Both the position numbers and the translations under genes were made by a program. This document shows, one piece after another, positions 1 through 64,000 of a stretch of 64,000 nt of DNA. A model generated the notes under the pieces. The model saw only the letters and a list, made by a program, of their open reading frames with translations, was not told the DNA's origin and did not search any database. Source of the DNA: Heptranchias perlo (taxonomy: Eukaryota); assembly GCF_035084215.1 (NCBI RefSeq), contig NC_090327.1:141608001-141672000 (forward strand), given 5' to 3'. Position 1 is the first letter of the stretch, and every line of letters starts with the position of its first letter.

Positions 1-116
1 ACCTCACATTTGTCTACATTGAATTCCATTTGCCACAGTTTTGCCCATTCAACTAATCTATCAATATCACTTTGTAATTTTATGTTTTCATCTACACTGC
101 TTACAATGCCACCAAT
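1..116 (-). mobile_element. CR1-type LINE RT fragment (cut by window edge)
   Basis: Reverse complement matches the CR1 copy at ~39920-40055 (W-A-K-L-W-Q-M-E-F-N-V-D-K-C-E-V region). Confidence 0.65.
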
Positions 117-1050
117 ACACACTCACTGACAGTCCCAGAGACTGACAGACACTGAATGAACTGCACACTCACATATGGTACTGGAGACTGGCAGACACAG
201 GATGAATCCTACACTCACATACAGTACCAACAGACTGAATAGCACAATCACACACAGTACTGACAAGGTACAGAATTAATTCCACACTCACACAGTACCA
301 GAAATTGACAGATACAGAATGAATCCCACACTTTTATACAGCAACACACACTGATAGATACAGAATGAATCCCAAACTGACACAGAGTGGCAGAGACTGA
401 CAGATGAAGAATGAAGCCCACACTTACATACAGCACAGACATTGACAGATACAGAATGAATCCCACACTGACACAGTACCAGGGACTTGCAGATGCAAAT
501 TAATCCCACACTCACAGCAAGTACCAGAGACTGACATATAAAGAATGAATCCCACTCTCACTCAGCTCCAGAAACTGACAGATACAGAATCAATCCCACA
601 CTTCGATACTCGACAGCACCTCCCAAACCCACAACCTCTACCACCTGGAAGGACAAGGGCAGCAGGCACATGGGAACAACACCAGCTGCACGTTCCCCTC
701 CAAGTCACACATCATCCCTACTTGGAAATATATCGCCGTTCCTTCATCGTCGCTGGGTCAAAATCCTGGGACTCCCTTCCTAACAGCACTGTGGGAGAAC
801 CTTCACCACACGGACTGCAGCGGTTGAAGAAGGCGGCTCACCACCACCTTCTCAAGGGCAATTAGGGATGGGCAATAAATGCTGGCCTCGCTAGCGATGC
901 CCACATCCCATGAACGAATAAAAAAAAATCCCACACTCACAAAGAGTACCAGGGATTGACAGATACAGAATGAGTCCCACACTCACACACAGTACCAGAT
1001 ACTGACAGATACAGAATGAATCTCACACAGACGGTGCTACAGACTGAACG
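117..1050 (+). repeat. Degenerate 46-bp satellite (cagtaccagagactgacagatacagaatgaatcccacactcacaca)
   Basis: Recurring gaatgaatcccacactcac motif at ~46-bp spacing; interrupted by a LINE-A tail. Confidence 0.9.
602..928 (+). mobile_element. LINE-A 3' end, 5'-truncated (APE-RT non-LTR family, CR1/L2-like)
   Basis: Nearly identical to the 3' end at 29240-29560; ends cacatcccatgaacgaat(A)n; aatcccacact on both sides is a possible TSD. Confidence 0.9.
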
Positions 1051-1399
1051 AATCACACAGACGGTGCTACAGACAATCTGTATTAACATTATTCAACAAT
1101 GATTGAAATCATAATCTCTGAATCAGTCCGATTTTGTTGTACAAAATTGTGTAACAAGAGAGACAGAGGGGAAAATAATGTAAATCAGTGAGAGGAGTTT
1201 AATACAACATGACAACCGTTTTTTGCTCTAATAAAATGTACTTAGAGCTCGTCTTCATTCCTAGATCTCGCCGTCCAATATAATGTGAACATTATTGTCT
1301 GCTGTGTCCGTCTGTAATCTGGAAACTTCAATGTACTGGAGTCTCGTGACGTCTGCTGGCCCGAAGCGAGAACTGCAACAGAGCGGAACAAATTCATAT

Positions 1400-2330
1400 T
1401 CAAAACTGAGATTGATAGATTTCTAGATATTTAAGGCATCAAGGGATAGAGGGAAATGTCGTTGAGGTAGAAGATCAACTGTGATCTTGTTGAATGGCGG
1501 AGCTGGCTCGAGGGGCTGGATAAGAACATAAGAACATAAGAAATAGGAGCAGGAGTAGGCCAATCGGCCCCTCGAGCCTGCTCCGCCATTCAATAAGATC
1601 ATGGCTGATCTGATCCTAATCTCAAATCTAAATTCATGTCCAATTTCCTGCCTGCTCCCCGTAACCCCTAATTCCCTTTACTTCTAGGAAACTGTCTATT
1701 TCTGTTTTAAATTTATTTAATGATGTAGCTTCCACAGCTTCCTGGGGCAGCAAATTCCACAGACCTACAACCCTCTGAGTGAAGAAGTTTCTCCTCATCT
1801 CAGTTTTGAAAGAGCAGCCCCTTATTCTAAGATTATGCCCCCTCGTTCTAGTTACACCCATCCTTGGGAACATCCTCACCGCATCCACCCGATCAAGCCC
1901 CTTCACAATCTTATATGTTTCAATAAGATCGCCTCTCATTCTTCTGAACTCCAATGAGTAGAGTCCCAATCTACTCAACCTTTCCTCATATGTCCACCCC
2001 CTCATCCCTGGGATTAACCGAGTGAACCTTCTTTGTACTGCCTCAAGAGCAAGTATGTCTTTTCTTAAGTATGGAGACCAAAACTGTATGCAGTATTCCA
2101 GGTGCGATCTCACCAATACCTTATATAACTGCAGCAATACCTCCCTGTTTTTATATTCTATCCCCCGAACAATAAAAGCCAACATTCCGTTGGCCTTCTT
2201 GATCACCTGCTGAACCTGCATACTAACTTTTTGATTTTCTTGCACTAGGACCCCCAGAGCCCTTTGTACTGCAGCACTTTCCAGTTTGGATGGCCTACTC
2301 CTGCTCATATTTCTTATGTTCTTATTATGT
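1400..2330 (+). mobile_element. Old CR1 3' end, split by a younger CR1
   Basis: 1400-1521 ends ggctcgaggggctggat; 2286-2330 resumes tggatggcctactcctgctc...ttcttatgtt; tggat is duplicated at both junctions. Confidence 0.7.
1522..2285 (-). mobile_element. CR1-type LINE 3' part
   Basis: ORF 1634..2308 has the CR1 ORF2 C-terminus (LEYCIQFWSP, RRMRGDLIETYK, FFTQRVVGLWN) and an (ttcttatg)n tail. Confidence 0.93.
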
Positions 2331-2654
2331 CAGGGTTACAGAAACAGGATACTGAGCAATGTGAGGAAATAGTTTGTCTGTAAGTTCCACTCTCGTATTG
2401 TTTCACATTTTGAGAGTAAAAAAAATCGGTTCACAGTAATGTTTTTTTTACTCATTCGATGTTGTAAATATTCCCCCTGATATTTCACTGTACATTGAGC
2501 AGTATTTCTGCCTGATTTGTCAGGACACTATTTACATTACTTCAAATAAACCAAACAAAAATACATATAAAAACTGAGCGCACTACTGGAAGTTTCACAG
2601 GATCAGCTGAAAGGGAAATGGATGAAATACAGAAGGAATAAAGCAAAAATAAAA

Positions 2655-2850
2655 CCCGGAAATGCTGGAAAGACTCAGCAGGTCCGGCAGCATCTGTGGA
2701 GAAAGGAAGCTCGGTTTAACGGTTCAGGTCAATGACCCTTCTGTAGGCCTGAAAGGTTAATCCGACCTCCCTCTCTCCACAGATGCTGCCCGACCTGTTG
2801 AAACTTTCCAGCATTTTCTGTTTCTCTCTCCGATTTCCAGCATCTACAGA
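2655..2850. mobile_element. Palindromic (MITE-like) element, probably a Penelope-derived inverted dimer
   Basis: Arm ggaaatgctggaaagactcagcaggtccggcagcatctgtggaga is the near reverse complement of tctccacagatgctgcccgacctgttgaaactttccagcattttc. The Penelope origin is inferred. Confidence 0.7.
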
Positions 2851-2949
2851 ATTTTCCTCTTTGAAACAATAAATGAATTCACGGAAGGGAATTGAAATTT
2901 GAATAAGGAACCGGAAAAGCTTCTGAAAGTTAATGAACTTCACTGAATT

Positions 2950-3605
2950 AAAGACTGATACAGCACAGAGGAAGCCATTCGGCCCATCATGTCTGTGCTG
3001 GATCTTTGAAAGAGCTATCCAATTAGTCCCACTCCCCTGCTCTTTCCCCAAAGTCCTGCAATTTTCCCCTTCAAGTATTTATCCAATTCCCTTTTGAAAG
3101 TTATTATTGAATCTGCTTCCACCACCATTCCAGATCATAACTTGCTGCGTAAAAAAGTTCTCATCTCACATCTGATTCTTTTGCCAATTATCTTAAATCT
3201 GTGTCCTTTGGTTACTGGACCTTCTGCCTCTGGAAACAGTTTCTCCTTATTTACTGTAACAAAACCTTTCCTGATTTTGAACATCTCTATTAAATCTTCC
3301 CATATCCTTCTCTGCTCTAAGGAGAACCATCCCAGCTTCTCCGGTCTCTCCACCTAACTGAAGTTTCTTCCTAAACTGTGGTGCCCAGAATTGGACACAA
3401 TACTCCAGCTGGGACCTAACCAGTTATTTATGAAGGTTTAGTATAACTTCCTTGCTAACTAATTCACTCTATACCTTTGTTTATAAAGCCAAGGATGCTG
3501 TCTGCTTTTTAACAGCCTGATCCACTTGTCTTGTTACCTTCAAACATTTGACTCTGTAAACCCCCAGGTCTCTCTGTTCCTGCACTCGCGTTAAAATTGT
3601 ACTAA
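2950..3605 (-). mobile_element. Decayed CR1 3' fragment
   Basis: ORF 3135..3353 (FSLEQRRIWEDLIEMFKI, TKGHRFK). Confidence 0.8.
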
Positions 3606-4024
3606 TTCTGTCCCAGATCCACGCAATTCAGGGCAAAATGATTTTTAATAAAAAGGAACAAAATCAAACTTAAACTTACCGTTATAGGGAAAACAAATTA
3701 ATGTTGAAAGTGTTTTTATATGAATGCTACCCCTTTTGTTTTGGAATCAAAATGCCCCTGACCATCAAATTCAGTTTTCAATCCTGGGGACTCTGAAGTA
3801 AATAGATTAGGATTAAAAGCACCAAACTGCAATCGCCAGGAATCAAAGTCAGCTATTCTCACCAATTTACCACCATTGCTCATTACAGGAGAGAAGTTGA
3901 GTGTTTCTGTGGATTTGGGGCTGAACCGTTTTCATCACAGACAATAAAACCGTTCCCGAACATCAACCCCTGATCAGACACAGCAGGTTGAACTGTTCAC
4001 TGACGGACTTCTCCTCAAGTCTCG

Positions 4025-4760
4025 CGACATAACTGAAGTCCGTCATCTCTGGTACCATTCTCGTAAACCTCCTCTACACGCTCTCCAAGGCCTTGACATC
4101 CTTCTTGAAGTGTGGTGCCCAGAATGGGAAACAATACTCCAGTTTGGGCCTAATCAGTAGTTTAAAAAGATTGAGCAGAACTTTCTTGCTTTTGTACTCT
4201 ATGCCTCTATTTATAAAGCCAATGATCCGGTAAGTTTTTTTAACAACTTTGTCAAATTGTTTTGTAAAAATTGTATATGTGAACGCCAAATCTCTCTATT
4301 CCTGCACCATCATTAAAATTGCACCATTTAGTTTATATTGCCTCCCCTCATTCTTGCTTCCAATTGCGTTTATTTACAATTTTCTGCATTAAATTGCTTC
4401 TGCCATGTGTCTCCCCATCTCACCAGTCTGTTTCATCTGCAAACTTTGAAATTATGACTCGTATGGCAGAATCCAGGTCGTTAATATGTATCAGCAAAAG
4501 CAGTGGTCCTAATACCGACTCCTGGGGGACACCACTGCACACTTCACTCAGTCTGAAAAACATTCGTTCACCACTACTCTCTGCCCTCTGTCCCTGAGCC
4601 AATTTCGTATCCACGCTGCCAATGCCCCTTTAATCGCGCGCGCTTCAATTTTGCTAAGCAGTCTATAATGTGGTACTTTATCAAACGCCTTTTGAAAATC
4701 CATACACATAACATCAACTGCACTATCTTCATTAAAGTTATTTCATCGAAGAACTCAATC
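4025..4760 (-). mobile_element. Decayed CR1 RT fragments
   Basis: ORFs 4074..4289 (IRPKLEYCFPFWAP) and 4420..4614 (SGVPQESVLGP, SKFAD). Confidence 0.8.
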
Positions 4761-4881
4761 AAGATAGAAGGCGGTTTCTGAACCACATGAACTGCACTCC
4801 CATTTCTGGTTTCTGATTCAGTGCGGGCTCTGAACTGTTGGAACCACCAGACCGAAGATTGCTGCCTATCAAAGTGTTTAA

Positions 4882-4970
4882 AGGCCGAGTACGGGATTGG
4901 TTATGGGATTGGACAAGAATCCTAGGGTTCAAATCCCACAATTCACCAAAACTAGCAATGATAATGGTCG
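4882..4970 (+). mobile_element. Truncated tRNA-derived SINE head (paralogue at ~21960-22045)
   Basis: B-box-like GGTTCAAATCC; the paralogue keeps an A-box-like catagtgg; resembles the head at 58861-59165. Confidence 0.5.
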
Positions 4971-5294
4971 GCTTAAATATACATTCAAATAAGGAGCAGG
5001 AATCAGCAGAGGGAAAAGTTTCAGAAAATCAATGGATTTCACTGAATCCGGGTAATTCTGTCCTGGATCCACGATACAGATCAGAGTAAATAATAATTAT
5101 CAATAGAAAGGGGCAAAATCAAAGCTCGGGGTAATCCCATGTGTGTGGGAATCCCCTGAGAAGAAGGGCCCTTCTCACCGCCAGACAGGCGACATTTCCC
5201 GGTGGATCTTTACACAGTGAGCGGCTCTTTCAATATAAACTGGGGCTGGAGAGAGGCTTTGGGAAATGAACTTCCGGATTACAGGGAGGAGGCG

Positions 5295-5410
5295 CGTGAT
5301 TGGTGGCAGACACTAAATCTGATTGGATATTTAAAGGGACCAATCAGAAAGTTAGAGTTCACCCATCCCTCATTAGCATGGGGCGATGACGTCAGCCTAT
5401 TTAATCCGAG
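5295..5410 (+). promoter_or_regulatory. H2B promoter
   Basis: Three CCAAT/ATTGG boxes, octamer-like ATTAGCAT (5372-5379), CRE TGACGTCA (5387-5394) and TATTTAA (~5398). Confidence 0.8.
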
Positions 5411-5458
5411 CTCGGAGCGGATTTGGTTCATTTCTGGATCTGAAATTGAGTTTGGAAA

Positions 5459-5833
5459 ATGCCTGAGGACAAGAAAGCAGCTCCCAAGAAGGGCGCCAAG
5501 AAAACCCTGAATAAAGCACCAGCCAAGGGCGGGAAGAAGCGGAGAAAGTCGAGGAAGGAGAGTTATTCCATCTACATCTACAAAGTGATGAAGCAGGTTC
5601 ACCCCGACACCGGCATCTCCTCCAAGGCCATGGGCATCATGAACTCCTTTGTGAACGATATTTTCGAGCGCATCGCGGGTGAGGCTTCCCGCCTGGCCCA
5701 TTACAACAAGCGGGCGACCATCAGTTCCCGGGAGATCCAGACCGCCGTGCGCCTGCTGCTGCCCGGAGAACTGGCCAAGCACGCCGTGTCGGAAGGGACA
5801 AAGGCGGTGACCAAGTACACCAGCTCCAAGTAA
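5459..5833 (+). CDS. H2B: Histone H2B (replication-dependent type), intact ORF
   Basis: 124 aa, MPEDKK...[25 protein letters not shown]...AVTKYTSSK; intronless. Confidence 0.97.
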
Positions 5834-5871
5834 AGCTCCACCATCAACTGAAAAAAAAACCCGAACACAAA

Positions 5872-5887
5872 GTCTCTTTTAAGAGCC
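5872..5887 (+). terminator. Histone 3' stem-loop, mutated (G2>T)
   Basis: GTCTCTTTTAAGAGCC followed by ACCCA; consensus is GGCTCTTTT(C/A)AGAGCC. Confidence 0.88.
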
Positions 5888-6559
5888 ACCCACAGTCTCT
5901 CTGAAGACGCTGTACCGACACCTTATTTTACTGTTGATGCTGTAATACTAACTAGTTCTGTAACTACTTTTTTTTGAAATTTCCCTTGAAATCTGGAAGA
6001 TTCTCATAATCACTGCCTCGTATTGTTTGTGTCGCTGTTGAATTCAGACCCAATACCCAGAAACGTGTCCCTGATCCTCTCATTCCCGATCGTTTCGCCT
6101 CTTCCCCACATCTGCCACTTCAGAGCCGCTTTACAGGTGGTGAATCAGACATCAGTCATTTCTTTCTCTCCTTTTCACGTTTGTTTCTTCACTTTTTGGG
6201 AATATCAGTTTGTGAACCGAAAACCTTTTTAATATAGCAACCCTGAAAGGGACTTCAACCGAGGACAGAATACTCTAAAGGCCCTGTCACTGTTCGACTT
6301 CTTACACCTGGAGTCTCGGCTCCGGTTTAGATCCCGCAACCAGGGATCAATGTACAATCTGTTCCATTTACGAAGATTGAGCTAAAATAGGGCTTCATTC
6401 CCGCCCGTTGGAAAGCGAACGGAGAATGATACGGAATTTAAAAGAATCTCGAATTTGTTATGGGAAATGTGGAAAAGTAGAATATAAGGAGAGAGAATTT
6501 AAAATCTTTGTTTTAAGGCGACATTACTTATCAAATCGCTTCTTGTGTTACAAATATAT

Positions 6560-6794
6560 TGGCGGGCTTTTCAAATTTCAAAAACCGTGTAATGTCTGAT
6601 AATTGAGGCCTGTCTTTTCCGCCCTTTTCTCATTTCCGACTATTCAGTGGTTCAACGAACAACCAAATGAGATTGAGAACAGATGGACCAATCACAATTG
6701 CCCCCACTGTATTCCTCCAGAAGGAATAAGGGCGAGCGCGGGAGGATTTCTTCATTCTTTGTGAAATTGTTTGTGAGATTGTGGAAATGTCTGG
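6560..6794 (+). pseudogene. H2A: H2A promoter/5' UTR remnant with only ATG TCT GG of the CDS
   Basis: Matches the H2A leaders at 23500-23548 and 45780-46050 (reverse complement); ATG at 6787 is followed by a CR1-tail fragment. Confidence 0.75.
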
Positions 6795-7136
6795 GTAAAG
6801 AAGTAACTGCATAAGTTCGAAGAATGAAACTCTCTCCAAAACTGGCACGGGCTCGATGGGCCGAATGGCTCCCTTGAATGCTGCAACAACTCTATAATTC
6901 TATGAAACCTGGTGCAGCCCGATTGTTCATTTCGGAGTTTGCACTATCTCCAGCCTGATAAACATTCCGGATCATTCTCTGATCGGTCTGTAAACGGGCG
7001 GGAAGAAGACCCCGGACGCAGTTTCCAATCGGTGACGAGTATTAGTGAACTCTCCCCATATTATTAAAAAAGCTGAAACACTCAGACCAATATCTCCCCG
7101 TTCCCAGGTCAGTGCTCTCTCTGTGAGACGGTGGGT

Positions 7137-7152
7137 GGCTCTTAGAAGAGCC
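7137..7152 (-). terminator. Histone 3' stem-loop of the H4 pseudogene
   Basis: Minus strand GGCTCTTCTAAGAGCC-ACCCA. Confidence 0.9.
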
Positions 7153-7187
7153 TTTGTTTTGTGTTTGGTTCGAGTGGGTCGAGTTGT

Positions 7188-7505
<318 letters not shown>

Positions 7506-7594
7506 TCACTCAGATCGCTGCTAAATGAAAAACGAAGTTATGCTTGTTCCCTTTTTATGCAGCTCAGCCCGACCTGACTGAGAAAGCCACAGGG

Positions 7595-7720
7595 TGAGAG
7601 AGAGGGGAGGAGACAAAGTGAGATATTAAACAGAGGGGAGGAAACAGAGTGAGATGCTAAACAGAGAGGGGAGCAGACAGAGTGAGATATTAAACAGAGA
7701 GGGGAGGAGACAGAGTGAGA
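7595..7720 (+). repeat. 33-bp purine-rich minisatellite, about 4 units
   Basis: Unit gagatattaaacagagaggggaggagacagagt, the same as at 26285-27185. Confidence 0.85.
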
Positions 7721-7721
7721 T

Positions 7722-7881
7722 TTTTTTTTCAAAAAATATACTTTATTCATAAAATTTGCAGCAATACATACAATACAGTTGTCATATCACTTTCCAAACG
7801 TACACAATAGAGATTATACAATTTGCAGGTTACGTCAAGTACAGTTCAATGAACACATTGGACATAATTACAGTTCATGAC
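7722..7881 (-). mobile_element. Short 5'-truncated retroposed insert
   Basis: T-run plus tttatt (AATAAA on minus); 12-bp TSD acagagtgagat at 7710-7721 and 7882-7893. Confidence 0.75.
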
Positions 7882-8054
7882 ACAGAGTGAGATATACCAG
7901 ACATAATCACTTTCTCGTAAAGTTCAATTGAATGATTTCCCCCCCCCCCCCTTTCTGATTTATTTATGATGTGGAGATGCCGGTGATGGACTGGGGTTGA
8001 CAATTGTAAACAATTTTACAACACCAAGTTATAGTCCAGCAATTTTATTTTAAA

Positions 8055-8093
8055 TTCACAAGCTTTCGGAGGCTTCCCCCTTCGTCAGGTGAA
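8055..8093 (-). ncRNA. Minimal type I hammerhead ribozyme
   Basis: Minus strand UUCAC-CUGACGA-AGGGGGAAGCCUCC-GAAA-GC-UU-GUGAA. Confidence 0.8.
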
Positions 8094-8138
8094 CGATGTG
8101 AAAAAAAATTTCGTCAGGTGAACGATTTTTTCACATCG

Positions 8139-8177
8139 TTCACCTGACGAAGGGGGAAGCCTCCGAAAGCTTGTGAA
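8139..8177 (+). ncRNA. Minimal type I hammerhead ribozyme
   Basis: UUCAC/GUGAA stem I, CUGACGA core, stem II, GAAA and a palindromic AGCU stem III. Confidence 0.8.
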
Positions 8178-8389
8178 TTTAAAATAAAATTGCTGGACTA
8201 TAACTTGATTTATTTATGCAGCCAGCCCGGACCTGGCTGAGAAACACAGAGCGTGAGATACGCGGGGTCTGAGTGACAGGCTGATGGCCAGGGGAGGAGA
8301 CTGAATCAGAGTGGCAGGAATAGCAGTGAGAGGGGGGGGGGGTGGGAGGAGATAGAACTAGAGTGAGATAGAGGCGGGGGGGGGGGGCG

Positions 8390-8715
8390 AGTAGACAGAA
8401 TCAGAGTGACAGACAAAGGGGCGAGAGAGGGGGAGGGGAAGGAGAGAGAATCAGAGTGACAGACAAAGGGGCGAGAGAGGGGGAGGGGGAGGAGACAGAA
8501 TCAGATTGACAGACAAAGGGGCGAGAGGGGGAGGGGGAGGAGAGAGAATCAGAGTGACAGACAAAGGGGCGAGAGAGGGGGAGGGGGAGGAGACAGAATC
8601 AGATTGACAGACAAAGGGGCGAGAGGGGGAGGGGGAGGAGAGAGAATCAGAGTGACAGACAAAGGGGCGAGAGAGGGAGAGGGGGAGGGGGAGGAGAGAG
8701 AATCAGATTGACAGA
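8390..8715 (+). repeat. ~50-bp G/A-rich minisatellite
   Basis: gaatcagagtgacagacaaaggggcgagagagggggagggggaggaga repeated about 6 times (agacaaaggg at 8461 and 8511). Confidence 0.88.
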
Positions 8716-8849
8716 GCGCGAGAGCGGCTTCCGAGCTTTCACCTCCCCCTTCAGTTATCCGGGAAATAATTATTTACATTGATTTGAAAAGACCAGTTAC
8801 AATTCAGTGCCAATAATATTCCTGCCTAAATACAGTCACTTCTATCACA

Positions 8850-9175
8850 TAGGAAATAGAGTGGGCCATTTCGCCGCTCCAGACTGTTCCGCCATTCCAT
8901 TAGATCACGGGTGATCTGCGCCTCAACTCCATTTACCCGCCTCTGATCCATATCGCTTGGTATCCGCACCCACCTAAAATCTATACATCCTAGTCTTCAA
9001 AGCTCCAATTGACCCACCAGCCTTTAGGGGAGAGAGAGCTCTAGATTTCCACTAGCTCTTGTGTGAAAAAGTGCTTCCTGATTTCACCCCTGAACGGACT
9101 AGCTCTAATTTTAAGGATATGCCTCCTTGTTCTGGATTTACCCACCACAGTAAATAGTTTATTTTTATCTAACCT
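8850..9175 (-). mobile_element. Decayed CR1 3' end
   Basis: Similar to the CR1 tail at 1540-1880. Confidence 0.65.
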
Positions 9176-9548
9176 TTAGAATACCTGAAGCAGGGAGAGT
9201 GGCCTCTGAGATTTTAGCTCCGCCTCCAGCTCCTTTAACTCAAAGAAACCATCTCGCTCCATCCCCACGCTCAGACACGAATTCTATCTCCACACACCCC
9301 CTCCCAGACTGGGTCAGCACTTTGCAAACATTTTATTGTAGCTGATTTGCAGAATCTGGAGAATGTGTTTGCGTTTGAGTTGTGACGCGGGCTTTCTCCA
9401 CCAGTGTTACCGTCTTACACTCACTCTGCCAGACATCCGATTCTCTTTATTATATCACAGAGAAAGCGCGGGTGCAGCAAATGTTTCTTTTAACTGATTT
9501 CTATTGAGAATGAGCCCAGCCGCGGGACAGGAATTTAATTGTGGTCTC

Positions 9549-9720
9549 GGCTCTTTTTGGACAGACGTGGTGGCTCTAAGAGCCTTTGGGTTCAAATGTT
9601 TACAAGTTGCAATTTTTATTTACTTCATTTTGAGGCATTTCTCTACTTTCTTGGACTTTGATGTTTTCGGCTGGCGATTTCCCTTCATGCCCGAGACCGG
9701 TTTCACATTTACAACTTCGA
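9549..9720 (-). pseudogene. H1: H1 3' remnant (Lys-rich C-tail, collapsed stem-loop, HDE)
   Basis: Minus frame ...KSKKVEKCLKMK*; ggctctaagagcc at 9572-9584 (loop shortened); AAAAAGAG HDE; spacer 8700-9420 is homologous to the H4-H1 spacer 27185-27590. Confidence 0.6.
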
Positions 9721-9722
9721 TT

Positions 9723-11330
9723 TCTTCAGCCAATTCGATTCACTCCATGTGATATCAAGAAACGGCTGAATACAGCAAAGGCTATAGGCCCCGTCAACAT
9801 CCCGGCTGGAGTGCTGAAGAATTGTGCTCCAGAACTAGCTGCGCCTCTAGCCAAGCTGTTCCAGTACAGCGACAACACTGGCATCTACCCGACAATGTGG
9901 AAAATTGACAAGGTATGTCCTGTCCACAAAAGGCAGGACAAATCCAATCCAGCCAATTACCGCCCCATCAGTCTACTCTCAATCATCAGCAAAGTGAAGG
10001 AAGGTGTCGACAGTGCTATCAAGCGGCACTTACTCACCAATAACCTGCTCACCAATGCTCAGTTTGGGTTCCGCCAGGACTACTCGGCTCCAGACCTCAT
10101 TACAGCCTTGGTCCAAACATGGACAAAAGAGCGGAATTCCAGAGGTGAGGTGAGAGTGACTGCCCTTGACATCAAGGCAGCATTTGACCGAGTGTGGCAC
10201 CAAGGAGCCCTAGTAAAATTGAAGTCAATGGTAGTCAGGGGGGAAAACTCTCCAGTGGCTGGAGTCATACCTAGCACAAAGGAAGATGGTACTGGTTGTT
10301 GGAGGCCAATCATCACAGCCCCAGGGCATTGCTGCAGGAGTTCCTCAGGGCAGTGTCCTAGGCCCAACCATCTTCAGCTGCTTCATCAATGACCTTCCCT
10401 CCATCATAGGTCAGAAATGGGGATGTTCGCTGATGATTGCACAGTGTTCAGTTCCATTTGCAACCCTCAAATAATGAAGCAGTCCGAGCCCACATGCAGC
10501 AAGACCTGGACAACATCCAAGCTTGGGCTCATAAGTGGCAAGTAACATTCGTGCTAGACAAGTGCCAGGCAATGACCATCTCCAACAAGAGCGAGTCTAA
10601 CCACCTCCCCATGAAATTCAACGGCATTACCATCGCCAAATCCCCCACCATCAACATCCTGGGGGTCACCATTGACCAGAAACGTAACTGGACCAGCCAT
10701 ATAAATACTGTGGCTACGAGAGCAGGTCAGAGGCTGGGTATTCTGCGGCGAGTGACTCACCTCCTGACTCCCCAAAGCTCTCCACCATCTACAAGGCTCA
10801 AGTCATGAGTGTGATGGAATACTCTCCACTTGCCTGGATGAGTGCAGCTCCAACAACACTCAAGAAGCTCGACACCATCCAGGACAAAGCAGCCCACTTG
10901 ATTGGAACCCCATCCACCACCCTAAACATTCACTCCCTTCACCACCGCCGCACTGTGGCTGCAGTGTGCACCATCCACAGGATGCACTGCAGCAACTTGC
11001 CAAGGCTTCTTCGATAGCACATCCCAAACCCGCGACGTCTACCACCTAGAAGGACAAGAGCAGCAGGTACATGGGAACAACACCACCTGCACGGTCCCCT
11101 CCAAGTCACACACCATCCCGGCTTGGAAATATATCGCTGTTCCTTCATCGTCGCTGGGTCAAAATCCTGGAACTCCCTTCATAACAGCACTGTGGGAGAA
11201 CCTTCACCACACGGACTGCAGCGGTTGAAGAAGGCGGCTCACCACCACCTTCTCAAGGGCAATTAGGGATGGGCAATAAATGCCGGCCTCGCCAGCGACG
11301 CCCACATCCCATGAACAAATTCTTTAAAAA
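9723..11330 (+). mobile_element. LINE-A, 5'-truncated and frameshifted RT
   Basis: ORFs 9658-11017 (NYRPISLLS, LDIKAAFDRVWH, GVPQGSVLGP) and the shared 3' tail. Confidence 0.95.
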
Positions 11331-11334
11331 GCGA

Positions 11335-12200
11335 GGTGGGAAAGTTAACAAAGAGTCTGCAAAGAGACATAGACAGATTAAGTGAATGGGCAAGAAGGTG
11401 GCAGATGGAATATAATGTGGGAAATGTGAAGTTATTCACTTTGGTAGGAAGAATAGAAAAACAGAATATTTTTTAAATGGTAAGAAATTATTAAATGTTA
11501 GTGTTCAGTGAGACTTGGGTGTCCTCGTACAAGAAACACAAAAAGTTAGCATGCAGGTACAGCAAGCAATTGGGAAAGCAAATGGAATGTTGGGCTTTAT
11601 TTCAAGGGGGTTGGAGTACAAAAGTAAGGAAGTCTTACTGCAATTGTATAGGGATTTGGTGAGACCTCACTTGGAGTACTGTGTACAGTTTTGGTCTCTT
11701 TTTCTAAGGAAGGTTCACGAGCTAAATTCCTGAGATGAGAGGGTTGTCCTATGAGGAGAGATTGAGTAGGGTGGGCCTATACTCTCTGGCGTTTAGAAGA
11801 ATGAGAGGTGATCTAAATGAAACATATAAGATTATGAGGGGGCTTGACAGGGTAGAATCTTAGAGGTTCTTTCCTTAGGCTGGAGGGTCTAGAACTCGGG
11901 GGCATTGTTGAAGGATAAGGGGTCGGCCATTAAGACTGAGATGAGGAGGATTTTTTTCACTCAGAGATTTGTGAATCTCTGGAATTCTCTACCCCAGAGG
12001 GCTGTGGATGCTGAGTCATTGAATATATTCAAGACCGAGATGGACAGATTTCTGGACTCTAGGGGAATCTAGGTATATGGAGATCGGGCAGGGAAGTGGA
12101 GTTGTGGTTGAAGATCAGCCATGATCTTATTGAATGGCAGAGCAGGCTCGAGGGATCATGTGGCCTACTCCTGCTCCTATTCCTTATGCTCTTATGTTAT
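11335..12200 (+). mobile_element. CR1 3' part
   Basis: ORF 11515..11733 (LVRPHLEYCVQFWS) and tail cttatgctcttatgtt. Confidence 0.9.
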
Positions 12201-12204
12201 TATT

Positions 12205-12658
12205 TTAACCCAGTGATGATGAAGGAATGGTGATATATTTCCAAGTCAGGATGGTGTGTGACTTGAAGGGGAATGTGCAGGCGGTGATGTTCCCATGCAC
12301 CTGCAGTCTTTGTCGTTCTAGCTGGTAGAGGTCGCGGGTCTTGGAGGTGCCATCGAAGAAGCCTTGGCGAGTTGTTGCAGTGCGACTTTTAGATGGTATA
12401 CGTGGTGCACCGGTGGTGAAGGGAGTGAATATTTAAGTTGGTTGATGTGGTTCCAATCAAGCGGGATGCTTTGTCCTGGAAGGTGTCGAGCATCTTGAGT
12501 GTTGTTGGAGCTGCACTCATCCAGGCACGTGCAGAGTATTCCATCACACTCCAGACTTGTACCTTTTAGGTGGTGGAAAGGCTTTGGGGAGTCAGGAGGT
12601 GAATCACTCGCGGCAGATTAACAGCCTCTGAACTGCTCTTGTAGCCACAGTATTTAAC
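12205..12658 (-). mobile_element. Older LINE-A fragment
   Basis: Diverged reverse complement of ~28935-29395. Confidence 0.8.
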
Positions 12659-13099
12659 TTACAGGGAGCTCGAATAGCACCTGAGGGAGAAAGGAATAGA
12701 AGGCTTTGCTGATGGGGTCACCTGAATTACGGTGGGAGGAGGCTCGTGTGGAGCATAAACCCCCGCATGGACCAGCTGTGCCGAATGATCTGTTTCTGCG
12801 CTGTAGTTCCGATGTAACCCTCTCACCTGTTGTAGTCTCTGCAATTTTGCAGCTCGGTGCCGTTCGCTATTTCTGTCAATGAACGAGTGTTTCACTCCGA
12901 TTAGATTAACCTGGGACTGTTGCTGTCTGACATTAACTCGTTAAGATTCCCAACAAACACACCGACTGCCGCTTTCTTTGAGAAGACGGGCCAATGAACA
13001 GTATACACCCTGCGGGGAATGATCCCAATTGGATCTTCACAAAAGGGCAAAACCCAGAATCTGATCAAAGTGAATTGGGGAATGTTCCCATTGATTTTT

Positions 13100-14330
13100 A
13101 ATTCTGAATTAATCCTGAGACATCTGCGCATGCGTAATTCAGCCCGCCCCCAAAGCGAATTGTTGGTGAGCAGAGGAGCGCATGCGCGCTCCCCTCCCCC
13201 TGCTCGGCCTGTGGGGCCATTCCCTCAGTGAGTGGAAGAAGATGGTTTAAAACAGGCGGGAATGGAGAGATCACGGCCCCGGGGTAAGGGAGCAAACAGC
13301 AGCCTCGTTACAGCAGCTCATCGCTCCGGGACCGTGTCCGCAGATGGGCTCAGAGATCGGCATTGAGACCGGGGTAAGTTCAGGGGGAGTCCGGGGGCTG
13401 TTTGTAAGAGGCGGAGTGGATCAGGAACTGGTCCCGGAACATGGAGTGAGCGGGGAAGGGAGAGACCATTCTGGGGCTGTGTGTGTACAGGGTGTGTCCA
13501 GGGGAAGGGAGACAGAATGGGAAGAACCTGCTATTTAAAATCATTGCTGCTTTCTCTCCCCAAACCAGTAGTGAATGTTCCTGGTTTAGGTCCAGTCTCA
13601 CCCTGTTTGTTGTTATTGGACAGTGAACAGTGGAAACAGAGCCGGACAGTAAGGATGTGGGGAGTTATACAAAGATCATCTATTGCAGGCATCAGGTGAG
13701 ACGTGCGGAGGACACATTTTAAACAGCGACTGTTTGGTTTCGGTTGAACGGTTAGTCCCATGGGAGAGGGGATTAGAAACCTGACCTGAACCTGGTATGT
13801 AGAAGCTGAGTGTTGTAGTGGAGTCAGACACTTACACTGTATCGCTGGTTTTAATTTGTGGATATTCAAAATAATCATTAACAGAGATATTGAACTGATC
13901 ACTTTTGTATTTTCTACCTCACCGGTTCTTGAGTTACAAACGATATTTTTTCTTCCTGCAGGCAAATCCTTGAATGACCCAGAATAAATGTGATGTTTCC
14001 TCCACCTGAGGCACAAGGAACAGTGCAGCCAGCTCCTTCTCACTCACAGCAGGTACATTATCACCCACAGAGCACGGAGACACAGACAGGTCATCAGTTC
14101 CATATTCTCAGACTGCAGAAGTAGTCAGTCCCACACTGATCCCAGGTTCCAGAGACACATTTTCAATCCAACAGTCAAACAGAGCAGGTGTGGCAGACAC
14201 TGTTTCCAGTTCACCCTAACTCAGTACTGCTGACAGGTAGATACAAAAATCCCAGTCCAAAATCATACTTTCAGGTTGAAAGACACTGTGTCAATTTCAC
14301 AATAGGGCAACTTTAGCTCTGAATTAAATA
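13100..14330 (+). promoter_or_regulatory. CpG-rich promoter block X with putative non-coding exons (copy 1)
   Basis: NRF1-type TGCGCATGCG (13125-13134) and GCGCATGCGC (13178-13187), GC boxes, donor GG|GTAAGT after 13373, acceptor AG 13568, donor after 13695, acceptor 13961. Confidence 0.6.
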
Positions 14331-14559
14331 CCAGATAGAAATCACACATGGTACCCAATTGAAAGGTACAGAATGAATCCCAATAATGTACCCCGAGATT
14401 CAAATCGAATCCTTGCCCAGAATGCACATACGAGTTTAATACATGCAGTATCCATCCAAAGAGTTTTGATCAGCATTTCTCAATTTGATACTGTACATAA
14501 CTTTTGGACCTGTATGCAATTTGTATCTCTTTGGGATTCATTCTGTATATGTCAGTCTT

Positions 14560-17500
14560 TGACAGTGCCAGAGATTGACAGATACACAATGAATCTCATG
14601 TTCACACAGTACCGGAGGCTGCATATATAGAATGAAAAGCACAATCACACATAGTACTGACAAGATACTGAATGAGTCCCACACTCACACACAGTACCAG
14701 AAAGTGAAAGATAAGGAATGAATCTCTCACTTACAGCATCAGAGACTGACAAATACAGAATGAATCCCGCACTCATCGTGTATCAAAGATTGACATATAG
14801 AATGAATCCTGAAGAGATACAAATTGCATACAAGTCCAAAAGTTATGTACAGTATCAGATTGAGAAATGCTGAAAGAAGCTGTAACCTGAGAAAAAAATT
14901 AGATACCAGTTCAGAATGCACTCATAGTATGAGATTTAAAGATACAGCATAAATTCTATTAGTGCAGACTGAGATATTACATACCAGACAAAAATGTCAC
15001 CATATCAGTTTGAAAGGTACATTATCATTCAGAATTGTACTCAAAGTGATACAGATTTAAAATAATCCAAAAAGTGCACACATTATCTGGTTAAAACCTA
15101 AAGCATCAAATCCTAAAGTGTATCCATATTTACCAGTTGAATAATGAGTAAAACTCTTTAAACATTAAGGTATTAAAGCTATAGTTTTCAACACCATAAT
15201 GTAATCTGAGAGAAAAATTACACACAGATACAGAATGAGCCTCACAGACAGATACAGTACCAGGGACAGGGAGACACAGAAAACATTCCACACTCACACA
15301 CAGTACCAGAGACTGACAGATACAGAATATATCCCACACTGATATACAGTACCAGAGACTGACAAATACTGAGTTCATCCCACACTCACATCAAGTAGCA
15401 GGGATGGAAAGATACAGAATGAATTCCACACTCACACAATGTCAGAGACTGTATATTTGGATGAATCGCACACACTCATAAAGTACCAGAAACTGACAGG
15501 TAATTTAAGGAAGGATGTCCTTGCCATGGAGGGAGTGCAACAAAGGTTTACCAGACTGATTTCTTGGATGGCAGACTGACGTATGAGGAGAGATTGGGTC
15601 GACTAGGCCTATATTCACTCGAGTTTAGAAGAATTAGAGGTGATCTCATCAAAACATATAAAATTCTAACAGGACTAGGCAGACAAGATGCAGGGAGGAT
15701 ATTCCCGATGGCTGGGGAGTCCAGAACCAGGGGTCACAGTCTCAGGATACTGGGTATGCCATTTGGAACGGAGATGAGGAGAAATTTCTTCACTCAGAGG
15801 GTGGTGAACCTGTGGAATTCTCTACCACAGAAGGCAGTGGAGGCCAAGACATTAAATATATTCAAGAAGGAGATAGATATATTTCTTAATGCAAAAGGGA
15901 TCAAGGGATATGGGGATAAAGAGGGAACAGGGTACTGAATTAGACGATCAGCCATGATCATTTTGATTGGTGGAGCAGGCCCGAAGGGCCGAATGGCCTA
16001 CTCTTGCTCCTATTTTCTATGATTTCTATATCAGTTTGAAAGATACAGTGTAATTCACAATTGTGTTCAGAGATAGAGATTTACTAGTAGTCTAAAAAGC
16101 ACACACTACCTGATGAAAACCTACAGCATCAAATTAAAACTACATCCATACTACCAATTATATACTGTGCGAGAAACTATACATTATGATATTAATGCAA
16201 GTTTTGAACGACACACTGCAAACGGAGATGCCAATTACATAGAGATACAGAATGAATCCCACATTCACATACAGTACCAGAGACTGACAGATACAGAATG
16301 AATCCTGCACTCACACTATGTAACCGTGCCTGACAGATTCAGAATGACTCTTACTTTCACACAGCACCAGTGACTCACAGGTAAAGAATGAATCCCACAC
16401 TCACACACAGTATCTGAGACTGACAGATACAGAATGAATCCAACACTCAAAAGCCTCAGTCTGACAGATACAGAAGTTATATTATTCACATACAATACCA
16501 GAGACTGACAGATTCAGAATGAAACCCTCACTCACAAACAGTACCAGAGACTGATAGATACAGAATGAATCCCACACTCACACAATGTACCAGAGACTGA
16601 CAGATTCAGAATGAATACTACATTTACACAGAACCAATGACTCAAAAGTAAATAATGAATCCCACACTCACATACAGTATTAGAGACTGACAGGTAGACA
16701 ATGAATCCCACACTCTCAAACATTACCTCAGACTTACAGATATAGAAGTTATATTATTCACATACAATACCAGAGACTAACAGACACAGAATGAATCCCA
16801 CACATACATGTAGTGCTAGAGACTGACTGACACAGAATGAATCTCAGTCTCAAATTACCAGAAACTAACAGGCACGGAATGAATCCCACACTCACATGTA
16901 GTGCTAGAGACTGACTGAGACAGAATGAATCTCAGTCTCAAATTACCAGAGACTAACAGACACAGAATGAATCCCTCACTCACTTACAGTACTAGAGATT
17001 GAGAGACACAGACTGAATCCCAACTCACACACAGTACCAGAGAGTGACAGCTGGAGAATCAATCTCACTCACACACAGTACCAGGGACTGAGAGACACAG
17101 AATGTATACCTTATTCACAGACAGTACTAGAAACTGATAGATACAAAATGAATCACACTCTTACACAAAAAATCAGAGACTGACAGATAAAGAATGGATC
17201 CCACACTCACACGTAGTATGAGACTGACAGATACAGAATGAATTCCACACTCACACACAGTACAAGAGACTGACAACTACAGAATGAATTCCACACTCAT
17301 GTACAGTACCAGATACTGAGAGACAGAGAATCAATCCCAAACTCACAAACAGTACCATAGACTGACACATACAGAATGAATCCCTCACCACAAACAGTAG
17401 CAGAGACTGAGAGGCACAGAATGAATAACTTACTCATACACAGTGCAAAAAACTGACCAGTACAGAATGTTTCTCACACTCACAAACTGTACCATAGACT

Positions 17501-18950
17501 AACAGATACAAAATCAATCCCGCATTCAGAAACAGTACCAGGGACTGACAGATTCAGAATGAATCCTACATTCACACAGCACCTGTGTCTCACAGGTAAA
17601 GAATGAATTCCACACTCACATACACTATTAGAGACTGACAGATACGGAAGAAATTCAACACTCTTAAACAGTACCTCAGACTGACAGATACAGAATGAAT
17701 ACCACACTCATATACAGTACCAGAGATGGATAGATATGGAATAAATACCTCATTTGTACATTCTTCCTGAGACTGACAGATACAGAATGAATCCCTCACT
17801 CACACACAGTACCAGGGACTGGGAGGCAGAGAGTGAATACCCTACTCACAGTATGAGAAACTGACCAATATGGAATGAATCCCACACTCACACACAGTAT
17901 GAGAAACTGACCATACGGAATGAATCCCACACTCACACACAGTATGAGAAACTGACCAATATGGAATGAATCCCACACTCACACACAGTATGAGAAACTG
18001 ACCAATACGGAATGAATCCCACACTCACACACAGTATGAGAAACTGACCAATATGGAATGAATCCCACACTCACACACAGTATGAGAAACTGACCAATAC
18101 GGAATGAATCCCACACTCACACACAGTATGAGAAACTGACCAATACGGAATGAATCCCACACTCACACACTGTATGAGAAACTGACCAATACGGAATGAA
18201 TCCCACACTCACACACAGTATGAGAAACTGACCAATATGGAATGAATCCCACACTCACACACAGTATGGGAAACTGACCAATACAGAATGAATCCCACAC
18301 TCACACACAGTATGGGAAACTGACCAATACGGAATGAATCCCACACTCACACACAGTATGGGAAACTGACCAATATGGAATGAATCCCACACTCACACAC
18401 AGTATGGGAAACTGACCAATACGGAATGAATCCCACACTCACACACAGTATGAGAAACTGACCAATACGGAATGAATCCCACACTCACATGCAGAACCAG
18501 ACATTGACAGATACAGAATTAATCACAAACCAGAAACTGAGAGATACTGAATGAATCTGAGTCGCACAAAGTACCAGAGACTGACTGACACAGAATCAAT
18601 CTCACACTCACAAACAGTATTAGAGAATGACAGATACAGAATAAATCGCACACTGAAACATAGTACCAGAAACTGAGAGATATGGAATGAATCTCACACT
18701 CACAAACATTATCAGAGACTGACTGATACTGAATCAATCTAACTTTCATACATTATTAGAGACTGTTAGAAACAGAGTCAATCCCTCACCCACACACTAT
18801 ACCAGATCCAGAGAGATACAGAATGAATCCACTCTCATACACAGTATCAGAGACTGATGGACACACGATAAATCCCTCACTCACACACACTACCAGAGGC
18901 TGACAAGTACAGAATGAATCCTACTCTCACACACAGTACCAGGGACTGTC
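14560..18950 (+). repeat. 46-bp satellite domain with a homogeneous sub-array at ~17845-18490
   Basis: About 14 near-perfect copies of agtatgagaaactgaccaata(c/t)ggaatgaatcccacactcacacac; degenerate flanks; CR1 inside. Confidence 0.93.
15500..16030 (+). mobile_element. CR1 3' end
   Basis: ORF 15564..15938 (RRIRGDLIKTYK, FFTQRVVNLWNSLP) and tail. Confidence 0.92.
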
Positions 18951-19192
18951 ATATTGCTTCACATTTTCAGAGTGAAAAATAAAAATAATCAGTTCATTAT
19001 AACATTTTTATTTACTCACTCCTTTGTTGTAAATATTCCCGGATATTTCACTGTACATTGAGCAGTATTTCTGATTGATTTCTCAGGACACTTCAAATAA
19101 ACCAAACAAAAATAAGGATAAAAACTCAGCACAACAATGAAATTTTAACAAGAAACAGTCAAAAGAGAAAGGGATGAAATTCAGAAATATTA

Positions 19193-19612
19193 AACATAAG
19201 AACATAAGAAATAAGAACTGGTGTAGGTCACCTCGAGCCTGCGTTTGATAAGATCATGCCTCATCTTCAATCTCAACTCCACTTTCCTGACCGATCACCA
19301 TATCCCTTCATTCCCCTAGAGTCCAAAAATCTCAGCCTTGAATATACTCAATGACTCAGCATCCACAGCCCTCTGTGTTAGCAAATTCCAAAAATCCCCA
19401 TCCCTCTGAGTGAAGAACTTCTTCCTTGTCTCAGTCTTAAACAGCTGGCTCCTTATCTTGAGACTATGCCCTTTAGTTCTAGACTCTTCAGCCAGGGGAA
19501 ACAACCTCTCAGCATCTACCCAGTCGAGCCCTCTCAGAATCATATATGTTTCAAAGAGATCAACTCTCATTCTTCTAAACTCCAGAGAGTATAGGCCCAT
19601 TCTATTCAATCT
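19193..19612 (-). mobile_element. CR1 3' end, present only in macro-repeat copy 2
   Basis: ORF 19316..19669 and aacataag repeats; absent at the paralogous site ~2635. Confidence 0.88.
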
Positions 19613-19629
19613 AATAAAGCAAAAATAAT

Positions 19630-19825
19630 ATCCAGAAATGCTGGAAAGACTCAGCAGGTCCGGCAGCATCTGTGGAGAAGGGAAGTTCAGGATAACGGTT
19701 CAGGTCAATGACCCTTCCGTAGGCCTGAAAGGTTAATCCTACCTCCCTCTCTCCACAGATGCTGCCGGGCCTGTTGAGACTATCCAGCATTTTCTGTTTC
19801 TCTCTCCGATTTCCAGCATCTACAG
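19630..19825. mobile_element. Palindromic element, paralogue of 2655-2850
   Basis: Same inverted arms in the duplicated context. Confidence 0.7.
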
Positions 19826-19939
19826 AATGATCCTCTTTGAAGAATAAATCAATTCCCGGAAAGGATTTTAAATTTGAATAAGGAACTGGAAGCAGTGGAG
19901 GGAAAAGCTTCAGAAAGTTAATGAATTTCATTAATCAAA

Positions 19940-20990
19940 GACTGATACAGCACAGAAGAAACCATTCAGCCCTTCTGTCTGTGCCGGCTCTTTGAAAGAT
20001 CTATCCAATTAGTCCCATTCCCCTGCTCTTTCCCCATAGTCCTGCAATTTTTCCCCTTCAGGTTTTTTCCCAATCCCTTTTGAAAGTTATTATTGAATCT
20101 GCTTCCACCACCATTCCAGATTATAGCAACTCGCTACCTAAAAAAGTTCACCTCGTCTCACCTCTAGTTCTTAAATCAGTCTTCTCTGGTTACCGAACCT
20201 TCTGCCTCTGTTTCTCCTTATTTACTCAATCAAAACCCTTCCTGATTTTGAATGTCTCGATTAAATCTTCCCATAACCTCCTCTGCTCTAAGGAGAACCA
20301 CCCCAGATTCTCTAGTCTCTCCACCTAACTGAAGTTCCAAATCCCTTGGTCCATTCTAATAATCTCGTCTGAACCCTCTCTAAGGCCTTGATATTCTTCC
20401 TAAAGTGTGGTGCCCACAATTGGACATAATACTCCAGCTGGGACCTAACCAGTTATTTATGAAGGTTTAGCATAATTTCCTTGCTAACTAATTTACTCTG
20501 TGCCTCTATTTGCTTTTGTACACTATGCCTCGATTTATAAAGCCAAGGATCCAGTAAAATTTATTAACAGCTTTATCAAATTGTCCTATCACAATTGTCT
20601 ATGTGAACTCCCAAATCTCTGTTCCTAAACCATCCATAAAATTGTACCATTTAGTTTATATTGCCTCTCCTCGATCTTCCTTCCAAATTGCATTACTTTA
20701 CAGTTCTCAGCATTAAATTTCATCTGCCACGTGTCCGTCCATCTCAAGTCTGTTTAATTCCTCCTGATTCTCCTACCATCCTCCTCACAGTTGCAAACTT
20801 GGAAATTATGCCCGGAATACCCAAGTCCGGATCATTGATACATATCAAGAGTAGTGGTACTAACACCACCCTGGGGGACACCTCGGCACTCTTCCCTACA
20901 GTCTGAAAAACAACCGCTCACCACTCCTCTCTCCTTTCTGACCCTTAGCCAATTTCGTATCCATGCTGTCACTGGCCCTTCAATCTTCAA
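19940..20990 (-). mobile_element. Decayed CR1 fragments, paralogous to 2950-4650
   Basis: Colinear similarity to copy 1. Confidence 0.75.
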
Positions 20991-20996
20991 TTTTGA

Positions 20997-21750
20997 TGAT
21001 GTGGAGATGCCGGTGATGGAATGGGGTTGACAAATGTAAGGAATCTTACAACACCAGGTTATAGTCCAACAGTTTTATTTGAAAATCACAAGTTTTCGGA
21101 GGCTTTCTCCTTCGTCAGGTGAGTGTGGGATTCCATGAAGGTTGCCGCATTTATAGTCAGAGAACAATGCCTGGTGATTACAGATAATCTTTCCAACTGC
21201 CCGTTGTCAAGGCAATCAAAGTGTTCAGACAGAGAGACATTACATACAGGACCACCGAATATACAAACGGCCAGAACAAAAGACAGAGAGAGAGAGAGAA
21301 ACATCCGAAAGGAAGAGAAAGAGAGAGAATGACCCGTTATATTAAAAACAGATAACTTTTTTTCACTGTAGGGTTACGTGTAGCGTGACATGAACCCAAG
21401 ATCCCGGTTGAGGCCATCCTCATGGGTGCGGAACTTGGCTATCAATTTCTGCTCGACGATTTTGCGTTGTCGTGTGTCTCGAAGGCCGCCTTGGAGAACA
21501 CTTACCCGAAGATCGGTGGCTGAATGTCCTTGACTGCTGAAGTGTTCCCCAAGTGGGAGAGAACCCTCCTGTCTGGCGATTGTTGCGCGGTGTCCGTTCA
21601 TCCGTTGTCGCAGTGTCTGCATGGTCTCGCCAATGTACCATGCTCCGGAGCATCCTTTCCTACAACGTATGAGGTAGACAACGTTGGCCGAGTCACAGGA
21701 GTATGAACCATGTACCTGGTGGGTGGTGTCCTCTCGTGTGATGGTGATAT
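20997..21750 (-). mobile_element. Penelope-like element 3' part (GIY-YIG C-terminus plus pLTR)
   Basis: ORF 21374..21622 (LRQRMNGHR...GEHFSSQGH...EQKLIAKFRTHEDGLNRD); absent in the paralogue at ~4650. Confidence 0.85.
21086..21122 (-). ncRNA. Minimal hammerhead ribozyme in the Penelope pLTR
   Basis: UCAC-CUGACGA-AGGAGAAAGCCUCC-GAAA-AC-UU-GUGA; the stem III palindrome is mutated (AACU). Confidence 0.7.
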
Positions 21751-22278
21751 CTTGATAACAAGTCTATTATGTGGCACTTTATCAAACCCCTTCTGAAAAA
21801 CATCAACTTACTCCGTTATTTCATCAAAGCACTCAATCACGATATATGGAGGTTTCTGACCCCTCTGAACTGCACTCCCATTTCTGGTTTCTGATTCAGC
21901 GCCGACTCTGAACTATTGAAGCCGCCAGACTGAAGATTACTGCCTAACAAAGAGTTTAAAGGCCGAGTACGGGACCATAGTGGTTATTGGGCTGGACAAG
22001 AATCCCAGGGTTCAAATCCCACCATTCAACGATGATAATGGTCGACTTAAATATACATTCAAATAAGGAGCCGGAATCAGCAGATGGAAAAGCTTCAGAA
22101 AATCAATGAATTTCACTGAATCCGGGTAATTCTGTCCCGGATCCACGGTACAGATCAGAGTAAATAATAATTATCAATAGAAAGGGATAAAATCAAGGCT
22201 CGGGGTAATCCCATGTGTGTGGGAATCCCCTGAGAAGAAGGGCCCTTCTCTCCGCCAGACAGGCGACATTTCCCGGTG

Positions 22279-22638
22279 AAAGCAGCTCCCAAGAAGGGCG
22301 CCAAGAAAAGTCTGAATAAATCGCCAGCAAAGGGCGGGAAGAAGCGGAGAAAGTCGAGGAAGGAGAGTTATTCCATCTACATCTACAAAGTGATGAAGCA
22401 GGTTCACCCCGACACCGGCATCTCCTCCAAGGCCATGGGCATCATGAACTCCTTTGTGAACGATATTTTCGAGCGCATCGCGGGTGAGGCTTCCCGCCTG
22501 GCCCATTACAACAAGCGGGCGACCATCAGTTCCCGGGAGATCCAGACCGCCGTGCGCCTGCTGCTGCCCGGAGAACTGGCCAAGCACGCCGTGTCGGAAG
22601 GGACAAAGGCGGTGACCAAGTACACCAGCTCCAAGTAA
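22279..22638 (+). pseudogene. H2B: H2B lacking promoter and ATG; degenerate stem-loop
   Basis: Upstream flank (cccggtg, equivalent to 5204) is joined directly to AAA GCA GCT; the first 5 codons are missing; agctattttaagaggc at ~22669. Confidence 0.88.
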
Positions 22639-23539
22639 AACTGAAAAAATGAATTGAAAAAATGCAACAGCTATTTTAAGAGGCACCCAGAACCCCTCTG
22701 AAAGAGCTGCATTTCCTATATATTTGCTTGGTATCATTTTAATACGGCAATATTTGTATTCCAATCTGATAATGAACTGATATTGAAACTGCCCCGTTGA
22801 AATCCCTGGCCCATAAACTGAACACGAGTTTGCGATCCGCTCTTTCCCTTTCGTTTTGTTCTTAAAGCGTTACTGTTCTGGCCTCTCTCACCCCCTGAAT
22901 AATCTCTTCAGCAGTTCCTTTCTCTCTGAATCTAGTCTCCGAAATGTTGACTGACTGATGTGAAAATCGCCTTATTAACAGCAACCCCACCCTTTGCAGT
23001 ATCACAGCGGAATAGGGGCAGATGGAGAGCGCCGTCCGGGTCCTTTTCACAGAAGCACTCTCGGCTTTGAGAAGGGATCGATTTATAACATGTCTCTTTT
23101 ACAAACACTAAATTGAAATATGTCCCTTCACGGAATGCTGTAAATGGGGCTTTAGTCCCGTCCGGTACAGTTTGAAAGCGATGGTAGAATGAGCTATAAT
23201 TTGAACCAGATTTTAAAACAGCGCCAGCGATTGGTGACGGGTAAAGCAGAATAAGACAGGATAAAAAGAATGGGTTCAAAATCTTGTGCTCAGGGCGACA
23301 TTGATCTAAATCCGATCCTTTACTACACTGAAATTGGCGGGCTTTTGAAATTCATCAATTTACTGATCTGTCCGTTGAGGCCGGCAAATCCCGCCCTCTT
23401 CTGATTCCCAGCTATCTGTTTGGTTAATGAAATAGGCAAATGAGATGTACCAAAGCACAACCAATCAGATGAACTTTCAGAAAGGTAAATACAGCAGTAT
23501 TGCGTCATTCTTTGTGAAAGTGTTTGTGAGATTGTAGAA

Positions 23540-23938
23540 ATGTCTGGAAGAGGAAAACCCGGCGGTGAAGCTCGGGCCAAGGCCAAGCCTCGCTCATCTC
23601 GGGCCGGACTGCAGTTCTCTGTGGGCCAGGTTCCTGCGAAAGGGGAACTATGCTGAACGTGTGGGTGCCGGAGCCCCGGTCTATCTGGCTGCTGTGCTCG
23701 AGTATCTAACGGCTGAAATCCTCGAGCTGGCCGGTAACGCGACCCGCGACAACAAGAAGACCCGCATCATCCCCAGACACCTACAGCTGGCCGTCCGCAA
23801 CGACGAGGAGCTCAACAAGCTGCTGGGAGGGGTGATGCCTAATATCCAGGCCGTGCTGCTGCCGAAGAAAGTCTGAATAAATCGTCAGCAAAGGGCGGGA
23901 AGAAGCGAAGAAGCACTGTGAGCTCCAAGAGCAAGTAA
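23540..23938 (+). pseudogene. H2A: H2A pseudogene (frameshift, 21-nt deletion, H2B-derived insertion)
   Basis: MSGRGKPGG...; a deletion after VG shifts the frame; GGV(TIAQGGV)LPN is collapsed; foreign insert at 23871-23911. Confidence 0.93.
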
Positions 23939-23968
23939 AACGGACAAAATTTAATCTGATAACCCAAA

Positions 23969-23984
23969 GGCTCTTTTCAGAGCC
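23969..23984 (+). terminator. Canonical histone stem-loop
   Basis: GGCTCTTTTCAGAGCC-ACCCA; HDE-like GAAAGGGCTG. Confidence 0.93.
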
Positions 23985-24129
23985 ACCCACTATCTATGAA
24001 AGGGCTGCTTACTGTGCCAGAGAGTCAGAGCTTAATTAATAATATGATCTGTTTCAGATCTGGTCATTTTACGCTCAGAAATTAATTAAATAACGACTGA
24101 TTCCGATTCTAGAAATCATTGAAAAATAA

Positions 24130-24440
24130 GGCACAGAATAAGGCCATTCGGCCCATTGTGTCCTCGTCGGCTGAGAAACGAGCCATCCAGCCTTCTCACA
24201 CGTTCCCGCATTTGGTCCGTAGCCCTGCAGGTCAGGGCTCATCAGGTGCACATCCAGGGATTTTTTTAATGAGTTGAGTTCCAGACCCCCACCATCCTCT
24301 GGGTGAAAATGTTTTCCTCATTTCCGCCCTAATCCTTCTATGTCTCTTGGTTATTGACCTCTCCGCAAAGGGAAATAGGCCCTACCTATCCACTCTATCT
24401 AGGCCCCTCATAATTTTGTAGAACATCTTTAAGTCACCCT
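24130..24440 (-). mobile_element. Decayed CR1 3' end
   Basis: Similar to 38830-39190 and 61640-62000. Confidence 0.7.
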
Positions 24441-24978
24441 CAGAAATACCGAGGACGTTTCATCTTCGGCAACAAGAGGCATTCTGTTGTGTTCTACCTA
24501 CTATTGTTTTCAATCTCATCCTCCGACAATATTTGTTTGGTCTGTATCATTTTACCAGATTTGTAGACCAGAAGCTGACTGATATGTTGGTTATTGTGTC
24601 AACGATTGCTGAATCAGAGTGAGTGAAATTTGCCTGTGTTATTGGATGTGAGTGAGGGATTTATCTGTCCTTCAGCCTGTGTCAGTTCCGAGTACCGCAG
24701 TGAATGTGACACGAATGTTTTACACTGTTTCTGATTCTAGCGCTAAGTGAGAGAGCAAGACAGACTTGTAGTCTGGTGGAATTCGTCTCTAAACAGTCCT
24801 ACGTGTGTGTGGAAATTAAACTGTTTCAAATTCCTCATGTCGGTTAGTCTGGAATTGGCACTCTGGTCTGTCTGTTGATTCTTAGTGTAAAATTATCAAC
24901 TATCTTCTATCAATTTCCCGTTTAAATGCGTTTGTGAATTGCGCGCGAGATCAGAGCTCTTTCCATCGCCGATTTGGT

Positions 24979-24994
24979 GGTTCTGAAAAGAGCC
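24979..24994 (-). terminator. H3 stem-loop with a C-A mismatch
   Basis: Minus strand GGCTCTTTTCAGAACC-ACCAA; HDE GGAAAGAGCTC at ~24954-24964. Confidence 0.88.
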
Positions 24995-25027
24995 TTTGTT
25001 GCACTTGATGCTGAAGCCGGGTCGGGT

Positions 25028-25486
<459 letters not shown>

Positions 25487-25494
25487 TCAGGGGT

Positions 25495-25700
25495 CGCTTT
25501 TTAAAGGGTTTGTGAGGGACCGCCCCGGGGCTGTGATTGGCTGTAGTCCGACGCCCCAGTCAGGCAGAGACCGTCATTGGCCGCAGTCCGACGCTCATCA
25601 GGTTTGAACCGAGCTCTGACAGGCAAAAACAAACGGCGGGAATTATTGGGACCCGATTGGCTGAGCTGAAATTAAACAAATTCAAAAAGCCCGCCAAAGT
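25495..25700 (-). promoter_or_regulatory. H3 promoter
   Basis: TTTAAA TATA-like element at ~25500 and CCAAT boxes (attgg at ~25537, 25577, 25656). Confidence 0.7.
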
Positions 25701-25982
25701 CAGCACATCAAATTCAAATAAAATCTCATTTCCCGCCAATAGACTAAATCTCTATTGTTATATTTTCAATTATTCCGTATTTGTCATTTCAAATTCCAGC
25801 CTGAGAAACATTCCGGATCATTCTCTGATCGGTCTGGAAACGGGCGGAAAGAAAACCCCGGACGCAGTTTCCGATCGGTGACGAGTATTAGTGAACTCTC
25901 CCCATATTATTAAAAAAGCTGAAACACTCAGACCAATATCTCCCCGTTCCCAGGTCAGTGTTCTCTCTGTGAGACGGTGGGT

Positions 25983-25998
25983 GGCTCTTAGAAGAGCC
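25983..25998 (-). terminator. Histone stem-loop of the second H4 pseudogene
   Basis: Minus strand GGCTCTTCTAAGAGCC-ACCCA. Confidence 0.9.
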
Positions 25999-26033
25999 TT
26001 TGTTTTGTGTTTGGTTAGAATGGGTCGAGTTGT

Positions 26034-26284
<251 letters not shown>

Positions 26285-27185
26285 AGAGAGAGAGGAGGAG
26301 ACAACGTGAGATATTAAACAGAGAGGAGAGGAGACAGAGTGAGATATTAAACAGAGGGGAGGAGACAGAGTGAGATATTAAACAGAGGGGAGGAGACAGA
26401 GTGAGATATTAAACAGAGAGGGGAGGAGACAGAATGAGATGTTAAACAGAGAGGGGAGGAGATAGGGTGAGATATTAAACAGAGAGGGGAGGAGATAGGG
26501 TGAGATATTAAACAGAGAGGGGAGGAGACAGAGTGAGATATTAAACAGAGAGGGGAGGAGACAGAGTGAGATATTAAACAGAGAGGGGAGGAGATAGGGT
26601 GAGATATTAAACAGAGAGGGGAGGAGACAGAGTGAGATATTAAACAGAGAGGGGAGGAGACAGAGTGAGATATTAAACAGAGAGGGAGGAGACAGAGTGA
26701 GATATTAAACAGAGAGGGGAGGAGACAGAACGAGATGTTAAACAGAGAGGGGAGGAGACAGAGTGAGATATTAAACAGAGAGGGGAGGAGACAGGGTGAG
26801 ATTTTAAACAGAGGGGAGGAGACAGAGTGAGATATTAAACAGAGAGGGGAGGAGACAGAATGAGATGTTAAACAGAGAGGGGAGGAGATAGGGTGAGATA
26901 TTAAACAGAGAGGGGAGGAGACAGAGTGAGATTTTAAACAGAGAGGGGAGGAGACAGAGTGAGATTTTAAACGGAGGGAAGGAGACAGAGTGAGAAATTA
27001 AACAGAGAGGAGAGGAGACCGAGTGAGATATTAAACAGAGAGGAGAGGAGACCGAGTGAGATATTAAACAGAGAGGGGAGGAGACAGAGTGAGATATTAA
27101 ACAGAGAGGAGAGGAGACAGAGTGAGATATTAAACAGAGAGGGGAGGAGACAGAGTGAGATATTAAACAGAGGGGAGGAGACAGT
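26285..27185 (+). repeat. 33-bp minisatellite, about 27 units
   Basis: gagtgagata recurs at 26531, 26564 and onward. Confidence 0.95.
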
Positions 27186-27862
27186 CAGAGTGACGGACAG
27201 AGCGGAGAGCGGCCTCTGATCTTCCAGCTCCATCTCCAGTCCTCTCCACCCGCCAATTTCAAACCGTTTATCGATAATAGAACCGAAACACAGCGCTCCG
27301 CACAAACCCCTTGCACACTCGGGCTTCATATTCAAGGATTTCCAGAAAGCCGGAGTTTTAAATAAGCCCCGTTACAATGAACAGTCAGTAATATTCCTGT
27401 CCTGTACAGTCCCTTTTGTAACAAGTCAACCCGCCACCTTCCATTTCAGTCCCAGACTCGATTCTATCCCCTCTCAGACCGGTTCAGCAGTTTACAAACA
27501 CCTTATTCCGGCTGATTTGGAGAATCTCATGTATTGGAGTTTAAATTGTGATAGCGGCGGATCTCCGCCAGTTTTACCGTCTCACAGAGACTGTGGCCCC
27601 CAATCTGTGGAGGAAGAATGAACTGGGACTGGAGCCAAACAAACCACGAGATACAGTGAGGCCCGGCCCGGACATCCCATTCTCTCTATTTTATTGCAGA
27701 CAGTGGGGAATGTCAGCGAGACACCAGGAACCCTGGGTTCACTTTAAATTATTTTTATCTGAAATCTGAGCGCGGCCTCGGGACAGGAATCATCTGACAG
27801 GAATCATCTCGGGACAGGAATCATCTGATTCCGGAATCAGCTCTTTCCTGAGAGACGTGGGT

Positions 27863-27878
27863 GGCTCTGAGAAGAGCC
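27863..27878 (-). terminator. H1 stem-loop, displaced by LINE-A
   Basis: Minus strand GGCTCTTCTCAGAGCC-ACCCA; HDE GGAAAGAGCTG at 27838-27848. Confidence 0.9.
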
Positions 27879-27900
27879 GTTGGGTTCAGATGTTCACAAA

Positions 27901-29565
27901 TCTCAGCCTCCTCCCGATATCCCTACCATCACGGAAGCCAGTCTTCAGCCAATTCGATTCACTCCACGTGATATCAAGAAACGGCTGAGTGCACTGGATA
28001 CAGCAAAGGCTATGGGCCCCGACAACATCCCAGCTGTAGTGCTGAAGACTTGTGCTCCAGAACTAGCTGCGCCTCTAGCCAAGCTGTTCCAGTACAGCTA
28101 CAACACCGGCATCCACCCGACAATGTGGAAAATTGCCCAGGTATGTCCTGTCCACAAAAAGCATGACAAATCCAATCCGGCCAATTACCGCCCCATCAGT
28201 CTAATCTCAATCATCAGCAAAGTGATGGAAGGTGTCGTCGACAGTGCTATCAAGCGGCACTTGCTCACCAATAACCTGCTCACCGATGCTCAGTTTGGGT
28301 TCCGCCAGGACCACTCGGCTCCAGACCTCATTACAACCTTGGTCCAAACATGGACAATAGAGCTGAATTCCAGAGGTGAGGTGAGAGTGACTGCCCTTGA
28401 CATCAAGGCAGCATTTGACCGAGTGTGGCACCAAGGAGCCCTAGTAAAATTGAAGTCAATGGGAATCAGGGGGAAAACTCTCCAGTGGCTGGAGTCATAC
28501 CTAGCACAAAGGAAGATGGTAGTGGTTGTTGGAGGCCAAGCATCTCGGCCCCAGGGCATTGCTGCAGGAGTTCCTCAGGGCAGTGTCCTAGGCCCAACCA
28601 TCTTCAGCTGCTTCATCAATGACCTTCCCTCCATCATAAGGTCAGAAATGGGGATGTTCGCTGATGACTGCACAGTGTTCAGTTCCATTCGCAACCCCTC
28701 AGATAATGAAGCAGTCCGAGCCCGCATGCAGCAAGACCTGGACAACATCCAGGCTTGGGCTGATAAGTGGCAAGTAACATTCGCGCCAGATAAGTGCCAG
28801 GCAATGACCATCTCCAACAAGAGAGAGTCTAACCACCTCCCCTTGACATTCAACGGCATTACCATCGCCGAATCCCCCACCATCAACATCCTGGGGGTCA
28901 CCATTGACCAGAAACTTAACTGGACCAGCCATATAAATACTGTGGCTACGAGAGCAGGTCAGAGGCTGGGTATTCTGCGGTGAGTGACTCACCTCCTGAC
29001 TCCCCAAAGCCTTTCCACCATCTACAAGGCACAAGTCAGGAGTGTGATGGAATACTCTCCACTTGCCTGGATGAGTGCAGCTCCAACAACACTCAAGAAG
29101 CTCGACACCATCCAAGATAAAGCAGCCCGCTTGATTGGCACCCCATCCACCACCCTAAACATTCACTCCCTTCACCACCGGCGCACTGTGGCTGCAGTGT
29201 GCACCATCCACAGGATGCACTGCAGCAACTCGCCAAGGCTTCTTCGACAGCACCTCCCAAACCCGCGACCTCTACCACCTAGAAGGACAAGGGCAGCAGG
29301 CACATGGGAACAACACCACCTGCACGTTCCCCTCCAAGTCACACACCATCCCGACTTGGAAATATATCACCGTTCCTTCATTGTCGCTGGGTCAAAATCC
29401 TGGAACTCCCTTCCTAACAGCACTGTGGGAGAACCTTCACCACATGGACTGCAGCGGTTCAAGAAGGCGGCTCACCACCACCGTCTCAAGGGCAATTAGG
29501 GATGGGCAATAAATGCTGGCCTCGCCAGCGACGCCCACATCCCATGAACGAATTAAAAAATAAAA
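27901..29565 (+). mobile_element. Young LINE-A, 5'-truncated, inside the H1 3' UTR
   Basis: RT ORF 27880..28983 is intact up to a single CGA>TGA; continues 28984..29499; tail present. Confidence 0.96.
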
Positions 29566-29579
29566 TTCCACTTGATTTT

Positions 29580-30191
29580 TTACTTCTTTTTGCCCGCTGC
29601 TTTCTTTGGCTTTGCTGAATTCGGCTTGGGCTTGGCCCTCGGATTTTGTACCTTCTTCGCCTTCGCCTTTACTGCTTTGACTGAGTTGGGGGTCTTGGGC
29701 TTCTTAACAGCCGCTTTCTTTTTAATAAGTGGTGATTTCACCGCCTTCGTGATCGATTTCTTGGCCGCTGATTTCTTGACGGCAGTTTTTTTGACCGCTG
29801 GTTTCTTTACGGAAGATTTCTTGGTTGTTTGTTTCTTCACCTTCTTCACCACTTTTGTCTGGGCTTCCTTCTTAGCGACTTTGAAGGAGCCCGAGGCGCC
29901 CGTGCCCTTGATCTGGACCAGGGAGCCTTTTTCCACATGTTTGTTGATATTTAATTTGATCTGGGTCCGGAGCTTCTCCACATCCAGGCCGTTGGTGGCC
30001 AGAACCTTCTTTATCGCGGCCAGGGAGATCCCCTTGCGATCCTTACAATCCGCCACAATCTTGAGGATCTGTTCTCCCAACCTGGGACCGGATGTCTTGG
30101 GTCGGGGAACCGCCTTCTTCTTCTTGGGAGCATTGGTCTGAGCGGCGGCGGCGGTAGGAGGGGCCGTTTCGGCGGCTGCGGTATCCGTCAT
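29580..30191 (-). CDS. H1: Linker histone H1, intact ORF
   Basis: 203 aa; globular domain (DRKGISLAAIKK...LVQIKGTGASGSFK) and K/A/P-rich tail. Confidence 0.95.
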   Translation of the reverse strand: MTDTAAAETAPPTAAAAQTNAPKKKKAVPRPKTSGPRLGEQILKIVADCKDRKGISLAAIKKVLATNGLDVEKLRTQIKLNINKHVEKGSLVQIKGTGASGSFKVAKKEAQTKVVKKVKKQTTKKSSVKKPAVKKTAVKKSAAKKSITKAVKSPLIKKKAAVKKPKTPNSVKAVKAKAKKVQNPRAKPKPNSAKPKKAAGKKK

Positions 30192-31262
30192 GTCCCGGAC
30201 TCTGTCGAAAATCTCTCTGACAGCCAGAGCTGATCAGAAATGAAACGAGAGGCGGCGGCACAGAGCAATTTAAAGGCACAGAGCGGACCGGGAGGAGACA
30301 ACCTGATGTCAGCTCACAGCCCCTCCAGCCTCTCTGTGTTACTCTCTCCTCTTAAACTCCCGGATTCCAATTAAAATCGGGCACTCCAGAGTCCCAGACT
30401 GGCCCTTTCCTATCTCGAACACCGGAATGTTTGCTGTCGAAAATCTTAAGCCGAAATTAAATGTATCAGTTTCGTTTGAAACCATTTCATTGCTGCACTG
30501 ATCGCGCTGTCTCATCCGATCGCTGACCTGATCTCCGTTTTTCTGCTGAAATCTTGATTTGAACTAAAACTTTATGTTAAATTTCCACTCCTGAGCTTGG
30601 CAGGGGAGGAGGGCGATCTTTTGACAGGGTTTTAAAAAAAAAGTACACAAAAGGGACTCGGAAATCCGGCGATGAGGGTCGACACACAAACACACGGACA
30701 TTAATCGAACCCGCCCGCCCCTTTAACACTCTCTCTGACACAAAGTTCACATCCGCACATTGACAGGACAAACTGTTCGCCTGATTGACAATTCCCGGGA
30801 CAGGCTTTCCTCCCCGCTCGGCCTGTGCTGCGGATTCTCGGGGGTTAGTTGTAGTTTCCCAGCTCAGTAACTGTTAAACACTCTGAGGCCGGCGCTCCTC
30901 ACAGTGTCTGGTCCCACATTCAGGGACAGGAGCCAATCACAACTGTGGCTGTGATAATCCATATCTGGTTTTAAATTATTATATTGTTCGCAGAAATATG
31001 ATTAGTTAAGATGAAAATTCAGATTATCCGCTCCAGGTTTCTCCAGTCTCTCTGTGTTCCTCTCTCCTCCTAAACTAACTGACAGATAATAGTAACTGGT
31101 GTCCTATCGATCCCATTGTCAACACCCAGAGACGGCTGGTTGCTGAATAAATTCAACACTCACAGACAGTGTCAGAGAGTTACAGACTGTTTTTGTCAAC
31201 CTTTCCTTACAGGACTGGAGACAGATAAACGCACCGTCAGGCCGGCTCATACATAATAGAAG

Positions 31263-32977
31263 GGATATTTCACATCGGTATTTACGGTTGAGAAAGGCAT
31301 GGATGTTAGGGAACTTGGGGAAATAAATAGTGACGTCTTGAGGAGTGTACATATTACAGAGAGGGGGGTGCTGGAAGTCGTAACGCGCATCAAGGTAGAT
31401 AAATCTCCGGGACCTGATGAAATGTATCCCAGGACGTTATGGGAGGTTAGGGAGGAAATTGCGGGTCCCCTAGCAGAGATATTTGAATCATCGACAGCTA
31501 CAGGTGAGGTGCCTGAAGATTGGAGGGTAGCAAATGTTGTGCCTTTGTTTAAGAAGGGCGGCAGGGAAAAGCCTGGGAACTACAGATCGGTAAGCCTGAC
31601 ATCTGTAGTGGGTAAGTTGTTAGAGGGTATTCTGAGTGACAGGATCTACGGGCATTTGGAGAGGCAGGGACTGAGTAGGAACAGTCAGCATGGTTTTGTG
31701 AGAGGAAAATCATGTCTCACAAATTTGATTGAGTTTTTTGAAGGGGTAACCAAGAAGATAGATGAGGGCTGTGCAGTAGACGTGGTCTACATGGACTTCA
31801 GCAAAGCCTTTGACAAGGAACCGCATGGTAGGTTGTTACATAAGGTTAAATCTCACGGGATCCAAGGTGAGGTAGCCAATTGGATACAAAATTGGCTTGA
31901 CGACAGAAGACAGAGGGTGGTTGTAGAGGGTTGTTTTTCAAACTGGAGGCCTGTGTCCAGCGGTGTGCCTCAGGGATCGGTGCTGGGTCCGCTGTTATTT
32001 GTTATTTATATTAATGATTTGGATGAGAATTTAGGAGGCATGGTTAGTAAGTTTGCAGATGACACCAAGATTGGTGGCATTGTGGACAGTGAAGAAGGTT
32101 ATCTAGGATTGCAACGGGATCTTGACAAATTGGACCAGTGGGCCGATGAATGGCAGATGGAGTTTAATTTAGATAAATGTGAGGTGATGCATTTTGGTAG
32201 ATTGAATCAGACCAGGACCTACTCCGTTAATGGTAGGGCGTTGGGGAGAGTTATAGAACAAAGAGATCTAGGAATACAGGTTCATAGCTCCTTGAATGTG
32301 GAGTCACAGGTGGATAGGGTGTTGAAGAAGGCATTCGGCATGCTTGGTTTCATTGATCAGAACATTGAATACAGGAGTTTGGATGATTAGATGAAGTTGT
32401 ACAGGACATTAGTAAGGCCACACTTGGAGTACTGTGTACAGTTCTGTTCACCCTATTATAGAAAGGATATGATTAAACTAGAAAGAGTGCAGAAAAGATT
32501 TACCAGGATGCTACCGGGACTTGATGGTTTGACTTATATGGAGAGGTTAGATCGATTGGGGCTTTTTTCCCTGGAGAGTAGGAGGTTGAGGGGTGATCTT
32601 ATTGAAGTCTATAAAATAATGAGGGGCATAGATAAGGTAGATAGTCAAAATCTTTTCCCAAAGTTAGGGGAGTCTAATACGAGGGGACATAGATTTAAGG
32701 TGAGAGGGGAGAGATACAAAAGGGTCCAGAGGGGCAATTTTTTCACTCAAAGGGTGGTGAGAGTCTGGAACGAGCTGCCAGAGGCAGTCGTAGAGGCGGG
32801 TACAATTTTGTCTTTTAAAAAGCATTTGGACAGTTACATGGGTAAGATGGGTTTAGAGGGATATGGGCCAAGTGCAGGCAATTGGGACTAGCTTAGTGGT
32901 ATAAACTGGGTGACATGGACATGTTGGGCCGAAGGGCCTGTTTCCATGTTGTAACTTCTATGATTCTATGATTCTAT
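31263..32977 (+). mobile_element. Young CR1 LINE, 5'-truncated
   Basis: ORFs 31299..32390 and 32391..32891 (YMDFSKAFD, GVPQGSVLGP, KFADD); (attctatg)n tail; absent in the paralogue at ~61550. Confidence 0.96.
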
Positions 32978-34059
32978 CACAGTACCGTCTCACCAACAGC
33001 ACACAGACACAGAATCAGTCTTTCACTATCTATCAGTGTGTCCATATTACGCTCAGTAACAGTATCCTGCCTTCATGTACAGACTAGAGAGACAGACAAA
33101 CCAACAGAAAAGCAGACAGAGACACAGACAGACAAAGTGTCAATCTCACAAATCCTATCAGTATGTCCGTTTCACGCACAGTAACAGTATCCCACCTTTA
33201 TGTACAGCGCTCGAGAGAGATACAGGCAGACAGTCAGATTGAGACACAAAGAGACGGACACAGTAACATTCTCACACTTCTTATCTGTGTGTCCGTTTCA
33301 CACTCACTAAACAGTAACCCACATTCATGCACATTACATAAGACACATAGAAACTTACCTGTAATGTCCCGGATTCGCCCAGTAACAAATCGGGAAATAT
33401 TCCGTTCTAATTTATATTCCACATTGGTGTGACAGAAGATGCATTCTCATCTGTCATCGATAATAATTCAGAGTCAGACACGGAATTAATTCCACTCTCA
33501 AGGTCAGTGTCACATTCTTTTGCATGTTGTATCCTCTGAAATCTTGCAGCTCAGGGCCGTTCGGTATTACTCTCAGTGACCGAGAGCTATACTCCGATTG
33601 AAATAAACTGGGACTGTTGCTGTCAGATACTAATCCTACACGGTCCCAGCAAATACACCGACTCCCACTTTCCTCCCACGTTTCTCCAGGATTAGTTTGA
33701 GTAATCCACACTCCAGTTTCGATGTCACACGTTACTTTATCAGTGAAGGGACCAAGAATGAACAGAGGACATTGGCTCATTTCACAGCCGTCCACTTTAT
33801 CTATGAAAGACTCTTTACCATCAAAAGATACCGCGAGAAACAGCAGGGATGGAAACATCTGGTTTAATAGTTGGAGATTGTAAAGTCAGTCTGGATTCCA
33901 GCGTTAGGCACTGGTGGAATCCCATCTGTTTTCCATTCTGGTGCCTGTTCCTGCTCTGCCTGTAGACCCCATTCCCTCTGACCTTTCCCCCAGACCCACT
34001 TCCTTTGCTCAGACTGAAAAATTCCAACTGGGGAAAGTTTCCATCGATTTTTGTATTCA

Positions 34060-35350
34060 GAATTAAACCTGATATCTGCGCATGCGTCATTCAGCCCCGC
34101 ACCAGCGCGGATTGTTGGTGAACAGAAGAGCGCATGCGCGCTCCCCTCCCCCTGCTCGGCCTGTGGGGCCATTCCCTCAGTGAGTGGAAGAAGATGGTTT
34201 AAAACAGGCGGGAATGGAGAGATCACGGCCCCGGGGTAAGGGAGCAAACAGCAGCCTCGTTACAGCAGCTCATCGCTCCGGGACCGTGTCCGCAGATGGG
34301 CTCAGAGATCGGCATTGAGACCGGGGTAAGTTCAGGGGGAGTCCGGGGGCTGTTTGTAAGAGGCGGAGTGGATCAGGAACTGGTCCCGGAACATGGAGTG
34401 AGGGGGGAAGGGAGAGACCATTCTGGGGCTGTGTGTGTACAGGGTGTGTCCAGGGTAAGGGAGACAGAATGGGAAGAACCTGCTATTTAAAATCATTGCT
34501 GCTTTCTCTCCCCAAACCAGTGGTGAATGTTCCTGGTTCAGGTCCAGTCTCACCCTGTTTGTTGTTATTGGACAGTGAACAGTGGAAACAGAGCCGGAAA
34601 GTAAGGATGTGGGGAGTTATACAAAGAGCATCTATTGCAGGCATCAGGTGAGAAGTGTGAAGGACACATTTTAAACAGCGACTGTTTGGTTTCGGTTGAA
34701 CGGTTAGTGCCCTGGGAGAGGGGATTAGAAACCTGACCTGTGCAAAGGTCCCTGCCCCATCGGGTAGTCCCATTCATGGACCAGTGCAGGGATTGGGTTG
34801 TGTCTGGATGTCAATAAATTGTTGTAAAACAGCCGACCACACCTGGTATGCAGAAGCTGAGTGCTGCAGCACTGCAGTGGAGTCAGACACTGACACTGTT
34901 TGTATCTCTGGTTTTCATTTGTGGATATTAAAATGATTATTAATGGAGATATTAAACTGATCACGTTTGTATTTTCTACCTCACTGGTTCTTGAGTTACA
35001 AGAGATAATTTTTCTTCCTGCAGGTAAATTCTTGAAGGACTCAGAATAAACGTCATGTTTCCTGCACCTGAGGCACAACGAACAGTGCAGCCAGCTCCTT
35101 CTCACACACAGTAGGTGCATTATCACCCACAGAGCACGGAGTTTCAGACAGCAGAAGTAGTCAGTCAAACACTGATCCCAAGTAGCAAAGATGCACGATC
35201 AATTCAATGGTCAGAGGCGGAGATCCAGATGATTCAATTTCACCTCAACTCAGTACCACTGACAGGTAGATACATAAATCCCAGTCCAAAATCACACCCA
35301 CTGTTGCTTGAAATGCACTGCGTCAATCTCACAATATTGCAGCCTTAGCT
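34060..35350 (+). promoter_or_regulatory. Promoter block X, copy 2
   Basis: Near-identical to 13100-13790 over the core; NRF1 motifs and splice signals retained. Confidence 0.6.
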
Positions 35351-35653
35351 ACAAACAAAATAGCAGATGGAACTGACACGCGGCACCCGTTTGAAAGATA
35401 CAGCATTAGCCCCGATAATATAACCCGAGATTCAACTTGAATAGCGAGCAGAACTCACACATGTTATGAGTTTAAAAGATGCCGAATTCATCCCAATTCT
35501 GTATCCTGAGATACAAATTACATACCAGTCCAAAACTCACGTACAGTATCAGTGAGAGATGCCGTAAGACAATATAACCTGAGATACAAAATTAGATACC
35601 AGTTCAGAACTCACTCATATTATGAAAATGAAAGTTACAATATCTATTCGATT

Positions 35654-38627
35654 GTCTCACTAAAAAAAACTGATAATAAGAATAAACCGGACGGACCACC
35701 CGGCATCGGACCACGAGGCACCGGAAATGACAACGGCAAACCAAGCCCAGTCGATCCTGCAAAGTCCTCCTCACTAACATCTGGAGACTTGTGCCAAAAT
35801 TGGGAAAGCTGTCCCACAGACTAGTCAAGCAACAGCCTGACATGGCCATACTCACAGAATAATTTCCTTTCAACGAACGTCTCAGACTCTTCCATCACCA
35901 TCCCTGGGTATGTCCTGTCCCACCGGCAGGACAGACCCACCAGAGGTGGTGGGACAGTGATATACAGTCAGGAGGGAGTGGCCCTGGGAGTCCTCAACAT
36001 TGACTCTGGACCACATGAAATCTCATGGCATCAGGTCAAACATGTGCAAGGAAACCTCCTGCTGATTACCACCTACCGCCCTCCCTCAGCTGAAGAATCA
36101 GTCCTCCTCCATGTTGAACACCTCTTGGAGGAAGCACGGAGGGTAGCAAGGGCACAGAATGTACTCTGGGTGGAGGACTTCAATGTCCATCACCAAGAGT
36201 GCTCGGCAGCACCACTACTGACCAAGCTGGCCGAGTCCTGAAGGACATAATTGAACGACTGGGCCTGCGGCAGGTGGTGAACGAACCAACACGAGGGAAA
36301 AACTTACTTGACCTCGTCCTCACCAATCTACCAGTTGCAGATGCATCTGTCCATGACAGTATTGGTAGGAGTGACCACCGCACAGTCCTCGTGGAGATGA
36401 AGTCCCATCTTCGCACTGAGGACACCATCCAACGTGTTGTGTGGCACTACCACCGTGCTATATGGGATCGATTCAGAACAGATCTAGCAGCTCAAAACTG
36501 GGCATCCATGAGGTGCTGTAGGCCATCAGCAGCAGCAGAATTGTATTCCAGCAAAATCTGTAACCTCATGGCCCGGCATATTCTTCACTCTACCATTACC
36601 CAAAAGCCAGTGGATCAACCGTGGTTCAATGAGGAGTGAGGAAGAGCATGCCAGGAGCAGCACCAGACGTACCTAAAAATGAGGTGCCAACCTGGTGAAG
36701 CTACAATTCAGGACTACATGCATGCTAAACAGCGGAAGCAACATCCTATAGGCGGAGCTAAGCGATTCCACAACTAATGGATCAGATCAAAGCTCTGCAG
36801 TCCTGCCACATCCAGCCGTGAATGGTGGTGGACAATTAAACAACCAACGGGTGGAGGAGGCTCTGCAAACATCCCCATCCTCAATGATGGCAGAATCCAG
36901 CACGTGAGTGCAAAAGACAAGGCAGAAGCGTTTGCAACCATCTTCAGCCAGAAGTGCCAAGTGGATGATCCAGCTCGGCCTCCTCCCAATATCACCAACA
37001 TCACAGAAGCCAGTCTTCAGCCAATTCGATTCACTCCACGTGATATCAAGAAACGGCTGAGTGCACTGGATACAGCAAAAGCTATGGGCCCCAACAACAT
37101 CCCGGCTGTAGTGCTGAAGATTTGTGCTCCAGAACTAGCTGCGCCTCTAGCCAAGCTGTTCCAGTAGAGCTACAACAGTGGCATCTACCCGACAATGTGG
37201 AAAATTGCCCAGGTATGTCCTGTCCAAAAAAGCAGGACAAATCCAATCCGGCCAATTGCCGCCACATCAGTCTACCCTGAATCATCAGCAAAGTGATGGA
37301 AGGTGTCGACAGTGCTATCAAGCGGCATTTACTCACCAATAACCTGCTCACCAATGCTCAGTTTGGGTTCCGCCAGGACCACTCGGCTCCAGACCTCATT
37401 ACAGCCTTGGTCCAAACATGGACAAAAGAGCTGAATTCCAGAGGTGAGGTGAGAGTGACTGCCCTGGACAACAAGGCAGCATTTGACCGAGTGTGGTACC
37501 AAGGAGCCCTAGTACAATTGAAGTCAATTGGAATCAGGGAGAAAACTCTCCAGTGGCTGGAGTCATACCTAGCACGAAGGAAGATGGTAGTGGTTGTTGG
37601 AGGCCAATCATCTCAGCCCCAGGGCATTGCTGCAGCAGCTCCTCTGGGCAGTGTCCTCGGGCCAACTATCTTCAGCTGCTTCATCAATGACCTTCCCTCC
37701 ATCATTTGGTCAGAAATGGGGATATTCGCTGATGATTGCACAGTGTTCCATTCCATTCGCAACCCCTCAAATAATGAAGCAGTCCGAGCCCGTATGCAGC
37801 AAGACCTGGACAACATCCAAGCTTGGGCTCATAAGTGGCAAGTAATATTCGTGCCAGACAAGTGCCAGGCAATGACCATCTCCAACAAGAGAGAGTCTAA
37901 CCACCTCCCCTTGACATTCAACCGCATTACCATCGCCAAATCCCCCACCATCAACATCCTGGGGGTCATCATTGACCAGAAACTTAACTGGACCAGCCAT
38001 ATAAATACTGTGGCTACGAGAGCAGGTCAGAGGCTGGGTATTCTGCGGCGAGTGACTCACCTCCTGACTCCCCAAAGCTCTCCACCATCTACAAGGCTCA
38101 AGTCATGAGTGTGATGGAATACTCTCCACTTGCCTGGATGAGTGCAGCTCCAACAACACTCAAGAAGCTCGACACCATCCAGGACAAAGCAGCCCGCTTG
38201 ATTGGCACTCCATCCACCACCCTAAACATTCACTCCCTTCTCCACCGGCGCACAGTGGCTGCAGTGTGCACCATCCACAGGATGCACTGCAGCAACTCGC
38301 CAAGGCTTCTTCGACAGCACCTCCCAATCCCGTGACCGCTACTATCTAGAAGGACAAGAGCAGCAGGTACATGGGAACAACACCACCTGCACGTTCCCCT
38401 CCAAGTCACACAACATCCCGACTTGGAAATATATCGCCGTTCCTTCATCGTCGCTGGGTCAAAATCCTGGAACTCCCTTCCTAACAGCACTGTGGGAGAA
38501 CCTTCACCACATGGACTGCAGTGGTTCAAGAAGGCGGCTCACCACCACCTTCTCAATGGCAATTAGGGATGAGCAATAAATGCCAGCCTCGCCAGTGAAG
38601 CCCGCATCCCATGAACGAATCAAAAAA
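35654..38627 (+). mobile_element. Near full-length LINE-A (APE + RT), frameshifted
   Basis: APE motifs (TYRPPS, EPTRGKNLLDLVLTN, SDH) then RT; 12-bp TSD atctattcgatt at 35642-35653 and 38628-38639. Confidence 0.95.
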
Positions 38628-51844: not shown

Positions 51845-53250
51845 CAATCTCTGGGACTGTGTATGAAAGTGGGGCTTATTCTGTATCTGTCAGTCTTTGG
51901 TTGTGTGCGTGAGTGTGGGATTCATTCTGTATCTGCCATTCTCTGCTGCTTTATCTCAGTGTGGGATTCATTCTGTAATTCAGTCTCTGAGACAATGTGC
52001 AAGTCTGGATTCATTCTGTATTCTTATTTCAGTTCATAGTATCGTATTTGAAGCTGTATCTTTAATACTTTAAAGTGTATACAGTTTTTCGTCGTGTATT
52101 TAACTTATAAATATGGATACACTTCTCGATTTTCTTTAATCAAACATCGTGTGTGAGTTTTGGAGTAGTATGTAATGTACAGCTCAGTCTGCAATAATGG
52201 AATTAATTCTGTATCTCATTCTGACATGAGATTTTTGGACTGGTGTGTAATATGTAGCTCAGCCTGCACTAATGGAATTGATACTGAATCTTTCAATCTG
52301 AGATTTTTGGACTGGTATGTAACATGTCGCTCAGTCTGTGCTAATGGAATTGGTATTATATATTTGAGTCCAATACGGTATGAGATTGTCGGACTGCTAT
52401 ATAATGTGTGGCTCAGTCTGCACTAATGGAATTGATACTGTATCTTTCAGTCGAACATTGTATGAGATTTTTGGACTATTATGTAATGTGTAACATAATC
52501 TGCAGTAATGTGACTGAATTCATTCTGTATCTGTCTGACTGTGGTACTGTGTGATTCATTCTGTATCTGTTAGTATGTGTGTGAGTATGGGATTCATTCT
52601 TTATATGTCCTTGGTACTGAATGTCAGTGTAGGATTCATGCTGTATTTGTCATCTCTGGCACCATACGTGAGTGTGGGATTCACTCTGTGTTTGTCAGTC
52701 TCGAGTGCTGTATGTGAGTTTGGGATTCCTTCTGTGTCTCTGGTACTGTATCTGAGTGTGAGATTAATTATGTATTTGCATGTAATTATTCACTATTGTA
52801 GCTTTAATATCTTAATGTTTAAAATATTTTTCTCATTATTTAATTGTTAAACATGGATACACTTTAGGATTTGAAGCTCTAGGTTGTAATCAGATAATTT
52901 CTGTGTTTTTTGGACAACCATTAAATCTGTATCTCTGTGAGCACTATTGTGAATGATGATGTATCTTTCAAACTGATATGGTGAAATTTTGAATTGGTCC
53001 ATAATGTGTAGCTCAGTCTGCACTAATGTAATTGATACTGTATCTTTCAATCTAATAGTGGATGAGAATTTTTGGACTGGTATGTAATGTGTATCTCAGT
53101 CTGCACTAATAGAATTGATAATGTATCTTTAAATCTCATATCATGAGTGCATTCTAAACTGGTATCTAATTTGTTTCCCAGGTTATATTATCTTTCAGCA
53201 TTTCTCAATCTGATACTGTACATAGGTTTTGGATTTGTATGCAATTTGAA
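51845..53250 (-). repeat. Inverted degenerate 46-bp satellite mixed with a 72-82 bp repeat
   Basis: gtgtgggattcattctgt units; gagatt(t/g)t(t/c)gg at 52228, 52300, 52382 and 52464. Confidence 0.8.
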
Positions 53251-55496
53251 TGTCATTGTACACCATTCAGATGGATACTGCATGTATTAAACTAACGTGT
53301 GTGTGTTTGTGAGAGAGAGTTCTGGGCTAGTATTTAATTGAAATCTCGGGTTACATAATTGGGAAATAATTTTGTACCTTCCAATCGGGTAACATGAGCA
53401 ATTTCTATCCAACCTGCTCTTGTAGCCACAGTACTTATGCGGCTGGTCCAGTTAAGTTTCTGGTCAATGTTGACCCCCAGGATGTTGATGGTGGGGGATT
53501 TGGCGATGGTAATGCCGTTGAATGTCAAGGGGAGGTGATTATGTTGGAGATGGTCATTGCCTGGCACTTCTCTGGCACGAATGTTACTTGCCACTTATCA
53601 GCCCAAGCCTGGATATTGTCCAGGTCTCGCTGCATGTGGGCACTGACTGCTTCATTATCTGAGGGGTTGCAAATGGAACTGAACTCTGTGCAATCATCAG
53701 CAAACATCCCAGTTTCTAACCTTATGTTGGAGGGAAGGTCATTGATGAAGCAGCTGAAGATGGTTGGGCCTCGAACACTGCCCTGAGGAACTCCTGCAGC
53801 AATGCCCTGGGGCTGAGATGATTGGCCTTCAATAACCACTACCATCTTCCTTTGTGCTGAGTATGACTAAAGCCTCTGGCGAGTTTTCCCCCCTGACTAC
53901 CATTGACTTCAATTGCACTAGGGCTCCTTGGTGCCACACTCGGTCAAATGCTGCCTTGATGTCAAGAGCAGTCACTCTCACCTCACCTTTGGAATTCAGC
54001 TCTTTTGTCAATGTTTGCACCAAGGCAGTAATGAGGTCAGGAGCCAAGTTGTCCTGGCGGAAACCAAACTAAGCATCGGTGAGCAGGTTATTGGTGAGTA
54101 AGTGCCACTTTTTAGCACTGTCGACGACACCTTCTGTCACTTTGCTGATGATTGAGAGTAGACTGATGGGCTGGTAATTGGCTGGATTGGATTTGTCCTG
54201 CTTTTTGTGCACAGGACATACCTGGGAAATTTTCCACAGTGTCGAACAGATGCCAGTGTTCCAGCTGTACTGGAACAGTTTGGTTAAAGGCACTGCTAGT
54301 TCTGGAGCACAAATCCTTGCTACTACAGTCGGGATGTTGTTGGGGCCTTAGCCTTTGTTGTATTCAGTGCATTCAGCCATTTCTTGATATCATGTGGAGT
54401 GAATTAAATTGGCTGAAGACTGGCTTCTGTGACGGTGGGGATATTGGGAGGAGGCCGAGATGGATCATCCAGTCGGCACTTCTGGCTGAAAATGGTTGCA
54501 AACGCTTCAGCCTTGTCTTTTCTACTCATGTGCTGGACTTCGCCATCATTGAGGATGGGGATGTTTGCAGATCCTCCTCCTCCCGTCAGTTTTTAGTTGT
54601 TTAATTGTCAACCACCATTCACGACTGGATGTGGCAGGACTGCAGAGCTTTGATCTGATCCGTTGGTTGTGGAATCACTTAGCTCTGTCTATAGTAAGTC
54701 GCTTCCGAACATAAAAGTGAACTGTGAGACCTTCTACAAGTAAAAAAAAGATTAATGAAGACAAATGTAGGTCCCTTACTGTCAGAAACGGGAGAATTTA
54801 TAATCGGGAATAAGGAAATAGTTCAAGGAAAACAAAACAAATAATTTGGTTCTGTCTTCATGGAAGAGGACACAAATAACTTCCCAGAAATGCTATGGAA
54901 CCAAGGGAGTAGTGAGAAGGAGGAATTAAAGGAAATTAGTACTAGTAAAAAAATAGTGCTGGAGAAATTAATGGGACTGAAAGCCGATAAATCCCCAGGG
55001 CCTGATAATCTGCTTCCCAGGGCACTAAAAGAGGTCGCCATGGAAATAGTGGATTCATTAGTTGTCACCTTCCAAAATGCCATAGATTATGGAACAGTTC
55101 CTGCAGATTGGAGGGTGGTAAATGTAACCACGCTATTTAAAAAAAGGAGGGAGAGAGAAAACAGGGAACGACAGACTGGTTAGCTGAACATCAGTAGTAG
55201 AGAAAATGCTAGAGTCTATTATAAAGGAGGTGATAACAGGACACCTGGAAAATATCAACGGGATTAGACAAAGTCAACATGAATTTATGAAAGGGAAATC
55301 ATCATCGACAAACCTACTGGAGTTTATGGAGGATGTAATTGGTAGAATAGATAAGGGAGAACTAGTGCAGGTGGTTTAATTGGATTTTCAGAAAGCCTTT
55401 TATAAAGTCCCACATAAGGTGATTGTGCAAAATTAAAGCAAATGGGATTGGGGTAATATACTGGCATGGATTGAAAATTGGTTATCAGACAGGAAA

Positions 55497-56590
55497 TAGG
55501 GGGAAAACTCTCCCAGGGCTGGAGTCATACCGAGCACAAAGGAAGATGGTAGTGGTTGTTGGAGACCAATCATCTCAGCCCCAGGATATTGCTGCAGGAG
55601 TTGCTCAGGGCAGTGTCCTAGGCCCAACCATCTTCAGCTGCTTCATCAATGACCTTCCCTCCATCATAAGGTCAGAAATGGGGATGCTCGCTGATGATTG
55701 CACAGTGTTCAGTTCCATTCGCAACCCCTCAAATAATGAAGCAGTCCGTGTCCGCATGCAGCAAGACCTGGACATCATCCAGGCTTGGGCTCATAACTGG
55801 CAAGTAACATTCACGCCAGATAAGTGCCAGGCAGTGACTATCTCCAAAAAGAGAGAGTCTAACCACCTCCCCTTGACATTCAGCGGCATTACCATCACCG
55901 AATCCCCCACCATCAACATCCTGGGGGTCATCATTGACTAGAAACTTAACTGGACCAGCCATATAAATACTGTGGCTACGAGAGCAGGTCGGAGGCTGGG
56001 TATTCTGCGGCGAGTGACTCACCTCCTGACTCCCCAAAGCCTTTCCACCATCTACATGCACAAGTCAGGAGTGTGATGGAATACTCTCCACTTGCTTGGA
56101 TGAGTGCAGCTCCAACAACACTCAAGAAGCTCGACACCATCCAAGATAAAGCAGCCCGCTTGATTGGCACCCCATCCACCACCCTAAACATTCACTCCCT
56201 TCACCACCGGTGCAGAGTGGCTGCAGTGTGTACCATCCACAGGATGCACTGCAGCAACTCGCCAAGGCTTCTTCGACAGCACCTCCCAAACCCGCGACCT
56301 CTACCACCGAGAAGGACAAGAGCAACAGGCACATGGGAACAACACCACCTGCACGTTCCCCTCCAAGTCACACACCATCCCGACTTGGAAATATATCGCC
56401 GTTCCTTCATCGTCGCTGGGTCAAAATTCTGGAACTCCCTACCTAACAGCACTGTGGGAGAACCTTCACCACATGGACTGCAGTGGTTCAAGAAGGCGGC
56501 TCACCACCATCTTCTCAAGGGCAATTAGGGATGGGCAATAAATGCTGGCCTCGCCAATGACACCCACATCCCATGAACGAATAAAAAAAA
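55497..56590 (+). mobile_element. LINE-A nested in CR1
   Basis: RT C-terminal half and tail; CR1 resumes at gtaggaataaatg. Confidence 0.93.
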
Positions 56591-57489
56591 CGTAGGAATA
56601 AATGAGTCTTTTTCGGGGTGACAGTGACTAGTGGGGTACCGCAGGGATCAGTGCTTGGGCCCCAGCTATTCACAATATATATCAATGATTTGGATGAGGG
56701 AACCAAATGTAATATTTCCAAGTTTGCTGACGACACAAAACTAGGTGGGATCGTGAGTTGTGAGGAGGATGCAAAGAGGCTTCAAGGCAATTCAGAAAAG
56801 TTGAGTGAGTGGGCAAATACATGGAAGATGCAGTATAATTTGGATAAATGTGAAGTTATCCACTTCGGAAGGAAAAACAGAAAGGCAGAGTATTATTTAA
56901 ATTGTGATAAATTGTGAAATGTTGATGTAAAAAGGGACCTGGGTGTCCTTGTACACCAGTCACTGAAAGCAAACAAGCAGGTGCAGCAAGCAGTTAGGAA
57001 GGCAAATGGTATGTTGGCCTTCATTGCAAGAGGATTTGACTACAGGAGCAAAGATGTCTTGCTGCAGTTATACAGGGCCTTGATGAGACCACATCTCGAG
57101 TATTGTGTGCAGTTTTGCTCTGCTTACCTAAGAAAGGATATACTTGCCATGGAGGGAGTGCAGCGTAGGTTCACTGGACTGCTTCCTGGGATGGCAGGAC
57201 TGTCGTATGAGGAGAGATTGGGTCGACTCAGCTTGTATTCACTCGAGTTTAGAAGAATGAGAGGGGATCTTATTGAAACGTATAAAATTCTGACAGGACT
57301 AGACAGACTGGATGCAGGGAGGATGTTTCCCCTGCCTGGGGGGTCCAGAATCAGGGGTCACAGTCTCAGGATACGGGGTAGGACACTTAAGACTGAGATG
57401 AGGGGAAATTTCTTCACTCAGAGGGTGGTGAACCTGTGGAATTCTCTACCGCAGAAGGCTGTGGAGGCCAAGTCACTGAATATATTTAA

Positions 57490-57683
57490 TTGTAAACAAT
57501 TTTACAACACCAAGTTATAGTCCAGCAATTTTATTTTAAATTCACAAGCTTTCGGAGGCTACCTCCTTCGTCGGCTACCTCCTTCGTCAGGTGAACGATG
57601 TGAAAATGAAATCCTCAAGATGAAATCGCATTTATGATAAATGCAATTGTCAACCCCAGTCCATCACCGGCATCTCCACATCA
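57490..57683. mobile_element. Penelope pLTR fragment with internal inversion and hammerhead (57541-57595, minus)
   Basis: 13-bp TSD tgaatatatttaa at 57477-57489 and 57684-57696; 16-nt tandem duplication inside the hammerhead. Confidence 0.85.
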
Positions 57684-58860
57684 TGAATATATTTAAGAAG
57701 GAGCCAGATAGATTTCTAGATAAAAAAGGCATTAAGGGCTATGGGGATGGAGCAGGAATATGGTATTGAGATAGAGGATCAGCCATGATCATATTGAATG
57801 GCAGAGCAAGCTCGAAGGGCCGAATGGCCGACTCCTGCTCCTATTTTCTATGTTTCACCAGATTGGCACCTCATTTTTATGTATGCCTGGTGCTGCTCCT
57901 GGCATGCTCTTCTACACTCCTCATTGAACCAGCGTTGATCCCCTGGCTTGTTGGTAATGGTAGAGTGAGGAATATGCCGGGCCATGAGGTTACAGATTGT
58001 GCTGGAATACAATTCTGCTGCTGCTGATGGCCCACAGTACCTCCTAAATGCCCAGTTTTGAGCTGCTAGATCTGAATCTATCCCATTTAGCACGGTGGTA
58101 GTGCCACACAACACGTTAGATGGTGACCTCAGTGCGAAGACAGGACTTCATCTCCACAATACTGTGGGTGGTCACTCCTACCAATACTGTCATGGACAGG
58201 TAGATTGGTGAGGACGAGGTCAAGTAGGTTTTTCCCTCGTGTTGGTTCGCTCAACACCTGCCGGATGCTCAGTCTGGCAGCTATGTCCATCAGGACTCAG
58301 CCAGCTCGATCAGTAGTGGTGCTACCGAGCCATTCTTTGGTGATGGACATTGAAGTCCCCCACCCAGAGTAAATTCTGTGCCCTTACTACCCTCGGTGCT
58401 TCCTCCAAGTGGTGCTTAACATGGAGGAGGACTGATTCATCAGCTGAGGGAGGACGGTAGGTGGTAATCAGCAGGAGGTTTCGTTGCCCATGTTTGTCCT
58501 GATGCCATGAGATTTCATGGGGTCCAGAGTCAATGTTGAGGACTCCCAGGGCCACTCCCTCCTGACTGTATATCACTGTACCACCATCTCTGGTGATTCT
58601 GTCCTGCCGGTGGGACAGGACGTACCCAGGGATGGTGATGGAAGAGTCTGGGACGTTGGCTGAAAGGTATGATTCTGTGAGTATGGCTATTTCAGGCTGT
58701 TGCTTGACTCCTCTGTGGGACAGCTCTCCCAATTTTGGCACAAGTCCCCAGATGTCAGTGAGGAGGACTTTGCAGGATTTGCCTTTGTCGTGTCCGGTGC
58801 CTAGTGGCCCATCTGGTTTTATTCTTACTATGACTTTTTGTAGCGAGATTGCACAACTGA

Positions 58861-59165
58861 GGGCGATTAAGAATCAACCACATTGCTGTGGGTCTGGAGT
58901 CACATATGGGCCAGACCGGGTAAGGAGAGCAGGTTTCGTTCCCTAAAGGACATTAAGTGAACCGGATGGGTTTTTACGACAATTACCCGTAGTTTCATGG
59001 TCACCATTACTGATACTAGTATTTTTAAATTCCGGATTTTTATTTTAATTTATTCAATATAAATTCCCCAGCTGCCGTTGCGGGATTTGAACTTATGACT
59101 CCAGAATATTAGTCCAGGCCTCTGAATTACTCGTCCAGTAACATAATTACTTTGCTACCGTAATG
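58861..59165 (-). mobile_element. tRNA-derived (SINE-like) head abutting the LINE-A 5' end
   Basis: B box GTTCAAATCC (59083-59092) and degenerate A box TAGCAAAGTAA (59147-59157). Confidence 0.7.
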
Positions 59166-59169
59166 CATA

Positions 59170-60480
59170 TTTTCTTAGTGTAAGATTGACACAGTACCTT
59201 TCAAGCTGAAAGTGTGATTTTGGACTGGGATTTTTGTATCTACCTGTCAGCAGTACTGAGTTCGGGTGAACTGGAAACAGTGTCTGCCTCACCTGCTCTG
59301 TTTGACTGTTGGATTGAATTTGTGTCTCTGGAACTTTGGATCAGTGTGGGACTGACTACTTCTGCAGTCTGAGACTGTGGAACTGATGACCTGTCTGTGT
59401 CTCCGTGCTCTGTGGGTGATAATGTACCTACTGTGTGTGAGAAGGAGCTGGCTGCACTGTTCCTTGTGCCTCAGGTGGAGGAAACTTCACATTTATTCTG
59501 GGGCATTCAAGGATTTGCCTGTAGGGAGAAAAGATCTCTTGTAACTCAAGAACAGGTGAGGTAGAAAATACAAAAGTGATCAGTTAAATCCCTTTTAATA
59601 ATCATTTTGAATATACACAAATGAAAACCAGCGATACAAACAGTGTCAGTGTCTGACTCCACTGCAGTGCTGCAGCACTCAGCTTCTGCATACCAGGTGT
59701 GCTGGGCTGTTTTACAACAAGTTAGCGACATCCAGACACAACCCAATCCCTGAACTGATCCATGAATGAGACTAGCCGATGGGGCAGGGACTTTTGTACA
59801 GGTCAGGTTTCTAATCCCCTCTCCCATGGGCACTAACCGTTCAACAGCCGCTGTTTAAAATGTGTCCTTCACACTTCTCACCTGATGCCTGCAATAGATG
59901 ATCTTTGTATAACTCCCCACATCCTTACTGTCCGGCTCTGTTTCCACTGTTCACTGTCCAATAACAACAAACAGGGTGAGACTGGACCGAAACCAGGAAC
60001 ATTCACTACTGGTTTGGGGAGAGAAAGCAGCAATGATTTTAAATAGCAGGTTCTTCCCATTCTGTCTCCCTTACCCTGGACACACCCTGTGCACACACAG
60101 CCCCAGAATGGTCTCTCCCTTCCCCCCTCACTCCATGTTCCGGGACCAGTTTCTGATCCACTCCGCCTCTTACAAACAGCCCCCGGACTCCCCCTGAACT
60201 TACCCCGGTCTCAATGCCGATCTCTGAGCCCATCTGCGGACACGGTCCCGGAGCGATGAGCTGCTGTAACGAGGCTGCTGTTTGCTCCCTTACCCCGGGG
60301 CCGTGATCTCTCCATTCCCGCCTGTTTTAAACCATCTTCTTCCACTCACTGAGGGAATGGCCCCACAGGCCGAGCAGGGGGAGGGGAGCGCGCATGCGCT
60401 CTTCTGCTCACCAACACCCAGCTCTGGGGGCGGGGCTGAATGACGCATGCGCAGATATCAGGTTTAATTCTGAATACAAA
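59170..60480 (-). promoter_or_regulatory. Promoter block X, copy 3 (inverted)
   Basis: Reverse complement of 34060-35340; homology to copy 2 extends to ~61600 (equivalent to ~31210). Confidence 0.6.
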
Positions 60481-60949
60481 AATCGATGGAAACTTTCCCC
60501 AGTTGGAATTTTTCAGTCTGAGCAAAGGAAGTGGGTCTGGTGGAAAGGTCAGAGGGAATGGGGTCTACAGGCAGAGCAGGAACAGGCACCAGAATGGAAA
60601 ACAGATGGGATTCCACCAGTGCCTAACGCTGGAATCCAGACTGACTTTACAATCTCCAACTATTAAACCAGATGTTTCCATCCCTGCTGTTTCTCTCGGT
60701 ATGGTTTGATGGTAAAGAGTCTTTCATAGATAAAGTGGACGGCTGTGAAATGAGCCAATGTCCTCTGTTCATTCTTGGTCCCTTCACTGATAAAGTAACG
60801 TGTGACTCCGAAACTGGAGGGAGCATTTCTCAAACCAATCCTGGAGAAACGTGGGAGGGAAGTGGGAGTCGGTGTATTTGCTTGGACCGTGTAGGATTAA
60901 TATCTGACAGCAACAGTCCCAGATTACTTCAAGCGGTGTTTCAATTTCA

Positions 60950-61100
60950 ATTTTTGTTCAGCAAGGGAGTCAAAGGAGATGGGGAAAAGGCGGGAAAGTG
61001 GAGTTGAGGAAAAATCAGATCAGTCATGATCTCATTAAGTAGCGGAGCAGGTTGGAGGGGCCGAATGGCCTACTCCTGCTCCTATCTCTTATGCTCTTAT
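60950..61100 (+). mobile_element. Short CR1 3' end
   Basis: gggccgaatggcctactcctgctcctatctcttatgctcttatg. Confidence 0.8.
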
Positions 61101-61614
61101 GGTGTGAAACTCTCGGTCACTGAGTGTAATATAGATCGGCCCAGAGCTGAAAGATTGCAGAGGGTACAACATGCAAAAAAATGTGACACTGACCTCGAGA
61201 GTGGAATTAATACGGTGTCTGTCTCTGAAATAATAAGTGAGAGATGAAGCTGCATCTTCTGTCACTCCAATGTGGAATAGCAATTGGAATGGAATATTTC
61301 CTAATTTGTTACTGGATGAAAACAGAAAATTACAGATTCGATTCTCTCTTTTTGTACTGTGTATGAAAGTGGGCGTGATGCAGACACACTTATAGGAAGT
61401 GTAAGGCTGCTACTGTGCTTTTCTGTATCTCCCTCTTCACTGCTGTATATGTATGTGTGATACTGTTACTGAGCGAAATATGGACACACTGATAGAAAGT
61501 GAAATATTGATTCTATGTCTGTGTGCTGTTAGTGTTACGGTCACTGTCACTTCTCGTATGTATCAGCCGGTCTGATGATGCATTTATCTGTCTCCAGTCC
61601 TATAAAGAAAAAAA

Positions 61615-64000
61615 CATAGAACCATAGAACCATAGAAAAGTTACAGCACAGAAGGGGGCCATTCGGCCCGTCGTGTCTGCGCCAGCTCAAATAAAAAACA
61701 GGTGCCCATTCGAATCCCACCTTCCAGCACCCGGTCTGTAGCCCTGCAGCTTAGGTGCAGGTCCAGGTAATTTTTTTAAGAGTTGAGGGTCCCTGCCTCT
61801 ACCACCAATTCAGGCAGTGAATTCCATACACCCACCACCCTCTGGGTAGAAAAGTTTTTCCTCATGTCCCCTCTAATCCTTCCACCAATCAGCTTAAATC
61901 TATGTCCTCTTGTTCTTGAACTCTCCGCTAGGGGAAACAGGTACTTCCTATCTACTCTATCTCGGCCCCTCATAATTTTGTACATCTCAATCAAGTCTCC
62001 CCTCAGCCTCCTCTGCTCCAAGGAAAATAACCCCAGCCTATCCAATCTCTCCTCTTAGCTGCAATTTTCAAGCCCTGGCAACATTCTTGTAAATCTTCTC
62101 TGCACTCCCTCCATATAAATTACGTCCTTCCTGTAATGTGGTGACCAGAACTGCGCACAATACACTAGCTGTGGCCTTACCAGCGTTTTATAGAGTTCCA
62201 TCATTACATCCCTGCATTACATTCTATACCTCGGCTAATAACGGAGATCATTCCATATGACTTCTTCACAATCTTATCTACCTGTACTGCCACCTTCAGG
62301 GACCTGTGCACATGCACTCCAAGGTCTCTCACTTCCTCTACCCCTCTCAATATATTCCTGTCTACTGCATGTGCCCTTTGACTATTTGCTCTCCCTAAGT
62401 GCATTACCTCACACGTCTCCAGGTTGAACTCCATTTGCCACTTTTCCGTCCACTCCACCAACCCATTGATGTCTTCTTGGAGTCCACAGCTATCATCTTC
62501 ACTATCCACTACACGGCCAATTTTTGTGTTGTCTGCAAATTTACCAATCATGGCCCCTACATTCAAGTCCAAATCATTAATACACAACACAAACAGCAAG
62601 GGACCCAACACTGAGCCCTGTGGCACACCACTGGAAACGGATTTCCATTCGCAAAGACACCCATCGACTTTTACCCGTTGTCTCCTGTTACTGAGCCATT
62701 TTTGGATCCAATTCACCACATTTCCCTGTACCCATGGGCTTTTACCTTTCTGATCAGTCTGCCATGTGGGACCATGTCAAATGCCTTACTAAAATCCATG
62801 TCGACAACATCCACTGCATTACCCTCATCAGTCCTCCTTGTCACTTCCTCAAAGAATTCAATCAGATTTATAAGGCATGACCTTCCCTGAACAAATCCAT
62901 GCTGACTATCCCTGATTAAACCATGCCTTTCCAAGTGACAGTTTATCCTATCTCTCAGTATTGATTCTAATAGTTTGCCCACCACCGAGGTAAGACTGAC
63001 CGGCCTATAATTGTTTGGCCTTTCCCTCGTACCCTTTTTAAACAATGATACTATGTTTGCAGTCTTCCAGTCCTCCGGTACCTCCCCTGTATCTAGTGAG
63101 GATTGGAAAATGATCCTCAGAGCATCTGCTATTTCCTCCCTGGCTTCCTTCAATAGCGTAGGGAACAATCCATCCGGCCCTGGTGACATATCAACTTTCA
63201 AGGATTCCACTTTACCTTGTCCAATATTTCACACCTCTCCTCTTTAATTACTACATCCAGATCATCCCTTTCCCTTGTGAATCCGGAGACAAAATATTCA
63301 TTTAAAACCCTACCCACATCCTCTGCTTCTACACACAAGTTACCCTAATCATCACTGATAAGTCCCACCTTTTCCTGAGCTATCCTTTTGTTCTTAATGT
63401 ACTGATAAAACATCTTTGGGTTTTCTTTAATCTTACTAGCTAATATATTTTCATGCCCTCTCTTTGCTTTCCTTATTTGCTTTTTTACGTCATCCCTGTT
63501 CTTTCTATACTCCTCTAGGCTTTCTGCAGTATTTAGTTTTCTGTGACAGACATAAACTTTCTTTTTCTGCTTTATCTTGCTCCGTATACTTCTAGAGGGT
63601 GGTAGAAGTTTGGAACTCTCTTCCGCAAACGGCAATTGATACTAGCTGAATTGCTAAATTTAAATCTGAGATAGATAGCTTTTTGGCAATCAAAGGTATT
63701 AAGGGATATGGGCCAAAGGCAGGTATATGGAGTTAGATCACAGATCAGCCATGATCTTATCAAATAGCGGAGCAGGCACGATGGGCTGAATGGCCTACTC
63801 CTGTTCCTATGTTCCTATGTTCCTAGACAACCAGGGGGCTCTAAATTTGGCAGTGCCGCCCTTTTTCTTTGAGGGGACGTGTCTGCATTGTACTCGTAGA
63901 ATTTCACTTTTTAGTGCCTCCCATTGGCTTGCCAATGATTTCTCCTCATGCAGTTGTGCCCAGTCCACTTCTGCCAAATCACCTCTTAGTTCTGTAAAAT
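61615..64000 (-). mobile_element. Long decayed CR1 running off the window; contains a plus-strand CR1 tail at ~63595-63825
   Basis: ORFs 61776..62045, 62204..62719, 62713..63210 and 63345..63635; (catagaac)n tail. Confidence 0.93.

Follow-up and report, generated by a model that had tools for sequence, protein, structure and literature searches.

A tRNA-like A/B-box 5' end in an elasmobranch Zenon LINE and its possible transcription by Pol III

LINEs are usually regarded as Pol II mRNAs and SINEs as non-coding Pol III RNAs. In the window (the whole 64,000-nt stretch of Heptranchias perlo DNA that was analysed), a tRNA-like head with A and B boxes stands directly before a LINE on the minus strand. 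This locus raises the question whether head and LINE form one element and, if so, which polymerase would transcribe it.

The window copy and its insertion site

Boxes in the head were assigned using the A-box and B-box consensus. The features are as follows:

59065..59162, minus: tRNA-like head with a duplicated anticodon-arm segment; the family start is GGG+TACGG
59147..59157, minus: A box, decayed in the window copy, TAGCAAAGTAA; family version TAGCATAGTGG
59083..59093, minus: B box, AGTTCAAATCC
58850..59064, minus: 5' UTR, an A/T-rich spacer and a conserved body, common to the short deletion forms
58839..58841, minus: candidate non-AUG start, ACA in the window copy and ACG in 37 of 38 young copies
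57854..58838, minus: 5' part of the ORF, encoding the APE endonuclease and a basic N-terminus; the reading frame is shifted in the window copy
54708..57853, no strand assigned: later nested insertions, comprising pieces of CR1 and, on the plus strand at 55492-56590, the 3' fragment of a LINE from the same family
53408..54707, minus: RT part of the ORF, stopping at position ~2715 of ~3318
14304..14334, plus: empty paralogous site
35336..35385: second empty paralogous site

The head of the window copy has its first base at 59162 on the minus strand and lacks the family's leading GGG; the base equivalent to 59162 is the start in 30 of 39 other matches. As the earlier note had described, the A/B-box head leads straight on to body and APE frame, with no A tail in between. 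Flank homology to the first empty paralogue stops at 59176 (= 14304) and restarts at 53409 (= 14334), leaving a gap of 29 nt, and the breakpoints in the second (35336/35385) are 48 nt apart, in keeping with the claim that head and LINE occupy a single insertion site. The target site duplications that had been expected to enclose both were not found: among 22 complete copies, a repeat of at least 6 nt occurred in one, with 0.22 expected, nothing beyond chance. Because the family makes no such duplications, their absence at the head-LINE junction is uninformative.

Aligned to the natural copy L142, the window copy covers positions 4-1383 and 1417-2715 of ~3318; nested inserts at 57853-54708 total ~3.1 kb, and the final ~600 nt and the A tail are absent. 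The copy is dead: interrupted, frameshifted and 3'-truncated. The description of a full-length autonomous element headed by a tRNA promoter thus fits the architecture of the family, but not this copy.

The 5' end of the family and its short derivatives

The simplest objection is that a SINE landed by chance beside a 5'-truncated LINE. Nested repeats are packed densely into the window, and its second long copy (35666-38628) starts at position 346, without a head. The exact junction motif, however, has 8,127 matches genome-wide (reversed control, 0). When copies were chosen by coding sequence (n = 70), 67 reached the head/body and 52 started within 12 nt around one base. The earlier note had staked its reading on recurrence of the junction, and no other shared 5' end was found among these 70 copies. 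At 20 position-ordered junction loci, 17 matches run on into the ORF, and in 15 the start lies no more than 10 nt from +1; the three that do not reach the ORF are deletions, each with different breakpoints. Five other species share this 5' end as well. Chance nesting, already refuted by the junction counts, the 70 copies and the 20 loci, has a negligible probability. The junction of head and LINE is genuine and constitutes the standard 5' end of the family, with a fixed start 8 nt upstream of the A box. The word chimera, used in the earlier note, is apt for a remote origin only: in sharks and rays, elements of this family ordinarily begin with the head.

With both boxes inside the element and shortly after a constant start, the family has the promoter layout of a Type 2 Pol III unit; the B box of young copies (AGTTCAAATCC) deviates from the consensus. 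Neither ARAGORN nor Rfam calls the window head a tRNA. In alignments to genomic tRNAs, it scored z 8.0 to tRNA-Thr(AGT) and 4.5-5.2 to tRNA-Cys, the comparison set comprising nine sequences, Thr and Cys only. The proposed derivation from a tRNA is thus supported by the boxes and these alignments, which suggest a tRNA origin, and not by the two tRNA searches.

Internal deletion of the headed LINE has repeatedly given rise to short SINE-like copies, as had been supposed. Since these forms retain both boxes, they resemble true SINEs. A direct body-to-tail junction, taken from another organism's contigs, had only 2 exact matches in the H. perlo genome. Identity of the body with Deu/SacSINE1 was dropped, as the body is unlike the printed Deu alignments by eye, and UCON3 and Meta gave no match by eye. 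The supplement of Kojima (2018) contains none of five body/tail motifs and does not use the term LFSINE.

Family identity and known systems

By sequence, the family is assigned to the elasmobranch Zenon (CR1 group) described by Stuart et al. 2026 (PMC13343379). Over their first 400 nt, seven published consensus rows match by eye, with head, body and ORF start alike; the APE start is reached in two. The published elements measure 3.2-3.3 kb in five of the seven rows (2.9 and 3.1 kb in the other two) and likewise lack an ORF1 and carry a poly-A tail. The family thus shares with Zenon a single APE+RT ORF without ORF1, a poly-A tail and, by eye, homology to elasmobranch Zenon. Its RT is 40-51% identical to that of mostly unnamed homologues and 33-34% to that of the window CR1. 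The consensus sequences of white shark, whale shark, catshark, stingray and dogfish all open with an A box and a B box, and the sequence between the boxes differs among these five species (both by eye). In contrast, the hagfish and coelacanth consensus sequences (PMC13343379) do not open with the head seen in these species. The text of Stuart et al. 2026 does not mention tRNA, Pol III or a start codon, its supplements do not mention tRNA, and its preprint mentions neither tRNA, promoter nor polymerase. The tRNA-like head of elasmobranch Zenon is thus not mentioned in the paper describing the family (PMC13343379).

Lepidopteran Zenon also spawns short, internally deleted poly-A elements (Persaeus; PMC6740152). 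Persaeus keeps the Zenon 5' end, reportedly without tRNA homology or a Pol III promoter, whereas the shark forms keep A and B boxes. The nearest precedent found is RTE-1_DAn and relatives, LINEs said to contain a tRNA-like sequence (Kojima 2018, PMC5786205). Unlike Zenon, they belong to the RTE clade, and the passage on them describes neither the position of the tRNA-like part nor the polymerase. Bov-tA, CoeSINE4 and SINE2_Gav likewise join a tRNA head to 5' and 3' parts of a LINE; the same paper proposes that the head was added after the deletion and, where it treats them, gives LINE parts only from RTE and Vingi. In shark Zenon, by contrast, the autonomous LINE is itself headed, and a single deletion step yields the SINE. 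SacSINE1 and other Deu-SINEs of sharks (PMC5499810) are tRNA-headed and similar in length to the short forms, but the printed Deu domain is by eye unlike the Zenon body, and the tail with which SacSINE1 is paired is named as L2-2_CM.

Transcription and translation of the intact element

Intact young copies are 3.3 kb long and consist of the tRNA-like head, a body of ~230 nt, a single 973-codon APE-RT frame (Exo_endo_phos and RVT_1) and a short A tail, complete copies ending in GAAT followed by about 8-13 A. The single ORF predicted in the earlier note was thus borne out. The frame is open in 29 of 131 scored protein matches, and the 22 complete young copies share 98.7% pairwise identity. Upstream of the frame lies only a leader of 330-350 nt, with no ORF1. 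An element with this frame is not a SINE proper, which is non-coding and non-autonomous. The first Met of the frame is usually at residue 250, with none before ~250, and the ACG stands at codon 4. By eye, the distance between the ACG position and the APE frame is divisible by three in four of the five published species; the ACG is out of frame in dogfish consensus 1 and 2 and absent from the stingray consensus.

Our preferred reading, to which we assign a probability of roughly 0.65, is that the window holds a dead elasmobranch Zenon with the standard tRNA-like A/B-box 5' end and that the intact 3.3-kb element is probably transcribed by Pol III and translated from a non-AUG codon. The tRNA-like promoter head, the lack of T-runs and the missing AUG start together make Pol III transcription likely. 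TFIIIC and Pol III would start at +1, directed by the internal boxes; because such a promoter is internal, every full-length copy would carry its own. Selection would have removed TTTT, allowing Pol III to traverse the 3.3 kb and to terminate at the first flanking T-run. Translation of the resulting uncapped RNA would probably begin, with low efficiency, at the codon-4 ACG, and the APE-RT protein would copy this RNA by target-primed reverse transcription. A deletion of the middle would leave head, body and tail as a ready-made SINE.

The sense strand is T-poor overall (20%). As the earlier note had anticipated, TTTT is depleted: L142 has 0 TTTT with 4.2 expected (p = 0.02) and 7 TTT with 20.8 expected (0 of 1000 shuffles as low), and its A, C and G runs show no significant depletion. 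TTTT is absent from 20 of the 22 complete young copies, unselected copies hold 8 per 52.3 kb, and the six window CR1 pieces, with 28 in 7.0 kb and 21 expected, are not depleted. For the family majority line, a protein-preserving codon draw gave TTT 5 vs 19 and TTTT 0 vs 3.7 (p = 0.011). Under the stricter null that keeps codon usage, p was 0.10 for TTTT; under a first-order Markov null, 0.11 for TTTT and 0.05 for TTT. Both of these nulls absorb part of the T-run signal themselves. The transcribed strand is thus free of TTTT in most young copies, as in a Type 2 Pol III unit, with a significance that depends on the null. Depletion of Phe was rejected as a separate signal, low Phe being common to 5 of 110 homologues.

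The same architecture could be served by Pol II, from a promoter inside the head/body or in the neighbourhood, the head being an ancient passenger and the T-run poverty a product of base composition and codon bias. LINEs are generally described as Pol II units (Kojima 2018, PMC5786205), the depletion is borderline under the codon-usage and Markov nulls, and a capped RNA is easier to translate. However, A and B boxes are retained in five shark and ray lineages, the 5' end is constant and lies immediately before the A box, the depletion is confined to T runs and not seen in CR1, and a capped RNA would be confronted with several ATGs and stops upstream of the ORF. We consider Pol II transcription unlikely, if a serious rival. 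Further points weigh against our preferred reading: Pol III RNA, described as uncapped and ill-suited to translation (PMC5703244), would have to be translated, the B box is off consensus, and the ACG is out of frame in the dogfish consensus sequences and missing from that of stingray.

The cap problem would be resolved if Pol III RNA served as the insertion template and protein came from certain copies that Pol II now and then transcribes by read-through. Thousands of copies lie inside host transcripts, and contigs from runs whose RNA label is a guess cover the whole element. The ORF, however, has no AUG before residue ~250, so unusual initiation would be required even then, and LINE proteins show cis preference, which favours one RNA. 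Such a division of labour appears decidedly improbable.

If Pol III transcription holds, a successful vertebrate LINE on a tRNA promoter would break the division between LINE/Pol II and SINE/Pol III, as Pol III is normally reserved for short non-coding RNAs whereas the Zenon element is protein-coding; it would also be a natural test case for non-AUG translation of uncapped Pol III RNA. The fuller proposition, for which we would put the odds only slightly above even, is an autonomous "SINE-LINE" of sharks and rays: a 3.3-kb protein-coding Pol III unit with uncapped RNA and a non-AUG start, conserved since sharks and rays diverged, active in recent times and able to generate SINEs by a single internal deletion. 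Loss of the middle of a headed LINE, as opposed to head capture, offers a second route of SINE birth, repeated within one genome. With young intact copies at hand, every step is open to standard reporter assays.

Folding of the leader was no better than that of shuffles (z 0.14), so IRES-like structure is unsupported. Initiation might alternatively occur by re-initiation downstream of an in-frame ATG-GCC-TAG in the leader; read-through of this stop is less likely in the young family, where another in-frame stop, TAA, comes after it.

The head-LINE junction in the window and in the genome

The LINE, a member of the Zenon family, lies in a histone gene cluster dense in LINE pieces, within a genome of 3.25 Gb. 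The window spans 141608001-141672000 of contig C3. Its 5′ features are as follows.

59162, minus strand: 5′ start of the LINE copy
59157-59147, minus strand: A box
59093-59083, minus strand: B box

As the earlier note had described, the tRNA-like head of this copy passes on the minus strand directly into the APE frame, with no intervening A tail. Two paralogous regions inside the window lack the LINE and their flanks join 29 and 48 nt apart, bearing out a single insertion site for head and LINE. The copy is dead and, against the initial description, not full-length: compared with L142, an intact natural copy of about 3318 nt, it matches 4-1383 and 1417-2715. About 3.1 kb of DNA inserted later separates the two parts, and the final 600 nt are absent. 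It also contains an inverted 3′ fragment of its own family at 55492-56590; insertion of LINE copies into or beside one another in opposite orientation was frequent (loci L035, L042, L043, L058 and L071). Genes which we take to be H3, H1 and H4-like histone genes (5279-5878, 22174-22869, 25028-25486, 29580-30233 and 46596-47219) sit in duplicated units, of which the empty paralogues are part. A satellite-like unit of ~46 nt forms long arrays at 16243-18956 and 40944-42273, and its shorter relatives lie near 118-602, 14560-15500 and 51843-52780.

The genome was queried with head plus APE and the best 40 of 7,791 candidates were scored. Among these, the junction was spanned at 39/39 other loci, and the 5′ start fell at the base equivalent to 59162 in 30. 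Following omission of one locus, whose flank repeated another's, 38 of the 39 were fetched; the tail was reached in 30/38 copies and 23 were uninterrupted (3.0-3.3 kb). Using the less biased single queries, 27/30 head-only loci ran on into the LINE, and head or body lay upstream in 29/30 APE-only loci. Loci selected by coding sequence were pooled (70, a few duplicates among them): 52 started within 12 nt of +1, the family's 5′ start base, 15 more in the leader (head and body before the frame) and 3 in the ORF. A common alternative 5′ end, named beforehand as the counter-evidence to look for in other full-length copies, was not found among these 70 loci. A 21-nt junction motif gave 8,127 exact genome matches (control, 0), confirming the expected recurrence at many loci. 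From the first 100 matches listed, 20 were sampled at even steps; 17 ran on into the ORF, the start lay no more than 10 nt from +1 in 15, and 3 were internal deletions. Copies of this family normally begin with the head joined to the LINE.

Reading frame, T-runs and transcription

In a protein search of the genome, 131 of 115,012 candidates were scored, and the frame was open for exactly 973 codons in 29 of the 131. Forty copies were fetched, of which 22 were complete; their pairwise identity was 98.7% and activity was therefore recent. The frame contains Exo_endo_phos, Exo_endo_phos_2 and RVT_1 domains, and the solved structures closest to its protein are L1 ORF2p and R2. Copies end in GAAT and a short A run. 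TSDs had been anticipated around head plus LINE; none were present at the copies checked.

The frame lacks a usual AUG start. It opens behind a TAA, and its first Met is usually residue 250, past the APE domain. An in-frame ATG 27 nt upstream is followed by TAG at its codon 3 in 25/38 copies, and the TAA also intervenes. Length variants between this ATG and APE are mostly multiples of 3 (in frame in 43/57 copies). Frame codon 4 is ACG in 37/38 copies and often ACA in older ones, the product expected of CpG decay. Translation may initiate at this non-AUG ACG or re-initiate after the two-codon upstream frame; the ACG is a candidate start site, which the dogfish and stingray consensus sequences do not fit. 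At about 643-745, the L142 leader holds a ~34-codon upstream frame in the body that ends in TGA, in main-ORF phase in the family majority line.

Pol III terminates at runs of at least four T. TTTT was absent from 20/22 complete young copies, and unselected LINE copies held 8 in 52.3 kb versus 28 in 7.0 kb of window CR1. Under base shuffling, L142 had 7 TTT versus 20.8 expected and 0 TTTT versus 4.2; its A, C and G runs were not significantly low, and T-runs of window CR1 were at or above expectation. Similarly, a protein-preserving codon redraw of the majority line gave 5 TTT versus 19 expected and 0 TTTT versus 3.7. Against this depletion, p for TTTT rose to about 0.10 under nulls preserving codon usage or dinucleotides, and p for TTT was 0.05 under the Markov null; these nulls absorb some of the tested effect, yet they reveal a signal of moderate strength. 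The predicted sense-strand depletion of TTTT was thus seen at that strength.

Judging from the boxes and T-run poverty, Pol III would transcribe the LINE from the internal A and B boxes and stop in flanking DNA (probability roughly 0.65). The main rival, a Pol II promoter driving the LINE with the tRNA head as a passenger, fits a T-run signal that is only moderate, and is rather unlikely beside the fixed start and the boxes. Insertion of the LINE would proceed by target-primed reverse transcription, the established route of other LINEs. Pol III can yield functional mRNA, which is uncapped (work cited in PMC5703244).

Short forms and origin of the head

A SINE-like family of roughly 450 nt consists of head and body followed by the LINE's terminal 110 nt. 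The architecture recurs unchanged in an older LINE subfamily that shares 77-86% identity with the young one; among 17 matches to a motif, 7 led to APE, 8 to tail-like sequence (two duplicates) and 2 ended early. In a tree of 39 bodies, 13 old short forms and 5 old LINEs formed a cluster (support 1.0), and 7 newer short forms were dispersed over the mid and young LINEs. As a caveat, the old short forms had mostly been gathered with a single seed, and the old LINEs with a motif that those forms also carry. Deletion breakpoints vary between short forms. Tree scatter and differing breakpoints therefore support repeated birth by internal deletion, a mode of origin that the earlier note had suggested as possible for related short SINEs. 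Several old short forms (within L179-L208) end GAAT(G/T)AATTTTT-AAAA, with a possible Pol III terminator just 5′ of the A run.

The head may derive from a previous SINE or straight from a tRNA. Its best alignment was to genomic tRNA-Thr(AGT) (z 8.0 versus shuffles; tRNA-Cys 4.5-5.2, these being the two types compared). The anticodon-arm segment is duplicated in most copies; this duplication may explain the lack of a tRNA call for the head by ARAGORN and Rfam. Directly upstream of one short form, a ~21-nt unit that matches this segment is repeated in tandem (L194:47-1331). On contig C23 (loci L230-L259), genes for tRNA-Cys and tRNA-Thr are arranged in large tandem clusters. By eye, the body bore no resemblance to Deu, UCON3 or Meta domains, and no unusual fold was found in it. 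A separate SINE resembling the printed Deu domain lies in the 5′ flank of the LINE copy at L174 and is likely the genome's true SacSINE1-type element.

Zenon elements in other species

Head, body and ORF were present in contigs from other organisms, one of 645 nt (run X9) bridging body and APE; loose contig ends showed the junction of the older LINE as well as one that joins body directly to tail. The Zenon LINE family is already published: Stuart et al. 2026 (PMC13343379) describe elements with poly-A and without ORF1 from coelacanth, hagfish and five elasmobranchs. Ten of the published Zenon consensus rows were compared by eye over the first 400 characters each. All seven elasmobranch rows begin with the same head and body, 3/7 carry the B box GGTTCGAATCC, and none has TTTT within this visible part; hagfish and coelacanth rows have a different start and contain T-runs. 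The head is therefore likely older than the shark-ray split. The accessible text of that paper, its supplement and preprint does not mention a tRNA head, and among the literature hits listed none described a shark tRNA-headed or Pol III-driven autonomous LINE, although Repbase, Dfam or subscription journals may note one. A shark aldo-keto reductase gene model contains a piece 82% identical to the protein of this Zenon LINE, probably an annotation artefact or an exonised insert.
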